From: an uncultured Dehalococcoidia bacterium
Lineage (GTDB): Bacteria; Chloroflexota; Dehalococcoidia; Lucifugimonadales; UBA1127
DNA: 64,000 bases
Direction of reading: 5' to 3'
NCBI GenBank assembly: GCA_964612825.1
Contig: CAZTCW010000051.1
Location: 4,452 to 68,451, forward strand
Part shown: piece by piece, positions 1 through 64,000 of the stretch
Position numbering within the stretch: position 1 is the first letter of the stretch
Layout of the letters: every line of letters begins with the position of its first letter
The notes under the pieces: model-generated
Told to the model about the DNA's origin: nothing
The model's database searches: none
Seen by the model: only the letters and a program-made list of their open reading frames with translations
Program-made: the position numbers and the translations under genes

Positions 1-307
1 CACTAAAATTTTCTTCTAGCAACAATTCGACAGCTCTCAGTGACCCTCCAACAGACCATAATCCCGCCTCATAAATTCCCGGATATATGGGATTATCGCC
101 AGATGTTGAAAAATTGAAGTCTGAAGCCTGGGAAAGACGGTGCCCCCTACTAAACTCCGATACAGCAGTTACATAGTTCTCATCGTGAAAAGAAATAACC
201 TCATCAAATGATGCCTTTCGAGGTTTAACAACATATGAATTTTCCATGTCAAATGCACCAAAATCTTGGAGTAGTTCGTAGGTGTATCTAAGACGTGTAG
301 GGATCAT
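1..307 (-). CDS. Histone deacetylase / acetoin-utilisation (AcuC) family protein, N-terminal fragment; the gene runs off the left edge
   Basis: Not in the ORF track because it is truncated. My reverse-strand translation from ATG at 307-305 gives MIPTRLRYTYELLQDFGAFDMENSYVVKPRKASFDEVISFHDENYVTAVSEF...TSGDNPIYPGIYEAGLWSVGGSLRAVELL. This is collinear with the conserved N-terminus of AcuC/class-I HDAC proteins (H-x-x-x-Y, G-x-D-x-P-x-F/Y-x-G, VGGSL). Confidence 0.6.
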   Translation of the reverse strand, partial: MIPTRLRYTYELLQDFGAFDMENSYVVKPRKASFDEVISFHDENYVTAVSEFSRGHRLSQASDFNFSTSGDNPIYPGIYEAGLWSVGGSLRAVELLLEENFS

Positions 308-582
308 TACGTGGTTTTCTCCAAGAGAATGACTAGCCAGCACTCCGTCATAAATAAATGCCTTCTTGGTCCGGCCCAAGTTTTCATCCAGTTCAACGAT
401 TTTTGGTACTCCTTGTGCAAATTTCAGCCTACATCTATTCGCATCCCATGTAAATCATTATTCAAAGGCCATAACACCAATCTCCAATTTAGTTTTCTGA
501 GTGATATACCGTTAGGGTTGCTTTGTGGAACTGGAACTGAGACAATGAAAGAACAGGTTGCGAACTATTGGGGGTGTCTTAA

Positions 583-786
583 ATGGGATTTATTCGCGGG
601 ATAGGAGTTCCAGAACTTCTAATCGTTTTAGCCATAGTGTTGCTTATTTTTGGAACTACACGGCTTCCTAAATTAGCAAGTTCCATGGGTAAAGCAGTTA
701 GAGAATTCCGCAAGGCCACGGATGAAGGCGCAAAAAGGGGACGTAACTCCAGGAAGGGAAGTCGTTCCGGCACGGGCAAATCATAA
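583..786 (+). CDS. tatA: Twin-arginine translocase subunit TatA/E
   Basis: 67 aa. N-terminal TM helix then amphipathic helix: MGFIRGIGVPELLIVLAIVLLIFGTTRLPKLASSMGKAVREFRKA, the typical TatA signature (FG..+LP.lg..lG). GGGGGTG Shine-Dalgarno-like tract upstream. Confidence 0.85.
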   Translation: MGFIRGIGVPELLIVLAIVLLIFGTTRLPKLASSMGKAVREFRKATDEGAKRGRNSRKGSRSGTGKS

Positions 787-921
787 CAGGTCAATAATCA
801 GCGCATAATAACCTTCCTGAATTTTCCTCCTCCTAACATCATCCGACTGATCTCCTTGCGCAAAGTTGAACCTCAAATCGGACTTCTCCACTGGAAACCA
901 GATTCAGAATGAAAGGAGTCC

Positions 922-1851
922 ATGACAACAAATCAGAACGGATCTCCAGATATGGGATTGCCTCTAATGGAAGCTGGAAAACATGCCGGCATCACCATTT
1001 CTTCAAACGCAAGTCCCGTCGACAAATTCATTGAATTAAATGGTTTGCGTTTTCACTATTTAGATTGGGGAGGTAATGAAAAACCTTGGATGGTATGTCT
1101 TCACGGCGGTTCACAGAACGCTCATATGTGGGATTTTACGGCTTTAGCGTTTTCCGACCGATTTCACATAGTCGCGCTCGATCAACGTGGCCATGGAGAC
1201 AGTGATTGGGCTCCTGACGGAAATTACAGTGCTACAGCTCATCAAGGTGATATAACTAGTTTCATATCGGCTCTCCAAATCGATTCATTTATAATGGTAG
1301 GCTTATCGATGGGTGGCCATAATTCCTTTAGATTCACCTCAAACAATCCCTCACTAGTTCGCAGTTTGGTCGTCGTGGACATTGGTCCGGAAAGTAGAAG
1401 ACAAGGCGGTGAACGCATAAGAGATTTTGTGACCCAGGACGACGTTTTGGATTCATTTGATGATTTTGTTGAGCGAACAAAATTATACGACCCAAATCGA
1501 CCGGAATGGCAAATTAGGGGCAGTTTGCGACACGCCTTACGTCAACTACCGGACGGGAGATGGACTTGGAAATACGACAAGGTTTTGCGGGATCCTATCC
1601 GGAGGAGCACTGCTTCCGCTGATAGGAATCCTGAACTTCTTTGGGAATTGTGGTGCAAAATTCAATGCCCAACACTCCTTGTACGCGGCGGAGAAAGTGA
1701 CATCTTAGACAGGGAAATTGCCGAAGAAATGGAGAGACGGCTTCCCTCTTGCCAATTAGTGGAAATCGAGAAGGCAGGGCATCGCGTGCCTGGAGATAAT
1801 CCGATCGCCTTCGAAGCCGCTCTAGGTAGATTTTTGGCGCAGTTCTCCTAG
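922..1851 (+). CDS. Alpha/beta-fold hydrolase
   Basis: 309 aa. HGG oxyanion motif (VCLHGGSQNAHMWD), nucleophile elbow G-L-S-M-G-G, C-terminal His (KAGHRVPGDNP). AAGGAG SD 6 nt upstream of the ATG. Confidence 0.8.
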   Translation: MTTNQNGSPDMGLPLMEAGKHAGITISSNASPVDKFIELNGLRFHYLDWGGNEKPWMVCLHGGSQNAHMWDFTALAFSDRFHIVALDQRGHGDSDWAPDGNYSATAHQGDITSFISALQIDSFIMVGLSMGGHNSFRFTSNNPSLVRSLVVVDIGPESRRQGGERIRDFVTQDDVLDSFDDFVERTKLYDPNRPEWQIRGSLRHALRQLPDGRWTWKYDKVLRDPIRRSTASADRNPELLWELWCKIQCPTLLVRGGESDILDREIAEEMERRLPSCQLVEIEKAGHRVPGDNPIAFEAALGRFLAQFS

Positions 1852-2075
1852 GCTTTACGTCTTTCTAATAAAGATAAGTGACTCTTACGAACAACATAAC
1901 TATGAGTTTTATCCTATGCTTTATCCAAACATATAGTTATAAGAGCATATGGCTATCAGAATCTTAGAAAATCCGTTATCCTCCAAAAATATTGGCTTCC
2001 GGATAGAAGTTAAAATTCGAACTCCCTTCAAAGAGGAGGAGCCCGATCAGCCTTATTGTTATTTCTTTATTATTT

Positions 2076-2447
2076 ATGTGGGCCTTTACGGTAGGGGTTT
2101 CCCTCTTCGTGGCTCGGGAGTTACTGTCTTCACCACAAACCAAATTATGGGCCGAGATTTTTGTGCGGGTAACTGCCCTGATAGCGGCCACAAGTGCACT
2201 AGCCGGATTCACGCTAGTCAGCTCCCTAATTTCCAAAAGTGGCCTTCTTCTGCAGATTGGACCAATACTTTGGGGGATCAGTGTTATTCCATTGGCATTA
2301 CCAAAGATAAAAAGGGGTAATGGAACAGTTCTGATAAATTCACAGACGTATGTTTTTATATCAACAGTCTTGACGGCTCTAGGGGGATTGACTATTGCGA
2401 TTACGATTTTGGTTCAATTAATCCTGACAAACCCAGAGTTATTTTAA
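2076..2447 (+). CDS. Hypothetical small integral membrane protein
   Basis: 123 aa with 3-4 hydrophobic helices. Preferred over the overlapping 1949..2320 frame, which is Cys/Trp-rich and looks non-protein. No recognisable motif. Confidence 0.35.
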   Translation: MWAFTVGVSLFVARELLSSPQTKLWAEIFVRVTALIAATSALAGFTLVSSLISKSGLLLQIGPILWGISVIPLALPKIKRGNGTVLINSQTYVFISTVLTALGGLTIAITILVQLILTNPELF

Positions 2448-2455
2448 ACTGATAG

Positions 2456-2824
2456 CTATTTGGGAAATTCCCGAAGATATGCGTCTGAACCATCCAACCA
2501 ATCAGTTCTGATTGGGCTAAACGCGTCGATTTCATCTGTTTCCTCTAAAGCCTCAACAATATGTTCCGCATTTTCAGGAACGACTATCGTCTGTCCTGAA
2601 CGAACAATGATTTCTTTTTTTTTGTCAATAATAAATTTAAGGGAGCCAGACAATACGAAAGTGATTTGTTCGTTTGGGTGGCTATGAGCTGGGACGATCG
2701 CTCCCTTAGGGAAGGTGAGCCTGCCTAACATTACCTTTTTCCCTGTTACAATTCGCCTTCCTATTCCTCCAATTAATCTGTCCTCTTCAATTTCTTCCCA
2801 GGTTTGTACTTCCTGATTAGCCAT
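2456..2824 (-). CDS. Cupin-domain protein
   Basis: 122 aa. Cupin motif 1 G-x5-H-x-H-x3,4-E-x6-G is visible as GAIVPAHSHPNEQITFVLSGS; motif 2 around PENAEH. Confidence 0.75.
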   Translation of the reverse strand: MANQEVQTWEEIEEDRLIGGIGRRIVTGKKVMLGRLTFPKGAIVPAHSHPNEQITFVLSGSLKFIIDKKKEIIVRSGQTIVVPENAEHIVEALEETDEIDAFSPIRTDWLDGSDAYLREFPK

Positions 2825-2862
2825 TTCCAGCCTCTCTTAAATTGCGGGATTTCTATCTCAAA

Positions 2863-5478
2863 TTATTTTTCAGAATCTTCCTCGGGGAGATCTTCAACGC
2901 CCTCTAAAACCTCTTCGATTTCCTGAGCCAACCTTCCCGCTCCATCAATTCCGTCCGTTTCTTGGGCTCCCTCCTTAGACACAAGTCTAGAAGTGTTAGC
3001 CCTAGTCGGATTAGGAGAAGCAGAAGGGGTAAGGATGGCCAATGAAGTAATCCGATCTCCCTGAGCAGGATGAAGAACCCATACCCCTCGTGCATATCTA
3101 CCCTGCACTCCAACCTCACTTAAATGAATCCGCTCCACTTGTGCTTTTGCGGTGGCTATTACTAATTGTTCGGTACCCTCAACTACCAATGTAGCCGCTA
3201 AAGGACCTGTCCTTTCGTCGACCTTAAAGGCGATCACTCCAGACCCTCCCCGAGCTTGCCGGCGGAATTTATCCATTCGCGTTAGTTTTCCAAACCCTTT
3301 CTCACTTACTGCGAGTAAGCTTCCTTCAGGGTTTACAACGTCCATGGAAATTGCAAAGTCATTACCCTTCAACCGTATCGCCCTAACCCCTCTTGCAGTG
3401 CGGGAAAGGACCCGTAGGCTGTCTACGGGGAAACAAACCGACATTCCATTTCTGGTAACCACCATAATTTCATCACCATCTCTAGCCGCTCGTGCTGAAA
3501 TCAGGTGATCCCCTTCGTCTAAGTCCATAGCAATTATCCCGCTACTCCTGATAGACGCGAAACGTTCCAAGGGAACTCGTTTAATGATTCCTCTTTGTGT
3601 TCCTAGAACGAGAAATCCTCCTTGCCATAAATCAGGCAGAGCGACAATGGACGTAATTTTTTCATTATCTGGTAGTGGGGGAATCAGCACCTTGATCGGC
3701 GTACCTCTGGTCGTTCGAGACATATCTTCAGGTATGTGATAACACTTGAAAGAGAATACCTTGCCTCCATCGGTAAACAAAAGAATCGTATCTTTAGTAT
3801 CCGCAACCAAAGTATGATGAATTACATCATCATCTTTAGTTGTTCGCATACCAAGAACACCTTTGCCACCCCGATGTTGGAGTTTATAGGTGCTTAAGTT
3901 GGTTCGTTTCGTATATCCATTCATACTTAGGGTAACCACCATATCAGCATGAGCTATCAACTCATCCCGCGTAAGTCTTCGCGCTTCCTCTTGGATTACT
4001 TCGGTCCTACGCTTGTCACCAAACTTTTTTCGAATCTCTTGATTCTCATCTTTTACAACCGCCCTAACCTTAGCCTGATCAGAAAGTAATCCAGTCAATT
4101 CTGCTATAGTTTGGGTGAGTTGTGCATGTTCCTCTTCTAATCGCTGACTGTCCAAAGCAGTTAACCTACGGAGTTGCATATCCAATATGGCTTGGGCTTG
4201 AATCTGGGTGAGGTCAAAGCGTGAAATCAAACTGTTTCGTGCTGTATCTACATCCTCTGAATTCCTGATAAGGGCAATTACCTCATCCAAGTTATCGATG
4301 GCTTTTAAAAGCCCGATAAGAATATGATCTCTCTCAAGAGCTTTGTCCAAATCGAATTGAGCCCGCCGGGTTATTACCTCTATTCGGAATTGGATGTAAT
4401 GGTGAAGAATATCGCGTACAGTTAGCACTTGTGGCTGACCATCGACTAAAGCAAGCATATTCATGTTATAAGCCATTTGCAGGGGGGTCTGTTCATATAG
4501 ATTACTGAGTACATAAACCGGGTCAGTATGGTTTCTTAATTCGACAACGACCCTCATCCCTTGACGGTCAGATTCGTCGCGAACGTCACTGATTCCTTCA
4601 ATTTTCTTGTCCCGAGCTAGATGAGCTATTTTTTCCACTAGGCTCGCTTTGTTAAGTTGGTATGGTATTTCCGTTATTACAATCTGGTGCCGGTCTCCTG
4701 TTTTTCCAAATGGTTGGATTTCTGCACGCCCCCTCATGAGTATTCGACCATTGCCGGTTTCATACGTCGATCTAACGCCACTCCCCCCCTCGCCGGCCAT
4801 TACAATTCCACCGGTGGGGAAATCTGGCCCATGAATGAACCGCATCATATCATTGACTGTCGCTTCAGGATTATCTATAAGGTGGCCGATAGCATCACAA
4901 AGTTCTCTCAAGTTGTGGGGCGGGATCGACGTAGCCATGCCAACCGCGATTCCGGAAGCTCCGTTGGCCAAAAGATAGGGGATCCTAGCAGGGAGGACTG
5001 TTGGTTCTTCAAGGGAATCATCAAAATTAGTTGCAAAATTTACAGTGTTTTTATCCAAATCGCTAAGCATTTCAGCTGCGATGCCTGCCAATCTCGCTTC
5101 AGTATATCGCATTGCTGCAGGGGGATCGTTATCAACTGATCCGAAGTTTCCTTGACCGTCCACCATGGGATATCGCATTGAAAATTTTTGTGCCATTCGT
5201 ACTTGGGCATCATAAACAGAGGCATCTCCATGGGGATGATATTTCCCTAAAACTTCTCCAACAAGCCGCGCGCTTTTCTTAAAGCCAGAACCAGGGCGCA
5301 TCCCCAATCCGTCCATCGCGTACATGATTCGACGTTGGACTGGCTTCAGCCCGTCTCTTACGTCGGGTAATGCCCGTGAGACGATTACGCTCATCGCGTA
5401 ATCTAAATAAGATGCTCTAAGTTCTTCGTCTATCCGGCGGGGTTGAATATTTCCTATATTATCCGAATTAGTGGTCAT
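2863..5478 (-). CDS. gyrA: DNA gyrase subunit A
   Basis: 871 aa. [30 protein letters not shown], active-site Tyr context [11 protein letters not shown]-terminal beta-pinwheel repeats and an acidic tail. Directly downstream of gyrB. Confidence 0.97.
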
Positions 5479-5617
5479 GCTATCCTTCCCTTAGGTGCTG
5501 AGTTATCGGTTCCCACCGGGGTATTACCCACCACCAACCATGGTTGTCATTGTCAGTTCTATTTACGAAAATTTCTGGTAGAAGCCAGATAAAATATTGA
5601 TTCCTTGTAAAATTTAT

Positions 5618-7636
5618 CTAGACATCTAAATTCGCGTGTTTCGCCTCATCCATGATAAAAGCCTTCCTGGGAGCAACTTCAGCGCCCATCAGCCTATCAA
5701 ATTCTTGGGCAACCCTTTCGTGGGCATCCTCTACGTCTTCCATACATACCCGGAGCAAAGTTCGACTTTCTGGATTCAACGTAGTATCCCAAAGTTGATC
5801 CGGATTCATTTCTCCCAAACCCTTGTAACGTTGTGTGGATACTCCTCGTTTCCCTTCAAGTTTTTTCATTTCCTGTTGGAACGCTAAATCAGAATACACG
5901 TACTGCACCTGCCGGCCTTGACCAATCCGGTAAAGGGGAGGTTGAGCTATATAAAGGTACCCTCTATCAATTAACAAGGGCATATTATGGAAAAAGAAAT
6001 TCAACAAAAGCGTTCGAATATGAGACCCGTCGACATCCGCATCCGTCATGATTATTACACGATGGTACCGAAGTTTCTTCTCGTCGAAGTCTTCTCCAAA
6101 TCCAGCTCCGATAGCACTAATTAAAATCCGGATTTCTTCATGTGATAGAAGTTTTTCCAAACGGCTTTTTTCGGCCTGAAAAGCTGTTCTAGACTCTTCT
6201 ACATTAGAAGTTTCATCATTTGTCATCACCACTTTATTGCGACCCTGGGGATAAAGTACCTTCTCCACGTTAAGGATTTTGCCTTTCAGTGGAAGTATCG
6301 CCTGAAATCTTCTATCTCTCCCACCTTTGGCAGATCCTCCGGCAGATTCCCCCTCGACAATGAATATCTCTGAGACTTCGGGGTCCTTCTCCGAGCAATC
6401 CGCTAGTTTACCAGGAAGTCCTGTTCCATCTAAGGCGTTTTTCCGTATTACCAATTCCCTGGCTTTTCGGGCTGCTTCCCTTGCCTTCAGCGATAAAGAA
6501 CAACGTTCAATTATTTTCCGGGCTTCACTTGGATGGTCCTCGAGGTAAATGGTAAGAGTTTCAGCAACGATAGATTCCACAATGGGTTTAACTTCCGAGT
6601 TCCCTAGTTTACCTTTTGTTTGACCTTCGAATTGAGGATCGACAATTTTCACAGAAATTACCGACGTTAAACCTTCTCGGACATCCTCACCGGCAAAATT
6701 CGATTGGTCGTCCTTGATCAATTTTTGTTTTCTCGCATAGTCGTTCAGAGCCCGAGTCAGAGCTCCTCGGAATCCCGTAACGTGAGTACCTCCTTCAATG
6801 GTGGCGATACAATTTACGAAGCTCAGGGCTTCTTCGCGAACATTAGTAGTGTATTGCATTGCGACGCTAACTTGTGTGGTTCCGACGGTTCTATCTAATG
6901 AAATAACCTCATGTAACATTTCTCGACCCTGATTCATTTCGGTGACCATCTCCACAATGCCGCCATTGAATAGAAATTTTCTTCGTTTCCCACCTGATTC
7001 AAGGAAAGTATCTAATTCTAGACCTGGGTTTAGATACGCCATTTCCTTAAAGCGTTGGGACAGAATCTCAAAATCGAACTCAGAGGTATTAAATATTTTT
7101 GCGTCTGGTAGAAATTTAACCATGGTACCGTGCCCACTAGACTTACCAACTTCTTGAATGGGCGCTACTGGTCTGCCTCTTTCGAACTCTTGGGCATACC
7201 GCTTACCATCCCGTTTTACCTCAACCTGGAGCCATTGGCTAAGGAAGTTAACTACCGAAGCACCTACCCCATGCAGTCCCCCGGATACTTGATAGCTCCC
7301 GCTGCCAAACTTTCCTCCAGCATGCAGTGTCGTAAAAACGGTTTCCAGCGCTGAAACTCCGGTTGCCTCGTGGGTTTCTACAGGAACCCCTCGCCCGTCA
7401 TCTTCAATTTTTATCGATCCGTCAGCCAAGACAGAAATTACGATTTTACTGCAATAACCAGCCATGGCCTCGTCAACTGCATTATCGACAATTTCATAGA
7501 CCAGATGATGCAGGCCCCTCTCGTCAGTGCTTCCGATGTACATCCCTGGACGAAGACGAACTGCCTCTAATCCTTCGAGAACTTGGATGTCAGCTGCCGT
7601 ATACTGTTGGGTTGGACTGGTTTCTTGGTCTACCAT
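5618..7636 (-). CDS. gyrB: DNA gyrase subunit B
   Basis: 672 aa. GHKL ATPase motifs ([22 protein letters not shown]), TOPRIM motifs ([22 protein letters not shown]), C-terminal [13 protein letters not shown] SD upstream of the ATG. Confidence 0.97.
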   Translation of the reverse strand: [672 protein letters not shown]

Positions 7637-8059
7637 GAAATTCTACCTCGCTTTCCCATTTGACCTGAGGATCCCAGTGAAGATCCTGATTAAATCGATA
7701 AACTCTTTAGTTTTCCCGGTTGGCGTAGTGAACCATAAATTTCGCAGCCGCGGAAAAGGACTCCGGAGTGTCGTAGGGCAAAGGATTTATATGGGTATAA
7801 AAGCTGCCCAAAGGGGTAGGTCAACTTACAATCTTTCGTTCGCCTCATCGGCAAAGACATTGGTGCCTCATGTCTTCGTTAGAATATCGATGCCCGGGTT
7901 GTATCCGGACCATAATTGGGGCCATTCCGGCCAAGTTTACTTTGTATCTGATTTTATTTATCTATAATACCAGAAATTGAACTAAACTGAAAGCCCTTGT
8001 TGCCGTTAAATTAAGCTAAGCATTCCCAGAAGACGTTGCGGATTTTCGAAGCCCAGCGG

Positions 8060-10846
8060 TTAAGGCATCTCTTCTAAATCACCCCAATTTACCCCGGATT
8101 TCACTGTAACACGTAGGGGAACGTCAAGGTCCATGGCGCTTGGCATTGATTCCGAAACTAGCTCCACCAAATCGTTCAGTTCATCGGCAGGACATTCAAA
8201 GATCAACTCGTCATGGACTTGCAGAAGCATCTTGGTCTTATATTCTCGGTTGCGGAGGTGGGAATGTATGGCTATCATAGCAATTTTCATTATCTCAGAT
8301 GCCGTGCCCTGAACGGGCATATTGATGGCCTCCCGCTCAGCGGCTTGCCTTAAGTTAAAATTGCTGGAATGAATTTCTGGGATTGGCCTTCGGCGTCCGA
8401 GCAAGGTTTCAACATAGCCTTTATCTCGCGCTTGATCTTTAGTGGATTCAATATATTGATGTATCCCGGGATATCTTTCATTGTAATCACGTATAAATCT
8501 GGAACCATCTTCCAAGCTGAGTCCGGTTTGTTGTGATATACCATAAGAACTGATGCCATAGATCACTCCGAAATTAAGGATCTTCGCAACCCTGCGTTGG
8601 TCAGCAGTTACCCCATCCAGAGGAACACCAAAGACTTGAGCAGCTGTTGCAGAATGAATATCCAAACCATTTTGAAATGCCGAAAGTAATCCTGCGTCCT
8701 GTGAGAGGTGAGCAAGGACTCTCAATTCAATTTGAGAATAATCTGCAGCGAAAAGGATCCAGTCCTTAAAGCCTGGTCTGAATGCCACTCTAATTTGTCT
8801 CCCCAATGCTGTCCTAATAGGAATATTTTGTAAATTAGGTTCATTAGACGAAATACGTCCAGTTACAGAGCCAGCTTGATTGTAACTAGTATGGACCCTA
8901 CCTGTTTCAGGGTGAACTAATATTGGCAATGCCGTTACATAGGTAGATTTCAATTTACTGAGTTGGCGGTTTTCCATTATCAAATCAATGATGGGGTGAG
9001 AGCCTCTAAGCCCTTCTAAAATTGCGGCGTCGGTAGAGTAACTACCAGTCCGAGTTCTTCTAGGACGACCAGTTTGGGCAATCTCATGCAACCTTAATTC
9101 TGAAAATAATACTTCGCCTAACTGCGAAGGAGAATTAAGGTTAAATTGATGCCCGACCACATCGAAGGACTCGGCTTCGACTTCCCGAATTCGTTCTCCC
9201 AAATCATGTGCCATAGTGTCAAGCAATGAAGAGTCAATGGTTATGCCTTCCATTTGCATTGCAACCAATACAGGAACAAGAGGCATTTCTACGTTTTGGA
9301 AAAGGGCAGATAAATTATGGTCGTCGATCTGTGGTTGGAGTAACCCCCACAATCTAAATGTCATGTCTGAATCGGCGCAAGCGTAGGGTGCCACCCGTTC
9401 AATCGAAACTTCAGCCATACTCAGTTGAGACCGCCCCTCCCCAATTAATTCTGTTATGTTGGTCATCTCGATACCCAAAAGGTTCAATGCCATTCCCTTC
9501 AATCCAATGGGCCGATGTCCTAAAAGATGTCCTGCTAACATTGTGTCAAACGTAATGTTCTTTACAGAGATGCCATAATTTCCTAGGACAGTAGCATCAT
9601 AGTTCGCATTATGAGCAACTTTAGGGATTGTTTCTGATTCAAATGCATTTTTGATAGCATCTATCATGGTTTGGACCGGGATTTGGTCTCCTTGAAGATG
9701 ACCAACGGGGACATAAAATCCTTGTCCTTCCCTCATAGAAATGGAAAGGCCCACCAAAGAACAACGCATCGGGTCCACACTACGAAGGTCTGGATTTTGG
9801 GGAGCAGTTTCAACATCAAAAGCAAATCCGCTCGAATTCATCAACTCGTTAGTTAACTGTTTTAGCTCGTCAAGAGTTTGCACCGTCACGTACTCAGGCA
9901 CCACGTTATTATTCCCATTAATATTTTGAGAAATTGGAGTCACGTCAGCGCCGGGTTTACCGATTGGTACCCAGCTTACTTGGCTGTGAAACTCCATATT
10001 TTGAAGGAACCTGATAACTTCCTGCCTGTTAAATTGCCCCCATTTACTGGCTTCAAAATCTAATGTGACGGGTGCATCCCGGACTATTGTAACTAGTTCA
10101 ACTCCCTGAAATGCTACCTGGCTGTTCGTGGCTAACACTTCCCGTTGTTTTTCAGGTATTTGCGAAAGGCTGTCATAAATATTGTCCACGCTACCAAATT
10201 CTTTTAGGAGTTTTATCGCCGTTTTTTCCCCAACCCCAGGGATGCCAGGAATATTGTCCGCTGGATCGCCTCTTAGGGCTTTAAAGTGTATTAACTGGCT
10301 GGGGCTCAGACCGTCGTATCGTTCCCGAACTCTGGCCTCATCAAAAAGAAGTTGCTCGCCCATCCGGTATTGTAAAATTACCCGTACTTTAGGAGAGACT
10401 AGCTGAAGAGCGTCGGTATCCCCCGTCAAAATAAGAGCATCTACGCCATTATCCTCAGATTGTGCAGATAATGTCCCTAAGAGGTCATCGGCCTCAAAAC
10501 CATCTAATTCAAAAATTGGAACCTTAAATGTCTCCATTAACCGTCGGACATGAGGAAATTGATCATGGAGTTCTTGGGGTGATTGTGGGCGGTGTGCTTT
10601 ATAGTCTTGGTACTTTACATGCCGAAATGTAGGAGTCGGGCGATCCATTGTAAGGGCAATGTAAGTAGGTTGGTAGGTATCAATCGCCTTTCTAAACATC
10701 TGTAGAAAGCCATAAACACCACGGACTTCTTCACCTGTAGTACTCACAGTTAACGGATTCTGGATTGCATACCAAGCCCTGTAAACCATTGAGTGAGCGT
10801 CCAACAACAATAAGGAAGGCTGTCGGACGCTCATCCAATTATCCAT
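8060..10846 (-). CDS. polA: DNA polymerase I (5'-nuclease + 3'-5' exonuclease + polymerase domains)
   Basis: 928 aa. 5'-nuclease N-terminus, ExoI motif FDVET, polymerase motif A DYSQIELRVLAH, motif B RRVAKILNFGVIYG, motif C QVHDEL. Confidence 0.97.
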   Translation of the reverse strand: MDNWMSVRQPSLLLLDAHSMVYRAWYAIQNPLTVSTTGEEVRGVYGFLQMFRKAIDTYQPTYIALTMDRPTPTFRHVKYQDYKAHRPQSPQELHDQFPHVRRLMETFKVPIFELDGFEADDLLGTLSAQSEDNGVDALILTGDTDALQLVSPKVRVILQYRMGEQLLFDEARVRERYDGLSPSQLIHFKALRGDPADNIPGIPGVGEKTAIKLLKEFGSVDNIYDSLSQIPEKQREVLATNSQVAFQGVELVTIVRDAPVTLDFEASKWGQFNRQEVIRFLQNMEFHSQVSWVPIGKPGADVTPISQNINGNNNVVPEYVTVQTLDELKQLTNELMNSSGFAFDVETAPQNPDLRSVDPMRCSLVGLSISMREGQGFYVPVGHLQGDQIPVQTMIDAIKNAFESETIPKVAHNANYDATVLGNYGISVKNITFDTMLAGHLLGHRPIGLKGMALNLLGIEMTNITELIGEGRSQLSMAEVSIERVAPYACADSDMTFRLWGLLQPQIDDHNLSALFQNVEMPLVPVLVAMQMEGITIDSSLLDTMAHDLGERIREVEAESFDVVGHQFNLNSPSQLGEVLFSELRLHEIAQTGRPRRTRTGSYSTDAAILEGLRGSHPIIDLIMENRQLSKLKSTYVTALPILVHPETGRVHTSYNQAGSVTGRISSNEPNLQNIPIRTALGRQIRVAFRPGFKDWILFAADYSQIELRVLAHLSQDAGLLSAFQNGLDIHSATAAQVFGVPLDGVTADQRRVAKILNFGVIYGISSYGISQQTGLSLEDGSRFIRDYNERYPGIHQYIESTKDQARDKGYVETLLGRRRPIPEIHSSNFNLRQAAEREAINMPVQGTASEIMKIAMIAIHSHLRNREYKTKMLLQVHDELIFECPADELNDLVELVSESMPSAMDLDVPLRVTVKSGVNWGDLEEMP

Positions 10847-10995
10847 ATTTTTTGGTCAGAACCTGTTTTTCGGGATCCCATAGGTAATTTTTCTCCCTAT
10901 CCCACAATAATTGTTTCGACCCCTACTGGGCAGTCTTTCGAGAGGACATTATGGCCCTCGGAGTTCCTATAGCCCCAAACAGTTTCTATCGGAGA

Positions 10996-11538
10996 TTAAT
11001 CGACTCCGATTTGTTCACGTTCCTCGATACTATCTAAACCAAGACGAACACTATTCAGGACAGAGGAAAGCTGTTGCTCCAACCTTGAAAGAACTTCATA
11101 GGAGTATTGGTTACAATCTTTCATTCTACCCTCTTGGATTGTCTGTGCCTCTTGAGTAACCTGATGGGCCTGCCTCTGGGAATCCTGAAGCAAGGCGTCT
11201 CCACGCCGCTTGGCGTCAGATACAATTTCTTCTGCCCTCTGATTGGCCTGTTCAACAATTTCGCTTTCGTCTACTTGCTTTCGAGATTCGCTCTCCGCCG
11301 AAGCCTTAATTCTTCGTGATTCGAGCAAGGCTTGATTAATTATGGCTTCCCGCTTTGCCATTAATTCCTGTGCGTCTTGCATATCCCTAGGCATTGCAAG
11401 GCGCAGCTGGTCTACCAATTCCAGCATCCGATCGGCATCTAACACAATCTTATGTGTCGCAGGGAGCCTAGCGCTCGAACTAACTGCCGTTTCCAAACGG
11501 TCGATAAGGTTTAAGATTTCCATATTCCCTCCATTCAT
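10996..11538 (-). CDS. Conserved coiled-coil protein of unknown function (a family often labelled ATPase-subunit-b/H-like)
   Basis: 180 aa, strongly charged heptad-like sequence (…QALLESRRIKASAESESRKQVDESEIVEQANQRAEEIVSDAKRRGDALLQDSQRQAH…). Start overlaps the coaD stop by 4 nt (ATGA), so it is translationally coupled in an rsmD-coaD-orf operon. Confidence 0.55.
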   Translation of the reverse strand: MNGGNMEILNLIDRLETAVSSSARLPATHKIVLDADRMLELVDQLRLAMPRDMQDAQELMAKREAIINQALLESRRIKASAESESRKQVDESEIVEQANQRAEEIVSDAKRRGDALLQDSQRQAHQVTQEAQTIQEGRMKDCNQYSYEVLSRLEQQLSSVLNSVRLGLDSIEEREQIGVD

Positions 11539-12035
11539 CTGTCAGCCACTAGGGCTGAATTTTGAAGCTTGGCTTGCAGCGCCTCCGCAACTTTAGGGGT
11601 CACTAAGTCGCTCACGTCGCCGCCAAGCTGAGCTACCTCTTTTACTCGGCCAGAACTCAAAAATTGCCATTCCAGATCACTCATTAAGTAAATAAATTCT
11701 ACTTTCGGTGCTAACTTTTTATTCATCAAAAACTGTTCAAACTCATCCTCGAAATCTGATCCTGCTCGAAGCCCTTTGACCACCAGTGGGGTGTTCGCTT
11801 CTTGCGCAAAATTCACTAACAACCCGGTAAATGACCGAACAGATACATTTGGCAAATGGCTGACTGCATCTCGGAACAAGGCAACCCGTTGCTCGCAGTC
11901 AAAAAGTAATCTTTTCGGCGGCGCGTCATAAACTGCTATAGTTAATTCATCCACAAGTTCACTTGCCCTTTTAGCGATATTGATGTGTCCATTAGTAACA
12001 GGATCAAAGCTACCGGGGTATAAAGCTTTTAGCAA
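11535..12035 (-). CDS. coaD: Phosphopantetheine adenylyltransferase
   Basis: 166 aa. N-terminal nucleotidyltransferase motif YPGSFDPVTNGHINI (T/H-x-G-H); typical length. Confidence 0.92.
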   Translation of the reverse strand: MLKALYPGSFDPVTNGHINIAKRASELVDELTIAVYDAPPKRLLFDCEQRVALFRDAVSHLPNVSVRSFTGLLVNFAQEANTPLVVKGLRAGSDFEDEFEQFLMNKKLAPKVEFIYLMSDLEWQFLSSGRVKEVAQLGGDVSDLVTPKVAEALQAKLQNSALVADR

Positions 12036-12622
12036 ACTGAACCTACTTTCTCATAAATAGAAATTTGGGTATCCCCGTAGGTTTTTTCTTTTACCAACCG
12101 AACATCTGGTAGCTCCTTAGGGGCACTTACCCTACGAGAATGTTCGAGAATGATTGTACCGTTTTCTACTAAAATTTTCGATTTAATAATTTTTACTACC
12201 AAATTATCTACGCCAGGATAATCATAGGGCGGGTCTAAGAAGACCACATCGTAAGTTTCCGTAAAGGTATCCAGGGCCTTTTCAACGGAGACTGGGAAGA
12301 CCTTGGTTTCATTTGCTAAAGAAAAATTTTCTAGATTTTTATTAAGAGCGATGAATTGCTTGTGATTATTTTCAACAAAATGTGCTTTCAAGGCACCCCG
12401 ACTTAAGGCCTCGATCCCTAATGATCCTGTTCCGGCAAAAAGATCCAGAACCTTCGCGTTTTCAATCTGTGGGGAAATGATGGAGAATAGTGCGGCTCGC
12501 ACTAATTGTGATGATGGGCGAGTTGTTGATCCTGGGGCCACCCTTAACGTCCGCCCTTTGTATCGGCCTCCACTTACCCGAAGTGACATCATTATCATGC
12601 CCCTCAGCACTCCCATTACCAT
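12029..12622 (-). CDS. rsmD: 16S rRNA (guanine966-N2)-methyltransferase RsmD
   Basis: Class-I MTase motif I LDLFAGTGSLGIEALSRG and DPPY motif (VFLDPPYDY). The RsmD-typical N-terminus (M)SLRVSGGRYKGRTL suggests the true start is the internal Met near 12589 rather than 12622. Confidence 0.85.
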   Translation of the reverse strand: MVMGVLRGMIMMSLRVSGGRYKGRTLRVAPGSTTRPSSQLVRAALFSIISPQIENAKVLDLFAGTGSLGIEALSRGALKAHFVENNHKQFIALNKNLENFSLANETKVFPVSVEKALDTFTETYDVVFLDPPYDYPGVDNLVVKIIKSKILVENGTIILEHSRRVSAPKELPDVRLVKEKTYGDTQISIYEKVGSVC

Positions 12623-12786
12623 CTCTATTATCTAGATGATGATCCCCCAAGAGGAAGCACTGGGTTATATTTAGCTATCCACCGACGGATATGATTCTGT
12701 CCAGCAATGTACCAGCCTGCAAGAAAATTGTAAACCCCTACTCATAGTTTAGTTTATAACCATTGTATCCCGTAACTAACCTTCTT

Positions 12787-13365
12787 TCAGGCTATTGTAA
12801 CTAACCCTTCGTCAGTCGCGTCAAGCAATGAAACAAAAGAATATCCCTTTTTGCGAATGGCTTCGCTACCACCTTGTTTCCTATCTAGAATTACCAAGAC
12901 GCACACCACTTCGCACCCGCAGTTTTCAGCGGCCGAAATGGCATGGAATAAGCTACTTCCGGAGGTGCAAACGTCGTCGACAATCAATACCTTAGGCATT
13001 TGTTCTTTGCTCTTTATTTTCGTTATAGGACCTTCAATCAATTGTTCTGTGCCGTGGCCTTTGGCTGAAGTACGGACTAAAAATCCATTAATTGGACGTC
13101 CTTTTAAATAACTAGTTAATATTACAGCGGAAACAATTGGGTCTGCTCCTAAGGTGGGACCACCAATCTCGTCGGCTCCATACTTGAAAGCCTCTTCCAA
13201 AATAGCCTCTCCCACCAAATATGACCCTTCGGGGCTCAGGGTAAGTATTCTCCCATCAAAATAGTATTTGCTCTTTTGTCCCGATGATAGAGTGAAGTCA
13301 CCAAAAGTAAGAGCTTTTAGAGATTTTGCTAGTTCTAGAATTAGTTTTTTAGATTCTTGACTCAT
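12787..13365 (-). CDS. pyrE: Orotate phosphoribosyltransferase
   Basis: 192 aa. FGDFTLSSGQKSKYYFD signature and PRPP-binding loop VLIVDDVCTSGSS. Start overlaps the nadD stop (ATGA). Confidence 0.85.
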   Translation of the reverse strand: MSQESKKLILELAKSLKALTFGDFTLSSGQKSKYYFDGRILTLSPEGSYLVGEAILEEAFKYGADEIGGPTLGADPIVSAVILTSYLKGRPINGFLVRTSAKGHGTEQLIEGPITKIKSKEQMPKVLIVDDVCTSGSSLFHAISAAENCGCEVVCVLVILDRKQGGSEAIRKKGYSFVSLLDATDEGLVTIA

Positions 13366-14027
13366 TTTGGGCCTCCTTTTTGGTAAAGCTGGTGCTGTTT
13401 TATGTACTGCTTCACGCAGTCAGGAACCCATCCTTCAATTGTACAACCTTTTGCTACCCTCTGTCTGATTTCAGTCGCACTAATATCGAAATTTGCGCTG
13501 TCTAGAAAGTTAACCCCCCCATACCTTACCGGGAGAGTCCCTTTTTGTAACTTCGACAAGGAGGAGTAGGGTGTTACCATAGATTTTTTGCCTAAATCTT
13601 CTCCTAACGACTGAGCCTTAACTCCTGGCCTGGACAAAACTATCACATTTGCCAGCTCGAATATTCTTTTGGGATTATGCCAAAGAGGAATATCGTTAAA
13701 TGCATCGAGCCCGAGAATAAGATAGGGATTAAGATCCGACCCATACATTTTGTGAAGCTCTTCAAGTGTATCTGATGTATATGAAGGCCCTGGGCGGTTA
13801 ATTTCTATTTCCGAAACAACTAAGCGTGGATCTTCAGCAGCTACAAGCGCGGCCATCGCTACTCGGTGAATAGAACCCGAAATGTCCTGTCGGGATTTCA
13901 GCCATGGATCCCCTGCTGGTACCAAAAGAATGGACTCCAAGCCAAATGTCTCCATAGCTTGGGCCGCAATACCTAGATGTCCCTTATGTATCGGATCGAA
14001 CGTTCCACCAAGGACCCCTACATCCAT
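13362..14027 (-). CDS. nadD: Nicotinate-nucleotide adenylyltransferase
   Basis: 221 aa. GGTFDPIHKGHL (H-x-G-H) motif, and the common position downstream of obg. Confidence 0.9.
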   Translation of the reverse strand: MDVGVLGGTFDPIHKGHLGIAAQAMETFGLESILLVPAGDPWLKSRQDISGSIHRVAMAALVAAEDPRLVVSEIEINRPGPSYTSDTLEELHKMYGSDLNPYLILGLDAFNDIPLWHNPKRIFELANVIVLSRPGVKAQSLGEDLGKKSMVTPYSSLSKLQKGTLPVRYGGVNFLDSANFDISATEIRQRVAKGCTIEGWVPDCVKQYIKQHQLYQKGGPK

Positions 14028-14085
14028 AACTGTCCTACTCCGCGTTGCTTAGAAAAGTACCCGCAAATTTTTTAGCAATACTTGA

Positions 14086-15357
14086 TTAACGCCACTCTAG
14101 TTCTGTCCCGCCCAAGGTGATTGTATCTCCCTCTTGGACGCCGGATTCGTTAAGAGCCTCCAAAAGTCCTAAATTCCTGAATTCCATTCTTAATTGAGCT
14201 ACTGCACGCCAGTTAGATAAATTTGTTCCTCTAACTAACTGTTCAGCTTTGGGCCAAGTTACCCAAAATTGATTATCATTGATTTTTATCACTTCGTTTT
14301 TCGTTTTAGAGCTTGTTTTTGTTATTCTCAGGTTCTGTGGTGTTTTAGGTTTTGGAAACTGCGATGCCGGAAGAGGTAAGAAATGTATAACCGCCTCCAA
14401 AACTGCTTCTATCCCCTCTCCCGTCATCGCAGATATAAACAGAGTTGGGCTTGGTGTTCCAACAAACAACTTTTCAATCTCTGCTATTCGGTTTTTTACT
14501 TCAGGCAAGTCCACTTTATTTATTGCTATAATCTGAGGGCGTATGGCAAGCTGTTTGTTATAAGCAAGCAACTCTCGATTCACATCTAAATAAGTATTGA
14601 GAGGGTTTTCACCAGATCCATCAATTAGATGAATCAACGCTCTAGTGCGTTCGGCATGCTGCAAAAAGGTATCCCCTAATCCTACTCCTAGGTGGGCTCC
14701 TTCAATTAAACCCGGTATTTCCGCCATAACAACCGCTCGTCCATTTGAGTTCACCACTCCCAATACTGGTTCTGTTGTTGTAAATGGATAGGGTGCTATT
14801 TTGGGCTTAGCTCGGGAGACAAAAGACATAAAGCTTGATTTACCGGCGTTGGGAGCTCCAATAATTCCTACATCTGCTAAAAGCTTCAACTCCATCCGAA
14901 TTCTTAAGGCTTCCCCTATCTCCCCAGCTTCTGCAATCAGTGGTGTTTGGTTCGTAGGAGTAGCAAAATGTATATTCCCCCTACCACCATCTCCCCCTTT
15001 ACATAAAACGATTGAATCCCCTGGGTTAACAATGTCAGCAATTTGTTCAGCAATAGATTCTTTAGAAATGCTGTATACAGTTGTCCCCACAGGAACTTGA
15101 ATCAATAAATCACTGCCATCTTTACCCCGTTTCTTTCTTCCAAGTCCTATCCCGCCATTCTCAGCGGAAAAACGTTGGCCTTGCCTAAATTGTGATAGGG
15201 TACTGATTCCAGCATTCCCAATAAGAATAACGTTCCCTCCATGTCCACCATCTCCTCCATCCGGACCTCCACGAGGAACGAACTTTTCCCGTCGGAAATG
15301 GGCACTTCCATTTCCCCCGGATCCAGCAATTATATCTATTTCTATATTATCTATCAT
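14086..15357 (-). CDS. obg: GTPase Obg/CgtA
   Basis: 423 aa. Gly-rich Obg fold (GGDGGHGGNV, GGDGGRGN), G1 GAPNAGKSS, EIPGLIEGA, G4 NKVD, and a C-terminal OCT-type extension. Confidence 0.95.
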   Translation of the reverse strand: MIDNIEIDIIAGSGGNGSAHFRREKFVPRGGPDGGDGGHGGNVILIGNAGISTLSQFRQGQRFSAENGGIGLGRKKRGKDGSDLLIQVPVGTTVYSISKESIAEQIADIVNPGDSIVLCKGGDGGRGNIHFATPTNQTPLIAEAGEIGEALRIRMELKLLADVGIIGAPNAGKSSFMSFVSRAKPKIAPYPFTTTEPVLGVVNSNGRAVVMAEIPGLIEGAHLGVGLGDTFLQHAERTRALIHLIDGSGENPLNTYLDVNRELLAYNKQLAIRPQIIAINKVDLPEVKNRIAEIEKLFVGTPSPTLFISAMTGEGIEAVLEAVIHFLPLPASQFPKPKTPQNLRITKTSSKTKNEVIKINDNQFWVTWPKAEQLVRGTNLSNWRAVAQLRMEFRNLGLLEALNESGVQEGDTITLGGTELEWR

Positions 15358-15538
15358 AGTGTTAACAACATTAATAATATTAAGGGCTGGGGATTATTCT
15401 AATTTCTATTTAGTCCACTTGGGGATGTTGGTTTATTGTAGCAGGAAAATTGGTGGGGTTTCAGGGATAGTCAGTATGGAGTTATTAGGTTAATGGTTGG
15501 AAAGTCGAAATCTTCGCTAGATATCTCTAGAGGAGATT

Positions 15539-16879
15539 TTATGGTAAAGCCTCAATTTGGCTACGGAGGGATAATAATCGTCTGTGGAACAACGGATCTG
15601 CTAACAACTGTTTTTCTACCCGAGTACAGCCACTATTAACCGTGCTGTGATCCCGCCCCCCCAAAAGTCGACCAATCTCGCCGGTAGTTTGCCTGCTTTG
15701 GGTCCGCAGAAGATACATAGCGACATGTCTGGCTTCACTGCTCAGCCTGTCTCGCCGGGGGCTTTCCAAATTTGATACAGGGATCCCATAATCTTGAGCT
15801 ATCATTCTTAAAACTAATGATGAAGAGGGGGGATCTTGAGAATCCGTGCTAGTTAAATCGGTAAGGGCGGAGAAAATAAGATTCTGAGAGTATTCCATCC
15901 CAGTTGCCTCCGAATAAGCAACTACTCTGTTTAAGGTTCCCTCAAGCTCTCTTACGCTAGAAAATGGATTTTGGGCAATCATCCGCAGAACATCTTCCGG
16001 GATAGAAACTCCCGCGGTTAAGCACTTAGATTGAAGAATTCTTAACCGGGTTTCATTATCGGGGGGGACTATCTTAATTGAAATACCCCAATCAAGACGG
16101 GAACGAAGCCTTCTGCTTAGAAAGGCCATAGCCTTGGTAGGTCTATCAGCAGCTACAACTATCTGACTATTGTTTTGATGTAAATCGTTAAATACGTGAA
16201 AAAACCCTTCTTGGGTTTGATCCTTCCCGGAAAACAACTGGAAATCATCTATTAATAATAAATCTAAAGCCTGATAGCTTTCCCGGAAAAGGTTGACCTT
16301 GCCAGCTTTTATTGAACTAACAAATTCATGGGTAAAACGTTCGGAGGTTATGTACTTGGCGTTTTGCCCAGAAAGTTCGGCTTCCCTTAAAATACTTATC
16401 AAGAGGTGGGTTTTACCTAAACCCGGGTCTGAATACAAGTACACTGGATTGTATTTTGTTGATGAGGCATCAGCAGCTGAAAAGGCCACCGTGTAAGCAA
16501 GTTTATTGCTGGCTCCTACAACAAATGTCTTAAAGGTATGGCGCCCATACAATGATTTTTTCAAGTTCTTTTGGGCTCGGGAGAATTTAGGAGCATCGGG
16601 AGAATGTTTTTGATGGTAAGGGTTATCAATCGAGCCCTGTTCAAACCGAATGTTTAATTGTTGCCCTGATATCTGGTTTAGCACAGATTTTATTGGCGAA
16701 GACAACCTTTTTTCTAAGTAATCAGCGGTAAAAGAGTTTGGAACCCAAACGGACAACAAGTTTCCTGCAAAGCCTATCGCCTTTGTCTCACGTAGAAATG
16801 TGTCGAAGGTAGGGCGAGCTAACTTAACCTGAAGCTGTCCTAATGTGGCTTCCCAAAGTTTTTCTGGGTCTAGATGCAT
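15539..16879 (-). CDS. dnaA: Chromosomal replication initiator protein DnaA
   Basis: 446 aa. AAA+ Walker A SDPGLGKTHL, Walker B LLIDDFQ, sensor region, C-terminal domain IV (…IGRLLGGRDHSTV…). Confidence 0.95.
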   Translation of the reverse strand: MHLDPEKLWEATLGQLQVKLARPTFDTFLRETKAIGFAGNLLSVWVPNSFTADYLEKRLSSPIKSVLNQISGQQLNIRFEQGSIDNPYHQKHSPDAPKFSRAQKNLKKSLYGRHTFKTFVVGASNKLAYTVAFSAADASSTKYNPVYLYSDPGLGKTHLLISILREAELSGQNAKYITSERFTHEFVSSIKAGKVNLFRESYQALDLLLIDDFQLFSGKDQTQEGFFHVFNDLHQNNSQIVVAADRPTKAMAFLSRRLRSRLDWGISIKIVPPDNETRLRILQSKCLTAGVSIPEDVLRMIAQNPFSSVRELEGTLNRVVAYSEATGMEYSQNLIFSALTDLTSTDSQDPPSSSLVLRMIAQDYGIPVSNLESPRRDRLSSEARHVAMYLLRTQSRQTTGEIGRLLGGRDHSTVNSGCTRVEKQLLADPLFHRRLLSLRSQIEALP

Positions 16880-17228
16880 GGGTAGTTTCTGCTCCTAAAT
16901 TTACGTAGCCACGGAGACGTTTTGGAAAAAGGAGAGGAATACCAGCGGCTTAATTTAAAGCGTGGAGAGCCCCCAAGTTTTTCTCGTGCCAACAAAAAAA
17001 TACTGGTGATTGAGGGTCATCTTCTAGGGGAAAAGTGGTTGTTTTTGCTTACTTTTTGACCCTCTAAGAGCGAGGGGGAAAATTAAATTTAAATAAAAAG
17101 CTGAGGCGTGATATTGAGGGTTGCGATTGTCGTTTTTCCGAGCAAATGACCATGATGAAAATCGTCTCCAGCGTGTAGGCTTATAACAAAGCTAGACCCA
17201 ATGTCGAATGGTATAATCCTCTTCAATT
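16880..17228. promoter_or_regulatory. dnaA/fmt divergent intergenic region; candidate oriC and promoter region
   Basis: 349 nt non-coding. AT-rich tract gaaaattaaatttaaataaaaag at 17076-17100. ATTGAGGGT occurs directly repeated at 17009-17017 and 17113-17121. An 8-bp inverted copy TGACCCTC lies at 17057-17064 (complement of GAGGGTCA at 17012-17019). No canonical TTATCCACA box found by eye. Confidence 0.35.
17209..17217 (+). promoter_or_regulatory. Extended -10 promoter element (TGgTATAAT) immediately upstream of fmt
   Basis: tggtataat at 17209-17217. The fmt ATG is at 17229, only 11 nt after the -10 hexamer, and there is no purine-rich SD in between (cctcttcaatt). Confidence 0.35.
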
Positions 17229-18173
17229 ATGAATATAATATTTATGGGCACCCCCAAATTTTCTATACCGATTTTAGAATCTCTCGCTCGTCAAGGCAAC
17301 GCAATAGTTGGGGTTGTAACACGGCCCGACAAGCCTTCTGGTCGTGGACGAAAAATGGAAGAAAGCCCACTGAAAATTTACGCCAATCAATTTGGATACA
17401 AGGTCCTTCAGCCAAAGAATTTTCGAAGCGCCCAAGCCGTGGACGAAATATCCCAACTGAAGCCCGATATATTTGTGGTCGCCGCTTACGGGGCAATTCT
17501 GCCCCAATCATTGTTAGATATTCCTAGATATGGAGTTATTAACCTTCATCCATCTCTTCTTCCCAAATATCGGGGTCCATCACCGGTTGCTACCGCGATT
17601 TTAAACGGCGAAGCGGTTACTGGAATTAGTGTCATGTATCTTGATTCCGGAATCGATACCGGACCAGTGTTGTCCCAACTTGAAGAACCTATTCGCTCAG
17701 ACGACACAACGGAGAGCCTGACCACTCGCTTATTCTCCAAAGGAAGAGATCTATTATTAACCCAAATCTCTTTACTAAGGGAAAATCACGTTTCCCTCAC
17801 TCCGCAAGATTCAAATGAGGCGACTATGACCAAGATGCTTCGGAGAGAAGATGGATTAATCGATTTTCAAATGTCAGCAGAAAACCTAGAACGACAGGTT
17901 AGAGCTTTTTACCCATGGCCAGGAACCTATACCTTTTGGGATGGCCAGATGCTGAAAATAATTGGCGCTGAGTGCGTATCTTCAGCAAACTCAGGATTAA
18001 TGCCAGGAACTGTAATTAAATGGACAGAGAACTCGGTTATATGCATTGCTGTTGTAACCGGGCGCGAATTGTTACAACTACATAAAGTTCAATTGGCTGG
18101 AAAAAAACAAATGGAGGCTCATGAGTTCTCTGCGGGGCATCCGAGATTTGAGGGGTCAGTACTGCCAACCTAA
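17229..18173 (+). CDS. fmt: Methionyl-tRNA formyltransferase
   Basis: 314 aa. N-terminal IIFMGTPKFSIPILESL and HPSLLPKYRG motif, plus the C-terminal OB-like domain. Confidence 0.95.
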   Translation: MNIIFMGTPKFSIPILESLARQGNAIVGVVTRPDKPSGRGRKMEESPLKIYANQFGYKVLQPKNFRSAQAVDEISQLKPDIFVVAAYGAILPQSLLDIPRYGVINLHPSLLPKYRGPSPVATAILNGEAVTGISVMYLDSGIDTGPVLSQLEEPIRSDDTTESLTTRLFSKGRDLLLTQISLLRENHVSLTPQDSNEATMTKMLRREDGLIDFQMSAENLERQVRAFYPWPGTYTFWDGQMLKIIGAECVSSANSGLMPGTVIKWTENSVICIAVVTGRELLQLHKVQLAGKKQMEAHEFSAGHPRFEGSVLPT

Positions 18174-18197
18174 TCAGGTGAAACTTACGAGGCTTCC

Positions 18198-18683
18198 TTA
18201 ACTTTTCTCAAGCTTAACAAGAAGCTCTTTCGATATACGATATTGACCATCGTTACTGGTGATAATGGTCAATAATAATTTCCATCGAATTTCCCCCAAG
18301 TCAGCATGCAGCGGTTTTATATCTTCGATAGGCAGAACAGGGAAAAACTCGTGTGTGGAAGATCCCGCTAGCTCCATCTTTTCAAGGAATGTTTTACTGC
18401 TATGGGTAAACACCTCTCGCTGCTTTTCTGTAATTCGCTTTATCCGCGAAGGAGCTCGCATATAGGCTTCTCCCCGCAACCTAGGAGCACCCCCTGAAAT
18501 CGGAACTGTGATAGTAAAAAACTCTCTCCATGTTTCTTCACAGACTAGTTCTATTTTCCCCTCCGTAATTAAAACGTCTCTTGTTGTGATTATCCTGCAA
18601 GAGGAAGAAATTTCCTGACCTAGGGAATACATGCAATTTTTGAATTCAAAGGCTAGTTCAAGAGAGGGTAATCTGGCAACCAC
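18198..18683 (-). CDS. Hypothetical protein
   Basis: 161-aa ORF with no overlapping competitor and protein-like composition. I recognise no motif. Confidence 0.4.
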   Translation of the reverse strand: MVARLPSLELAFEFKNCMYSLGQEISSSCRIITTRDVLITEGKIELVCEETWREFFTITVPISGGAPRLRGEAYMRAPSRIKRITEKQREVFTHSSKTFLEKMELAGSSTHEFFPVLPIEDIKPLHADLGEIRWKLLLTIITSNDGQYRISKELLVKLEKS

Positions 18684-18741
18684 TGATTTCCTCCTTAGTA
18701 ATCGAATTCCAGCTTGTATTTCTGTGTCGGAACCGGAGAAT

Positions 18742-18818
<77 letters not shown>

Positions 18819-18867
18819 CCAGAGGAACGGATTATTCTAGATATATATGCTTGAGGCTGTCAACGAG

Positions 18868-20358
18868 TTATGCTTCTAATTCTTGGATTGGCTTCCATCT
18901 GAGGTCGGGCCTACGGGCAGCAGAAGCTTCATCTAACCGGCCTACCGGCGTAAAATGTGGAGCCTCGGAAAGGCATGAGGGATCTTCATCAACTTCCTCC
19001 GCAATTTTCAGCATGGCTTCAATAAATTTATCAAGAGTTTCCTTACTTTCAGTTTCTGTCGGTTCAATCATGAGTGCCTCTTCAACTATGAGAGGGAAAT
19101 ACATTGTAGGGGGGTGGATTCCATAATCTATGAGACGCTTAGCGATGTCTAACGCCCGGATTCCCTTTCGCCTTTGCCACTTTGCAGAGAAAACGGCTTC
19201 GTGCATGCAAACCCTATCGTATGGTAGGAAGAAACTTCCTTTCAGGCCTTGACGGAGATAATTCGCATTGAGAACAGCATCCTCACTCACCTGTCTAAGG
19301 CCAACAGCCCCTAAAGACCTTAGATATGTGTACGCTCGGACCAAAACCCCGAAATTCCCATGAAATCCGCCCATTACCCCTATGCTTTGAGCTGGGTTAC
19401 TTAATGAAAAACTTCCATCGTTCGAAATTGTGATGGGAGAGGGCAAAAACTCCTGAAGATGCTGGGCGACGCATACGGGCCCTGCCCCTGGACCCCCGCC
19501 ACCATGGGGGGTGCTACAGGTTTTATGCAGGTTCAAATGCATAATATCCAAACCCAAGTCGCCGGGTTTAATTCTGCCTAAAAGAGCATTCATATTGGCG
19601 CCATCGACGTATACCAAGCCACCTGCTGTATGGACAATCCGACAAATTTCTTGAATAGATCTGTCAAAAAGACCGAGGGTGCTCGGTAGAGTTATCATTA
19701 ACCCTGCGAGGGTGTCGTCAGCTGCAGATTTTAGGGAATCTAAATCTAAATCGCCATCGGAATTAGAGGGAATTGTTTCAACTTGATAACCTGCCATTGA
19801 AGCGGAAGCCGGGTTAGTTCCGTGAGCGCTATCAGGGATCAGGATAATCCGGCGTGAATTATCATTATTAGCATTATGGAAAGCTTGAATCATTAGTACC
19901 CCAGCCAATTCTCCATGGGCCCCGGCTAAGGTCGCCAGGCTGCAGCCTGCCATTCCTGTTATTTCACAAAGCATCTGTTGTAACGAGTGCATAATTTCTA
20001 AAGCACCTTGGACTGTCTCAGGGGTTTGAAGCGGATGAATTGAGCTGAATCCGGAAAGCGAGGCAATTTCATCATTTATTTTCGGGTTGTACTTCATTGT
20101 GCAAGAACCCAATGGGTAAAAATTGGTGTCCACAGAAAAATTAGATTGAGACAGATTAGTGAAGTACCTGACCAAATCCAATTCCGAGACCTCGGGTAGA
20201 GTTAGATTAGTCCGCAGGAATTCTGGTGGCGGGAGATCTTGGGAGGGGACATCCACCGGGGGAAGCTGAATTCCGGACCGACCAGGCGAGCTTATATCCA
20301 TTAGTAATTGACTGGAGGGGGAATTCAAAGTCTTAAAATTCATGTTATGGCGCCTCAT
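18868..20358 (-). CDS. gcvPB: Glycine dehydrogenase (decarboxylating) subunit 2 (P-protein beta)
   Basis: 496 aa. PLP-Lys context NLHKTCSTPHGGGGPG. Overlaps or abuts the gcvPA stop. An alternative start at Met6 (20343) lies 1 nt past the gcvPA stop codon. Confidence 0.95.
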   Translation of the reverse strand: MRRHNMNFKTLNSPSSQLLMDISSPGRSGIQLPPVDVPSQDLPPPEFLRTNLTLPEVSELDLVRYFTNLSQSNFSVDTNFYPLGSCTMKYNPKINDEIASLSGFSSIHPLQTPETVQGALEIMHSLQQMLCEITGMAGCSLATLAGAHGELAGVLMIQAFHNANNDNSRRIILIPDSAHGTNPASASMAGYQVETIPSNSDGDLDLDSLKSAADDTLAGLMITLPSTLGLFDRSIQEICRIVHTAGGLVYVDGANMNALLGRIKPGDLGLDIMHLNLHKTCSTPHGGGGPGAGPVCVAQHLQEFLPSPITISNDGSFSLSNPAQSIGVMGGFHGNFGVLVRAYTYLRSLGAVGLRQVSEDAVLNANYLRQGLKGSFFLPYDRVCMHEAVFSAKWQRRKGIRALDIAKRLIDYGIHPPTMYFPLIVEEALMIEPTETESKETLDKFIEAMLKIAEEVDEDPSCLSEAPHFTPVGRLDEASAARRPDLRWKPIQELEA

Positions 20359-21667
20359 GTCTTAATACAGCAGCGAGATGTTCGATTTCATCTCGGCTGT
20401 TCATTTCTGTTACCGAGAATAGCATCCCGTCTGGGACAAATGAACTGATATCCAATCCACCAATGATTTGGTGCTTTAAAAGAATCTTGTTTAGGGATTC
20501 AGGAGGAATTGGCGACCGTACGACGAATTCATTGAACCAGATATCTTGGGACAACACAGAATAACCAGGTATGTCATCAATTAGTGTCGCAGCGTAATGG
20601 GCTTTTTGATAACACAATTCTGCTACTGAACGTAATCCCTTAGGGCCTAAGGCGGCTAAGTATACAGTTGCCCCCGTGGCGATTAGAGCCTCTGATGTGC
20701 AAATATTTGAAGTGGCTCGTTGCCTTCGAATATGTTGTTCCCTAGTTTGAAGGGTGAGCACGAAACCGGTCCTGCCAGAATGGTCTAATGTTTTACCCAC
20801 GATTCGTCCGGGCATTTGACGAATAAATTCTTGCTTACAAGCAAAGAGCCCAACAAATGGACCCCCATATGTCATGGGAGCCCCGAGTGATTGGCATTCT
20901 CCTACAACTATGTCAACTCCTTGTTTTCCAGGGGGATTGAACAAGCCTAACGAGATAGGGTCAACGCTGGCCACTAAAAGGGCTCCCGCAGAATGGGTTA
21001 ATTCTGCCAGTTTGTCGAGAGGTGTTATAGACCCAAAAAAGTTTGGGGATTGGACAAGAACACAAGCTGTATTTTTGTCGACATTCAAATCGTCTATAGG
21101 GCAAGATTCGAGTGTAAGGCCCTGAGGGATTGCGTATGTCCCTACTACTTCCTGGTATCTCGGGTTTACGGAAGATAAAGAAACGATCTTAGTTCTGTTA
21201 GAAACGCGGCATGCCATGAGTGCCGCTTCTGCAAGGGCGGTAGCACCATCATACATGCCTGCGTTGGCCACATCCATTTCCGTTAGCAAACAGATTAGAC
21301 TTTGGAACTCGTAAGTGGCCTGTAAAGTTCCTTGGCTTACTTCTGGCTGATAAGGGGTATACGATGTTAGAAATTCCCCTCTACTAATGATCGCTTTAAC
21401 CACACTTGGGATGAAGTGTGGATACGCTCCAGCACCAAGGAAACAAGAATAAGTTCCGGGCGTGATGTTCCTGTTGGCTATACCGGCCAGTTCTTGTCGT
21501 AGTTGCATTTCTGAAAGTGGAGGAGGGAGGTTAAGTTGTGGGTTTAAATGGTTTTGCGGCAAATCCTGAAAGAGGTCCTCGGGAGAATGTGCACCTATTT
21601 TTTCCAACATCGCTTTTCGTTGCACGGCGGTTGTTGGAAGATAAGGATGTACGAAGGCGTCAGTCAT
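20345..21667 (-). CDS. gcvPA: Glycine dehydrogenase (decarboxylating) subunit 1 (P-protein alpha)
   Basis: 440 aa, typical GcvPA sequence (…FLGAGAYPHFIPSVV…YTPYQPEVSQGTLQ…), located between gcvH and gcvPB. Confidence 0.95.
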   Translation of the reverse strand: MTDAFVHPYLPTTAVQRKAMLEKIGAHSPEDLFQDLPQNHLNPQLNLPPPLSEMQLRQELAGIANRNITPGTYSCFLGAGAYPHFIPSVVKAIISRGEFLTSYTPYQPEVSQGTLQATYEFQSLICLLTEMDVANAGMYDGATALAEAALMACRVSNRTKIVSLSSVNPRYQEVVGTYAIPQGLTLESCPIDDLNVDKNTACVLVQSPNFFGSITPLDKLAELTHSAGALLVASVDPISLGLFNPPGKQGVDIVVGECQSLGAPMTYGGPFVGLFACKQEFIRQMPGRIVGKTLDHSGRTGFVLTLQTREQHIRRQRATSNICTSEALIATGATVYLAALGPKGLRSVAELCYQKAHYAATLIDDIPGYSVLSQDIWFNEFVVRSPIPPESLNKILLKHQIIGGLDISSFVPDGMLFSVTEMNSRDEIEHLAAVLRHEAP

Positions 21668-21675
21668 TTGTTTTC

Positions 21676-22077
21676 TTAGGATCCCGCAGAAGATAAAAGA
21701 CTTTGGTATTCGTCTAAGGATAAAAGATTCGTCAGTTCATTTCTGTCAGAGATCTTTAATTTTACCAACCAACCATCGGCGTATGGGTCCGAATTGACTA
21801 ATTCAGGCCGGCTTATAGCATCTTCATTAATGTCCAACACCTCACCGCTAATTGGACAAAAAAGATCAGAAACGGATTTTACTGATTCAACTTCTCCCAA
21901 TTTTTCGAACTGTTTAATGTGTGAACCCTTTACCGGGAGATCAAGGTATACAATATCTCCGAGTTGGTCTTGTGCGAATGAGGTGATTCCCACTGTGGCA
22001 GAATCGTCTTCGCCTAAGCGAATCCACTCGTGTTCTTTGGTATAAAGTAATCCACTTGGGTTATCTAAATTTGTCAT
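21676..22077 (-). CDS. gcvH: Glycine cleavage system H protein
   Basis: 133 aa. Lipoyl-lysine motif GEVESVKSVSDL; YTKEHEW N-terminus. Confidence 0.95.
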   Translation of the reverse strand: MTNLDNPSGLLYTKEHEWIRLGEDDSATVGITSFAQDQLGDIVYLDLPVKGSHIKQFEKLGEVESVKSVSDLFCPISGEVLDINEDAISRPELVNSDPYADGWLVKLKISDRNELTNLLSLDEYQSLLSSAGS

Positions 22078-22140
22078 TTGCCATCTCTTATAGAAATTAG
22101 AATCGGAGAGAATGCGTTAACTCTAATCATCGTTTGCCTA

Positions 22141-23271
22141 TTAGTTTTTACGGTAAAAAGGGGTACCGGTAATCTCTGCGGGAACAAGACGACCTCGAAT
22201 ATCAATAGATAGAGCGGTACCGATTCCTGAGTGTTCAACCGAAACATAGCCCAACCCTATACTAGTGTCAAGAGATATTGAAAATCCTCCACTCGTAACA
22301 GCCCCTACTTCAATTGATCCGGAATATATAGAGTATCCATGGCGAGCAATACCCTTGTCCGTAAGACGAAAACCAACTAGTTTTCGAGATAAGCCTCGGG
22401 CTTGTTGATTCGCAAGAGCCTCCCTGCCCACGAAGCTTTTCTCTAAGTGGAGGAATTTGTCTAATTGTGCCTCTAAAGGGGTGGTGGATTCGTTTATATC
22501 TACCCCGGAAAGCATCAGGCCTGCCTCGAGGCGAAGAGCGTCTCTTGCCCCTAGACCGCATGGCAACGCGCCGTGGGACGTTAGGCAATTCCAAACCAAG
22601 GAAGCAGAATAGGCGGGGCATATAATTTCAAAACCATCTTCTCCCGTATACCCGGTGCGACTAATGGATAGCGTGAATTGATTTTGACTAGAAACTATAG
22701 ATGGTCGATGATCAGAAAACCGGAATGGACGCAATGTGGAAGCCTGAAAACTAAATGCCCTGTCGATCAATGAGGCGGCCTTAGGGCCTTGTACAGCAAT
22801 CATGGCTGTATCAAAAGTAATATCGCTTAATTTTATCTCAGTATAGAAGTTCATCCACGAACCCAGCCAAGTCCGGACGATCTCTCTTGTGGAGGCGTTG
22901 CACACTATAAGGAAGCTTGGTCCATCTTCCTTGGTTTTTTGAAGGTTAGAGACAAGTATATCATCGATGATCCCGGCATCATCGTTTAAAACAAACCCAT
23001 ACCGAGATTGACCTGGAGCCAAGTTTGAAATTCTTGGTGTAAGTAGATTTTCAAGGAGAGAGATGGAATCTGCGCCTTCGACGATTAGCCGGCCCATATG
23101 AGAGACATCGAAGATTCCGCAGGCGGATCTGACAGCTCTGGCCTCAGCCAAGATCCCAATGTATTGCAACGGCATATCCCAACCCCCAAATGGCACTAAT
23201 CTTGCTCCTGAATCTAAGTGGATATCATGGAGTGGCGTTAATAAAAGGTCATCTTGAGGGAAAGAAGACAA
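22141..23271 (-). CDS. gcvT: Aminomethyltransferase (glycine cleavage T protein)
   Basis: 376 aa. FGGWDMPLQY, FDVSHMG and the C-terminal barrel; first gene of the gcvT-H-PA-PB operon. Confidence 0.95.
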   Translation of the reverse strand: MSSFPQDDLLLTPLHDIHLDSGARLVPFGGWDMPLQYIGILAEARAVRSACGIFDVSHMGRLIVEGADSISLLENLLTPRISNLAPGQSRYGFVLNDDAGIIDDILVSNLQKTKEDGPSFLIVCNASTREIVRTWLGSWMNFYTEIKLSDITFDTAMIAVQGPKAASLIDRAFSFQASTLRPFRFSDHRPSIVSSQNQFTLSISRTGYTGEDGFEIICPAYSASLVWNCLTSHGALPCGLGARDALRLEAGLMLSGVDINESTTPLEAQLDKFLHLEKSFVGREALANQQARGLSRKLVGFRLTDKGIARHGYSIYSGSIEVGAVTSGGFSISLDTSIGLGYVSVEHSGIGTALSIDIRGRLVPAEITGTPFYRKN

Positions 23272-23402
23272 TTATCCTCCTTAAACGGGGGGTTATCGAA
23301 ATGTTATCTAGGAGACGCTTGAAGTGTCAAGGAGGAATGAAGGGCTACTTTTTTTAGTACCCGTATTTGAAATTGGTTATTCAGGCAAATTGTCGACATG
23401 AG

Positions 23403-24185
23403 TTAATGTGGAATCTGGACGGAAGATTGGTTTTCGACTAATAGAATCATTCTTTTTGAGTCAAGAGAATATGGATCCCGCTGAAAGCTCCCAAAAAAAG
23501 ATTTAACCGTTAGCCCTGATAAATTAAATAGTTCTATCATTTCAGTCAGGCTGTATAAACGAATGTGGTGCCCTGCAGTTACTTTTCTAGTTCCATCGGG
23601 GTAAATAATTGTAAAATTGATATGATTTCGACTTGAAATCAGATCTAGGGCTCGATGCTCTAAGTGTATAATTCCACCTTGGCCCTCTCGCCATTCGGTC
23701 TGGTCGTAATTTCTGATGACCCACTCGCGGTTTATGAGATCCATCAATAATAATCCCCCTGGCTTAAGAGCGGCTTTAATAGCTTTTAAGACAGAAAGGT
23801 TTTCCTCATGAGATTCCAAATAGCCAAAGGAACTGTAAATATTGATTACGGCATCGAGTTCTCCGTAAAATGGGATAGTCCGCATGTCTTTGTTTATTAG
23901 ATTAAGAAGAACGTTTTCCTTTTTTGCATACTCTTCTGCCTGTCTAAGGTAATCAGCATTAAGGTCTTGGCCCGTGACGTTAAACCCATGCTTAGCTAAA
24001 GCAACTGCATGTCTTCCTTGGCCACAACATAGATCCAGAATCGTACTTTTTGGGGGCAATTCAAGCAGGGCTTCGATGAAAGATACTTCTAAATTAGTTC
24101 GTTCCGCTGAGAAGGTATACCCATAAATTTCTAGGTAATCATCCGAAAAAAAATCGATGTACCATGGGTTGGTTGATTTAGGCAT
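23403..24185 (-). CDS. Class I SAM-dependent methyltransferase
   Basis: 260 aa. Motif I ILDLCCGQGRHA, post-I acidic residue (GQDLN), motif II/III region. Substrate unknown. Confidence 0.8.
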   Translation of the reverse strand: MPKSTNPWYIDFFSDDYLEIYGYTFSAERTNLEVSFIEALLELPPKSTILDLCCGQGRHAVALAKHGFNVTGQDLNADYLRQAEEYAKKENVLLNLINKDMRTIPFYGELDAVINIYSSFGYLESHEENLSVLKAIKAALKPGGLLLMDLINREWVIRNYDQTEWREGQGGIIHLEHRALDLISSRNHINFTIIYPDGTRKVTAGHHIRLYSLTEMIELFNLSGLTVKSFFGSFQRDPYSLDSKRMILLVENQSSVQIPH

Positions 24186-24303
24186 TTGAAGCTCGTTATT
24201 ATGGGAAGATGGTGATAAAAAATCTAAGTGGTATCAGATTACCATAACTTCGTATTTTGATACCATTCAATCTTGAAAAAGGACGTCGTCCATCAAGGAG
24301 ATC

Positions 24304-25080
24304 GTGATGATTTCGCTTAAAGGAAAATCGGCCATAATTTTTGGCTCCAAGCGGATGGGAGCAATCGTTGCAAGACGACTATCGTTAGAGGGAGTTAATC
24401 TTACACTTACGTATAGAGAATCACGGGAACAAGTTCTCCAACTAAAGGAGGAATTGGTACAGACCGGAGTAAAGGTAGAAATAATCAGGTGTGACGTTAG
24501 TAATGAAAAAGACGTAGTAAGTACGATTTCCAAATCTGTAACCTATATGGGGAATTTATGGTTTATTGTGAATTTGGCCTCTGAATTCCCAAGAACACCA
24601 TATAAATCGTTAAATGGAGACTCTTGGGACCGAGCAATGGAGGCAGCGAAGGGAAATTATCTAACCACGTTGTATGGATCGAGGCAAATGACAGAAAACT
24701 CAGGTAAGACAAAAGGCCACATAGTAATGTTCGGGGACTGGGCTGCCGCTGAAACCCCATATCTTAATTATCTCCCTTATTTGACATCTAAGGCGTCTAT
24801 AGCCTTCATGAATAAAGCGTTCGCTCTCGAGCTGTCAAGCCATGGAATTTTGGTTAATGCGATTGCACCAGGCCCCACAATTCGTCCAGAGACCATGTCC
24901 AAAGAATCTTGGGCCTCAGAGGTAATTTCTAAGACCCCGTTAGGAAGAGAATCATCGGGAGAAGAAATAGCAGAATTAGTAGTGATATTATTAAAAAGTG
25001 AAACTCTTACCGGAGAAATGATCCGTGTCGATTCAGGACGCCATTTGGCTGGGGCTTTTTTATCGCGGAGGGAAGAGTGA
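24304..25080 (+). CDS. Short-chain dehydrogenase/reductase, pteridine-reductase (PTR1/FolM)-like
   Basis: 258 aa. Cofactor loop is GSKRMGAIVA (G-x-x-R-x-G, as in PTR1/FolM) rather than classical TGxxxGIG. Y-x3-K is YLTSK. The position aligned by eye to the catalytic Ser is Asp (IVMFGD). Its stop overlaps the queD GTG start (GTGA). Confidence 0.75.
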   Translation: MMISLKGKSAIIFGSKRMGAIVARRLSLEGVNLTLTYRESREQVLQLKEELVQTGVKVEIIRCDVSNEKDVVSTISKSVTYMGNLWFIVNLASEFPRTPYKSLNGDSWDRAMEAAKGNYLTTLYGSRQMTENSGKTKGHIVMFGDWAAAETPYLNYLPYLTSKASIAFMNKAFALELSSHGILVNAIAPGPTIRPETMSKESWASEVISKTPLGRESSGEEIAELVVILLKSETLTGEMIRVDSGRHLAGAFLSRREE

Positions 25081-25484
25081 TATATACAATAGTCAAAGCA
25101 ATAGATTTTTGTTACGGGCATAGGTTGCTAAATTATGAAGGGAAATGTCGGCACCTTCATGGCCATAATGGCCTTCTAGAGGTCGAACTATATTCCAAGA
25201 CATTAGATTCTAAGGGCATGGTAATGGATTTCACTGAAATTCGGAATATCGTTAAAAAATGGGTCGATGAAAATTTGGACCATAAAATGCTTCTTTGCAA
25301 AGAAGACCCTGTTGCAAGAATGCTTGTTCACTTGGGGGAAGAGGTTTATTTGATGGAAAGTAATCCGACAGCCGAAAACATAGCCAAGCATATCTACGAG
25401 GCAATCGGCACTCAGGGGGTTAATGTCGCTAGGGTGAAGTTATGGGAAACCCCCTCGAGTTATGCCAGTGTAAGCGCTGAATAA
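25077..25484 (+). CDS. queD: 6-carboxy-5,6,7,8-tetrahydropterin synthase / PTPS-family protein
   Basis: 135 aa. C-x3-H-G-H motif (KCRHLHGHN), FCYGHRL, PTPS fold length. GTG start overlapping the SDR stop. Confidence 0.85.
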   Translation: MIYTIVKAIDFCYGHRLLNYEGKCRHLHGHNGLLEVELYSKTLDSKGMVMDFTEIRNIVKKWVDENLDHKMLLCKEDPVARMLVHLGEEVYLMESNPTAENIAKHIYEAIGTQGVNVARVKLWETPSSYASVSAE

Positions 25485-25486
25485 CA

Positions 25487-26140
25487 ATGCGTAAAACAGC
25501 CGTATTAACAAGTGGAGGGATGGACAGTTCAATTTTATTGTGGGACTTATCACAACGAGCTGAAGTTTACCCCCTTTACGTCCAGAAAGGATTATCCTGG
25601 GAAACCACGGAGCTTTCCTTTCTATCCCAGTTTATCGGTTCAATTTCTAATGGGAAGGTGCACCCTGTAACAGTTCTGAATGTAGGTGCTGTAGATTTAT
25701 ATGGGGAGCATTGGAGCCTTAATGGAGTAGGTGTCCCAGGGGCTGACAGTTCAGATGAGTCAGTTTTCCTACCTGGCAGAAATATTTTGCTGATAGGGCT
25801 AGCCGCAATCTGGTGTTACACAAATTCTATACAGGAAATAGCGATAGGCTCTTTATCTGCCAATCCATTTCCAGATGCGACACCAAAATTTTTTGTAGAC
25901 TATTCAAAATTGCTTTCCGAAGCTTTGAACTATCCAATTTCCATATCCGCTCCGTATAGAGGTCAACAGAAAGATATGCTAATCAAAAAATTTTCACATT
26001 TGCCACTTAACTTAACCTTTACATGCATTTTTCCTATTTCTGGACTGCACTGTGGTTCATGCAATAAATGTAGTGAGCGGAAACGCGCATTCCAAGATTC
26101 TGGCTCTAAGGATCTAACTGCTTATTACCTATCCAATTAG
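25487..26140 (+). CDS. queC: 7-cyano-7-deazaguanine (preQ0) synthase
   Basis: 217 aa. PP-loop SGGMDSS and a C-terminal Zn-Cys cluster (CIFP…CGSCNKCSERKRAF). Confidence 0.9.
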   Translation: MRKTAVLTSGGMDSSILLWDLSQRAEVYPLYVQKGLSWETTELSFLSQFIGSISNGKVHPVTVLNVGAVDLYGEHWSLNGVGVPGADSSDESVFLPGRNILLIGLAAIWCYTNSIQEIAIGSLSANPFPDATPKFFVDYSKLLSEALNYPISISAPYRGQQKDMLIKKFSHLPLNLTFTCIFPISGLHCGSCNKCSERKRAFQDSGSKDLTAYYLSN

Positions 26141-26149
26141 GGGGAAAAG

Positions 26150-26770
26150 ATGAATGACACTAATACGAAAATTCAAGCATTAGAACCGCTCCTGCGAGAA
26201 GTACTTTTAACCTTAGGCGAGGATCCAGGTCGTGAAGGACTAAAAAAAACTCCACAACGTTGGGCAGAGGCTTTGGTGAGTTATACGCAGGGGACCGACC
26301 AAAACCCCGAAGATCATTTGAAAGTAATGTTTGAACTTGGAGAACACGAATATCCCGAACAAACTGACGATATGGTTATGGTGGACAATATCGAATTTGT
26401 TTCCACTTGTGAGCATCATATGGCTCCATTCCGAGGAGTGGCGCACATCGCATACATCCCGAATCCTGAAACTAGAAGAATCACGGGATTGTCCAAACTT
26501 TCTAGGCTTGTGGAAGTCTACTCAAACCGATTGCAGATTCAGGAAAGAATGACCAACCAAATTGCAAAAGCTATCGATCAAATTCTTCTTCCTTTAGGGG
26601 TCATTGTTGTTATCAGGGCAATGCATTTTTGTATGATTCAACGTGGAGTCAAACAGCGTTCTTCATCGGCCCTGACCACCGCTCGGCGAGGTATGTTCTT
26701 AGATAACCCTGGGTTAGAAATAAAATTCCAAAATTATCTTAACCTAACTAACAAATTAAACGACCTTTAA
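26150..26770 (+). CDS. folE: GTP cyclohydrolase I (FolE type IA)
   Basis: 206 aa. STCEHHMAPFRGVAHIAYIP and RLQIQERMT signatures. Confidence 0.92.
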   Translation: MNDTNTKIQALEPLLREVLLTLGEDPGREGLKKTPQRWAEALVSYTQGTDQNPEDHLKVMFELGEHEYPEQTDDMVMVDNIEFVSTCEHHMAPFRGVAHIAYIPNPETRRITGLSKLSRLVEVYSNRLQIQERMTNQIAKAIDQILLPLGVIVVIRAMHFCMIQRGVKQRSSSALTTARRGMFLDNPGLEIKFQNYLNLTNKLNDL

Positions 26771-26873
26771 CAAACTGAAGGAGATGTTTGGATTCTAGAG
26801 CGGGTTGGCAATCTAAAATTAAATGGCTTTACAGGTTAGCTAGCTACCAGCCAGGGAAACCAAAAGAGCAGTA

Positions 26874-27284
26874 ATGAGCGCCCTACCATTTTTTATAAAT
26901 AGCAGATACTTCAATCGAATCATATATTTGTTTTGGTTTGCCTTTGTGCTAATGGTTGCTTGTGCACAAGAGGGTACCCCACAAGAAAATTTAACCGGCG
27001 AGGTTCAGGGAAATGTCCGACACGTAAAGGTTTTAATGTCAAATTACCGGTTCGAACCCCGTATATATCATGTTAGGGTGGGTGAACTAACCGAATTCAA
27101 TATGGAAAGCAACGATGGTGTTCATACGTTTTCTATTGAGGAACTGGATATCGATTGGGTAATTGATTCTGACAATCCCGAAACCAAAAGCTACACCTTC
27201 ACAGAACCCGGCGAGTACAAGTTGATTTGCTTGATTCCTCCTCACGGCTCTTTGGGAATGGTTGGCTCCATTATCGTCAAGTGA
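26874..27284 (+). CDS. Cupredoxin-domain (type-1 copper-like) exported/lipoprotein
   Basis: 136 aa. Signal peptide with LMVAC lipobox-like site. Putative blue-copper ligands are H in GVHTF and C-x3-H-x4-M in KLICLIPPHGSLGM. Confidence 0.7.
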   Translation: MSALPFFINSRYFNRIIYLFWFAFVLMVACAQEGTPQENLTGEVQGNVRHVKVLMSNYRFEPRIYHVRVGELTEFNMESNDGVHTFSIEELDIDWVIDSDNPETKSYTFTEPGEYKLICLIPPHGSLGMVGSIIVK

Positions 27285-27337
27285 AAACTTTGAATAAAGT
27301 CTCTGGGTCTTGACAAAGTAGTCCACCGCGATGGAAC

Positions 27338-27895
27338 ATGATTTGGGAAACTAACCTTAGTTTAAGGGGTGAAACAGTGGAGATTTATTTCGACCTAGTG
27401 AGGTACGGACATATCTTCTCTGGCATCACATGGATAGGTTTGTTGTATTACTTTAACTTTGTCCAGGTGCCATCGTTTGCTCAAATGGATGCAGCAGCGA
27501 GGAGTAACGCGATTCAATTTTTGGTTCCAAGGGCCCTCTTATGGTTCCGATGGTCAGCCTTGGCTACGGTTCTTTTTGGGTTGGCTTTCGTCTTTGGAGC
27601 GATGAGTTCCGATTATATCCCTGATTACGTTGGCTCCCATCGGTTCAAGTCTATTCTTATCGGAGGCACCTTGGGTATCATAATGGCCGCTAATGTGTGG
27701 TTCATTATTTGGCCAAATCAGAAAAAGATTATTGCGGCCGTTACGGCAACAGCGAAAGAAGGAACCCCTGCGCCAGCGGAACAACCTAGGTGGGCAAGAA
27801 AAGCTTTATTGGCTTCCCGCACCAACACAATGTTGTCGTTCCCCATGCTATTTTTCATGGCTGGTGCTATCCATCTTCCCAGTTTGTGGGAATAA
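27338..27895 (+). CDS. Integral membrane protein resembling the transmembrane domain of urate hydroxylase PuuD (COG3748-like), without a cytochrome c domain
   Basis: 185 aa, 4 predicted TM helices. N-terminal motif RYGHIFSGITWIGLLYYFNFVQ resembles the family as I recall it. A GTG at 27377 with AAGGGG 7 nt upstream is a plausible alternative start. Confidence 0.5.
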   Translation: MIWETNLSLRGETVEIYFDLVRYGHIFSGITWIGLLYYFNFVQVPSFAQMDAAARSNAIQFLVPRALLWFRWSALATVLFGLAFVFGAMSSDYIPDYVGSHRFKSILIGGTLGIIMAANVWFIIWPNQKKIIAAVTATAKEGTPAPAEQPRWARKALLASRTNTMLSFPMLFFMAGAIHLPSLWE

Positions 27896-27929
27896 AGAAC
27901 AGAAAGCTTGTTCAAAAAAGAGGGAAGTG

Positions 27930-28034
27930 ATGAAAAACCCACTGGATAGTGTATCTGGTACGATCATTTCAGGCTTGCTAATAACGGTAGCTCTAGTCAT
28001 AGCCGTCCGGATATATGTTTCTGCCACTGGTTAA
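27930..28034 (+). CDS. Possible 34-aa single-pass membrane peptide
   Basis: ATG at 27930 preceded by agagggaag (SD-like). MKNPLDSVSGTIISGLLITVALVIAVRIYVSATG has one clean TM helix. Lies in the same frame as the tail of track ORF 27693..28034. It is short, so weakly supported. Confidence 0.2.
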   Translation: MKNPLDSVSGTIISGLLITVALVIAVRIYVSATG

Positions 28035-28197
28035 GTCTGTCCCATCATATCCTACCGTATAAATTTTGTTGTTTAGCAAGAAATGGGCTCCTCGCGCGTC
28101 TCGAAGAGAATCTACTTCCGGCCATGATTCCTTATTTCGCGTTGATTCTATCGCCCATTACTATGAGATATTCAGAATGAGTTTATTCTAAGGTGGT

Positions 28198-29196
28198 TTG
28201 AGATTGTTTCAGCCAAATGTTATCGGATTGGTTGAGAGCGCTCACAGCGGAGATCGGCGTGCGCTCGCACGACTCCTAACTTATGTTGAGCGGGGAGGCC
28301 CAATCGCGGCGGAAACGCTTCAGGCTGCTAACGATTACACTGGCAATGCCTACATCCTAGGTATTACTGGCCCGCCTGGGGCTGGTAAAAGCACCATTGT
28401 TGATCAGTTGATACATATATTTAGATCAGAGGCTCAATCCGTTGGAGTTCTTGCCGTGGATCCCACCAGCCCTTTCTCGGGCGGCGCATTTTTGGGTGAT
28501 CGCGTAAGAATGCAACATCACTTTTTGGACACTCAGGTTTTCATCCGCAGTATGGCCACTCGCGGAAATACTGGGGGGTTAGCCCGAATGGCTAATAGCG
28601 CAATTCGCGTTATGGATGCGGCTGACATGAACGTCATATTGGTTGAAACTGTTGGGGTTGGACAAACTGAACTGGACGTTATGAAGGCTGTGGATACGTT
28701 GATAGTTGTTATGGTTCCGGAGGCCGGGGATGGAATTCAAACTCTAAAAGCCGGATTAATCGAATCTGCAGATATTTTTGTCGTTAATAAAGCGGACAGA
28801 GAGGGATCCCAACGAATGGAAGGGAATTTAGAGGCCATGCTTAGCATGGCAGAAAAACACCCCTGGTGGCGTCCTCCAATTGTAAAAACTGAAGCCCATC
28901 AAGGGAAAGGCATCGACTCCCTTTATGAGTTAATTCAAGCCCATAAAAAAGCTTTGGACGAAAGCACTAGATTGCAAGAAAAACGGAACCAACGTAACCG
29001 AGAAGAGTTTTTGCGCGCGTTGAAAGAGGGTTTGATTGACCTCGTCAACGTAGCAGTAAGGGATGAAGGTGGATTCGCTTCGCTTATAGCGGAAATTGAA
29101 GAGGGGAGGCAAGATCCTATAGCTGCGGCGTACGATTTACTTAGAGATGGGAAAGAATTTAGAAAATGGCTCTCAGATTTGGAAAAACCATCTTAA
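28198..29196 (+). CDS. meaB: Methylmalonyl-CoA mutase-associated G3E GTPase (MeaB/ArgK)
   Basis: 332 aa. Walker A GPPGAGKST, VETVGVGQ, NKAD. The true start is probably TTG at 28204, 7 nt after the AGGTGG SD. Confidence 0.85.
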   Translation: MRLFQPNVIGLVESAHSGDRRALARLLTYVERGGPIAAETLQAANDYTGNAYILGITGPPGAGKSTIVDQLIHIFRSEAQSVGVLAVDPTSPFSGGAFLGDRVRMQHHFLDTQVFIRSMATRGNTGGLARMANSAIRVMDAADMNVILVETVGVGQTELDVMKAVDTLIVVMVPEAGDGIQTLKAGLIESADIFVVNKADREGSQRMEGNLEAMLSMAEKHPWWRPPIVKTEAHQGKGIDSLYELIQAHKKALDESTRLQEKRNQRNREEFLRALKEGLIDLVNVAVRDEGGFASLIAEIEEGRQDPIAAAYDLLRDGKEFRKWLSDLEKPS

Positions 29197-29416
29197 TAAA
29201 TACTTTCGATTAAATTATTTTATTAGAGCCAATAAACGTTCTTTCAGTGGTTTTATGCACCGTGCTTGTTAGCTAAACGGTTTACTTGTATAGTGTAAGA
29301 AGATAATCCTCCATTACGGATTGATTGAATTTAGGAATGTGGTTCCTTTATCCTTGGAAGTTTTTAGTAGGGAATTTCTGAGGATCGAACTGCCCCACTC
29401 CTGCAAGGTTTGAGGC

Positions 29417-30961
29417 TTGATTATGATAGGGTCATCTGAAAGCGACCCGAGAGAAGACGAACTTTTTGAACGGTGCCGGCGCTTATTTGATCGGCACCCC
29501 CTCATCGTTGGTAGTAACAGAGGCCCTCTTGAATTCCATTCGACTTCTGAGGGGGTTCTTCAGCCGAGAAGAGGAAGCGGAGCGATTGTTACTGCCCTTA
29601 ACCCCCTTACACGCTCCTTTGAATTTTCTTGGGTGGCAAGTGCCATGGGTGAAGGAGACCGGCGTGCTTCTGAGGTTGCTGAAGGGCAGAGTATAGAATC
29701 ACCCCTTCCCAACCAAAAGGTCTCTCTCCGATACGTAATTACTCCACGTCGAATGTACCACAAGTTTTATAATATCATCTGTAATCCTCTTTTATGGTTC
29801 CTTCAACATCGGATGTGGAGCCCTCCATTTACCCCTAATATAGATAGTGTCGTTTATGACGCATGGGAAACTGGTTACGAGCCTGTAAATCGAGCATTTG
29901 CTGATGGAATCATTGCTGAAGCCTCTGGGAAATCCGAAACACCAGTGGTTTTGCTTCATGATTACCACCTCTACCTTGTAGGAGGTATGGTCCGCGAGCA
30001 AATACCCGAGGCCATTATTTATCATTTTATCCATATTCCGTGGCCTGCGCCTGACTTATTGCAACTCCTCCCAGCTTTTATGCGTACCAAGGTTTGTCGT
30101 AGCCTTTGCAGCGCTGATCTTGTGGGTTTCCAATCGACTTGGGACGTGCATAGTTTCCTTGAATCCTGCAGGTTATTTGTTGATGGAGCAGAAGTGGACT
30201 TTAACGAGGGAATCGTCAGAACAAATGGTCGAGAAACTAAGGTGAAAGCCTTTCCTACGGCAATTGATGTTGAGGAAGTTCGACGCATTGCAGCCTCACC
30301 AAGGGCTTTAGATTACGAACAGCGTTTAAGAGCATTGTGTGGCGAACAGACTGTTATAAGGGTAGATCGCGCTGAGCCAAGTAAAAACATTGTGCGGGGC
30401 TTTCGAGCCTACCAAATTTTTTTGGAGCAACACCCTGAGTTCCATGAGCGGGTAAAATTCTTAGCGTTTTTAGTTCCTTCTAGAACCCACGTAAGACAAT
30501 ATGAACGATACCAAGAAGAGATCGAAAACGTAGTTCGAGGGATAAACCAAACTTTCGGGTCGGAATCCTGGGTGCCGGTGCAGGTAATTTATGAAAATAA
30601 TTACACTCAAGCTCTTGCTGGAATGGGGCTTTATGACGTTCTCCTCGTGAACCCGTTGGCTGACGGGATGAATTTGGTCGCTAAAGAAGGGCCTGTTGTT
30701 AATAAAAATAATGGTGTAGTGATTCTTTCAGAAGCTACGGGCGCATATGAGCAACTTAAAGTTGGAGCATTGGCCGTCGCAGCGGCTGATCTACAAGGCA
30801 CTGCGGAGGCTCTCTATAAAGCTTTAATCATGTCTTCTGAAGAAAGAAGTCAGCGTAATCAAGAGCTTATTGATGTGGTTTCTAGTGAAAATGCTACTCA
30901 TTGGTTGCTAAGTCAGATAAGGGAGCTAGATTCCATATCCAATCAACTACCGCAACATTAA
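29417..30961 (+). CDS. otsA: GT20-family glycosyltransferase, most likely alpha,alpha-trehalose-phosphate synthase (glucosylglycerol-P synthase not excluded)
   Basis: 514 aa. N-terminal LIVGSNRGP, HDYHLYLV, and the GT-B C-terminal nucleotide-sugar region (…NPLADGMNLVAKE…). No phosphatase partner adjacent. Confidence 0.7.
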   Translation: MIMIGSSESDPREDELFERCRRLFDRHPLIVGSNRGPLEFHSTSEGVLQPRRGSGAIVTALNPLTRSFEFSWVASAMGEGDRRASEVAEGQSIESPLPNQKVSLRYVITPRRMYHKFYNIICNPLLWFLQHRMWSPPFTPNIDSVVYDAWETGYEPVNRAFADGIIAEASGKSETPVVLLHDYHLYLVGGMVREQIPEAIIYHFIHIPWPAPDLLQLLPAFMRTKVCRSLCSADLVGFQSTWDVHSFLESCRLFVDGAEVDFNEGIVRTNGRETKVKAFPTAIDVEEVRRIAASPRALDYEQRLRALCGEQTVIRVDRAEPSKNIVRGFRAYQIFLEQHPEFHERVKFLAFLVPSRTHVRQYERYQEEIENVVRGINQTFGSESWVPVQVIYENNYTQALAGMGLYDVLLVNPLADGMNLVAKEGPVVNKNNGVVILSEATGAYEQLKVGALAVAAADLQGTAEALYKALIMSSEERSQRNQELIDVVSSENATHWLLSQIRELDSISNQLPQH

Positions 30962-32253
30962 TCAGGATGTTTACTAAATACAACCCAGCCACAATTACTA
31001 GGTTTTACAGAACCTGTCAACGCTGTCTCGCAACGTATCTTTATTTGTCTTTCTCCGGCTCTTCCTTGTAATTGTTCGATACAATCCGTGATGATTGCAC
31101 ATCTAGTCCGCCCCGTCCCATTGTTACCTCCACTTGTTAGAAATGGATGAGGCCCCTCAGAAGTTATGTCCCCAGCATAAAAGGCGTGCGATTCCCCTCT
31201 TGTTACTCCATGCCATTTGAATCCTTCCAGAAACAGTTGGGTAAAAAGGAGGAATCCATCGTAGGGATTGAACACGTCAATTTCATTGGCAGTTAGCCCA
31301 GAGCCTTGGTAAACTTTTTTGGCAATCGCGTCACACCACTCTTCTTGGTTGTCTAATGTTTCGTATGTACTGCGGAGTTTGTAATTGTTTTCAGAATGAC
31401 TAAGGATATAAACGGGTTTTTGTTTCATTTGCTTCGCTCTATCGGATGTAGTAACTAAATAACAGGCTGATGCTTGAACCGGACGGTCGCAGTCTAGCAA
31501 AGAGACAGGCTTTGCTACCCATCTAGCGTTAAGATAATCAGATTCTGTTATCTGGTAGGGCTCGTTCATTGCATAATACCCAAGGGGAAATCTTAGCCCA
31601 TTTCTCCGTTGGTTAACTGCGAATGGCGCTATTCCATCATGGGTCGCCCCATATTTTCTGCAATACTGGTTAAAAATGAACGCAATTCCTTGTAAAAATC
31701 CATTTTGATGTCCCCATGGGAATTGCCATTGATTGTTCCCGTAAGCATAGTCGCTTTCATTTTCCCCTTGGTGATGATAACGACCTTCTAGGTTTCCGGT
31801 AGGGTAGAGCACTAGGCAAGTCGAGCATAATCCATCTCCAACAGCTTGAGCAGCTAACCCAATCATTTCTCCGATTTGTGGTGCATTTGAGTTTAAATAT
31901 TTGACATTCTTAAGTCCCAACTCTTTTGATAGCCATTCAGCCGTCACTTTGGTTAAGCCATCCTCAGAATCGTATGGGGGATCAAAATATGGCCTAGGAG
32001 CCCAAAAGTCGCCTAAAGGGCCAGGAGAGGAAATTACACCGTCAATTTCATCAGGGGAAACTCCCGCATCATCCATAGCTCTCTTTGCAGCCAAGATTGA
32101 ATAAGCACCTAAGCTTGTTTCAAGAGTCTCTCCATCCCATCGACGATCCGTAGGTGAATGGCCAACACCCGCGACGGCTACTTTCCCTCGATGTTCCCAG
32201 ACCCCGGGGTTCTCTTGATTTTTCATCCACCAGTTTCGATTCAAAGTCGTCAT
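30958..32253 (-). CDS. Thiolase-fold (SCP-x/Ltp-like) protein lacking the nucleophilic Cys
   Basis: 431 aa. Thiolase-like layout (VAVAGVGHSP…, …AVGDGLCSTCLVLY…, C-terminal …TSGGNNGTG…QLQGRAGERQ…). The site aligned by eye with the C-A-S-G nucleophile reads NSNAPQIG, and the G-H-P site reads GNNGTG. Confidence 0.8.
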   Translation of the reverse strand: MTTLNRNWWMKNQENPGVWEHRGKVAVAGVGHSPTDRRWDGETLETSLGAYSILAAKRAMDDAGVSPDEIDGVISSPGPLGDFWAPRPYFDPPYDSEDGLTKVTAEWLSKELGLKNVKYLNSNAPQIGEMIGLAAQAVGDGLCSTCLVLYPTGNLEGRYHHQGENESDYAYGNNQWQFPWGHQNGFLQGIAFIFNQYCRKYGATHDGIAPFAVNQRRNGLRFPLGYYAMNEPYQITESDYLNARWVAKPVSLLDCDRPVQASACYLVTTSDRAKQMKQKPVYILSHSENNYKLRSTYETLDNQEEWCDAIAKKVYQGSGLTANEIDVFNPYDGFLLFTQLFLEGFKWHGVTRGESHAFYAGDITSEGPHPFLTSGGNNGTGRTRCAIITDCIEQLQGRAGERQIKIRCETALTGSVKPSNCGWVVFSKHPD

Positions 32254-32285
32254 AATTCACCTCTTCCGAAGTTTGTTGGCCTGTA

Positions 32286-32696
32286 TTATCCGATAACACG
32301 CCATTCGTGGATCAATTGGCCCGGACCGACGGGTTCAAAGTAAACCTCAACCCGCGCCCCTACTGGAACCTCATCAACGGGAACACCAGGAAGATTCGAT
32401 AGGAAGTTGATTTCTGGATTTTCTTCTAATGTGATAACGGCTACGTTAATCGGCTGATCTTCACGAATCGGCCGAATTCTGGAATCGTGGATTACGAAAT
32501 AGTCTAGAATTTTCCCTTTCCCGGAAACCTCCTTCCATTCTAAGGAGTCTGATGAGCCACAGTTGGCGCAAACCTTCTCTGGAGGAAATTGAAGCCGGTC
32601 GCAACTTAGACAGTTTTGTACGATTAGACGATGTTCGTTACATGCGTCCCAAAAGGGTTTGCTCACTTCGTCGGGCACTGGAATGGGTTTAGGCAT
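32286..32696 (-). CDS. DUF35 OB-fold / zinc-ribbon protein (thiolase partner)
   Basis: Zn ribbon CLSCDRLQFPPEKVCANCGS followed by an OB fold. I place the start at ATG 32696 (MPKPIPVPDEVSKPFWDA…), which has GGGAGGAAG upstream. The track ORF extends to 32759. Confidence 0.8.
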   Translation of the reverse strand: MPKPIPVPDEVSKPFWDACNEHRLIVQNCLSCDRLQFPPEKVCANCGSSDSLEWKEVSGKGKILDYFVIHDSRIRPIREDQPINVAVITLEENPEINFLSNLPGVPVDEVPVGARVEVYFEPVGPGQLIHEWRVIG

Positions 32697-32836
32697 GCTC
32701 TTCCTCCCAAAATTTGTTCTAAATCCCAGGGGTGTTTTCTGGGACTTTCTCCTTATCAATGTGAATGGATTTAATCATCGTGACATACAACCTGAATTTC
32801 GATTGGAGTTGCGAACGCAACAGTATTATAAAGGGG

Positions 32837-33211
32837 TCAGTTATGTTGATAGGCACTGACTAGTTCGTTTGCCTGGGCTGAACTTGGACCCCAAATCTCA
32901 AAGACCATATTTATTTTCTCAAAATGAGCGGGAACCGTTTTTATATCGAAGGAGTCTCTTAAGCCTTCAATCGTTACCTCGGAATGAATAAGTGGGATAT
33001 TGAGTGAGTGGGACGTTCGGCAAATCATATTTACCGCGCAGGCAGAAAGACCAGAAAGGAAAACTTCAGGCGCAGCCAAGGCTTGAGGGCCTCCTTTATC
33101 GGATGACCCGTCTACTACAAAGTGATGGTGCCTAGCTTCGTTCAGAGATCGATTTGCAACGCCACTACTATAGGATTTTACTTTATTAGAGGAACTGGTA
33201 TTTTCTGGCAC
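32837..33211 (-). CDS. OsmC/Ohr-family peroxiredoxin-like protein
   Basis: 124 aa. PEVFLSGLSACAVNMIC matches the OsmC-family P-E-x-L-L-x-x-L-x-x-C core. Confidence 0.65.
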   Translation of the reverse strand: MPENTSSSNKVKSYSSGVANRSLNEARHHHFVVDGSSDKGGPQALAAPEVFLSGLSACAVNMICRTSHSLNIPLIHSEVTIEGLRDSFDIKTVPAHFEKINMVFEIWGPSSAQANELVSAYQHN

Positions 33212-33465
33212 GTCCCGTTCTCCTAGAAAGAAATGATAGTGTTATGTGAAAAATACTCGTCCTCTTGCAACGTGTCAATTTTTAAAATACAAATCAAGAG
33301 TAATTATTTAATTCTTTTAGCGTTACAACCAATGGCGGTGATAATGAGCGTTACGTTTTGGAATGGAAACTTGTGTTACAATCCGCGGAGCTCACATACC
33401 TCAATGATCGCGTATGCGATTATCTGGTGGCCTTAATATAAATTTATCTTTCAGGAGTTTTTCTG

Positions 33466-34551
33466 TTGATTCAGACTGACAGGTTAGTTAAAACCTTTTG
33501 TGATCTGGTAACTATTGATAGTCCCTCAGGATTGGAAGAGGAAGTAACCCAAGAATTGGAGAGAAGGTTTTTGGCACTTGGATTTCAACCATCCAGAGAT
33601 TCCCACGGAAACCTGATCGCAACTGAGGATGGCGAGAAACCACTTATGCTTTCGGCCCACATGGATACCGTTGACCCCGGGCGCGGGATAACACCTGTGG
33701 TTGAGGGAAACACGATACGTTCTGATGGGACCACTATTCTGGGGGGAGATTGTAAGGCAGGCATTGCAGCAATCTTGGAAGCATTGGAATCTATCAAAGA
33801 AAGCGGGCGACCCCGTCAACCCGTGCAGTTAGTTTTTACGAAAGGAGAGGAAATTGGTCTAGTTGGTGCCCGGAATCTTGACCTGTCCCTAATTAAAGCG
33901 GATAGAGCTTTTGTTTTTGACGGTAACGGACCCGTCTCCAAAATTACTACCGCGAGTCCTACGTATATTTCCGTAGAAGTTCATATCAGGGGGAGAGCGG
34001 CCCATGCAGGAGTGGAACCAGAGAAAGGGTTATCGGCCATTAAAATTGCCACTGAAATTATCTCCTTACTTCCGCAAGGTAGAATTGATGAAGAGACAAC
34101 TATAAACGTTGGCACGATTTCGGGGGGATCCGTAAGAAACGCTGTCCCTGAAGAAGCAAGTTTTTCAGGTGAATTCCGAAGCCGCAATACCGAGACTTTA
34201 GACTTATTAAAACTTCAGGTTTTAGATGCTATCAAATTTGCGAAGGATAAATATCAGGATGCAATTATCAGTGAAGAGCTTACCGTAGAATTTCAGATGT
34301 ACACCTTAGGAGAGAATGATCCGATGGTTGAAGAAGCGTGTCGTATTTTACGGTTGTTGGATTTAGAGCCTGAGCTAGGTCCTTCAGGGGGAGGAACCGA
34401 CGCCAATATATTTAATAGAGCTGGGATACGGTGCGCAGTCGTTGGAATGGCAACTAGAGAAATGCATACCGTTCGGGAGCATGTCGTTATACCTGATTTG
34501 GTAGACGCGGCTAGGTTTTGCGAGGAGTTGCTGGTTCAATCCCTGAATTGA
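33466..34551 (+). CDS. M20-family metallopeptidase (peptidase T-like)
   Basis: 361 aa. LSAHMDTVDPG, GGDCKAGIAA (bridging Asp), KGEEIGLVGA, and a C-terminal HT..E. TTG start. Confidence 0.8.
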   Translation: MIQTDRLVKTFCDLVTIDSPSGLEEEVTQELERRFLALGFQPSRDSHGNLIATEDGEKPLMLSAHMDTVDPGRGITPVVEGNTIRSDGTTILGGDCKAGIAAILEALESIKESGRPRQPVQLVFTKGEEIGLVGARNLDLSLIKADRAFVFDGNGPVSKITTASPTYISVEVHIRGRAAHAGVEPEKGLSAIKIATEIISLLPQGRIDEETTINVGTISGGSVRNAVPEEASFSGEFRSRNTETLDLLKLQVLDAIKFAKDKYQDAIISEELTVEFQMYTLGENDPMVEEACRILRLLDLEPELGPSGGGTDANIFNRAGIRCAVVGMATREMHTVREHVVIPDLVDAARFCEELLVQSLN

Positions 34552-34553
34552 GT

Positions 34554-37061
34554 TCAGTTTTCCCCTAAAACGAGGTTAATTAATCGACCCCTGACAAAAA
34601 TTACCCGTTGTATTGTTTTTCCTTCAACAAACCTCTTAATATTCGGTTTTTCTAAGGCTAAGGATGTGGCTTCTGATTCGGAAATATCCACTGAAACTAT
34701 CAGGTGATCTCGTAAACGTCCGTTTACCTGAATTACTAATGTAATTACATCCTCGGCTGCTAATGATTCGTCCCAGTTAGGAAATGGCTGATTGTGGATG
34801 CTGTAAGGTTCTCCAATTCGCTCCCAAAGTTCCTCTGCCAAATGTGGTGCTAAACACGCTATTAACAATAGGAAAGTCCGCCGAGCTTCGAGCCAGAGGT
34901 CCAAATTAACTAGTTTTTTGTCCCAAATCCCTTGTAAATAGTTACTGTATTCCATTAACGCTGATACCGCCGTGTTAAACTTGAATGAGTCGAGATCCTG
35001 ATAAACTTTTCGTATGGTTTGATGGATTCGGCGTTGACATTCCCTGGAAGTTTCTTCGTTGGGGCAATCCTGAGGGAGAACGCTTGCGTCACGTTGAAAT
35101 ATATCCCATATCCTATTAAACCAACGCGCAATCCCATTTATGCCGGAATCGGACCATTCCCCTCCTCTATCCCAAGGGCCAACAAACATGAGGTACGTCC
35201 TGACTATATCCGCACCCAAAGTTTCTACGTAGGGGTCAGGGGTTACTACATTTCCGCGTGATTTACTCATTTTTGCTCCGTCCGCGATGATGTGGCCTTG
35301 GTTAAACAAACGCAGAAAGGGTTCATTAAATTCAATCAGGCGTAAATCACGGAGCGCCTTAATGAAGAACCTAGCATAAAGGAGATGCATAATCGCGTGT
35401 TCCGCTCCCCCCGTATACTGGTCAACAGGCATCCAATTCTTGGCTAACGAGGGATCCCATGGATTGAGATCGTCCTTAGGGGAAAGATAACGAAGGAAAT
35501 ACCAGGAGGAATCAAAAAATGTGTCCATGGTATCAGTTTCTCTCTGCGAAGGGATCTTACAAACAGGGCAATCTGTATCAAGGAACTTGGTGTTTTCTTT
35601 CAGCGGTGATTCTCCCGTTGGTCGAAATTCGGCGTCTTCAGGGAGAAGGACTGGCAGATCATCTTCAGGGACAGGAACCACACCACAATTTGGGCAATGG
35701 ATCATCGGGATCGGGGTGCCCCAGTAGCGCTGACGTGAAATCAGCCAATCTCGGATTCGGTACGTAACTGTTTTGGAGCCCCAACCATTTTTCGAAATGA
35801 ATTCTGCGATCGATTCTTTTGCAGCTAAATTGTCTGACCCATCAAAAGAGCCTGAGTTAACTAAGGTGCCAGGTCCTGTATATGCTTCGGAAAGGGGATC
35901 GCCCCGATAATCTTCAGGTGCAATTACTAATTTAATTGGGAGATTAAATTTCGTAGCGAATTCGAAGTCTCTTTGGTCGTGTGCTGGAACACCCATTACC
36001 GCACCCTGGGCATACCAAGCTACAGCGTAATCGGCGATTAGGATAGGGATTTTGTTTCCATTAACATAATTTACACAATAACTCCCCGTGAAAACGCCCG
36101 TTTTCTCCCGATCAGTTGATAGGCGTTCTATATCTGACTTGTTGCGGGCTCTTTCAACATAGTCGCCGACTTCACTTTTTTGTTCAGAGGATGTCACTTC
36201 GTTCACAAGGGGATGTTCAGGAGCCAATACCATAAAGGTAACTCCATACAGAGTATCAATGCGTGTGGTGAAAACACGAAGATCCTTTTGAGGAATGTTA
36301 AGGTGGGATAGGTCAAATTGAGCTTCAACGCCGGAACTACGGCCGATCCAGTTTTGTTGCATCAGTAGTATACGTTCTGGCCAGTCAATCAACCCATCAA
36401 AGTTCAACAGTTCATCAGCGTACTCAGTAATTTTGAGAAACCATTGATCCAGTTCTCGTCTAATAATGGGAGTATCACAACGCTCGCAACTGCCATTAAC
36501 GACTTGTTCATTAGCTAGAACAGTCTGGCATGAAGGACACCACACAGCCGGCGCATGACTTCGATAGGCCAGTCCTTTTTTGTATAATTGCAGGAACAGC
36601 CATTGGTTCCATTTGTAATACTCAGGCAGACAACAGATTATCTCTTTGTCCCAGTCGTAGATAGTTCCCATTGATTTTAGTTGAGTTCGCATACGATCTA
36701 TATTTGCCATTGTCCACGTATGGGGATGAATTCCCCTTCTTATAGCTGCATTTTCAGCGGGAAGGCCAAAGGCGTCGAAGCCAATCGGGTGTAAGACGTT
36801 TTTCCCTTGCATTCTCCTGAATCTGGCGTGGGCATCGGAGGGCGCCATAGCGTACCAATGGCCAATATGTGCGTCACCTGATGGGTATGGATACATTGTT
36901 AGTTCGTACCATTTGGAACCCTGATCTTCAAGGTTCACATGGTAAATACCGTCATCTTGCCATCGTTGTTGCCATTTACAATCCACAATTTGTGGATCCC
37001 ACCGTAACTCTACATGGCGGATAATCTGATCGGTCATTGTCTCTGCTCCATCAAGTCGCAT
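34554..37061 (-). CDS. leuS: Leucine--tRNA ligase
   Basis: 835 aa. HIGH motif (GDAHIGHWY), CP1 editing domain, KMSKS (GAKMSKSRGN). The likely true start is Met9 (37037), which has GGAG 9 nt upstream. Confidence 0.97.
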   Translation of the reverse strand: MRLDGAETMTDQIIRHVELRWDPQIVDCKWQQRWQDDGIYHVNLEDQGSKWYELTMYPYPSGDAHIGHWYAMAPSDAHARFRRMQGKNVLHPIGFDAFGLPAENAAIRRGIHPHTWTMANIDRMRTQLKSMGTIYDWDKEIICCLPEYYKWNQWLFLQLYKKGLAYRSHAPAVWCPSCQTVLANEQVVNGSCERCDTPIIRRELDQWFLKITEYADELLNFDGLIDWPERILLMQQNWIGRSSGVEAQFDLSHLNIPQKDLRVFTTRIDTLYGVTFMVLAPEHPLVNEVTSSEQKSEVGDYVERARNKSDIERLSTDREKTGVFTGSYCVNYVNGNKIPILIADYAVAWYAQGAVMGVPAHDQRDFEFATKFNLPIKLVIAPEDYRGDPLSEAYTGPGTLVNSGSFDGSDNLAAKESIAEFISKNGWGSKTVTYRIRDWLISRQRYWGTPIPMIHCPNCGVVPVPEDDLPVLLPEDAEFRPTGESPLKENTKFLDTDCPVCKIPSQRETDTMDTFFDSSWYFLRYLSPKDDLNPWDPSLAKNWMPVDQYTGGAEHAIMHLLYARFFIKALRDLRLIEFNEPFLRLFNQGHIIADGAKMSKSRGNVVTPDPYVETLGADIVRTYLMFVGPWDRGGEWSDSGINGIARWFNRIWDIFQRDASVLPQDCPNEETSRECQRRIHQTIRKVYQDLDSFKFNTAVSALMEYSNYLQGIWDKKLVNLDLWLEARRTFLLLIACLAPHLAEELWERIGEPYSIHNQPFPNWDESLAAEDVITLVIQVNGRLRDHLIVSVDISESEATSLALEKPNIKRFVEGKTIQRVIFVRGRLINLVLGEN

Positions 37062-37143
37062 CTAATGGAAATGGTCAAACAAATTCTTGATAGCTTAGCA
37101 AAAATTTATCTGTTAGGATCCCTCTTCAGTTTACCTTCTAAGT

Positions 37144-37482
37144 TCAAGACCCGGGTTTACTGGCAGTTGAACCGCCTAGCATGGCTCCTCCTCCACCCAG
37201 TAATGAAATATACATGGAAACGCCAAAGGATATGGGATAAACTAGCCCGACCTCTATATCTATCCAACGCCTGAGGAAGGTTACCAATCCCAAAATTGGG
37301 ACGACTGATAGAATTCCCATCATTCCCCCAATAGATAAAGCCTGTAACGGCGTTGCTTTGATTCGATTCCCTGCAAAGTAACCTCCGATAAAAGGTCCAA
37401 GAGGCCCAGTAATGAAGTGAACGACCGGTGGAAGTAAACATGCCACACTTATAGTGACACCTAACACTGCGCTTGCAATCAT
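37144..37482 (-). CDS. Hypothetical small membrane protein (Gly-rich, 3-4 TM)
   Basis: 112 aa, clean hydrophobic helices. Preferred over the overlapping 37157..37441 frame. No motif recognised. Confidence 0.45.
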   Translation of the reverse strand: MIASAVLGVTISVACLLPPVVHFITGPLGPFIGGYFAGNRIKATPLQALSIGGMMGILSVVPILGLVTFLRRWIDIEVGLVYPISFGVSMYISLLGGGGAMLGGSTASKPGS

Positions 37483-37659
37483 TTAGTTGATAAACATCTC
37501 TGAGGGATTTTCCTTAATTTCGAAGGACTTACTTTACCACCAAATCTAATCAACGACAACTAACCTAGTATAACCGTAATCATGGGGGGTGGGGTGGGTT
37601 CACTAATGGATGAGCTTGGATGGGTTAACCTAGAGCGCAAAAACCACGCCGAAACTAGG

Positions 37660-39051
37660 TTAATTCTCAGGCGGCAACGCCCCGAGAATTGTATCAACGT
37701 TCTTTTCCATTTCATTTGCCACTTCAATGGACGGGGTAATTAATCCGTAGTAGGTATTATTAAACTCACTAGTAAACTTACTTACGTCGTTACCACCGAC
37801 TAAGCCCGTTAACTCAGGTTGGTATTCTGTGGGAGTTGTTCGTGGCGATCGCGGTTTGCCTTGCTTAAGTCCGAAATTCAATAATTGGTAATACGCTCGT
37901 AGTACTTTACTAGTTGGGTCCATTCCATTGGGTAAATCGTGATAGGGAGACTTTATATTGGCCTGAACAGGTGATTCTAGGGGTTCCCCCACGGGTTCTG
38001 TTTCAATAAATGGGATAGTTTCTCTTTGAGGTACGTAGTCATTCTCATCTACTGGTCTGAACCTTTGTTTAAGTCGGACCCATAGTACTAGGTATAGAAA
38101 TACTATAATCGTTGAAATAACTAAGAAAATAAACAGGTAGGTCAGTATATAAGACAACATAACAAAGAATGTTCTAGGTTCGGTTTCCCGATCTCTCAAT
38201 TGCTCTAGAAAATTAACCTCTGTAGTGGGGGCTAGCCGGATACTTTCCTCCCCCGAAAGCCAATTTATAAATAAGGTCATTACGGCGAAAACCCCGCGAA
38301 GGATATATTCAACGGGAACCATTATTATGGCTAATACAAATTGAAACAAACCTGAAAGCAATTCAAGCAGTTTGAAGGCCAAAGCGGAAAGAGGGGTTTG
38401 AGCAAGTAAAATAAATATTGCTCCGGAAATTAAAACAAATGCCACCGCCCAAAGCGGAGAATATTTCCAGTAATTTTTTCTTGAATCCTCAGGATTTATT
38501 AGATAACTAAACGCCAACCCAGAAAGGCAAGCTCCAAATAAAATAAAAATTACAGGAGTAAAACCTAAGTTCCATCCGGAAATTGCTTCAACCACTCCTC
38601 CCACTGTTGCGAGTATGAACCCTATCGGGAAGATTGTTTTGACGGCTTGCCCAGGATTCTCATGGCCTCCTATCCATAACCCCCTGCGCCACATGAAAAT
38701 CCCAATCCCGAGATAAAGGAAAATATTAAAGGAGGCACTGGTTCCAGCTCTCCATGTTATCAGATCAATTGGCCAAAAGAGCCCAGAGTTAATTGAAACA
38801 ATCAGATATATTGTTAGGAAGCCCATAAATAGTATATGAAGCTGGGTAAACTGCTGTCGCAGCCAAATTGAAAGGATAATTAATCTTTGTATGATGCAGC
38901 CAGGCATTAATAGAAGGAGTAGAGTTACCCAAGGAATTATTGGGCCAAAAACGCCGAAAAGTGCTCCTAAAAGGCCAGAGGCCAAGAAAATCCATGATGC
39001 TTCAGCTAAGAGTAAAGATACGAGCATTCCATAGCTAAACAGGGATTTCAT
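37660..39051 (-). CDS. Polytopic membrane protein with C-terminal DUF4129-like domain (third gene of the MoxR operon)
   Basis: 463 aa, about 10 TM helices. C-terminal soluble part …RSPRTTPTEYQPEL…TSEFNNTYYG… resembles DUF4129 (TP-x-EY … Y-G). No transglutaminase Cys-His-Asp core seen. Its start is overlapped by 17 nt by the DUF58 gene. Confidence 0.6.
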   Translation of the reverse strand: MKSLFSYGMLVSLLLAEASWIFLASGLLGALFGVFGPIIPWVTLLLLLMPGCIIQRLIILSIWLRQQFTQLHILFMGFLTIYLIVSINSGLFWPIDLITWRAGTSASFNIFLYLGIGIFMWRRGLWIGGHENPGQAVKTIFPIGFILATVGGVVEAISGWNLGFTPVIFILFGACLSGLAFSYLINPEDSRKNYWKYSPLWAVAFVLISGAIFILLAQTPLSALAFKLLELLSGLFQFVLAIIMVPVEYILRGVFAVMTLFINWLSGEESIRLAPTTEVNFLEQLRDRETEPRTFFVMLSYILTYLFIFLVISTIIVFLYLVLWVRLKQRFRPVDENDYVPQRETIPFIETEPVGEPLESPVQANIKSPYHDLPNGMDPTSKVLRAYYQLLNFGLKQGKPRSPRTTPTEYQPELTGLVGGNDVSKFTSEFNNTYYGLITPSIEVANEMEKNVDTILGALPPEN

Positions 39052-40255
39052 AATGCTCCTCGAGTGAGGATAATTGGCGGGATAAATCTTTCCAGGGAAT
39101 GTTGTCAGGTATTCCTTCAGGTTCCCAATCTGATACCCAGAGCACTAAAGGCTCTCGGTGTTGGGATGCTAATATTTCAAGTGCATTTTGGATTGCCTCG
39201 TTCATGATTCCCGTGATGAATAGAAACGTTGCTCCAGGTGGGAGTTTTCTTGAGGTGATCAACAAATCATGGTCTATTTGAGAACCAACGAAAGAGGAGG
39301 CCATAGCGAGGGTTTCAAAAATTAGTGATAATTGTTTCGGATTTCTGCCAGGACGAACGGACATTGGACGTTCGTGCAAAAGTGATTTTCCATTAGTTAC
39401 AATACCCACGCTTCTTCCTGCGCTCAAAGCTTCCCAGGTTATTGAAGCAGCTACAGTAATGACTCGTTCCAAATTTTTTGGGATAAACCCACCATAAGGC
39501 ACTCCGGTGGTGTCAATATTCAACAATGGCACGGCAACAAGAGAATTGTCGGGTTCCAGAACTCGAGTTAGTAACCGATTATGGCGTGCCGTTGCCTTCC
39601 AATCGATGAGCTTCAGCGGGTCTCCAGGCTCGTATTCTTTAAAACCCTTCATTGTTCCGGTATCTTGATTAAGGCGCTTTTTACCTCTAGTGTCTCCAGT
39701 TTCCGAGCGAGCGTCCAAATCTAGAAGGCGTACTGGTACAACTTTTGGGTAAACCAGCAGGGAATCCTTTTTGGGGAAGAAAACCCATTTTTCAAAGAAT
39801 CCGAAAGGATCGCCGGTCCTTAAGGTTGCTGGACCTATTTGATAAGCACCTCTTTGACAACAGCGTAAACGGTAATTCCATACGATTTTTTCAAACGGAC
39901 CTAGCGATACCTTATGAGATAAGTTTCGGACGCCTTGCTTAGAAGAGTCCTCCAAATCTTTCCCTAAAATTACTAAATCTTCAGGGAATTCATCTTCGAT
40001 TTCTATCCAAGTTACAGGGATTGGCTTGTTATTGGTGATTGTTATTGTTAGAGATAGTTCTTCATCAAAAAAAGCGTGGTCTTGCGACAATTTTCTTTCA
40101 TACGTAAGGTCTTGTGGTGCGGATCTGCTCCAAAACCAAGTCCCCAAGGAAACTAGGAGTCCCATTATACCTACTGCGGAAAGAGAAGCTGAAATTGTGG
40201 CTAATCCAACTAGAGATAAAATCCCAAAAATTACAGTGGAGGCAGTTCCAAACAT
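39035..40255 (-). CDS. DUF58-family protein (MoxR-associated, vWA-like)
   Basis: 406 aa. Two N-terminal TM helices, then the DUF58-typical region (…FKEYEPGDPLKLIDWKATARHNRLLTRV…). Starts 5 nt downstream of the MoxR stop. Confidence 0.8.
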   Translation of the reverse strand: MFGTASTVIFGILSLVGLATISASLSAVGIMGLLVSLGTWFWSRSAPQDLTYERKLSQDHAFFDEELSLTITITNNKPIPVTWIEIEDEFPEDLVILGKDLEDSSKQGVRNLSHKVSLGPFEKIVWNYRLRCCQRGAYQIGPATLRTGDPFGFFEKWVFFPKKDSLLVYPKVVPVRLLDLDARSETGDTRGKKRLNQDTGTMKGFKEYEPGDPLKLIDWKATARHNRLLTRVLEPDNSLVAVPLLNIDTTGVPYGGFIPKNLERVITVAASITWEALSAGRSVGIVTNGKSLLHERPMSVRPGRNPKQLSLIFETLAMASSFVGSQIDHDLLITSRKLPPGATFLFITGIMNEAIQNALEILASQHREPLVLWVSDWEPEGIPDNIPWKDLSRQLSSLEEHYEIPV

Positions 40256-40260
40256 TTGTT

Positions 40261-41220
40261 TTATTCCACAGGAACGGGAACCGAGTCTAAAACTTCTTGA
40301 ATTATTGAATCTACTGTTTGGCCTCTAAGCCTTGATTGCGGCGAAATAAGTAACCGGTGGCCAAGTACTGGCAAGGCTAAAAATTTTATATCGTCAGGTA
40401 GGACGTAAGATCGATTGTGGATCGCCGCAAATGCTTGCGCTGCCCTATATAGGAAGAGGGTCGCTCGAGGACTGGCACCAAGATCTAGGGAAGGATTAAT
40501 TCTGGTGGCCCGCACAATTCGAATCAAATACTCGGAGGTTGGTTCAGCAACCATGACTTCGGGGACAAGTTTTTGAACTTTCAACAGATCGTCGACGGCA
40601 ATTACTGGATTAATTAGCTCATCAGGATTTAAATCTTTTTGGAAACGAGAAACTATCAATCCTTCATTTAATTCGGAAGGATAGCCTAAGGAAATTCTTA
40701 ACATGAATCGATCTAATTGTGCTTCAGGTAAAGGGAAGGTTCCTTCCATCTCTATAGGGTTTTGTGTGGCTAGGACAATAAATGGGTTAGGCAGTGGTGT
40801 AGTAGACCCTTCGATTGTAATTTGGCGCTCTTGCATGGCTTCAAGTAGGGCAGACTGCGTTCTCGGGGTTGCCCGATTTATTTCATCCCCTAATAATAAT
40901 TGGGTGAATATTGGTCCTGGGCGAAAGTCAAAATCTCCTGACCGTTGATTATATATGTTTGTTCCAAGGACATCAGTTGGAGTGAGATCAGGGGTAAACT
41001 GAATTCTTTTGAAGGTGCATCCCAATGATTGGGCAAGAGATTTGGCTAACGTAGTTTTACCGATACCGGGAACGTCTTCAATTAAAATGTGCCCATTACA
41101 TAAAATTGCAACGATAGCCAAATCAAGCGCCTCATTATTTGAGACCACTACCTTCTCAATATTTTCCCGAAGATCATGCGAAAGTTTATTTATGGAATTT
41201 AAGTTTTCTTGTGTAGTCAT
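40261..41220 (-). CDS. MoxR-family AAA+ ATPase
   Basis: 319 aa. Walker A EDVPGIGKTTLA, Walker B LLGDEINRATPRTQSALLEAM; typical MoxR length and C-terminal lid. Confidence 0.92.
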   Translation of the reverse strand: MTTQENLNSINKLSHDLRENIEKVVVSNNEALDLAIVAILCNGHILIEDVPGIGKTTLAKSLAQSLGCTFKRIQFTPDLTPTDVLGTNIYNQRSGDFDFRPGPIFTQLLLGDEINRATPRTQSALLEAMQERQITIEGSTTPLPNPFIVLATQNPIEMEGTFPLPEAQLDRFMLRISLGYPSELNEGLIVSRFQKDLNPDELINPVIAVDDLLKVQKLVPEVMVAEPTSEYLIRIVRATRINPSLDLGASPRATLFLYRAAQAFAAIHNRSYVLPDDIKFLALPVLGHRLLISPQSRLRGQTVDSIIQEVLDSVPVPVE

Positions 41221-41313
41221 CCTTACCTCAACGAAAGTCTAATTTCCAGGGAAACTGAGTGCAAGCTTTACGGCAAGACATTAACCTCTTGAGGGTTTCT
41301 ACGGGATAAGGGC

Positions 41314-41808
41314 TCAAGGTATATTTGAGGCGTTTATTTTACTCAAAATTGACTGATCTGCTAGGACCTCACCGCCGGATTTGGAGACCATAAATCCGAT
41401 CGTTAAACATAATTCCCGCATCTGGGGGGTGTCGAAATCCTCGAATTCCCAAAGTGTTTGATCTGTAGCAGTGAAGTCTTGACTGAAAATTTGTAATCGC
41501 CTGGAACGTCCGACACCAAAAACTGCTCCAACGGTTGAAATTAGCCCTGTTAGAATGAAAACGGTTTCTATGGCACCATTGGGAAATAACAAAAAGCTCA
41601 TTAAGGCGACGACAAGGCCCAAAACAATCATTGATTTGCGCCGAGCTGTTAATGTGGTAATTGTGGTTATTTTTTCATAACAAACTTCGTTTACTTGGTA
41701 TCCAATTTTCCCGGTTTCAAGGCGCACAACTCTTTTTTCAGTTGCATGGAGGTCTCCCCAAGAACATATAAGAATTTCGTTGGGAGCCAAAAGGTTTTCA
41801 ATCAACAT
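41314..41808 (-). CDS. Hypothetical membrane protein with bacterial PH-like N-terminal segment
   Basis: 164 aa. LLAPNEILI…TEKRVVRLE resembles the start of bPH/YdbT-like domains and is followed by two TM helices. Lies 93 nt upstream of MoxR on the same strand. Confidence 0.4.
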   Translation of the reverse strand: MLIENLLAPNEILICSWGDLHATEKRVVRLETGKIGYQVNEVCYEKITTITTLTARRKSMIVLGLVVALMSFLLFPNGAIETVFILTGLISTVGAVFGVGRSRRLQIFSQDFTATDQTLWEFEDFDTPQMRELCLTIGFMVSKSGGEVLADQSILSKINASNIP

Positions 41809-42008
41809 ATAACTACCACTCTCTCCAAATCCTTATTAAATTCACGTGAAAAGATGGCGAATAGCTAGTCATGTTCAACTGCCTAAACAAGGAAAAGGGA
41901 AAAAGTTCTTGGCTATTATTTCCACCAATAAGACTTAATCCATTACAATGGTACCTAAACTAGCTTAGGTTATTTAGGCACATGTAATCAAGGATTGGAG
42001 GAGATGGA

Positions 42009-42653
42009 ATGATTTCTATCCTTGGAGGTACCGGACCTGAAGGGCAAGGATTAGCTCTTCGATTCGCTCAGGCAGGTTATAGCGTAATTATCGGCTCTCG
42101 CGATGAAGATCGAGCTAAACAGGCTGCTAAGGATATAGGGGTGTTGATTAATAGCGATTTAGTGACGGGCAATTCGAATAAAGAAGCAGCGGAATTTGGC
42201 TCCACAGTTTTTATCTCTCTCCCATACGTCGCACAGAGGGAAACGCTTTTGGAACTAAGGCCTAGCCTTGAAGGGAAAACTGTTGTTGATGTAATTGCCC
42301 CATTGGTGTTTCACAAAGGAGTCGCTCAAGCGGTTCAGGTCGAAGAAGGTTCAGCAGCTGAGCAGGCCCAGCAAATTCTCCCTCTAGCGCATGTTGTAGG
42401 GGCTTTTCATAGTATAAGCGCTCGGGATCTTATAATTCCGGATAAACTTATTGATTGTGATGTCGTTGTATGTAGCGATGATGATTCAGCTAAAACAGAA
42501 GTGATGAAGCTGGCCGAGCTCATAAAAGGGGTTAGGGCGGTAGACGGCGGAGGTCTTCAGTCTTCGCGGTATGTAGAAGGGTTGACGGCATTATTACTCA
42601 ATGTAAATCGAATTTATAAAGGGCATTCAATGATCAAAATAATGGGAATCTAA
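42009..42653 (+). CDS. NADPH-dependent F420 reductase (NpdG/FNO family)
   Basis: 214 aa. ISILGGTGPEGQGLALRFAQAGYSVIIGSRD Rossmann N-terminus and overall collinearity with the NpdG family. GGAGGAG SD upstream. Confidence 0.8.
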   Translation: MISILGGTGPEGQGLALRFAQAGYSVIIGSRDEDRAKQAAKDIGVLINSDLVTGNSNKEAAEFGSTVFISLPYVAQRETLLELRPSLEGKTVVDVIAPLVFHKGVAQAVQVEEGSAAEQAQQILPLAHVVGAFHSISARDLIIPDKLIDCDVVVCSDDDSAKTEVMKLAELIKGVRAVDGGGLQSSRYVEGLTALLLNVNRIYKGHSMIKIMGI

Positions 42654-42671
42654 GGAAGCGGGACGTTTCAA

Positions 42672-43358
42672 ATGCAAATAAAAGTTGGTGAATTGCCGGG
42701 CTCGATTCGTTTTCAGGCAATCAGCGCATTATTTATTACTGGATTAATCACTTCGAATATCATCGCAGTAAAATTGGCCGATTTTTGGGGGTATGTTTTG
42801 CCTTCGGCAATTATCATATTCCCGGTTACATACATAATTGGAGATATTCTTACTGAAGTCTATGGGTATAAAGCGGCCAGAAAGGTTATCTGGTTTGGTT
42901 TTATATGTAATTTATTTGCCGTTGTGTCGATATGGATTGCTGGAATGCTAGATCCTGTGGACCAAGACTTGGGAGAAGCCTACCATCTCGTACTGGGGTC
43001 CACTTATAGAATTTTGCTTGCATCTTTCCTGGCGTACCTTGCCGGAGAATTACTTAATGCCTTTGTTTTGGCAAAATTAAAATCTTTGACTGAAGGGAAG
43101 TGGCTTTGGTTGCGAACAATCTCTTCTACCATTTTTGGTCAAGGAGTGGATACGATCATTTTTATAAGCCTCGCATTTGGAGGTTCGGTGCCGGCAGGAA
43201 TCTTATTAAATATTGTTTTCCTTCAGTGGGGAGCGAAAGTACTTTACGAGGCGCTAGCCACTCCATTCACCTATCTTATTGTTGGGAATTTCAAACGCGC
43301 AGAGGGTGTAGATGTTTATGATGACAGACTCTCGATAAAGCATCTGTTTATGAAGTAA
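42672..43358 (+). CDS. yhhQ: Queuosine-precursor (preQ0/preQ1) transporter, VUT/YhhQ family
   Basis: 228 aa, 6 TM. FPVTYIIGDILTEVYGYKAARKVIWFGF is the YhhQ-family signature as I recall it. Begins 18 nt after the F420 reductase stop. Confidence 0.8.
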   Translation: MQIKVGELPGSIRFQAISALFITGLITSNIIAVKLADFWGYVLPSAIIIFPVTYIIGDILTEVYGYKAARKVIWFGFICNLFAVVSIWIAGMLDPVDQDLGEAYHLVLGSTYRILLASFLAYLAGELLNAFVLAKLKSLTEGKWLWLRTISSTIFGQGVDTIIFISLAFGGSVPAGILLNIVFLQWGAKVLYEALATPFTYLIVGNFKRAEGVDVYDDRLSIKHLFMK

Positions 43359-43513
43359 ATTATGCCTTAATCTCATTAGGGAATCGCGGACGGAGCACAG
43401 AAAGATACTTTCATTGCCAAATACAGGGCTGGCCTTTTTCTCATACACCGGATTTTTTCTGATACATTACGGGATAAAACTATGATTCAGGTTTCTTGTG
43501 TTCATTCGACCGT

Positions 43514-43825
43514 TTAGCTGCTGGGTCTGATATAAATATTCCCCCCATGTAAGCTTAGTTCATAACATTTTAAGGGACCGTTGGTAGGACCTTCTATCTC
43601 TTCGCCAGAGGTGATATCAAAAATACTTCCGTGTAATGGACACTCTACACAATTTCCTTCCAAAGTCCCGTCAGAAAGAGATGCCTCTGCATGAGTACAA
43701 ACATCGGAAACAGCGTAAAAATTTCCATCAAGGTTCGCTATGAGAACCTCTTCACCGCCGACCTCGACCATTTTCATTTCTCCGGGTGCTAAATCGTCTG
43801 CTCTCCCAACACTGGAAAATTCCAC
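43514..43825 (-). CDS. Rieske [2Fe-2S] ferredoxin
   Basis: Rieske motifs C-T-H (VCTHAEA) and C-P-L-H (CVECPLHGS). I place the start at GTG 43825, which has AGGAGG 9 nt upstream and gives 103 aa. The track ORF (to 43939) adds 38 residues that do not look like protein. Confidence 0.8.
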   Translation of the reverse strand: MEFSSVGRADDLAPGEMKMVEVGGEEVLIANLDGNFYAVSDVCTHAEASLSDGTLEGNCVECPLHGSIFDITSGEEIEGPTNGPLKCYELSLHGGNIYIRPSS

Positions 43826-44016
43826 CAAAGTCCACCTCCTAAAGTTACAAAAATTGGTTTTACTTGTGGAAGTATATCTATTTTCCACAGTTTTAGAAAT
43901 CCTAAAATTTAACGGACTAATCGTTTGTCCTAAACTCAATAAAATGAATCCTTGACTTAGGCGAATATGTACTGGTACAGTTCGGGGAACAGATCTTACC
44001 CAGGGGTGTTTATTCT

Positions 44017-45156
44017 ATGGCGTTTCCCGCAATTAAAGAGATCCGTCGAACCTATGGATTCGACGATGTCGCGATTTCCCCTGGGCAGGTCACAATTAAT
44101 CCAGATCAAACTAATATAGGCTTTTCCATTGGTACCCATGAATTTTCAGTCCCGATCCTTGCCTCCGCGATGGATGCTGTTGTATCTCCTAAGTTCGCTG
44201 GCGCACTTGGTAAGCTTGGCGGTTTAGGAGTTCTCAATTTGGAGGGAGTATGGACAAGATATGGAAATGCAGAAGAGATCCTTTCAGAAATTGCCAATTC
44301 TCCCAAGACTGAAGTAACTGAAGTGTTTCAAAAAGTTTATTCCTCTGCGATAAAGGATGAACTTGTAGGAGACCGAATTAGGGAAATAAAAGACCAAGGA
44401 GTAGTCTGCGCAGTAGCGGTCACCCCACAAAATGCAAAAAGGCTCTCCTCTATTGCTGTTGAGGCTGGAGCAGATATCTTGTTTGTACAAGCCACAGTAA
44501 CTACCGCTCGACACATTTCTAAAAGTTACAAAGGTCTAGTGTTTTCGGAATTAGTCCAGTCTGTGGATATACCAGTGGTTGTGGGGAATTGTGTGACCTC
44601 TGGCGCTGCTCTGGAACTTATGGAGACAGGGATCGATGGTCTGCTAGTTGGGGTCGGTCCCGGGGCAGCATGTACGACCCGTGAGGTGGTTGGTGTTGGG
44701 CTTCCACAAGTTACCGCGACCCTGGAATGTGCTGCGGCTAGAGAAGAATACTTCAAAAGATCTGGTAAATATGTAGATATTATCACTGATGGAGGAATTC
44801 GAACCGGTGGCGATTTGTGTAAATCATTTGCATCTGGTTCGGATGCCGTGATGTTGGGAACACCATTTGCTCAAACAAATGAAGCTCCAGGGGGGGGATT
44901 TAACTGGGGCATGGCTACTCCCCACCCCTCTCTTCCAAGAGGGACACGGATAACAGTAGGGACAAAAGGATCATTAGAGCAACTATTGTTCGGCCCATCA
45001 ATTGTTACTGACGGAACAATGAATTTCGTTGACGCATTGAAAGTTGGCATGGGCATGGTAGGCGCATTTAATATTCGTGAGATGCAAAATGCCGAGTTGG
45101 TATACGCCCCGGACATAAAGATTGAAGGCAAAGCCTTCCAAATGGGTCTTGCTTGA
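44017..45156 (+). CDS. IMP dehydrogenase-related protein lacking the CBS subdomain (GuaB3-like)
   Basis: 379 aa TIM-barrel. The IMPDH catalytic-loop-like VGVGPGAACTTREVVGVGLPQ is retained. Length and collinearity indicate no CBS pair. Confidence 0.8.
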   Translation: MAFPAIKEIRRTYGFDDVAISPGQVTINPDQTNIGFSIGTHEFSVPILASAMDAVVSPKFAGALGKLGGLGVLNLEGVWTRYGNAEEILSEIANSPKTEVTEVFQKVYSSAIKDELVGDRIREIKDQGVVCAVAVTPQNAKRLSSIAVEAGADILFVQATVTTARHISKSYKGLVFSELVQSVDIPVVVGNCVTSGAALELMETGIDGLLVGVGPGAACTTREVVGVGLPQVTATLECAAAREEYFKRSGKYVDIITDGGIRTGGDLCKSFASGSDAVMLGTPFAQTNEAPGGGFNWGMATPHPSLPRGTRITVGTKGSLEQLLFGPSIVTDGTMNFVDALKVGMGMVGAFNIREMQNAELVYAPDIKIEGKAFQMGLA

Positions 45157-45328
45157 TACAAGAGGGTTCTCACTCGGTTTGCTTAGAATAAACTGTCGTG
45201 AACGTTATCTGCCACAATAGGGTCCATTTACCCTCGCGTATAGCTTCGAAAACCCCTCGCTGCTTTTCTTATCCTGACAACGCAATTTCCGTAAGGTAAA
45301 ATTTGAGCAATAGTGAAGGTGAGGAAAA

Positions 45329-46234
45329 ATGAAAGAAGAAAAACCTTCCTACAGAATGGGGTCGGTAGCGTTAATAGGCCGCCCTAATGTTGGCAAATCA
45401 ACGTTGATGAATAAGCTCTTGGATTTTAAGCTTTCTATCACTTCACCAAAGCCTCAGACGTCTCGGCACCGACTATTAGGAATTCTTACGAAAAGTAATT
45501 ATCAGGTCCTCTTTTTTGATACCCCGGGTTTGATGGTCAGACCTAAGGATTCCTTGGACCGCCGAATGCGTACCCATGCGAAAGATGCTATAGAAGAAGC
45601 GGATTTAGTGTTACTAATCGTTGAACCGTTTCCTCCCGGTGCCGCGGAAGAGGAATGTATTCAATCAATAAAAAATAGCGAAAAAACTGCAATCTTGGGT
45701 ATAAACAAAATTGACCGAACAAACAAAGAAGTCCTTTTACCTATTATTGAACAATACAACAGCAAATTCCCCTTTACCCATATTGTTCCTATCAGTGCGA
45801 AAACCGCTGAGGGGCTTCCATTGCTAGAGCAATTAATCGTGAGCTGTCTCCCTCGAGGCGAAAGACAGTATCCAATTGAAGAAGTTACTGACAGATCCGA
45901 ACGATTTTTGGTGGGTGAACTAGTAAGACAACAGCTTTACTTTCTTTATGGTCAAGAAATTCCATACGATACTGGCGTATTGATTGAGACATTTAAAGAC
46001 CCAAATGGAGGGGAACGAGGAAAGACTGTTATTGAGGCTACGATATTAGTAGAAAAAATCTCGCAAAGACAAATACTCATAGGTTACAATGGGAGCGCCC
46101 TGAAAAAAGTTGGCATAAACGCCAGGAAAGAAATTGAACTGTTGTTAAATAGACCCGTTTATTTGGATCTCTGGGTTCGGGTTCAATTTAATTGGCGTAA
46201 GGACCAAGAGATTTTACAAGCGCTTGATGAATAG
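45329..46234 (+). CDS. era: GTPase Era
   Basis: 301 aa. G1 GRPNVGKSTL, G3 DTPG, G4 NKID, C-terminal KH domain. Confidence 0.93.
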   Translation: MKEEKPSYRMGSVALIGRPNVGKSTLMNKLLDFKLSITSPKPQTSRHRLLGILTKSNYQVLFFDTPGLMVRPKDSLDRRMRTHAKDAIEEADLVLLIVEPFPPGAAEEECIQSIKNSEKTAILGINKIDRTNKEVLLPIIEQYNSKFPFTHIVPISAKTAEGLPLLEQLIVSCLPRGERQYPIEEVTDRSERFLVGELVRQQLYFLYGQEIPYDTGVLIETFKDPNGGERGKTVIEATILVEKISQRQILIGYNGSALKKVGINARKEIELLLNRPVYLDLWVRVQFNWRKDQEILQALDE

Positions 46235-46238
46235 GGGC

Positions 46239-46886
46239 TCAATTCTCCGAAATTACTATTTCATTTATAAGTAATTCCTCTAAAGGCGATGAGCTTTCAC
46301 CACTTGCTCCGGTGGTCACAGGACTATTAGCAATCGCATCAATGGTATCAAAGCCGTCAGTAGTGCTACCGAAGATGGTGTAATTTTTTGGAAGGGGGTT
46401 ATCATTATGCATAATGAAAAATTGACTTCCGTTTGTATTTGGGCCTGCGTTTGCCATTGCCAATGTCCCGCGTAAATAGTCTCTCGTGACAGGTTCATCA
46501 TTAAATCGGTATCCCGGCCCCCCCCTACCCGTGCCTGTAGGATCTCCAGTCTGTATCATAAAACCCGATATAATCCTGTGGAATTTTACCCCACTGTAAA
46601 AACCTTCCCGAGATAGAAAAACAAAATTGTTTACGGTAACTGGCGCTTCTTTGGCGAATAATTCAACCGTAATCTCTCCCTTGTTCGTCTTTATTGAAGC
46701 TGAATAAGATTTTTCTGAGTCAATTATTATCTCGGGCGAATTAGGCCATTGTGCCATGTCGACTCCTCCTGTTTTAGGGGTTTGATTGGATGCCACTGTG
46801 TTTTGAGTCTCAAGGGATCGAGAAGATGATTCTTGACTGTTAGTCCCTGAGCAGCCAGTGATAATTAAACAGCAAACTAATCCCAA
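46239..46886 (-). CDS. Cyclophilin-type peptidyl-prolyl cis-trans isomerase, lipoprotein
   Basis: 215 aa. Lipobox IITGC. Cyclophilin core FHRIISGFMIQTGDPTGTGRGGPGY and MANAGPNTNGSQFFI. TTG start; the n-region is short, so the real start may be a few codons upstream. Confidence 0.9.
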   Translation of the reverse strand: MGLVCCLIITGCSGTNSQESSSRSLETQNTVASNQTPKTGGVDMAQWPNSPEIIIDSEKSYSASIKTNKGEITVELFAKEAPVTVNNFVFLSREGFYSGVKFHRIISGFMIQTGDPTGTGRGGPGYRFNDEPVTRDYLRGTLAMANAGPNTNGSQFFIMHNDNPLPKNYTIFGSTTDGFDTIDAIANSPVTTGASGESSSPLEELLINEIVISEN

Positions 46887-46963
46887 AAAAGTAATTCTTG
46901 TTATATTCGTAACGGCTTCCCCATTAAGTGTGTTTGGATTTTAACTACGGTAGCTTTGTGTGG

Positions 46964-47836
46964 TTAATCAGGAATCTGACTTACTTTCACTTCTACATCT
47001 TTAGTGGAAGTAAAGTGTCTTCTTAGTTCCATTTCCTCCGCTGAGAACCCAAGGGCTAAACCAACGAGTTGAGGAAGATGCAAAACGGGCATATCGATTT
47101 CCTTACCAGATTGTTTTTCGGCCCGCGATTGTTGCCCGTCAAGGCTGAGGTGGCATAAGGGGCAAGGAACTACCATCGTATCGGCACCCTTTTCCCTAGC
47201 CTCCCCTGTATGTTTCGCCGTCATGGCAAGAGAATTTGTTTCATTATGAGTTAATATGGGAAATCCGCAGCATTTTCCTTTGCCCCGAATGTCTACGTTC
47301 TCCGCTCCTAGGATGCCGGTTACTTTTTCTATATACCGCTTTCGACCGCCCTCTTTGATTACGTCTTCCGGACGCCTGAGATAACATCCATAAAATGGAG
47401 AGACTTTAACTCCGGCCAGAGGCTTGCCGATGTTTTCTTTTAGTTCGTCTTCACCGACATCTTCCACGAGCACCCAAAGCAAATGTTTTACGTCGGTGGT
47501 CCCTTGGTATTCCAATCCTTGTTCCTTTAAATATTGTTTATTAATCATCTCTCGGTATTCTCGATCCTGTAGTCGGAGCGCGGCGGCACCAATCACCCCG
47601 GTACAGGTGCTGCAGATAGTCATAATTGGTAAGCCAAGTTGTTCTGCCTTGGCTAAGGTTCTCGCATTAATCGGATCTGAAACCTCGGAACTTAAGACGC
47701 CTGCTCCGGTGCATCCAGCGTCCCATAACTCCTCTAGCTCGATCCCTAATTTCCGACATATTTTCACAGTTGCGTTGTACAGTTCAGGGCATGAACCTTT
47801 GGCAACGCAGCCTGGGTAAAAAGCAAAACGTTTCAT
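46964..47836 (-). CDS. CCG-domain iron-sulfur protein (HdrB / SdhE / TfrB-C-terminal-like)
   Basis: 290 aa, two CCG-type repeats. Repeat 1 is YPGC…AGCTGAG…TICSTC, with the CCG degenerate as C-T-G. Repeat 2 is FYGC…KCCGFP…VPCPLC and is intact. Starts 1 nt after the upstream Fe-S subunit stop. Confidence 0.8.
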   Translation of the reverse strand: MKRFAFYPGCVAKGSCPELYNATVKICRKLGIELEELWDAGCTGAGVLSSEVSDPINARTLAKAEQLGLPIMTICSTCTGVIGAAALRLQDREYREMINKQYLKEQGLEYQGTTDVKHLLWVLVEDVGEDELKENIGKPLAGVKVSPFYGCYLRRPEDVIKEGGRKRYIEKVTGILGAENVDIRGKGKCCGFPILTHNETNSLAMTAKHTGEAREKGADTMVVPCPLCHLSLDGQQSRAEKQSGKEIDMPVLHLPQLVGLALGFSAEEMELRRHFTSTKDVEVKVSQIPD

Positions 47837-47837
47837 T

Positions 47838-48854
47838 CTAGGACTCCTTTTCGTTGATCTCTTCTGAGCGCTTGAAGATTTTCTCTACTTCTTTTTGTCC
47901 GGGTCGTTTAGGGTGCGGGAGGAGTGATGCTTTTCCGCGTCGAATCGCTTTCATCGCTATGGGGGCTTGGGAAATAATGCCTGATGGAGAGAACCCATAT
48001 GGAGGAAGGCCGTAGGATTTCGATGCTAAGGCTCTTTCATCCAACCAACCGCTATGACGAACAGATTTTGCGAAGGCATCATAATGTCTCGCAACCATAG
48101 GATTGCCCTTACCGGATTTTACTCCCAGACTTACGGATTGTTCTCGCATTTCTACGATGACGTGGCTTGGTTCGATCCCCCAAGGACAATGTTCGCTTGC
48201 TTCCCAGCAGTGAACGCAATCCCAGAGTCCTCGTCTTTCCCCAGCCTCTTTGAAACGTTGAACCGTATCGGTATCCCGAGGATCTCTAACGAAACGGTAA
48301 AGCTTTGTAAGAGCGGCTGGTCCAAGAAAGGTTTTATCAATGTCAATAACGGTACACCCATCATCGCAAAGACCGCATGCGGTGCAGCGCATCGCCTTAC
48401 GTACAGGCTCTAGGGCTTCCTCGGTGACAGGCTTCTGTCCGGTGCCGTTACTGACAATCCATGGCCGTACAGATTTATATTTGTCCCAGATGAATTGGTT
48501 CCAGTCCATTAAAAGGTCTTTAATTACTTCCGTGTTATGCATGGTAGTAAGGGCGATTTCCCCCTCTTTATTTGCCGCGCTTTCGACAGTAGTAAGACAG
48601 GAGACCAAATGATCTCGTCCGGACCCCAAAGTGCAGTCGCCACACATCCCTGTTCGACATGACCCGCGAAATGCTAGGCTCCCGTCTTGCTCTTCCCGAA
48701 TTTTGACGAGAGCATCTAGGACGCTTGTTCCCGGATCGATATCAAGTGTGTAGCTTTGCTCTGAGGCAGTCCCTCCAACCATTTTCTCAAGGGAAGTATC
48801 CCATTTTCCCGCGGAGTTCTTATCTTGACGAGGGATCTTTATCGTTATCTCCAT
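47838..48854 (-). CDS. SdhB/FrdB-like iron-sulfur subunit with C-terminal extension
   Basis: 338 aa. 2Fe-2S motif SCRTGMCGDC…C, ferredoxin motif CTACGLCDDGC, and a second motif CVHCWEASEHCP (C-x2-C-x6-C-P). A roughly 100-aa C-terminal extension is not present in classical SdhB. Confidence 0.8.
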   Translation of the reverse strand: MEITIKIPRQDKNSAGKWDTSLEKMVGGTASEQSYTLDIDPGTSVLDALVKIREEQDGSLAFRGSCRTGMCGDCTLGSGRDHLVSCLTTVESAANKEGEIALTTMHNTEVIKDLLMDWNQFIWDKYKSVRPWIVSNGTGQKPVTEEALEPVRKAMRCTACGLCDDGCTVIDIDKTFLGPAALTKLYRFVRDPRDTDTVQRFKEAGERRGLWDCVHCWEASEHCPWGIEPSHVIVEMREQSVSLGVKSGKGNPMVARHYDAFAKSVRHSGWLDERALASKSYGLPPYGFSPSGIISQAPIAMKAIRRGKASLLPHPKRPGQKEVEKIFKRSEEINEKES

Positions 48855-48902
48855 TATTTCCTCCCAAAACCGATAAACTAATGTATAGGGAATACTGACG
48901 GA

Positions 48903-50591
48903 TTACCCGGCAGAGGTATTCTTGTAACTTACCTCCAAGCCCGATTCCGTATGCTTGACGATTACGTTTTTGCTCCATTCCTGGTCATCTTTTTCGGTGA
49001 AATCACTTCTGTAGTGCGCGCCACGGCTTTCTTTTCTGGCCGTTGCACTAGCAACAATTGTTTCTGCCGTGTCAAGTAGGAATCCGACTTCGTGATGATG
49101 GAGAATTTCAAAATTATACCCAGATGACTTATTGGAGATACCAGCTTCTGTAAACTGTGCTTTTAGATCTTTTATGGATGTAGCCGCCTCTGTTAAATCC
49201 GACTCATTTCGCGTAAGGCCTACTTTATCGTTCATAATTCGGGATAATTGGCTGCGGACATTGGCTACTGAATGTTTTGGTTCCATTTCAAGTAGGGTAG
49301 CAAAACCGCTTTTTTGGGTTTCTAAGAAATTGTTGGATGGTTGGGAGATAGATGAAGAGTTGGAATAGGCTACTGCAGCAGCCCCGGCCCTTAGCCCAGA
49401 TACAACGGAATATAAAAGAATATTGCCATTCAGGGATCCCGCCCCATGGAAACCCGAGTTGGAGCACTCTCCGGCGGCGTATAGGCCGGGGATAGAGGTC
49501 GCTCCTAATTCGTCCGTAGCGATTCCTCCGAGGATGCGATTCATCGCCGGCGCTACAGGAATTGCATCTTTCGACAAATTCGCTTTTAAAAGCATTCCCA
49601 GTCTGGCGTTGGTCATAAAGAAATTAGCGGAAACTTCCTGTGAAGTTAGACCAGTCTTCAGGAGCACGTGAGATTCTCCATCTTGCTGATTTGCGATTTG
49701 TCGCGAGATAGTCCTAGATAAGTTATGAAGCGACGTTTCGTTTTCGTCCAGCGCTACCGGAATTTCAGTGCCGCTGGGGTCTGTTAGCTCGATCCCCCTA
49801 GCTAAGATAAGCTCACTAATGGCGATAGGTCCGTTATTGATTACAAACGGGTGGTATTCAACCATTTCCATATCCGATAAGTTCGCTCCTCCTCGGTACG
49901 CCATTGCGATACCATCACTGGTGCAGAGGAACGAAGCGGTGGACGGTTCGTAGAGTCTTCGTATTCCCCCTGTGGCTAAAACCACTGATTTTGCTGGAAA
50001 CATTTCTAAATTTCCTGTGGCGACTTCGATCCCAATAACTCCCTTACATTGCCCCTCTTCAATTATCAGTGAGGTGGCATACCATTCCTCAAGGAATTTA
50101 ACGCTTCCTTTTAATGCTTGCTCATAGAGAACCTGCATTAGGGCATGTCCCGTTATATCATCCACTGTGGCGGCACGGGCAGAACTTGACCCAATGAGTT
50201 TGTTCAACTTGAAATGACCTTCGCTATCTCGATTAAGGGGCAGACCCATCTTATCGAGCTCTTCAAGCACTTGTGGGGCTTGCTGACAAATACTTGATAC
50301 TATTTTTTTGTCATTTAGGGATTGGCCAGAACTCAGTGTATCTTCCGCGTGACTTTCCCAGGAATCTCCGTTTCCGATAGAGGCATTAACCCCGTCTTGA
50401 ATGTTGATAGAAAAACTTCTGAGCGGGTGGGTTTTGGTTAGTACCAAAACATTTTTGCCATTCTTGCTTCCTTCGATTGCGGCACGGAGTCCAGCTATTC
50501 CAGAGCCTACAATTAACAAGTCTTCCATGAGCTTCTCTCCAGGTAGGTTTCTGATTTGAACAAATTGGGCCTCATGATAACTTGTGGCCAT
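48903..50591 (-). CDS. SdhA/FrdA-family flavoprotein, divergent active site
   Basis: 562 aa. FAD dinucleotide fold LLIVGSGIAGLRAA, LATGG, EYHP, AAGE…HGA, ESRGAHYRSDF. The covalent-FAD motif R-S-H-T/S reads RSFS. The likely true start is Met22 (50528), which has GGAGAG upstream. Confidence 0.85.
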   Translation of the reverse strand: MATSYHEAQFVQIRNLPGEKLMEDLLIVGSGIAGLRAAIEGSKNGKNVLVLTKTHPLRSFSINIQDGVNASIGNGDSWESHAEDTLSSGQSLNDKKIVSSICQQAPQVLEELDKMGLPLNRDSEGHFKLNKLIGSSSARAATVDDITGHALMQVLYEQALKGSVKFLEEWYATSLIIEEGQCKGVIGIEVATGNLEMFPAKSVVLATGGIRRLYEPSTASFLCTSDGIAMAYRGGANLSDMEMVEYHPFVINNGPIAISELILARGIELTDPSGTEIPVALDENETSLHNLSRTISRQIANQQDGESHVLLKTGLTSQEVSANFFMTNARLGMLLKANLSKDAIPVAPAMNRILGGIATDELGATSIPGLYAAGECSNSGFHGAGSLNGNILLYSVVSGLRAGAAAVAYSNSSSISQPSNNFLETQKSGFATLLEMEPKHSVANVRSQLSRIMNDKVGLTRNESDLTEAATSIKDLKAQFTEAGISNKSSGYNFEILHHHEVGFLLDTAETIVASATARKESRGAHYRSDFTEKDDQEWSKNVIVKHTESGLEVSYKNTSAG

Positions 50592-50681
50592 TCCTTTTGT
50601 CTAGGGTTGGGATCAGGATATGAGGGACAGGCAATTGAAGAGGCGCGTTCCTAAACCTGTCGCCTAATACGAGTTACCTTT

Positions 50682-50710
50682 TTGACCTTCAGCCGGTGTG
50701 CTAGTATATC
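50682..50710 (+). promoter_or_regulatory. Candidate sigma70-type promoter for the nucleotidyltransferase gene
   Basis: TTGACC (50682-50687), a 17-nt spacer, then TATATC (50705-50710), about 68 nt upstream of the ATG at 50778. Pattern match only. Confidence 0.25.
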
Positions 50711-50777
50711 CACTATCACCATATTTATTGCGATCGCTTCCTGAAGTTGAGATATCAAAAAGGTTGGTAGGGTTTTT

Positions 50778-51815
50778 ATGAAAGGCGTGATATTAGCGGG
50801 GGGGAAAGGGTCTCGTCTTGTTCCTATTACCAATAGCACGCCCAAGCCGATGATATCACTCCTAAACCGACCATTCTTGGAGTATCTCTTAGCCCACTTA
50901 CATTCTCACGGATTCGACGAGATTTTCCTGACAATGTTTCATCTCTCAGATTCAATAGTGGATTATTTCGGTGCAGCACCACAAGGTAAGGTCTCATTAA
51001 CCTACGCAATTGAAAGTAGTCCATTAGGGACCGCTGGAGGAGTGAAGGCGCTTGAAGATAATTTGAAGAATACGTTTGTGGTCTGTAATGGGGATATTTA
51101 CACGGATCTGGACTTAACGGAAGTATTGAATTTTCACTGGCAAAAGAAAGCAATTGCGACCATTGTCCTAACGCGCGTCGATGATCCGTCAGCTTATGGA
51201 ATGGTGGAAACGGATAGAGATGGAAAAATTTTGAGGTTTGTAGAGAAGCCTTCACCAGATCAAATAACAACAAATTGGGTAAATGCTGGAACTTATATAC
51301 TCGAACCTGAAGCATTGAGATACGCTCCGGATTCCGTAAGCCTAATGTTCGAAAGGGATCTTTTCCCAACGTTACTGGAAAACCGGAAACCGGTTTATTC
51401 TTACAGGTCAGACGCATATTGGATTGATGTAGGTTCACCTAAGAACTACAAAAAATTGCACGACGATATTTTACTTGGATATGCTCCTGATAATTTCAAA
51501 AATGCACCTGTGTCCAATGGATTGACCAAGGGAACTGAATGTAAATTTGGAGGCAACTTTCGTAGTTTTGGACCAGTGTTAGTAGGAAATGGTTGTGTGA
51601 TTGGGGAAAATGTCGAGCTTAACGGCCCTTTGGTTATCGGAGATAATTGTAAACTTGGAGCAGGAGTCTCTATTAGCCACTCAATTTTATTGGACGGGGT
51701 TTCTATTGGGGATGGATCAAAGGTTACTGAATGCGTCCTGGGGAGTCGGTCGTGCCTAAGAGAAGGAAGCCAGATTTCAGACGGAACTATTATTCCTGAA
51801 GATACGGTATATTGA
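50778..51815 (+). CDS. NDP-sugar pyrophosphorylase (mannose-1-P guanylyl- / glucose-1-P nucleotidyl-transferase family) with C-terminal left-handed beta-helix
   Basis: 345 aa. MKGVILAGGKGSRLVPITNSTPKPM signature and C-terminal hexapeptide repeats (…VGNGCVIGENVELNGPLVIGDNCKLGAGVSI…). Confidence 0.85.
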   Translation: MKGVILAGGKGSRLVPITNSTPKPMISLLNRPFLEYLLAHLHSHGFDEIFLTMFHLSDSIVDYFGAAPQGKVSLTYAIESSPLGTAGGVKALEDNLKNTFVVCNGDIYTDLDLTEVLNFHWQKKAIATIVLTRVDDPSAYGMVETDRDGKILRFVEKPSPDQITTNWVNAGTYILEPEALRYAPDSVSLMFERDLFPTLLENRKPVYSYRSDAYWIDVGSPKNYKKLHDDILLGYAPDNFKNAPVSNGLTKGTECKFGGNFRSFGPVLVGNGCVIGENVELNGPLVIGDNCKLGAGVSISHSILLDGVSIGDGSKVTECVLGSRSCLREGSQISDGTIIPEDTVY

Positions 51816-51925
51816 TAACACTCAGGCCTTTTTAGGGTAGGGATACCCGTACGGAGGCCCCTATCAGATTGCTGGTTTAGCTTCGTCATTGATTACCTCA
51901 TAAGCGTTGACGGTATCACTTCAGT

Positions 51926-54001
51926 ATGATAGTTTCTGAAAGTTATATATCTGAACCTATCTCGGAGGCTAATCAAGTGACGGTAATCGCAATCGCTGTA
52001 TCTACAGGAATAATAGCTCTACTCTTTGCCATTCTTATCGCTCGGCGTGTACTTCAGGAAGATCAAGGCACCGAGGCGATGAAAGAAATCGGGAAAGCTA
52101 TCCAGGAAGGCGCTTCAGCTTTCCTTACACGGGAATACCGGACTCTTGCAGTGGTTGTATTGGCCGTTAGCGTTGTTATCGGGGTCTTTATTGATATTAT
52201 GCAGTTGGGTAGGTCCATTCCTGAAACTGGGATCTCGTATTTAGTTGGAGCTATCTGTTCTGCGGCAACCGGCTTTATTGGGATGAATATTGCTGTTCGT
52301 GCAAACACTCGTACTGCGGCTGCCGCTATGAAAGGACTTAATCCCGGGCTTAGAGTAGCGTTCAATAGCGGGTCGGTGATGGGTGTAACGGTGGTTGGTA
52401 TTGGTATCATTGGAATTTCTCTCTTGTACCTTATATTTCAGGATATTAGCGTGGTGGCCGGATTTGGTTTCGGAGCATCCACAATAGCCCTTTTCGCTCG
52501 TGTGGGTGGCGGAATTTTCACAAAAGCTGCTGATGTCGGCTCGGACATCGTAGGTAAAGTCGAAGCTGGTATACCTGAAGACGATCCACGTAATCCTGCC
52601 ACCATAGCCGATAACGTTGGGGACAATGTCGGGGATGTTGCTGGAATGGGCTCCGATTTATTTGAGTCTTATGCTTCATCTATTATTGCTACAATTGCTA
52701 TTGGAACTGCGGCAGCTTCGAGCGCTATAGCTTTCGATGCCCCAAAGTTAGTATTACCCCTTCTAATTGCAGCGGTAGGAATTCTTTCCTCGGTGGTGGG
52801 TACCTTCTTTGTTCGGACCGGCCCAGACGCTTCCATGAGTAAATTGCTTTGGGCTCTCAGGAGGGGAATTTACATTTCCTCTGCTTTGGTGCTTGTTTCT
52901 TCTTATGCGGCTATCCAGTATTTAGGGATAGAAGATGGCAACCGGATTTTTCTTTCAATCGTAACTGGTCTGATTGCGGGTAATGTTATTGGGTTCGCAA
53001 CCGAGTATTACACCTCTTACGAATATTCACCCACTCGCAAAATTGCTGAATCTGCTCAGACCGGAGCGGGAACGACAATTATCAGCGGCTTTGCTACTGG
53101 GATGTTGAGTACATTAGTTCCAATCCTAGCAGTGGTCTCCGCTATATTAATAGCCTTCTGGGCGGCTGAACTTTATGGTGTGGCGATTGCGGCTGTAGGG
53201 ATGCTTTCCACTTTAGGTATTACTTTAGCAACGGACGCCTATGGTCCAGTCGCAGATAATGCTGGTGGTATTGCTGAACAGGCCCATTTAGACCCAGAAG
53301 TTAGAGAGCGGACGGATGCATTAGATTCCTTGGGTAACACGACTGCCGCGACAGGAAAAGGATTTGCGATTGGATCTGCGGCATTAACCTCTTTAGCGTT
53401 ACTATCAGCCTACGCCTTTGCTATCACTCCTGAAGGCCAGATCATGTCGATAAATATTTTAGATCCGAATGTTTTGGTCGGTTTATTTATTGGGGCGTTA
53501 TTACCATTTATTTTCTCTGCGCTAACAATGCAAGCAGTTGGAACTGCCGCCTACTCTATTGTCAATGAAGTTCGCAGACAATTTAGGGAAATTCAGGGGA
53601 TAATGGAAGGGACGGCCAGGCCTGACTACGCTCGGTGTGTAGATATAAGCACGAGGGGATCACTACGAGCGATGATATTGCCGGGCGCTATGGCGGTTAT
53701 CGCACCAATAGCAATGGGGTTCATTCTTGGTCCTAAACCATTGGGAGGCATGTTGGTAGGCGCTATAGCCGCTGGATTCCTCTTAGCGGTGACCATGGCG
53801 AACTCCGGAGGCGCTTGGGATAACGCTAAGAAGTATATCGAAGCTGGCAATTTCGACGGAAAGGGCTCTGAAACCCATAAGGCTGCCGTAACAGGCGACA
53901 CCGTAGGGGATCCATTTAAAGATACCTCAGGGCCGGCTTTAAACATATTAATTAAACTGATGTCGATTGTCGCCTTGGTGTTTGCTCCTCTATTTGTTTA
54001 G
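51926..54001 (+). CDS. hppA: Membrane-integral pyrophosphate-energised cation pump (K+-dependent-type signature)
   Basis: 691 aa. [40 protein letters not shown]. The [16 protein letters not shown] motif has Ala (GNTTAA), not Lys (GNTTKA). From published work on PPases this is the K+-dependent class. Confidence 0.95.
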
Positions 54002-54050
54002 ATCGGGTAATAAAATTTCGTCACAAGATTCGATGGAGTAGATAGCTCTC

Positions 54051-56471
54051 ATGGGTCGGCCGCCTCTAGGACGCAGCGAATTTTTCGGTTATTTGTTTTT
54101 AATTTTTAATTTATTTTTTATAGCTGGAACCGCCTGTTCCACGGATCAAGGATCCTTGAATCAAGGCCGTGACCAAACCGGTGGACCTAACGTTGAAGCC
54201 ACGTCGCCTCTTCAGAGCGCTCCAGAAAAGCCTTCTTCTGATCCTCTTGACGTCAATGCGGCCAAACTTCCTGAAAACCGAATTTTTGGAGGGAATCTTC
54301 GATATTTCGTTCCTCCAGATTGGGATCAAGCTCTCGTCATTTCTTCATTCCCTGACCCCTCATCTTCAATTAGCTCCCCCCCGATTGAAGACCTTTATAT
54401 AAGTTGGTCAATTGTCAGAGACGGGGAATTTTTGCTTACAACTGAATTTTTTGTGGATCTATATTTGGATGGCACTTTCCTTGAACGATGGAAAGTTGAT
54501 GCTTTAAATCCTGGAATACCGAAGATTATGTCTGGTTGGAGCGAACTTCTTTACCGAACTAATTTGAGCGCAGGGGAACATCAATTGGAATTGGTGATTG
54601 ATTCCACCGATCTAATCCTTGAAGATGATGAGGAAGATAATATCATTCTAATGAATTTTAGCGTCCCCAAAGATTCTTCCTCCATAGTCGAACCTACAAT
54701 TGCATTGGACCGTCTGCCAAATCTTATCCCTTTTACACCTCCGGGGTGGGACAATCCTATCAGGGTAAGAAACAATCAGGGTGCTTCGAACGGATTTGAA
54801 ATCGGAGAGGATCTTGAAATTCAAGTAGCCTTCAAAAACTCAGGCCTCTCAAGCGTAGACAGAAATTTTCTTGCCTATCTTTACCTTGATGAGATCCCGG
54901 TAGCAAAATTTTCCGAGCGAAATTTGATCGCCGACGAGGCGATAGTAACGTCAGAATGGTCTGGCCTGAATACTGTTTTGAGAATTGCTCCTGGCCAACA
55001 TACGTTCACGCTGGTGGTTGATCCTACACAATTAATCCAAGAAACCAAGGAGACTGATAATATCTTTACACGTACGGTAACTTGGGGACAAAATATGGAG
55101 ATTCCTAATGAAGCAGCCTTGATTCCATCTCAAATAAATTCTGGCTCGATAGGGCCGTTGGTTCCCCCGGGTTGGGATTCACCGTTAATAGTTACCTCTG
55201 TGCCTGGGAGCTTCATCTCCTCTTATGCGCTCAATTCTCTTGATCCAGCATTTGTGCATTGGGCTATGGTAAACCGAGGGGATCTGCCGTATGAAACACC
55301 ATACGAGATTGAACTGCATCTGGATGGGCGTATGATAAATTCATGGAACCGAACCCGGTTGGAATCGAATGAAACAGATATTGTATTTGACTGGGTTTTA
55401 GTTCCGCCCCTTGATGTGTATTCCACTTCGAAATTGGAGTTATTCGGACGGTTATTAGACGATTCGGGGAAACCAAAAGAAGTACTACTAGCTACAAAAT
55501 TGATACGATGGTCTGCTGGCCCCCAAAGTATCGAAACCAGCACTTTGGGGTTGGGAAGGTTATCACCCACTGAGCAATTAGTGTCATTGGAAGCCCTTCT
55601 GTCTACGAATAAATCGTTGATTAGTCACATAGGGCTGGTGAACAACCGAGCGATCCTAGATCTCGCTGATTCGGTTTACTACGAAATTTATTCTAAACGA
55701 CTTTCCAGCGAGGAGGTAAAAATTCACCTTCTAAGCGAATCAGAATACTCCCTCTGGATTTCAATTGAGTGTAAGGATCGAGGAAGTTATATCGCGGAAG
55801 AGGCTAGGGAGGAATACATTGACCAGTGTCACAGGATCGATGAGTTTGGAGGATTTTTCACCTACTGGAGAAACCATTTTCATGTCGTAATTCAAGCGGA
55901 ACGGCCTCCTATGAAAGTGTTCGAAACATTGGCGCATGAACTCGGACATTTCCGGCAAAGCCTAACAAATCCGCAAATAAATTCTACGAACCAGTCATTA
56001 AATGTGTTGGCCTTTAGGGAAGCTCAAGCATATAGCCATCAGGTTCTGTTTGTTCGTACCTTGGGAGAATTAGTAGGACGTGACCTTTTATCCTATCCAA
56101 AACTTGACGGATATGAATGGTTTATTGATCACGGGATTGACCAGTTGATGGATGGAGCCGATTCGAACGAGCATGACCGAGGTAGATTGCTACTCTGGTT
56201 ATCCGTTCTCACTGATCCTAAACTTGGCAATGCCAGAAATGCGTTATTGTTGAATAAATATTTAACTCCCGAGGCTGCGAAAGAAGTATTCTTGTATTTA
56301 CTGAGTTTCCGTCCTTCGATGATCTCTCCTTACGTAGCTGAGCAAATGGAAGCGAATAAAACCTATGAAAGTGTGATTTTGGAGATAGGTAATTCTCGGT
56401 TGTCATTCGGGGTTTCTTATTGGAATGAAGGATCCCCCTACTTGAGAGAGACAGGTCTTTTGTTACCTTAA
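54051..56471 (+). CDS. Exported (lipoprotein-like) protein with three CARDB-like repeats and a C-terminal HExxH zincin-like domain
   Basis: 806 aa. Signal peptide ending IAGTAC. Three roughly 120-aa repeats each open with PP(D/G)WD-x-(A/P)-(L/I)-(V/R)-(I/V). Repeats 1-2 end in E-(E/T)-D-N-I and repeat 3 has only N-E-T-D-I. HELGH occurs at …FETLAHELGHFRQS…. Confidence 0.6.
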   Translation: MGRPPLGRSEFFGYLFLIFNLFFIAGTACSTDQGSLNQGRDQTGGPNVEATSPLQSAPEKPSSDPLDVNAAKLPENRIFGGNLRYFVPPDWDQALVISSFPDPSSSISSPPIEDLYISWSIVRDGEFLLTTEFFVDLYLDGTFLERWKVDALNPGIPKIMSGWSELLYRTNLSAGEHQLELVIDSTDLILEDDEEDNIILMNFSVPKDSSSIVEPTIALDRLPNLIPFTPPGWDNPIRVRNNQGASNGFEIGEDLEIQVAFKNSGLSSVDRNFLAYLYLDEIPVAKFSERNLIADEAIVTSEWSGLNTVLRIAPGQHTFTLVVDPTQLIQETKETDNIFTRTVTWGQNMEIPNEAALIPSQINSGSIGPLVPPGWDSPLIVTSVPGSFISSYALNSLDPAFVHWAMVNRGDLPYETPYEIELHLDGRMINSWNRTRLESNETDIVFDWVLVPPLDVYSTSKLELFGRLLDDSGKPKEVLLATKLIRWSAGPQSIETSTLGLGRLSPTEQLVSLEALLSTNKSLISHIGLVNNRAILDLADSVYYEIYSKRLSSEEVKIHLLSESEYSLWISIECKDRGSYIAEEAREEYIDQCHRIDEFGGFFTYWRNHFHVVIQAERPPMKVFETLAHELGHFRQSLTNPQINSTNQSLNVLAFREAQAYSHQVLFVRTLGELVGRDLLSYPKLDGYEWFIDHGIDQLMDGADSNEHDRGRLLLWLSVLTDPKLGNARNALLLNKYLTPEAAKEVFLYLLSFRPSMISPYVAEQMEANKTYESVILEIGNSRLSFGVSYWNEGSPYLRETGLLLP

Positions 56472-57190
56472 AATCCCGGGGCTTTACCTACGCCCAGTTC
56501 TTTTCTGATAGTTCTAAAGATTGAATCGAACATTGGCTGAGTGAGCCTTCCGGTTTGAGTGTTTCGTTGACTCGGATGATAGGAACCAAACAGGCGAATT
56601 CCATTCGCAAGCTGGAATTGTACCCCATGACCAAATTTCGGCTTTGGAGATGGAAGGTTCACCCCGAGGGTTTTAATTGCCGTCAAATAACTTTCAAAGG
56701 CAATTTTCCCAAGGGCGAGAACGACCGATAGATTTTTTAGGGACAGTAACTCCTCGACTAAATAATGGCCACAAGCCTCAAATTCTTCCTTGTTGGGTCG
56801 ATTGTCAGGAGGGGCGCAGTGAACCGCTGCGGTTATATATATATCTTGGATGGTTAATCCGTCGTGGATTCCTTGGGAATCTGGATGATTCGCGAATCCA
56901 TTACGGTATAGCGCTCCATATAACCAGTCACCGCTTTTATCTCCAGTAAACATTCTCCCTGTCCTGTTGCCTCCGTGCGCGGCAGGAGCGAGCCCAACGA
57001 TAAGCGTTTGAGCCTGTTCGTCGCCGAAACTAGGGACTGGCTTGCCCCAGTATGGTTGATCTCGATACATTAATCGCTTCGAAATAGAAACCATTTTCCG
57101 ATATTTAGTTAATCTGGGACATTTGGAGCAATTAATAATTCGGTTGTTTATATCCTGTAATTGATTGTTCCAATTGTTAGAAGAAAGCAT
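56468..57190 (-). CDS. Uracil-DNA glycosylase superfamily protein, family 5 (UdgB)-like, 4Fe-4S
   Basis: 240 aa. Motif GLAPAAHGGNRTGRMFTGD (family-5-type A-x-x-H-G rather than family-4 GE-x-PG). Cys ligands CSKCPRL, HCAPP, ACGHY. C-terminal HPS motif (GSYHPSQRN). Confidence 0.8.
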   Translation of the reverse strand: MLSSNNWNNQLQDINNRIINCSKCPRLTKYRKMVSISKRLMYRDQPYWGKPVPSFGDEQAQTLIVGLAPAAHGGNRTGRMFTGDKSGDWLYGALYRNGFANHPDSQGIHDGLTIQDIYITAAVHCAPPDNRPNKEEFEACGHYLVEELLSLKNLSVVLALGKIAFESYLTAIKTLGVNLPSPKPKFGHGVQFQLANGIRLFGSYHPSQRNTQTGRLTQPMFDSIFRTIRKELGVGKAPGF

Positions 57191-57379
57191 TGATGTCTTT
57201 GAACTCCTAATTGTTGTCTTGGAAAGATAAAGTTGAATTTGTATATTTCTAAGTTCATACTATACCTGACTACATACCATTATTGGATTAATACTAAAAA
57301 CTGGCCAACAGGGCCTGAGTGCTTAACTGATTGTGGCTTTCAGTGAATAATTCTTCCTTTTTGAACCAAGTCTATTAGC

Positions 57380-58333
57380 ATGATCAAACACTTTACCGAT
57401 CTCCTAAAGGGAATAATTATTGTTTTAATCTCGATGTTCCTCTTTTTGAATTGCAGCTCCTTTACCGAACCCGTATCGGACCCAAAAAGTATCAACAACT
57501 CGGATGTTTCCCTGTTTTTGGCGGTGTCAGACATTGTGGTTGGTGAAAATCGGTTTTCCTTCGGGATGTTTGACAAGAATGGCTCGATGTTAAAAGACTC
57601 ACCGCTAGAGGTGGAATTTTTGTTGAACCCTGAGTCCAACGCTAAAACTGTCTTAAAAACTCAAGCTAATTTTATGGAAATTCAGGGTACGACGCCCCAT
57701 CGACATATCGACGGATCGATCCATTTACATGATGAGTCAGTAGGGTTTCATGTCGTTGATGGGGTAGAATTCAACGAGTTAGGAATCTGGGTAGCAAAGG
57801 TACGTACTGAAAAGGAAATAGAGTTGGACGTTCCTCCTAGTGAACTCTATTTTGAGGTGAAGGAAAAATCCTCTACTCTTGTCGTCGGTGATTTCATCCC
57901 TCAGAGTCAAAATCCGGTTATTACCCCTCTAATAGATTTTAAAGACATCACTACTCATCAACCCCCAATTCCAGAATTTTATCGGTTAACGATTGCCGAA
58001 GCTTTAACAGAGGCAAAACCGTTAGTCGTGGTGTTTTCCACTCCGGCATTCTGTATCAGTCGAATGTGTGGTCCAGTAACGGATGTAGTAGCCGAAGCAT
58101 TTAATACGTACAATAATTTCGCGAATTTTATTCATATAGAGCCTTGGGATTTAAAATCCGCCAGAGAAGGCGAACGGTTAATGTGGTCTGAAATAGCGGC
58201 TGAATGGCGGTTACCAAGCGAGCCCTGGGTGTTTATTGTTGATGACAAAGGGAAAGTTTTTGCTAGATTTGAAGGGCCAATAAGCTTGGAAGAGATTGAA
58301 GGATCCTTAGACCATCTTCTCCGACTAGAATAG
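57380..58333 (+). CDS. Exported two-domain protein: His-rich Ig-like N-domain plus thioredoxin-fold (Sco/TlpA-like) C-domain with a Cx4C motif
   Basis: 317 aa. Signal peptide then Cys (LFLNCSS). His cluster PHRHIDGSIHLHDE. Thioredoxin-like PLVVVFSTPAFCISRMCGPV … PWVFIVDDKGKV. Confidence 0.55.
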   Translation: MIKHFTDLLKGIIIVLISMFLFLNCSSFTEPVSDPKSINNSDVSLFLAVSDIVVGENRFSFGMFDKNGSMLKDSPLEVEFLLNPESNAKTVLKTQANFMEIQGTTPHRHIDGSIHLHDESVGFHVVDGVEFNELGIWVAKVRTEKEIELDVPPSELYFEVKEKSSTLVVGDFIPQSQNPVITPLIDFKDITTHQPPIPEFYRLTIAEALTEAKPLVVVFSTPAFCISRMCGPVTDVVAEAFNTYNNFANFIHIEPWDLKSAREGERLMWSEIAAEWRLPSEPWVFIVDDKGKVFARFEGPISLEEIEGSLDHLLRLE

Positions 58334-58362
58334 CATCAGTGGTTGCTGGTCAGTAATTTGAT

Positions 58363-58929
58363 TTGTGGGATTATCACTATATGTTATCAAACTGTTATCG
58401 GATGGCTCTGCCAATCAGGATAATTTTAGTAATAACTATTCTGGCAATTCTCTTAACAGACGGCTTTAAGGTCCATGCCAACGGTTCCCACCCAGGAGCG
58501 CAAGAAGTATTTTCTGATACGACTAGTAGGTTCCCGATACGAGTTCTAATGGTTCCAAGTGTAGGTAATGGGCACATGAATATATTGTTGGATTCTAATA
58601 ATGCCAATGTGAATACCGATGAAATTCAAATTTTCATTACCGCCCAGAATCCGATTGGGAATTTTTCTGGGCAAAACCCTATCCAGGCTACTCCCGCTTT
58701 TGGTTCTCCCGGATGGTATGGTGTAAATCTTCCCATTAATGAACCTGGACAATGGGGGTTTACTATCGAGATAACAGATGGGGAATCGAGGACATTAAAC
58801 AATTTCCGAGTGGATATAATGTCAAATTCTGATATCAATTGGCCTATCGTTTTCGCCCTTTTTATATTCACGCTAATATTTATATGGGCTATAATTTCTC
58901 GCGTCAGAAGAAAGCAATTAAGGAGATAA
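58363..58929 (+). CDS. Exported Ig-like (FixH/YtkA/CopC-like by pattern) protein with C-terminal membrane anchor
   Basis: 188 aa in the track (TTG start). The more likely start is ATG 58402 (MALPIRIILVITILAILL…VHA), which gives a classical signal peptide. It has a beta-rich domain (…GNGHMNILL…PGWYGVNLPINEPGQWGFTIEI…) and a C-terminal TM helix plus RRKQLRR. Confidence 0.5.
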   Translation: MWDYHYMLSNCYRMALPIRIILVITILAILLTDGFKVHANGSHPGAQEVFSDTTSRFPIRVLMVPSVGNGHMNILLDSNNANVNTDEIQIFITAQNPIGNFSGQNPIQATPAFGSPGWYGVNLPINEPGQWGFTIEITDGESRTLNNFRVDIMSNSDINWPIVFALFIFTLIFIWAIISRVRRKQLRR

Positions 58930-58933
58930 TATT

Positions 58934-59389
58934 ATGATCAAGGCCTTAGAATTTTTCAGTAGGAGGCTTTTTTTGTCAGCGGGATTAATCGTTATTTTGT
59001 CTTCAGGAATAAGTTGTACTAGTGCGGACCCTAGAGATCGGTCATTTAACCTCTCGATTGTTGACCAAAAATTGGTTAATCAAGATTCAAATCTAACGGT
59101 TAATCAAGATGATAGGGTGAACATAGTCATAAATTCAGATAAAAATGTTTTATTTCACCTCCATGGATACGATATTGAAAAATTGGTGAAGGCGGGCGAA
59201 CCAACGGAAATTGATTTTACAGCTAAGGCTTCGGGGAGCTTCCCGTTTACGATCCATGAGAGTGAATCAACTGAGGAACATGAGAGCCACGAGAACGCCA
59301 GTCATGGCCACCATGAAGACGGCCATGAGGAAGTTAGTGTTGCTGAGGATGAATTAGAATTAGGGCGCCTAGATGTTCTCCCTAACTAG
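58934..59389 (+). CDS. Exported cupredoxin-like (Cys-less) protein with His/Glu-rich C-terminal tail
   Basis: 151 aa. AAGGAG SD. Signal peptide then Cys (SSGISCTS). Cupredoxin_1-like strand pattern (FNLSIVDQKL…VNIVINSD…LFHLHGYDIE…GSFPFTIHE). Tail is HESESTEEHESHENASHGHHEDGHEE. Confidence 0.5.
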   Translation: MIKALEFFSRRLFLSAGLIVILSSGISCTSADPRDRSFNLSIVDQKLVNQDSNLTVNQDDRVNIVINSDKNVLFHLHGYDIEKLVKAGEPTEIDFTAKASGSFPFTIHESESTEEHESHENASHGHHEDGHEEVSVAEDELELGRLDVLPN

Positions 59390-59412
59390 GTGAAAATTCG
59401 GAGCCATTTCTT

Positions 59413-60951
59413 ATGACCGGTTACCTAAAGTTACTGTTTGCAATCTTTAATGTTGTTATCCTGGCGTTTGTTTATCAATCTGATGTCTTGGCACATGGTT
59501 TTGGTGAAAGGTATGATCTTCCCTTGCCGTTATGGTTGTACGTTAGCGGTGGTGGGATTGTAGTCTTTTCATCATTTTTAGCTATCGGATTCTTCCTCCA
59601 GAATCGGGAAATTATTTCTCATTACCCCACCAAAAAAATAGTCGGTATATTAAATGGTTCAAGAAGAATTCAGCAGGGGATGCTAGGAATACTTGGTTTG
59701 GCTTCTGCGGGCATCCTGGTCCTCGTCATCATCTCGGGTTTTATCGGGACGCAAATTCCCAGTGAGAACTTTTCACCTACCTTCGTTTGGATAATTTGGT
59801 GGACTGGTATGGCTTATTTGTCAGCAGTTTTTGGTAACTTTTGGGCCTTTCTCAATCCTTGGTACGTCCTTTTCAGTTTTTTTGAAAGGCTCTACCGGCT
59901 CGTAAGTCGTGGAGGTGAAATATCTTTAAAAGTTCCCTATCCTACCCAAATTGGTTGTTGGCCCGCAATAATTCTATATCTTTCTTTCGCTTGGTTTGAA
60001 TTGGTCTATCCCGAATCTGCAATTCCTGTGCGTCTTTCTCAATTCATACTTGTTTATTCGGGAATCACATTAATAGGGATGTTTCTTTTCGGGAAAGAAA
60101 TGTGGAGCCGAAACGGGGATCCCTTTTCACTATGTTTTGGGCTGATAGGGAAAATTGCTCCGGTTGAGGCCAGAGTATCAGACCCCCAGATTTGCAAGGA
60201 ATGTACAGCCCAGTGCCAATGGAGTGACGGCGTGTGTATCAATTGCTCAACTTGCTATTTTATGGCTTCTCCTATTGATCGAGAGATACTTTTTAGGCCC
60301 TTCGGGGCGGGGTTGCTCCAAAGCGAGAAGGTTTCAGTTCCAACAATGATATTTGTGATAGTTGTATTATCATCTGTCTCCTTCGATGGCTTTACCTCGA
60401 CTTTTCTGTGGCAACTGGTTTTCAGCGGAGTGTATGGAATCATCCCCAATGTTACGGTTACGGGTACTATAGGGCTTGTTGGGTTTTCGGTGGTCTTCCT
60501 TGCGGTTTATTTATTTTTCAGCGCTTTGATGTCTGCGGCAACCTCTTGGCGAATGCCAATTCTGGCGTTTGGCACAGCTTTTATCTATTCGCTTATCCCA
60601 ATCGCTTTAGCGTATCATCTAGCCCATTATTTTTCGTATTTACTGATTCAAGGGCAACTGATTTTTCCGCTCGCATCCGATCCGTTCGGTTTTGGATGGA
60701 ATCTATTTAATTCTGGAGATTTTGTAATCAATATTGCGATTGTTAATGCAAAATTTGCTTGGATTACCGCGTTAATTTCTATCATTTCTGGACACGTTAT
60801 TGCGATTTATGTCGCCCACGTTATAGCTATGCGGGTCTTTACGGAAAGGGTTCAGGCCTTAAGGAGTCAATACCCTATGGTGGTATTGATGGTAGGGTAC
60901 ACTATGTTGAGCCTTTGGACGCTGGCACAACCTCTTGTAGAATTCAGATAG
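59413..60951 (+). CDS. Polytopic (about 11 TM) membrane protein with predicted N-terminal His after signal cleavage and a six-Cys ferredoxin-like loop
   Basis: 512 aa. Signal-like N-terminus …SDVLA/HGFGERYDLPLP. Loop C261-x2-C-x3-C-x6-C-x2-C-x2-C281 (CKECTAQCQWSDGVCINCSTC). Conserved-looking His pairs sit in late TMs (AYHLAHY, SGHVIAIYVAHV). Confidence 0.55.
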   Translation: MTGYLKLLFAIFNVVILAFVYQSDVLAHGFGERYDLPLPLWLYVSGGGIVVFSSFLAIGFFLQNREIISHYPTKKIVGILNGSRRIQQGMLGILGLASAGILVLVIISGFIGTQIPSENFSPTFVWIIWWTGMAYLSAVFGNFWAFLNPWYVLFSFFERLYRLVSRGGEISLKVPYPTQIGCWPAIILYLSFAWFELVYPESAIPVRLSQFILVYSGITLIGMFLFGKEMWSRNGDPFSLCFGLIGKIAPVEARVSDPQICKECTAQCQWSDGVCINCSTCYFMASPIDREILFRPFGAGLLQSEKVSVPTMIFVIVVLSSVSFDGFTSTFLWQLVFSGVYGIIPNVTVTGTIGLVGFSVVFLAVYLFFSALMSAATSWRMPILAFGTAFIYSLIPIALAYHLAHYFSYLLIQGQLIFPLASDPFGFGWNLFNSGDFVINIAIVNAKFAWITALISIISGHVIAIYVAHVIAMRVFTERVQALRSQYPMVVLMVGYTMLSLWTLAQPLVEFR

Positions 60952-60969
60952 TGAGAGTGTTTAGTCGAT

Positions 60970-63564
60970 TCAACTCCAAATAAGTTGGAAATTTGAACCT
61001 GATTGTTCACTCTTATTTACTTCTATTCGAACAGGAAAAGCGTCTTTCAATTCCTCAATATGTGTGATTACAACAATAAGGTCAAATTCATCTTGGATTG
61101 TACGAATTGAATCTATAAGAAGTCCCCTTCCGTCTGCATCTTGGGTCCCGAACCCTTCATCAATAAACAGAGTTTTTAGAGGAGCCCCAGATCGCGATGC
61201 CAATAGTTTTGCAAGCGCTATTCTCAAGGCGAAGCTAATCCGGAAAGCCTCCCCTCCACTAAACAGTTGGAAATTTCTAATTCCCGTTTCATCTCCGATT
61301 TTTATTTCCAATGTTTCAAAGGCTTCTCCTCTTCTATTATGACGCTGAGTTTCTAGCGTAAGATGAAGACGGTTGTCTGTTAATTGCGCCAATAGACTAT
61401 TGGCTTCTGACTCCAATTCAGGTATGGCTTCTTGAATTAAGAAAGCCTGAATCCCGTCTTTCCCAAAGGCGGTTGCCAGAAGGTTATAAGTTTTCCATTG
61501 GTCTCGGGTTCTTCTCAAGTTCTTGGAGAGTTCGCTTTTCTCTTTTTCGACTATATTGAGTTCATCAAGCCTTCGTTTATAGAAAATTAGTTCTGCTTGT
61601 AATTTGGTATGTTCTTCTTCCAATACCTGTAGATCGCCAGTAATTCTATCGAACCTGTCTTGGATTACAGGGAGGCTTTCAATCTCTAATTGTATTGCAG
61701 CGATGGACTTTTCTGTTTCAATGAGCCAAGATTTCCTTTCATTGATTACCTGTTCGAGTGATACAATATCCGACTCGTCTTGTGGCAGTTGGGCTCTAGC
61801 GCGTTCTAGTTCAGGGAGTTCTCTTTCGAATTGTTCTAGAAAACGGATATGAAGTTCAAGCTTCTGGTGGTTTTCAGGGTTGTAGTCCAAGGCAATAATC
61901 CTCTCCTCCAGACCCTGAAGCTCATTTTTTAGATCTTCTGCGAAATTCCCTAATTTCAAATTCTCTTCCATGTTACCCAGTTCGAGCTTTAGGGCCTCTA
62001 TCTCTCGCCCAGCAGCGGCAGCTTCTTCTTGTTGTCGTAAAAGGAACCCTTGTTTTGCTAGCAGCAAACGCTTTTCACTTGAAACCGCATCCTCTTTTTG
62101 CTTCAAGCTGATTTCAATATTATCCTTGTTCTTTATAAGCAAGTTTTTTCTTTTCTCTAAATTGAGATACTTTTTCCGGTGTGCTTTACCTTGGGCTGTC
62201 ATTTCATCTTTCATTTTCGAAATCTTTTCGTGTCCTAATGAGGTTCTACAAATAGGACATTCACTTTGATCTTCGTTCAGTATGTCCAATTGCCTGCGCA
62301 AATTTTGCATTTCGCTGAACGACTGAACTGATTCTATATTTACGCGCTCTGTTTCAGTAATTACTGACAGTAAGTCGCTACGTAACGATTGGATATTTAA
62401 TTCTTCATTGGACAACGAGTCTAGACTCGCCCCTACAGTGGTTAGAGCAAGGTCAATTTCATTTCGGTTTTCTATTGTAGGTATCAGGTCTCGGTCTAGG
62501 TGTTGTTTTCGTTGTAGCATTTGGCTTTCAAGATGCACTTTTTGTTGACCAATTATTTGTTCAAGAGACAATTTTTCTTTGACGAGTATCTCCTGATGGC
62601 TTTTCGATACTTCAAACCGGGTAAGAACTGTTCTCGATTCTTTTAGTAGTCTGATTTTCTCAAGGATTTCATTTTCTCGGGCTACTAATTCACGGCTCTT
62701 AATAATCCGTTGAAGCGCAGAACCCTTTTGGTATTCCAAAATTGGCAATTCTTTTATCCATCTTGATTGATCGGCAATCAATCGTTGCCCTTCTTCGTGG
62801 CGAGCTTCTAACTGTCGAAGTTTACTGCGTTGTGTTTCCAAGGCTGATGTATGTTCCTTCAAGTTCGGGATCAAATTTTTGAGGGTTGATTGATTTTCAT
62901 TGCGAGCTGCAATAAAACCAGCCTTCTTACTTATTTCTTCTCCCATCTGTTCAAGCCTTGATTCTTGCTCTCGAGAAATGAGGAGATATTCTCTTACTTT
63001 GAATTTGGCTTCATCCTCCAGTTTTTCGTAAAGGGAAAGCCCTAGGATTCCCGCTAAAGTTTCTTTCCTTTGGGAGGGTTTACTCGTTGTAAATCGGTCT
63101 GCCTGACCCTGGAGGAGGAAGGCACTGTCCAGAAATGTTTCATAGTCCATCCTTATTATCCCTTGCACGCGCCTTTCTGTGCCAATAATTGAGGGTTCGG
63201 ACACTGAAAGGAATTCGGACCCGGTGTCCATTTGTAGATCTAGTAAAGTTGTCGATCCTCTTCCGCGGCTACCTTTGCTATGCTTTCGGAGGATCCGATA
63301 TTTGGTTCCATCTGCCAGAAATTCTAGGACTACTTCCATGTCGGTTTGACCTTGGTGGATTAATTCGTCAGCAGAATTCCCTCCTTGACCGTAACGATGA
63401 CCCCTCGCCCACCCCCATAAAGCCCAGGTCATAGCGTCGAGTAACGCTGATTTTCCATGACCATTGTTTCCCGAAAGGCACGCCACGTGTAGGCCTGTAA
63501 AATCTAATTCCTCAGGCGATTTGTAGCTCATAAAATTGTAAAGCATCAATTTAAGTGGAACCAT
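60970..63564 (-). CDS. sbcC: SbcC/Rad50-family SMC-like ATPase with zinc hook
   Basis: 864 aa. Walker A GNNGHGKSALLDA, long coiled coils, central CxxC hook (SECPICRTSLG), signature FSGGEAFRISFALRIALA, Walker B LFIDEGFG, H-loop VVITHIEEL. Confidence 0.85.
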   Translation of the reverse strand: MVPLKLMLYNFMSYKSPEELDFTGLHVACLSGNNGHGKSALLDAMTWALWGWARGHRYGQGGNSADELIHQGQTDMEVVLEFLADGTKYRILRKHSKGSRGRGSTTLLDLQMDTGSEFLSVSEPSIIGTERRVQGIIRMDYETFLDSAFLLQGQADRFTTSKPSQRKETLAGILGLSLYEKLEDEAKFKVREYLLISREQESRLEQMGEEISKKAGFIAARNENQSTLKNLIPNLKEHTSALETQRSKLRQLEARHEEGQRLIADQSRWIKELPILEYQKGSALQRIIKSRELVARENEILEKIRLLKESRTVLTRFEVSKSHQEILVKEKLSLEQIIGQQKVHLESQMLQRKQHLDRDLIPTIENRNEIDLALTTVGASLDSLSNEELNIQSLRSDLLSVITETERVNIESVQSFSEMQNLRRQLDILNEDQSECPICRTSLGHEKISKMKDEMTAQGKAHRKKYLNLEKRKNLLIKNKDNIEISLKQKEDAVSSEKRLLLAKQGFLLRQQEEAAAAGREIEALKLELGNMEENLKLGNFAEDLKNELQGLEERIIALDYNPENHQKLELHIRFLEQFERELPELERARAQLPQDESDIVSLEQVINERKSWLIETEKSIAAIQLEIESLPVIQDRFDRITGDLQVLEEEHTKLQAELIFYKRRLDELNIVEKEKSELSKNLRRTRDQWKTYNLLATAFGKDGIQAFLIQEAIPELESEANSLLAQLTDNRLHLTLETQRHNRRGEAFETLEIKIGDETGIRNFQLFSGGEAFRISFALRIALAKLLASRSGAPLKTLFIDEGFGTQDADGRGLLIDSIRTIQDEFDLIVVITHIEELKDAFPVRIEVNKSEQSGSNFQLIWS

Positions 63565-63979
63565 CGGCCTCTTCTTCCCAAGAAATTATTTTGTGGGGAA
63601 TAATGGTAATCACCGTCGTTTTGCCAGCACTTAGAATTTTATCGGCAAATGGAATACCCCGTTCTTTGCCTAGGTAATGAATGCTAATATCCCTCGTCAG
63701 CTTTTCCGCATTCTCTGAATTTAAATTTGCAATTCCTTCGACCAATACATACCGGTACGGTTCGCTGGGAGTAGCCACAGAAAATGCGACTCTCGGATCT
63801 TTTCCAATATTTTTTGCCTTAACAGACGAATTTTGACAGATTATAAATAACTGACCACCGTGAAATTGATACCATATTGGAGAAATATGAGGAGAGCCAT
63901 CTTCCCTAAGCGTAACAAAATTAGCGATATTTGGACTGGACAAGTATTCATCTATTTGTGTTTTCGTCATTTTTGGCAT
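63551..63979 (-). CDS. Pyridoxamine 5'-phosphate oxidase-fold (PPOX class, probably F420/FMN-dependent) protein
   Basis: 142 aa. …ANFVTLREDGSPHISPIWYQFHGGQLFI…KAKNIGKDPRVAFSV…YVLVEGIA… follows the split-barrel PPOX pattern. Its 3' end overlaps the sbcC start by 14 nt. Confidence 0.75.
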   Translation of the reverse strand: MPKMTKTQIDEYLSSPNIANFVTLREDGSPHISPIWYQFHGGQLFIICQNSSVKAKNIGKDPRVAFSVATPSEPYRYVLVEGIANLNSENAEKLTRDISIHYLGKERGIPFADKILSAGKTTVITIIPHKIISWEEEADGST

Positions 63980-64000
63980 TTTAATGGCGACTCCGGCGTT

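What the first reader, a model, noticed from the sequence alone, without database searches (positions are those of the whole stretch)
48903..50591. The SdhA-like flavoprotein appears to lack the covalent-FAD His and two canonical dicarboxylate-binding residues
I aligned the ORF by eye to E. coli SdhA, recalled from memory.
- The flavinylation motif ...FPTRSHTVSAQGG... corresponds here to ...HPLRSFSINIQDG..., so His45 becomes Phe (codon TTT at 50412-50414, ORF-track residue 60).
- ...FHPTGI... corresponds to ...YHPFVI... (His kept, Thr to Phe).
- ...PTCHYMMGGI... corresponds to ...PAMNRILGGI... (substrate His354 to Asn).
- ...HGANRLGGNSLL... corresponds to ...HGAGSLNGNILL... (substrate Arg399 to Ser).
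- The RGEGG proton-shuttle Arg (as ARG) and the C-terminal ESRGAHxRxDF motif are retained.

Loss of covalent FAD is known to abolish succinate oxidation while sparing reductase chemistry. Loss of the His/Arg carboxylate clamp suggests the substrate may not be succinate or fumarate at all. This would be an SdhA-fold enzyme repurposed for an unknown substrate, wired to an Fe-S/CCG electron module.
Basis: partly seen in the sequence, partly recalled or inferred. Interest (0 to 1): 0.7.

Follow-up and report, generated by a model that had tools for sequence, protein, structure and literature searches.

The report
Succinate-dehydrogenase look-alike with rebuilt active site
A marine SAR202-related Chloroflexota genome carries a three-gene copy of the succinate dehydrogenase machinery whose flavin subunit has lost nearly every residue needed to hold or convert succinate or fumarate; this variant is rare but conserved, and annotation pipelines still label it as complex II.

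Summary
Rigorous alignments to E. coli SdhA place Phe60 at His45, Phe249 at Thr244, Asn351 at His354 and Ser386 at Arg399. The RGEGG arginine (Arg258) aligns with Leu263, so it is not retained. The true acid/base arginine (Arg286) falls in a deletion. Gly51 next to the flavin is Asp66.

The gene is not a pseudogene. It belongs to a monophyletic clade of about 55-60 sequence clusters, named only from Chloroflexota. In that clade Arg399, Arg258, Thr244 and Arg286 are never present. New residues (Asp66, Arg211, Arg352 and others) are invariant. The order sdhA'-sdhB'-CCG is kept in every locus examined.

The flavoprotein evolves several-fold faster than its Fe-S and HdrB-like partners, the reverse of canonical type-E operons. 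Its capping domain is the most degraded part. A less derived sister clade sits on the same chromosome as a canonical sdhABE operon, so the lineage began as a paralogue.

Most likely this is a type-E complex II derivative with non-covalent FAD that no longer interconverts succinate and fumarate. The substrate is unknown. The closest characterised relative is the His-less methylmenaquinol:fumarate reductase of Wolinella. I rate it a new variant of a known kind, of moderate interest.

The parts
48903..50528 (-). sdhA' gene: SdhA/FrdA-fold flavoprotein of the 'QDG clade' (541 aa from Met22; the mechanical ORF runs to 50591)
   Evidence: AF2 model pLDDT 93.7, and Foldseek query-normalised TM about 0.92-0.93 for the top SdhA/FrdA structures
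50391..50420 (-). RSFSINIQDG: flavinylation motif with Phe60 in place of His45 and Asp66 in place of Gly51
   Evidence: Asp66 is 53/53 in the clade, Gly is 60/60 in canonical relatives
49845..49853 (-). HPF: His247 (= His242, kept) and Phe249 (= Thr244, lost)
49794..49823 (-). AISELILARG: Ala257 (= Leu252), Ser259 (= Thr254), Glu260 (= Glu255), Leu263 (= Arg258 of RGEGG); Arg265 is out of register
49719..49748 (-). remnant of the capping-domain loop that carries the catalytic Arg286 in canonical enzymes; no arginine at that column, and the lowest-confidence block of the model (pLDDT 69)
   Evidence: role of Arg286 from PMC9557727
49524..49550 (-). PAMNRILGG: Asn351 (= His354) and clade-invariant Arg352 (= Tyr355)
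49422..49448 (-). HGAGSLNGN: Ser386 (= Arg399) and Asn388 (= Gly401; Asp in 40/53 clade members)
49002..49031 (-). ESRGAHYRSD C-terminal motif, retained
47838..48854 (-). sdhB' gene: type-E-like Fe-S subunit (338 aa) with C-terminal extension
48183..48218 (-). third-cluster motif CVHCWEASEHCP (C-x2-C-x2-Ala-x3-CP); canonical type-E partners have C-x2-C-x2-Cys-x3-CP
46964..47836 (-). sdhE' gene: HdrB-like protein with two CCG domains (290 aa), separated from sdhB' by a single base
   Evidence: (HdrB E 5.6e-45)

Best explanation
This gene encodes the flavoprotein of a derived, Chloroflexota-restricted paralogue lineage of type-E complex II (SdhA'-SdhB'-SdhE').

Shown:
- The protein keeps the full SdhA fold and the FAD-binding scaffold.
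- It has lost the covalent-FAD His, the Arg needed both for flavinylation and for holding the substrate carboxylate (Arg399), the acid/base Arg286, Arg258, Thr244 and, in this sub-lineage, His354.
- A new invariant set has replaced them: Asp66, Arg211, Arg212, Arg352, Ala257, Thr327.
- The Fe-S partner has co-diverged; its third-cluster motif lacks one Cys.
- The HdrB-like CCG partner is almost unchanged.

Inferred:
- FAD is bound non-covalently.
- The pocket no longer binds a C4-dicarboxylate dianion. Two carboxylate-clamp positives are gone and one or two acidic or amide side chains have been added next to the flavin.
- The complex therefore does not interconvert succinate and fumarate.
- It still works as a cytoplasmic, membrane-associated redox module. 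Electrons pass between the flavin and the quinone pool through the [2Fe-2S], the [4Fe-4S], the altered third cluster and the CCG subunit.
- The flavin reacts with a different, probably neutral or cationic, partner that is not yet identifiable.
For: - Register and losses.
- Clade-wide pattern in 53 sequences: Arg399 0/53, Arg258 0/53, Thr244 0/53, Gly51->Asp 53/53, Tyr355->Arg 52/53, His45 only 6/53. No arginine at the Arg286 column, and the loop is deleted in 17/53.
- Roles of Arg286 (protonation/deprotonation) and Arg399 (quinone-methide stabilisation for flavinylation, substrate carboxylate H-bond): PMC9557727.
- Not a pseudogene: intact ORF; dN/dS 0.11 against an 87%-identical orthologue; the clade is monophyletic in 100/100 NJ bootstraps; it has clade-specific invariant residues; FAD-binding glycines and the ESRG.H.R.D motif are invariant across 61 sequences.
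- Folded model: pLDDT 93.7, Foldseek query-normalised TM about 0.92-0.93 for the top SdhA/FrdA structures.
- Operon A'-B'-CCG in all 11 lineage loci examined.
- Paralogue origin: the QDG clade plus the intermediate clades are monophyletic in 94/100 bootstraps and sister to canonical type E. Intermediate-clade P0093 and canonical P0064 lie on the same circular 3.53 Mb contig.
- Fails every NCBIfam cutoff: SdhA/FrdA 399.6 vs 567; NadB 313 vs 453; TfrA 307 vs 718; MFR 279 vs 1100.
- The partner SdhB' motif changes in step.
Against: - No substrate can be named, and no conserved metabolic neighbour gene exists. Neighbours are housekeeping genes: pyruvate kinase, H+-PPase, NTP-transferase, PPIase.
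- The flavoprotein is the least conserved subunit and its capping domain is relaxed. Several pocket positions vary inside the clade: position 60 Y/F/H, 249 A/C/F/Y/S, 351 H/S/Y/N. This is unexpected for a tightly specific new active site.
- I could not inspect model coordinates, so the spatial roles of Asp66, Arg352 and Asn388 are inferred from residue equivalences only.
- I could not establish whether genomes carrying this clade also carry a canonical sdhA.
Confidence: 0.55

Rival explanations
1. The flavoprotein is catalytically silent. It is kept as an FAD-holding scaffold or electron relay for the SdhB'-SdhE' module, and the real chemistry (disulfide or quinone reduction) takes place at the HdrB-like non-cubane clusters. 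Alternatively the flavin reacts only non-specifically, for example with O2 or a generic donor.
For: - Conservation order is inverted. Window vs L086: A' 66%, B' 89%, CCG 95% identity. Window vs L087: A' 87% (dN/dS 0.109), B' 99% (0.012). In canonical type-E operons A is the most conserved subunit in 26 of 28 pairs.
- The capping domain has fallen to the level of the least constrained domain: 0.43 vs 0.69 mean pairwise identity.
- 17/53 members delete the Arg286 loop; 9/53 lack His242 and 13/53 lack Glu255, and most of these losses are in the deletion forms.
- The CCG subunit matches HdrB over its full length (E 5.6e-45).
Against: - Clade-specific invariant charged residues sit in or next to the old pocket (Asp66, Arg352, Arg211/212). 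This argues for a maintained site rather than free decay.
- dN/dS is still 0.11.
- The FAD-binding motifs are invariant.
- A scaffold would still need an electron source or sink at the flavin.
Confidence: 0.22
2. It is still the organism's succinate dehydrogenase or fumarate reductase. It would use a non-canonical solution in which Arg352, Arg211/212 and His247 replace the lost clamp, and another residue replaces Arg286.
For: - The genomic setting is among housekeeping and central-metabolism genes (pyruvate kinase in L004, L090 and L092).
- No canonical SdhA from the large QDG-bearing contigs (3.05, 2.38, 2.53, 3.06, 2.96 Mb) appeared among about 130 canonical or intermediate clusters listed.
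- New invariant arginines exist.
- Gln65, Glu260, Ser259 and His247 are kept in this protein.
Against: - Every residue with an experimentally established catalytic role except His242 and Glu255 is gone.
- The loop carrying the acid/base Arg is deleted outright in a third of the clade.
- Asp66, and Asp388 in most members, add negative charge where a dianion must bind.
- Non-covalent FAD abolishes succinate oxidation in QFR, SQR and MFR (PMC2680327).
- The absence of a second sdhA is only weakly supported, because the lists are cut at 120 entries.
Confidence: 0.15
3. It is a decaying pseudogene or an assembly/annotation artefact.
For: It has a faster rate than its partners and a degraded capping domain.
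Against: - The reading frame is intact, and identical sequence occurs in independent public assemblies.
- dN/dS is 0.11.
- It is conserved down to 38-42% identity in about 55-60 clusters with the operon intact.
- The fold is predicted with high confidence.
Confidence: 0.03
4. It is a member of another known branch of the superfamily: L-aspartate oxidase NadB, thiol:fumarate reductase TfrA, or APS reductase AprA.
For: Like NadB, it lacks the covalent His. It gives partial hits to the NadB and TfrA models.
Against: - Scores are below all cutoffs: NadB 313 vs 453, TfrA 307 vs 718, AprA 118 vs 557.
- NadB-like representatives keep HPT, RGEG, HY..GG and HGANRL.
- The operon partners are SdhB plus a separate CCG protein, not a fused TfrB or AprB.
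- The clade branches with type-E SdhA, not with the NadB outgroup.
Confidence: 0.03

Closest known systems
8-methylmenaquinol:fumarate reductase (MFR, SdhABE/MfrABE) of Wolinella succinogenes and Campylobacter jejuni
   Same: Both are type-E three-subunit complexes: a flavoprotein, an SdhB with a C-terminal extension, and a CCG '10-cysteine' SdhE. In both, the flavoprotein naturally lacks the covalent-FAD histidine (Ala86 in MFR) and binds FAD non-covalently. Both were annotated as succinate dehydrogenase, yet MFR has no succinate oxidation activity (PMC2680327).
   Different: MFR still reduces fumarate, and a single Ala86->His change restores covalent FAD, so its Arg399-type machinery is intact. 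Here Arg399, Arg286, Arg258, Thr244 and His354 are all missing. MFR is exported by a Tat signal. This protein starts at profile position 49 of the MFR model, after the signal, and has no twin-arginine motif. Its score is 279 against a cutoff of 1100.
Canonical type-E succinate:quinone oxidoreductase (SdhABE(F)) of Sulfolobus/Acidianus and of Dehalococcoidia MAGs
   Same: The gene order A-B-CCG is the same. SdhE' is 48-55% identical to the SdhE of canonical Dehalococcoidia, Nitrospirales and Bacillota operons. The first CCG motif reads 'CTG' in both. The SdhB C-terminal extension is the same.
   Different: Canonical flavoproteins keep all catalytic residues (60/60) and are the most conserved subunit. 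Their SdhB has four Cys in the third-cluster motif, whereas here the third is Ala. No SdhF-like gene is seen next to this operon.
Intermediate 'SdhA-prime' clades in Chloroflexota metagenomes (e.g. P0093, P0081, P0045)
   Same: They share a monophyletic lineage with the QDG clade (94/100 bootstraps). They share Tyr355->Arg, loss of the RGEGG Arg, the A'-B'-CCG order, and the C-x2-C-x2-Ala-x3-CP motif in SdhB'.
   Different: They still have His45 (most members), HPT, the PRD(I/V) catalytic Arg (the P0062/78/81/93 group), His354 and often Arg399. They are uncharacterised.
Thiol:fumarate reductase TfrAB of methanogens (from my own knowledge of the family, plus the NCBIfam models)
   Same: An SdhA-fold flavoprotein is coupled to Fe-S and CCG domains without a haem anchor.
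   Different: TfrB fuses the Fe-S and CCG parts, and TfrA reduces fumarate. Scores are far below the cutoffs: TfrA 307 vs 718, TfrB 96 vs 385.
CCG/Fe-S electron-exit modules of other flavin dehydrogenases (GlpC, GlcF, LutA/LldE, LdhH); a 'works like' comparison only
   Same: CCG proteins serve as the redox link for dehydrogenases of non-dicarboxylate substrates. Weak hits to GlpC, GlcF and LdhH models were seen.
   Different: Their catalytic flavoproteins are unrelated to SdhA. No membership is claimed.

Membership tests
SdhA/FrdA (succinate:quinone / quinol:fumarate oxidoreductase flavoprotein) | FAD_binding_2 + Succ_DH_flav_C architecture and the four-domain SdhA fold | tested here: met
   Pfam 1.8e-67 and 3.9e-30. 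AF2 pLDDT 93.7; Foldseek query-normalised TM about 0.92-0.93 for the top SdhA/FrdA structures.
SdhA/FrdA | Score above the curated family cutoff (TIGR01812 and equivalogs) | tested here: not met
   399.6 bits vs cutoff 567.3; below cutoff for every one of the 25 models listed (the best of 64 matches).
SdhA/FrdA | Histidine for the 8-alpha-N3-histidyl FAD link (E. coli SdhA His45) | tested here: not met
   Phe60, codon TTT at 50412-50414; His in only 6/53 clade members.
SdhA/FrdA | Acid/base arginine on the capping domain (SdhA Arg286 / FrdA Arg287) | tested here: not met
   Falls in a deletion in the 1nek_A alignment. There is no Arg at that column in the clade, and the loop is deleted in 17/53. 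Role from PMC9557727.
SdhA/FrdA | Carboxylate clamp His354 + Arg399 | tested here: not met
   Asn351 and Ser386. Arg399 is 0/53 in the clade; His354 is 36/53 but absent in the query sub-lineage.
SdhA/FrdA | His242, Thr254 and Glu255 of the active-site loop | tested here: met
   His247, Ser259 (conservative; Ser is also found in 16/60 canonical sequences) and Glu260.
SdhA/FrdA | HPT threonine (SdhA Thr244 / FrdA Thr234) and RGEGG arginine (Arg258) | tested here: not met
   Phe249 and Leu263; both residues are 0/53 in the clade and 60/60 in canonical relatives.
SdhA/FrdA | Succinate oxidation or fumarate reduction activity | not testable with these tools
   Needs an enzyme assay.
Type-E complex II (SdhABE) | SdhB with a C-terminal extension followed by a two-CCG-domain SdhE instead of a haem anchor | tested here: met
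   PRK12577 matched at positions 15-322 of 330. The SdhE model gives 193 bits and HdrB matches at E 5.6e-45. The gene order is conserved.
Type-E complex II (SdhABE) | Four-Cys third-cluster motif (a second [4Fe-4S] in place of [3Fe-4S]) | tested here: not met
   CVHCWEASEHCP: the third Cys is Ala in 5/5 QDG partners, whereas Cys is present in 12 canonical partners plus L089. The type-E pattern is as described in PMC2680327.
Type-E complex II (SdhABE) | Curated cutoffs for the MFR/type-E subunit models | tested here: not met
   MFR SdhA 279 vs 1100; MFR SdhB 122 vs 600; MFR SdhE 193 vs 500; PRK12576 183 vs 344.
MFR (MfrABE) | Tat signal on the flavoprotein (periplasmic orientation) | tested here: not met
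   The match begins at profile position 49 of 612. The N-terminus MEDLLIVGSG has no RR motif. The Tat requirement is from PMC2680327.
L-aspartate oxidase (NadB) | Family cutoff and retention of the HPT / RGEG / HY..GG / HGANR motifs | tested here: not met
   313 bits vs cutoff 452.75. NadB-like representatives keep these motifs. The clade branches apart from the NadB outgroup.
Thiol:fumarate reductase (TfrAB) | TfrA cutoff and a fused Fe-S/CCG TfrB | tested here: not met
   TfrA 307 vs 718. The B and CCG parts are separate genes here, and TfrB scores 96 vs 385.

The most novel reading that the evidence does not exclude
A Chloroflexota-specific offshoot of type-E complex II has converted the dicarboxylate pocket of SdhA into a different catalytic site. 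The invariant Asp66, Arg211/212 and Arg352 replace the Arg/His clamp. This would create a new quinone-linked respiratory dehydrogenase or reductase for a non-dicarboxylate substrate (neutral, cationic or monocarboxylate) in SAR202-related deep-ocean bacteria. In a stronger form, catalysis has moved to the HdrB-like subunit, with the flavoprotein reduced to an electron relay.
Probability: 0.3. Interest if true: 0.75.

Novelty: new variant of a known kind. Interest (0 to 1): 0.55.

Why it matters
**Annotation.** JGI labels clade members and their partners 'succinate dehydrogenase / fumarate reductase flavoprotein', '...iron-sulfur subunit' and even '...cytochrome b subunit'. Metabolic reconstructions of SAR202-related and other Chloroflexota MAGs will therefore count a complex II and a closed TCA cycle on the strength of a protein that lacks the catalytic residues.

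**Enzymology.** The lineage offers a natural series: canonical, then intermediate, then QDG, then QDG with the capping loop deleted. Along it the complex II flavoprotein is progressively stripped of its catalytic residues, while the Fe-S and CCG partners become more conserved rather than less. This is a handle on what the type-E SdhB-SdhE module does by itself, which is still unresolved.

**Context.** The representative search shows many other SdhA-like clusters with non-canonical pockets, so this is one visible case of an under-described radiation. The interest is moderate rather than high, because no substrate or phenotype can yet be attached to it.

Tried and rejected
- **Co-occurrence with a canonical sdhA.** I tried to decide this for QDG-bearing genomes by matching 'longest contig' lengths in the hit lists. 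No match was found for the 2.4-3.1 Mb QDG contigs, but the lists stop at 120 entries, so the result is only suggestive. Co-occurrence was proven only for the intermediate clade.
- **Gene neighbourhoods.** Eleven loci were inspected for a conserved metabolic partner and none was found. The 239-aa gene after the CCG gene in L004 has a 237-aa, likewise Pfam-less gene at the same position in the related deletion-form locus L092 (homology not checked), but no counterpart in the other loci. The CoA-transferase, enoyl-CoA hydratase and thiolase context of L088 is not shared by L093 or the P0081 locus.
- **Literature.** Searches for this clade found nothing specific.
- **Source record.** An exact look-up of the window protein's contig failed.
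- **Rejected readings.** Pseudogene, NadB, TfrA and AprA were each rejected (see the rival explanations).
Full report
**What is at the coordinates.** The ORF 48903..50591 on the minus strand (562 aa) is followed on the same strand by a 338-aa ORF (47838..48854, 48-base gap) and a 290-aa ORF (46964..47836, 1-base gap). Pfam assigns FAD_binding_2 plus Succ_DH_flav_C to the first. It assigns the SdhB-type 2Fe-2S and 4Fe-4S domains to the second, and two CCG domains to the third. The third protein matches heterodisulfide reductase HdrB over its whole length (E 5.6e-45). All homologues, and the publicly called version of this gene, are 541 aa. A GGAGAG ribosome-binding site precedes Met22, so the real start is probably 50528.

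**Check of the observation.** HMMER pairwise alignments to solved SdhA/FrdA chains (6lum_A, 9fq7_2M, 1nek_A, 2b76_A) agree on the register with a MAFFT alignment of 121 sequences. In E. coli SdhA numbering the equivalences are:
- Gly51 -> Asp66.
- His242 = His247.
- Thr244 -> Phe249.
- Leu252 -> Ala257.
- Thr254 -> Ser259.
- Glu255 = Glu260.
- Arg258 -> Leu263.
- His354 -> Asn351.
- Tyr355 -> Arg352.
- Arg399 -> Ser386.
- Gly401 -> Asn388.
- The ESRGAH.R.D motif is kept.

The 60 canonical relatives in the same alignment keep His45, Thr244, Arg258, His354 and Arg399 in 60/60 sequences. The arginine in 'ARG' (Arg265) is two columns away from the RGEGG arginine, and its column is variable in the clade. 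Moreover the acid/base catalyst is not the RGEGG arginine but Arg286 (FrdA Arg287) on the capping domain (PMC9557727). In the 1nek_A alignment, Arg286-Asp-Val falls in a deletion of the query. The active site is thus more thoroughly dismantled than reported.

**It is a conserved family, not an accident.** Of the 120 best database homologues, 53 share the signature RS[YFH]S..QDG / HP[ACFYS]V / no RGEGG / PAM.R.LGG / HGA..[LM].GN. I call this the QDG clade. Within these 53 sequences:
- Arg399, Arg258 and Thr244 are never present.
- Gly51->Asp is 53/53 and Tyr355->Arg is 52/53.
- His45 survives in 6 (Tyr 35, Phe 11).
- His354 survives in 36. Asn351 together with Asn388 is peculiar to the query and its three closest relatives; most members have His plus Asp.
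- His242 survives in 44 and Glu255 in 40.
- No member has an arginine at the Arg286 column, and 17 have deleted that loop, giving proteins of about 500 aa.

Because Arg399 is needed for the quinone-methide chemistry of flavinylation, even the six His-bearing members probably hold FAD non-covalently. That last step is inference.

The clade has its own invariant residues: Asp66, Gly89, Pro118, Arg211, Arg212, Ser217, Thr327, Met350, Arg352 and Leu354. It keeps the FAD-binding glycines and the C-terminal motif. It is monophyletic in 100/100 neighbour-joining bootstraps. A profile of the clade scores its members at 665-850 bits, and all other proteins at 623 bits or less. The clade amounts to roughly 55-60 clusters at 90% identity among 5.8 billion proteins, and about three clusters at 50% identity among 1.84 billion representatives. 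The only organism names attached are 'Chloroflexi/Chloroflexota bacterium'.

**Selection.** Against an 87%-identical orthologue (L087), dN/dS of the flavoprotein gene is 0.109 (dS 0.65). This is purifying selection. It is nine times the value for the adjacent sdhB' gene (0.012, 99% identical). Against the fully syntenic locus L086 the identities are A' 66%, B' 89% and CCG 95%. For comparison, H+-PPase is 89% and Era 69%. Against L001 they are 50%, 62% and 76%. In eight canonical type-E operons the order is the opposite: in 26 of 28 pairs the flavoprotein is at least as conserved as both partners, for example 0.79/0.68/0.70. Domain by domain, the capping domain has dropped to the level of the least constrained domain (mean pairwise identity 0.43 against 0.69 in canonical sequences), whereas the FAD domain is much less affected. 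The AlphaFold2 model is confident (pLDDT 93.7). Its top SdhA/FrdA structure matches have query-normalised TM of about 0.92-0.93. Its only weak internal block (pLDDT 69; only the last C-terminal residue scores lower) is the remnant of the Arg286 loop.

**The partners and the operon.** The order A'-B'-CCG is kept in all eleven loci of the lineage that I retrieved. The CCG subunit is 48-55% identical to the SdhE of canonical type-E operons from Dehalococcoidia, Nitrospirales and Bacillota MAGs. It shares with them a 'CTG' in place of the first 'CCG'. SdhB' keeps the 2Fe-2S and first 4Fe-4S motifs. Its third-cluster motif is C-x2-C-x2-Ala-x3-CP (CVHCWEA[ST]EHCP) in all five QDG partners and in the intermediate-clade partner. 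Canonical partners, including the one on the same chromosome as an intermediate-clade operon, have the four-Cys type-E pattern (pattern described in PMC2680327). Neighbouring genes are housekeeping genes: NTP-transferase and H+-PPase in the window, L086 and L001; pyruvate kinase in L004, L090 and L092; a PPIase in three loci. No metabolic gene travels with the operon.

**Origin.** Several 'intermediate' clades (for example P0062/78/81/93 and P0045/52) already have Tyr355->Arg and have lost the RGEGG arginine. They still keep His45, HPT, His354 and, in the P0062/78/81/93 group, the PRD(I/V) arginine. They group with the QDG clade in 94/100 bootstraps, as sister to canonical type-E SdhA. One of them (P0093, with its own B' and CCG genes) lies on the same circular 3.53 Mb contig as a canonical sdhABE operon (P0064). 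The lineage therefore started as a paralogue of type-E complex II and lost the catalytic residues stepwise. Whether QDG-bearing genomes still have a canonical copy could not be settled.

**Organism.** The window's GyrB is 100% identical to a Logan assembly protein. Its best named relatives are 'SAR202 cluster bacterium' (69% and 67%) and 'Dehalococcoidia bacterium' (61%). A close relative of its Era protein comes from a Tara mesopelagic sample. The source is a marine Chloroflexota related to SAR202.

**How it most likely works.**
- Shown: an SdhA-fold FAD protein that lacks the covalent His, the carboxylate clamp and both arginines of the proton pathway, with acidic or amide side chains added beside the flavin. 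It is coupled to a co-diverged SdhB and an almost unchanged HdrB-like SdhE. It has no Tat signal, so it is cytoplasmic (the match starts at MFR model position 49).
- Inferred: FAD is non-covalent, and hence low-potential and unable to oxidise succinate. This was shown for His-less QFR, SQR and MFR. The pocket cannot hold a dianionic C4 substrate, so fumarate reduction is also lost. The Fe-S chain and the CCG subunit still connect the flavin to the quinone pool as in type-E enzymes.
- Unknown: the flavin's reaction partner.

The charge reversal points to a neutral, cationic or monocarboxylate substrate. The relaxed capping domain and the variable pocket positions point instead to a non-specific or relay role. 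I put 0.55 on 'derived type-E complex that has left succinate/fumarate chemistry and uses another flavin substrate', 0.22 on 'silent or relay flavoprotein', 0.15 on 'still an SDH/FRD by a non-canonical route', and about 0.03 each on pseudogene and on membership of another known family.

**Comparison with what is known.** The closest characterised system is the methylmenaquinol:fumarate reductase SdhABE of Wolinella and Campylobacter. It is type E, has Ala in place of the covalent His, binds FAD non-covalently, shows no succinate oxidation, and was originally mis-annotated as SDH. It differs in being Tat-exported and in retaining fumarate reduction and the flavinylation machinery. The present protein fails every curated family cutoff: SdhA/FrdA 399.6 vs 567, NadB 313 vs 453, TfrA 307 vs 718, MFR 279 vs 1100. 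I found no paper describing this clade. The representative search shows that many other SdhA-like clusters also have non-canonical pockets, so this is one branch of a wider, largely undescribed radiation.

**Verdict.** This is a new variant of a known kind. Interest is moderate (0.55), mainly as an annotation trap for Chloroflexota/SAR202 metabolism and as a natural dissection of type-E complex II.

Noticed in passing
window 48183-48218 (sdhB'); also L001, L004, L086, L087, L088: The third Fe-S cluster motif of the SdhB-like partner is C-x2-C-x2-Ala-x3-CP (CVHCWEA[ST]EHCP). Canonical type-E SdhB has four Cys. The missing ligand is the third Cys, not the second as in ordinary [3Fe-4S] SdhB, and conserved Glu and His residues flank it. 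The change tracks the divergent flavoprotein lineage.
   Followed up: partly
window 46964-50528 versus L086, L087, L001: The order of subunit conservation is inverted: flavoprotein 66%, SdhB' 89% and CCG 95% identity at the same divergence. In canonical type-E operons the flavoprotein is the most conserved subunit.
   Followed up: yes
L088 8001-11483 and L089 8001-11514 (both on ERZ25069191:ctg587083_18x_c, 3.53 Mb circular): A second, less derived SdhA'-SdhB'-CCG operon (QVG, LAEGG, HRHMGG; it keeps His45, HPT and the PRD arginine) coexists with a canonical sdhABE operon on one chromosome. In L088 it is surrounded by family-III CoA-transferases, enoyl-CoA hydratases, a thiolase/ChsH2-like pair and SDRs. 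This hints at a substituted-dicarboxylate or acyl-CoA pathway, but other loci of that clade do not share this context.
   Followed up: partly
representative proteins P0177-P0322: Among the 150 best 50%-identity representatives, many SdhA-like proteins with the C-terminal domain have other non-canonical pockets (e.g. P0177, P0178, P0193-P0199, P0207, P0213, P0217, P0218). This is distinct from NadB-like sequences, which keep the catalytic motifs. It points to a broad undescribed radiation of the SdhA fold.
   Followed up: no
window 50529-50591: The mechanical ORF starts 21 codons upstream of the likely true start (Met22 at 50528). Homologues and the public gene call are 541 aa, and a GGAGAG site precedes Met22.
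   Followed up: yes
window 47699-47716 (sdhE'): The first CCG motif reads CTG, so the protein has 9 rather than 10 Cys. This is shared with the SdhE of the canonical Chloroflexota, Nitrospirales and Bacillota type-E operons examined, but not with the Sulfurimonadaceae MFR-like SdhE (CCG).
   Followed up: partly
L004 8266-9702, L090 4507-5832, L092 5261-6700: Pyruvate kinase lies upstream of the QDG operon on the opposite strand in three loci (directly adjacent in L004 and L092; a 201-aa gene lies between in L090). The window, L086 and L001 instead share NTP-transferase plus H+-pyrophosphatase at that position.
   Followed up: no
QDG-clade alignment, columns of query residues 351 and 388: The query and its three closest relatives have Asn351 plus Asn388, where 29 of 53 clade members have His plus Asp. 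This is a paired change, suggesting that the two positions interact.
   Followed up: partly
window 54051-56471 (+): An 806-aa CARDB-domain protein with an N-terminal hydrophobic segment is syntenic in L086 and partly in L001. No function is assigned.
   Followed up: no
window 1-64000: The window is a housekeeping region: GyrA, GyrB, PolA, LeuRS, glycine-cleavage P protein, trehalose-6-phosphate synthase-like GT20, and one tRNA at 18747-18818. GC content is 41-48%. The closest named GyrB relatives are SAR202 cluster bacteria (69%), and a Tara mesopelagic relative of Era exists.
   Followed up: partly

What the first reader, a model, noticed from the sequence alone, without database searches (positions are those of the whole stretch)
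57380..60951. Four-gene envelope operon of uncharacterised proteins that looks like a metal (Cu/Fe) redox-handling system
There are four same-strand genes separated by 29, 4 and 23 nt. All four are predicted to be exported or membrane-bound.
1. A two-domain protein with a His cluster (PHRHIDGSIHLHDE) and a thioredoxin-fold domain. Its redox motif is FCISRMCGP (Cx4C), which is reminiscent of Sco (CxxxC) rather than CxxC thioredoxins.
2. An Ig-like beta protein with a C-terminal anchor. It resembles FixH/YtkA/CopC by pattern only.
3. A cupredoxin-like protein with no Cys ligand but an HLHGYD motif and a long His/Glu tail (HESESTEEHESHENASHGHHEDGHEE).
4. A roughly 11-TM protein with a six-Cys loop.

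The domain mix echoes fixGHIS/ccoGHIS (membrane ferredoxin-like cupric reductase + FixH) and ycnKJI/copCD systems. It lacks their P-type ATPase and CopD hallmarks, and I cannot assign any of the four to a named family. It is the densest block of unknown-function genes in the window.
Basis: inference. Interest (0 to 1): 0.65.

Follow-up and report, generated by a model that had tools for sequence, protein, structure and literature searches.

The report
Uncharacterised envelope module, probably copper handling
The four genes are real, but they are one stand-alone lipoprotein gene plus a widespread three-gene module whose membrane protein matches no known family or solved structure; indirect evidence points to copper handling at the cell envelope.

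Summary
All four + strand ORFs, their spacings and the quoted motifs are confirmed.

They are not one conserved unit. g1 is a lipoprotein with a YtkA/CtaK-like His-cluster domain and a thioredoxin-fold Cx4C domain. It occurs alone in other genomes and stays intact in two syntenic relatives where g3/g4 have decayed.

The conserved core is g3+g4. A g3 homologue lies directly upstream of g4 in 63/76 genome loci and 55/65 metagenome loci, across many phyla. g2 joins them in Chloroflexota.

- **g3** is a cupredoxin-fold lipoprotein with no Cys ligand and near-invariant HxHGYD...H.
- **g4** has 6,379 cluster representatives, no Pfam, NCBIfam or PDB sequence match, and no Foldseek match to its confident model. 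I predict a signal peptide, an invariant His as first mature residue, 10 TM helices with conserved His/Glu/Asp, and a cytoplasmic six-Cys insert that a large sub-family lacks.

Copper is suggested only indirectly: Sco, PCuAC and heavy-metal ATPase genes nearby, g4 fusions to YtkA-like domains, and one Cu/Zn-SOD fusion.

Best reading: a functional analogue of CopC/CopD-YcnJ. Metal identity and transport direction are unproven.

The parts
57380..58333 (+). g1: lipoprotein with an N-terminal YtkA/CtaK-like domain and a C-terminal thioredoxin-fold domain. Evolutionarily independent of g2-g4.
   Evidence: Alignment A2. Pfam YtkA in 8/25 and Thioredoxin_2 in 10/25 family members. PDB thio-disulfide isomerase 3ia1, E 2e-4. 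Found alone in L086 and L087. Intact in L085 and L092, where g3/g4 have decayed.
57698..57730 (+). g1 His cluster H107-x-H109-x5-H115-x-H117 in the YtkA-like domain
   Evidence: All four His are invariant in 25 homologues.
58052..58069 (+). g1 C225-x4-C230 at the thioredoxin active-site position, followed by invariant H252 and E254
   Evidence: Invariant in A2. Aligns to the WCGPC region of thioredoxin 4ba7.
58363..58929 (+). g2: exported YtkA-like beta-sandwich with a C-terminal TM anchor. Accessory partner found in Chloroflexota.
   Evidence: Upstream of g3-g4 in 37/76 genome loci. YtkA sub-threshold in 11/34 members. hhalign against the domain fused to g4 in P0079 gives 70% probability, E 4e-5. 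A-N-G is conserved after the signal peptide.
58934..59389 (+). g3: cupredoxin-fold lipoprotein without a Cys ligand. The conserved partner of g4.
   Evidence: AF2 pLDDT over 90 for the beta-sandwich. Foldseek hits FtrB 8vuk, CuA domains and two-domain laccases at E about 1e-5 to 1e-6. Nitrosocyanin HMM E 1e-4. Directly upstream of g4 in 63/76 and 55/65 loci.
59156..59173 (+). g3 H75-L-H77-G-Y-D80 motif
   Evidence: H75 123, H77 122, G78 123, Y79 124 and D80 115 of 127 sequences.
59255..59353 (+). g3 H108 plus the His/Glu-rich disordered loop between the last two strands, at the position of the cupredoxin ligand loop
   Evidence: H108 is 125/127. The loop is 11% His, 17% Asp/Glu and 1% Met+Cys across the family. 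pLDDT is below 50 for residues 115-136. Other lineages carry a DUF4399-like insert here.
59413..60951 (+). g4: signal peptide plus a 10-TM membrane protein of an undescribed family
   Evidence: 3,027 hits. 6,379 representatives. No Pfam, NCBIfam or PDB sequence match. AF2 pTM 0.82 with no Foldseek match in the PDB; best TM-score about 0.1-0.2. Topology from the positive-inside rule.
59494..59529 (+). g4 mature N-terminus H28-G-F-G-E-R-Y-D-L-P-L-P, predicted to be extracytoplasmic after cleavage at A27|H28
   Evidence: H28 190/190, A27 183/190, R33/Y34/D35/P37/P39 at least 184/190. Retained in the Cys-less sub-family.
60193..60255 (+). g4 six-Cys insert (C261, 264, 268, 275, 278, 281), predicted cytoplasmic and accessory
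   Evidence: Each Cys is 177-186/190 within this clade. The loop 227-308 carries about 10 Lys/Arg, so it is predicted inside. The segment is absent from a large 460-490 aa sub-family.
60613..60819 (+). g4 intramembrane Y401-H402-x2-H405 (TM8), the external S422-D423-P424-F-G loop, and H461/H469 (TM9)
   Evidence: H405 189, H461 190, H469 189, D423 187 and S422 190 of 190. H402 is 176 and is variable in the Cys-less clade.

Best explanation
The region holds two units.

**Unit A: g2-g3-g4, with g3+g4 as the universal core.** I interpret it as an envelope metal-trafficking module, most likely for copper, that does the job of CopC/CopD (YcnJ/YcnI) with unrelated parts.
- g3 is a lipoprotein with a cupredoxin fold. 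It would hold a metal ion on the outer face through His75/His77/His108 and nearby carboxylates, helped by its His/acidic loop.
- g4 is a 10-TM protein. After signal-peptide cleavage its first residue is an invariant His, on the outside. I propose that this residue receives or donates the ion.
- The ion would pass a site formed by invariant His405, His461, His469, Glu196 and Asp325 inside the membrane.
- In this clade a cytoplasmic six-Cys insert would act as acceptor, donor or sensor.
- g2 is a membrane-anchored YtkA-like domain. It would act on the outer face as CtaK or the YtkA domain of YcnJ does, passing copper towards Sco-type chaperones and cuproenzymes.

**Unit B: g1.** This is a separate lipoprotein that fuses a CtaK-like His-cluster domain to a Sco/TlpA-like thioredoxin fold (Cx4C...H). 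It is probably a copper chaperone or thiol reductase for cuproprotein maturation.

**Shown:** gene structure, conservation, folds, predicted topology, gene linkage and fusions.

**Inferred:** the metal, the direction (uptake is favoured because no energy-coupling partner is present, but export towards periplasmic cuproenzymes is equally compatible), and every ligand role.
For: **Linkage**
- A g3 homologue lies directly upstream of g4 in 63/76 genome loci spanning Chloroflexota, Methylomirabilota/Rokubacteria, Nitrospinaceae/Nitrospiraceae, several proteobacterial classes and other lineages.
- The same holds in 55/65 metagenome loci.
- g2 is present in 37/76 genome loci.

**Ligand-like invariants**.

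**Topology**
- The positive-inside rule gives N-out, C-out and the Cys insert inside.
- This agrees with C-terminal fusions to extracytoplasmic domains: a family-5 SBP-like domain, YtkA-like domains and SodC.

**Copper links**
- All 11 Sco ORFs, in 8/80 loci, lie 0-2.5 kb downstream of g4 although +/-10 kb was searched. In L001 the Sco gene directly follows g4.
- PCuAC occurs in 3 loci among the two nearest downstream genes.
- HMA P-type ATPases occur in 3 loci among the two nearest upstream genes.
- L091 carries HMA/E1-E2 ATPase, multicopper oxidase, DtxR and Zip genes nearby.
- g4 is fused to a YtkA-like domain in a 36-member cluster. That domain matches the g2 profile at 70% probability, E 4e-5.
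- One g4 homologue is fused to Cu/Zn-SOD, E 7e-34.

**Fold**: g3 is a cupredoxin fold.

**Literature**
- CtaK (YtkA) is thought to work with Sco in CuA assembly.
- YcnJ is CopC-CopD-YtkA, and its function requires an extracellular His (H24) and a membrane His (H295) (PMC13344008; PMC9145763).
Against: - No experiment and no metal-specific signature supports the model.
- Three-His sites and an N-terminal His also suit Ni, Co, Zn or Fe(II).
- The g3 loop has almost no Met or Cys, so it does not look like a periplasmic Cu(I) site.
- Most loci have no copper gene nearby. The commonest neighbours are unrelated: MFS, cupin, Lit and metallo-beta-lactamase-fold proteins.
- The SodC fusion is a singleton on a 3.2 kb contig.
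- The YtkA assignments for g2 and the fused domains are below Pfam's thresholds.
- No copper-responsive regulator was seen.
- The module is dispensable in close relatives.
- The structural model could not be inspected at coordinate level, so clustering of the conserved TM residues is assumed rather than measured.
Confidence: 0.5

Rival explanations
1. An iron uptake system of the oxidase-permease type, like FtrABCD, EfeUOB or Fet3-Ftr1. g3 would oxidise or bind Fe(II) and g4 would carry iron across the membrane.
For: The best Foldseek hit of g3 is FtrB of the FtrABCD iron transporter (8vuk, E 3.6e-6, rmsd 1.7 A over 73 columns). FtrB is also a Cys-less cupredoxin (PMC11966278). A DtxR-type regulator and a multicopper oxidase lie near one locus. 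MFS_3 transporters recur upstream.
Against: No FTR1, P19 or Fer4 Pfam signal was found in any of 28 g4 members or in g2. No REXXE-type motif is among the g4 invariants. g3's conserved residues are His, whereas FtrB's conserved iron ligands are Glu. The FtrB hit is only marginally better than the CuA and laccase hits. The neighbours that recur independently are Sco and PCuAC, not iron genes.
Confidence: 0.13
2. An uptake system for another divalent metal (Ni, Co or Zn) or for a metal-chelate. The processed N-terminal His would work as in the HupE/UreJ or CbiM/NikM transporters (recalled from my own knowledge, not tested here).
For: The invariant His is the first mature residue and there are intramembrane His. 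The g3 loop is rich in His and acidic residues and lacks Met/Cys. Many homologues carry a C-terminal domain related to a family-5 solute-binding protein, E 1.3e-11; my own knowledge is that this class includes NikA-type nickel and metallophore binders. A Zip transporter lies near one locus. SodC also needs Zn.
Against: No Pfam hit to any Ni/Co/Zn transporter family was found. The partners are cupredoxin and YtkA folds, and the neighbours are Sco and PCuAC, all tied to copper in the literature read. No urease, hydrogenase, cobalamin or Zur/Nik gene ranked in the neighbour census.
Confidence: 0.15
3. A membrane redox complex or enzyme. g3 would be a type-2 copper centre on the outside, wired through g4 to a cytoplasmic Fe-S cluster on the six Cys, as in CcoG/FixG cupric reductase. 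Alternatively g3 and g4 together would form a copper active site for an oxidase or monooxygenase.
For: The six Cys in a cytoplasmic loop have CxxC and CxxCxxC spacing. One source names a homologue 'polyferredoxin'. The HxHG motif resembles multicopper-oxidase motifs, with sub-threshold Cu-oxidase_2 hits. From my own knowledge, an N-terminal His plus HxH recalls the PmoB copper site.
Against: A large sub-family lacks the Cys insert yet keeps the g3 partner and all other invariants, so Fe-S wiring cannot be the core mechanism. No Fer4 hit was found. The only PDB sequence hits to the Cys region are insignificant (E at least 0.4). There are no heme-type His pairs with trans-membrane spacing (inference). 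No fold match to pMMO or any oxidoreductase was found.
Confidence: 0.1

Closest known systems
CopC/CopD and the B. subtilis YcnJ (CopC-CopD-YtkA) / YcnI copper acquisition system
   Same: The logic matches. An extracytoplasmic beta-sandwich metal binder works with a polytopic membrane protein that has an essential extracellular His and an essential membrane His, plus a YtkA domain that is either fused or separate (PMC13344008; compare). Both are linked to Sco and heme-copper oxidase maturation.
   Different: There is no sequence relationship: no CopC or CopD Pfam hit in any member. The N-terminal His sits on the membrane protein here, not on the soluble one. The soluble partner is a cupredoxin fold with a three-His motif. 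g4 has 10 TM helices and, in this clade, a cytoplasmic six-Cys insert.
CuA-assembly chaperones Sco, PCuAC, CtaK (YtkA) and TlpA
   Same: g1 combines a YtkA/CtaK-like domain with a thioredoxin fold bearing two Cys and a downstream His, and it is a lipoprotein like CtaK and B. subtilis Sco. g3's fold and His-rich extension recall PCuAC, and the tail recalls CtaK's EEEHSHHH. Sco and PCuAC genes neighbour g4 in several lineages.
   Different: g1 has Cx4C rather than CxxxC and gives no SCO1/SenC Pfam hit. g3 lacks the H(M)X10MX21HXM motif of PCuAC. None of these known chaperones is paired with a g4-like membrane protein in the papers read.
FtrABCD / EfeUOB iron transporters (FtrB Cys-less cupredoxin, FTR1 permease, polyferredoxin FtrD)
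   Same: Both are multi-gene envelope systems that pair a Cys-less cupredoxin with a membrane protein. FtrB is the top structural match of g3.
   Different: g4 is not an FTR1 permease or a polyferredoxin. g2 is not P19. The conserved ligands are His rather than Glu.
FixG/CcoG-FixH
   Same: A membrane protein with a Cys-rich cytoplasmic segment is found together with an Ig-like domain of the YtkA/FixH type.
   Different: No Fer4 or FixG signature was found. The Cys segment is dispensable in a large sub-family. No FixI-type ATPase is systematically linked.

Membership tests
CopD (PF05425) / CopC (PF04234) copper uptake proteins | Sequence match to the CopD membrane domain (g4) or the CopC domain (g2/g3) | tested here: not met
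   hmmscan of 28 g4 members at E up to 1 gave no CopD hit. g2 and g3 gave no CopC hit.
CopD/YcnJ-type system (functional resemblance) | YtkA domain fused or adjacent to the membrane component | tested here: met
   g2 lies upstream in 37/76 loci. g4-YtkA-like fusions P0287 and P0079 exist, the latter in a 36-member cluster. hhalign of the g2 profile against the fused domain gives 70% probability, E 4e-5. The Pfam scores are below the gathering threshold.
SCO1/SenC | Thioredoxin fold with CxxxC...H and a PF02630 match | tested here: not met
   g1 has a thioredoxin fold but C-x4-C...H252. No PF02630 hit in the window protein or in 25 homologues.
YtkA/CtaK (PF13115) | Match to PF13115 above threshold; lipoprotein with conserved His | tested here: inconclusive
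   For the g1 family, 8/25 members hit at E up to 0.01 (best 2.6e-7), but the window's own g1 does not. For the g2 family, 11/34 hit at E up to 0.1 (best 6e-4), and the window's own g2 scores 0.14. The g1 lipobox Cys and four His are invariant.
Type-1 blue copper cupredoxins | Cupredoxin fold with a His-Cys-His-Met ligand set | tested here: not met
   The fold is met. There is no Cys in the mature domain, and the ligand loop is replaced by a His/acidic loop.
Multicopper oxidase | Two or more cupredoxin domains with four HxH-type motifs; Cu-oxidase Pfam match above threshold | tested here: not met
   g3 has a single domain and one HxHG motif. Cu-oxidase_2 scores 20.2 bits against a cut-off of 20.4.
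FTR1/EfeU iron permease and FtrD/FixG polyferredoxin | PF03239 match with REXXE motifs; Fer4-type CxxCxxCxxxCP domains | tested here: not met
   No such hits in 28 members. The invariant list has no REXXE. The Cys pattern is CxxCxxxCx6CxxCxxC and is absent from a sub-family.
Any solved membrane-protein fold | Structural similarity of the g4 model to a PDB chain | tested here: not met
   Foldseek of the pTM 0.82 model gave 0 hits at E up to 0.001; the best is E 0.16 and TM-scores are about 0.1-0.2. AlphaFold DB was not available.
Histidine-brace copper site (CopC, YcnI, LPMO, PmoB) | The N-terminal amine and imidazole of the first mature residue coordinate Cu(II) | not testable with these tools
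   Only the prerequisite is shown: His is invariant directly after a conserved Ala at a signal-peptidase-like site. Cleavage and metal binding are not tested.

The most novel reading that the evidence does not exclude
g3 and g4 define a new two-component family in which the processed N-terminal His of a membrane protein with a previously unseen fold docks onto the HxH...H face of a Cys-less cupredoxin. Together they would build a shared His-brace-like copper centre, reminiscent of the PmoB CuB site but split over two proteins. The complex would then be either a new class of bacterial copper transporter or a new membrane-bound copper enzyme. It would be widespread in SAR202/Dehalococcoidia, Rokubacteria/Methylomirabilota, Nitrospinaceae and several proteobacterial classes.
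Probability: 0.2. Interest if true: 0.85.

Novelty: new variant of a known kind. Interest (0 to 1): 0.62.

Why it matters
Few routes are established for how bacteria bring copper across the cytoplasmic membrane and hand it to envelope cuproenzymes; my recollection is that CcoA and CopCD/YcnJ are the main examples. The literature read here still calls the trafficking steps speculative (PMC13344008).

This module is a candidate alternative solution:
- It is a two- or three-gene unit found in at least 566 species-level genomes.
- It has 6,379 representatives of 50%-identity clusters.
- It is concentrated in abundant but mostly uncultured aerobic lineages such as SAR202/Dehalococcoidia, Rokubacteria, Nitrospinaceae and marine proteobacteria.

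The membrane component has no Pfam or NCBIfam model and no structural relative in the PDB, so it is unannotated in every genome that carries it.

If the copper role is confirmed, it would fill a gap in the copper budgets of these organisms and add a new transporter fold. Even if the metal turns out to be different, the invariant processed N-terminal His and the obligatory cupredoxin partner make a clear, testable mechanism.

Tried and rejected
1. **A conserved four-gene operon.** Rejected. g1 is never near g4 in 80 genome loci, even with iterated profiles, and it occurs alone elsewhere.
2. **g2-g4 as a recent insertion next to g1.** I inferred this first from L085 lacking called genes. tblastn then found g2 and g4 remnants in L085, and a truncated g3 plus a frameshifted g4 in L092. 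The module is therefore ancestral at this locus and decaying in relatives.
3. **Named-family assignment of g4.** Pfam and NCBIfam on the window protein, Pfam on 28 members, an HMM against PDB sequences, and Foldseek against the PDB were all negative.
4. **A 5+5 internal repeat in g4.** hhalign of the two halves gave 0.7% probability.
5. **The six Cys as the core redox cofactor site.** Weakened by the Cys-less sub-family.
6. **Pfam identification of the C-terminal extension of long g4 forms.** No hit was found. phmmer against the PDB then matched a peptide-type SBP. The 380-440 aa ORF upstream of those long forms stayed unidentified.
7. **Literature searches** for a prior description of the pair, and for PDB entries 7FI3 and 9LL2, found nothing relevant.
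8. **Riboswitch or other RNA element in the operon.** None was found.
9. **Coordinate-level inspection of the AF2 models.** The model files are not exposed to scripts.

Full report
**1.

One search shows four + strand ORFs at 57380-58333 (g1, 317 aa), 58363-58929 (g2, 188 aa), 58934-59389 (g3, 151 aa) and 59413-60951 (g4, 512 aa). The gaps are 29, 4 and 23 nt. The block is bounded by a divergent uracil-DNA glycosylase gene and a convergent SbcC-like gene. No terminator-like site above shuffle expectation separates the genes, and no Rfam element lies in the region. At curated thresholds none of the four matches a Pfam or NCBIfam family. There are only weak hints: Thioredoxin_2, YtkA, and Cupredoxin_1/nitrosocyanin.

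**2. Which genes belong together**

A scan of one genome per species found at least 566 genomes encoding a g4 relative; the best 80 loci were kept. They span Dehalococcoidia/SAR202, Methylomirabilota/Rokubacteria, Nitrospinaceae, Nitrospiraceae, alpha-, beta-, gamma- and deltaproteobacteria, Trueperaceae and a spirochaete MAG.

Iterated profile searches of all ORFs in those loci gave these counts for loci with enough upstream sequence:
- a g3 homologue directly upstream of g4, same strand, usually under 80 nt away: 63 of 76
- a g2 homologue: 37 of 76, all of them titled Chloroflexota, Dehalococcoidia or SAR202
- a g1 homologue: none

An independent metagenome sample gave g3 upstream in 55 of 65 evaluable loci.

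g1 homologues (about 844 hits, Chloroflexota where a source names the organism) sit alone in unrelated contexts in L086 and L087.

Two relatives share the window's flanks: H+-PPase, an 806-aa CARDB protein and UDG on one side, SbcC on the other.
- In L085, g1 is intact. g2 is interrupted by a stop, g3 is gone, and only about 105 C-terminal codons of g4 remain.
- In L092, g1 and g2 are intact. g3 is truncated, and g4 is split over three frames with residues 35-182 missing.

So g2-g4 was ancestrally adjacent to g1 in this lineage but is dispensable, and g1 is retained independently. The 'four-gene operon' is g1 plus a g2-g3-g4 module whose universal core is g3+g4.

**3. g4**

The family is large: 3,027 hits in the word-indexed search, and 6,379 representatives of 50%-identity clusters at E up to 1e-3, of which 1,579 are at E up to 1e-30. 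None of 28 diverse members hits any Pfam family at E up to 1 in a meaningful way. A family HMM finds nothing in PDB sequences. The AlphaFold2 model is confident (pLDDT 80, pTM 0.82), yet Foldseek finds no PDB chain at E up to 0.001, and the best TM-scores are about 0.1-0.2.

Hydropathy plus Lys/Arg counts across the alignment give a clean positive-inside pattern:
- a signal peptide, then an extracytoplasmic N-terminus
- ten TM helices
- cytoplasmic loops 64-85, 141-182, 227-308 (the Cys segment) and 475-481
- an extracytoplasmic C-terminus

This agrees with the C-terminal fusions seen in homologues. All of them are to domains whose characterised relatives are extracytoplasmic, by my own knowledge of SBPs and SodC, and for YtkA:
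- a family-5-type solute-binding-protein-like domain (PDB 7fi3, E 1.3e-11)
- YtkA-like domains (P0287; P0079, which heads a 36-member cluster)
- a Cu/Zn superoxide dismutase domain (P0294, E 6.6e-34; a singleton)

Conservation over 190 homologues:

| Position | Count of 190 |
|---|---|
| His28 (preceded by Ala in 183) | 190 |
| Arg33, Tyr34, Asp35, Pro37, Pro39 (HGFGxRYDLPxP motif) | at least 184 each |
| Glu196 | 189 |
| Asp325 | 190 |
| His405 | 189 |
| His461 | 190 |
| His469 | 189 |
| Ser422-Asp423-Pro424 | at least 187 each |
| Each of the six Cys | 177-186 |

A large sub-family of 460-490 aa lacks the Cys segment completely, and His402 varies in it. It keeps everything else and still pairs with g3 in 40/48 loci. 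The six-Cys loop is therefore a clade-specific cytoplasmic accessory, not the core of the mechanism. No internal repeat was detected.

**4. g3**

The family alignment shows a lipobox Cys in this clade. It also shows near-invariant Asp60, His75-x-His77-Gly-Tyr-Asp80 and His108, and a final strand ending in an invariant Pro150.

The AF2 model has pLDDT above 90 over the sandwich. It matches cupredoxin domains: FtrB 8vuk (E 3.6e-6, rmsd 1.7 A), CuA domains of oxidases and N2O reductase, two-domain laccases and the B. anthracis Cupredoxin_1 protein. The family HMM hits nitrosocyanin at E 1e-4.

Across the family this loop is 11% His, 17% Asp/Glu and only 1% Met+Cys. Many Dehalococcoidia have a DUF4399-like insert there instead.

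**5. g2 and g1**

g2 has a signal peptide followed by an invariant Ala-Asn-Gly, a beta-rich domain with few conserved residues, a C-terminal TM helix and a basic tail.
- Eleven of 34 family members hit Pfam YtkA below threshold.
- The best PDB sequence hit is a 'copper resistance protein' at E 0.04.
- The g2 profile aligns to the domain fused to g4 in P0079 with 70% probability, E 4e-5.

g1 is a lipoprotein with two domains.
- The N-terminal domain hits YtkA in 8/25 relatives (best 2.6e-7). It carries four invariant His: 107, 109, 115 and 117.
- The C-terminal domain hits Thioredoxin_2 in 10/25 relatives and a Thermus thiol-disulfide isomerase in the PDB. It has invariant C225-x4-C230, H252 and E254.

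In the literature read:
- CtaK (YtkA) is a lipoprotein with conserved His and Met and an acidic/His tail, thought to act with Sco in CuA assembly.
- Sco is a thioredoxin-fold CxxxC...H copper protein.
- YcnJ is CopC-CopD-YtkA. Its function requires an extracellular His (H24) and a membrane His (H295).

These points come from PMC9145763 and PMC13344008. g1 therefore looks like a natural CtaK-plus-Sco/TlpA-like fusion, although it fails strict Sco membership (Cx4C, no PF02630 hit).

**6. Neighbourhood evidence for the metal**

Outside the module the context is variable, but copper genes recur.
- Sco occurs in 8 of 80 loci, drawn from Dehalococcoidales, SAR202, deltaproteobacterial and spirochaete MAGs and others. 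All 11 Sco ORFs lie 0-2.5 kb downstream of g4 although +/-10 kb was searched. In L001 the Sco gene directly follows g4 and a cytochrome c gene precedes g2.
- If Sco were placed at random in the flanks, the chance that all loci fall in that quarter is about 0.25^6 to 0.25^8. This is my inference, allowing for related genomes.
- PCuAC is among the two nearest downstream genes in 3 loci.
- HMA-type P-type ATPases are among the two nearest upstream genes in 3 loci.
- L091 has an HMA/E1-E2 ATPase, a multicopper oxidase, a DtxR-family regulator and a Zip transporter close by.

Together with the YtkA and SodC fusions, these are the only pointers to a specific metal, and they point to copper.

**7. 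Mechanism proposed**

g3 on the outer face holds Cu(II) with three His. The processed His28 terminus of g4 exchanges the ion with g3. The ion then passes the His405/His461/His469/Glu196/Asp325 site. In this clade the cytoplasmic six-Cys insert accepts, donates or senses it. g2 (YtkA-like) and, separately, g1 pass copper to or from Sco-type chaperones and cuproenzymes.

This mirrors CopC/CopD-YcnJ in logic, with no detectable homology. Direction is open. Uptake needs no coupling partner, but the SodC, YtkA, Sco and PCuAC links would also fit delivery to periplasmic cuproenzymes. I give this explanation about 0.5. Some role in metal handling seems likelier than that.

**8. Rivals**

- **Iron uptake of the FtrABCD type.** FtrB is the best structural hit, but g4 shows no FTR1, P19 or Fer4 features, and the conserved ligands are His rather than Glu.
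- **Ni, Co, Zn or metallophore uptake.** The N-terminal His and the SBP-5-like fusions fit. No supporting neighbours were found.
- **A redox complex.** This is weakened by the Cys-less sub-family.

**9. Novelty**

The soluble parts belong to known fold classes. The membrane protein and the obligatory g3-g4 pairing were not found in any library or paper searched. I rate it a new variant of a known kind of system, namely an envelope metal chaperone plus a membrane permease. There is a real chance that it is a new transporter or enzyme class.

**10. Limits**

- There are no experiments.
- The YtkA assignments are sub-threshold.
- The SodC fusion is a single contig.
- ORF calling in the fetched loci was crude.
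- Model coordinates could not be inspected.
- AlphaFold DB was unavailable.

Noticed in passing
L085:8990-9910 and L092:3988-5566 (syntenic to window 58363-60951): In two relatives with the same flanking genes the g2-g4 module is decaying. In L085, g2 has a premature stop, g3 is deleted and only the last ~105 codons of g4 remain. In L092, g3 is truncated and g4 is split over three frames with residues 35-182 missing. g1 stays intact in both.
   Followed up: yes
g4 homologues P0308, P0315, P0324, P0325 and others (alignment A7); metagenome loci L094-L173: A large sub-family of g4 (460-490 aa) lacks the six-Cys insert entirely. It keeps the processed N-terminal His motif, the TM His/Glu/Asp residues and the g3 partner.
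   Followed up: yes
L010, L022, L024, L045, L057, L063, L072 and many of L100-L167 (g4 ORFs of ~900 aa): Long g4 forms carry a ~400 aa C-terminal domain related to a peptide-type (family 5) solute-binding protein (PDB 7fi3, E 1.3e-11). In several genome loci (L008, L010, L022, L024, L045, L057) they are preceded by an unidentified 380-440 aa exported protein, and Liv-type ABC permease genes lie nearby in some. The ligand is unknown.
   Followed up: partly
P0294 (JGI contig, 3.2 kb); P0287; P0079 (36-member cluster); P0271, P0299, P0108: Domain fusions to the g4 C-terminus: a Cu/Zn superoxide dismutase domain followed by a further TM helix (singleton), YtkA-like domains, and TPR repeats.
   Followed up: partly
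g3 homologues in many Dehalococcoidia, e.g. L021:9212-9967, P0255, P0257: The cupredoxin ligand-loop position holds a ~100 aa insert with a GHWHL motif and a sub-threshold DUF4399 hit, in place of the short His/Glu loop of the window protein.
   Followed up: no
L020:7550-8011 and 10 other loci; L081:6212-6640: A small His-rich membrane-anchored protein (~150 aa, e.g. HHAVERHPQHGHLF...HEHGSQVGHTHSGD) recurs upstream of g2 on the same strand in 11 of 80 loci. It has no Pfam hit.
   Followed up: no
L026:11924-12670 and five other Dehalococcoidia loci: A Lit (lipoprotein intramolecular transacylase) gene lies just downstream of g4 on the opposite strand. This may be plain synteny, or it may relate to g1 and g3 being lipoproteins.
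   Followed up: no
window 54051-56471 (+): The 806-aa exported protein has an HELGH (HExxH) motif near its C-terminus. Its syntenic counterpart in L085 carries a CARDB domain. It may be a cell-surface metalloprotease.
   Followed up: no
window 58363-58402: The g2 ORF starts at a TTG, with in-frame ATGs 6 and 13 codons downstream (58381, 58402). The true start, and hence the real g1-g2 gap of 29-68 nt, is uncertain.
   Followed up: no
window 58477-58485 and g2 homologues: An Ala-Asn-Gly tripeptide right after the g2 signal peptide is essentially invariant (A39 and G41 in 34/34). A His follows two residues later in many members. Its role is unexplained.
   Followed up: no
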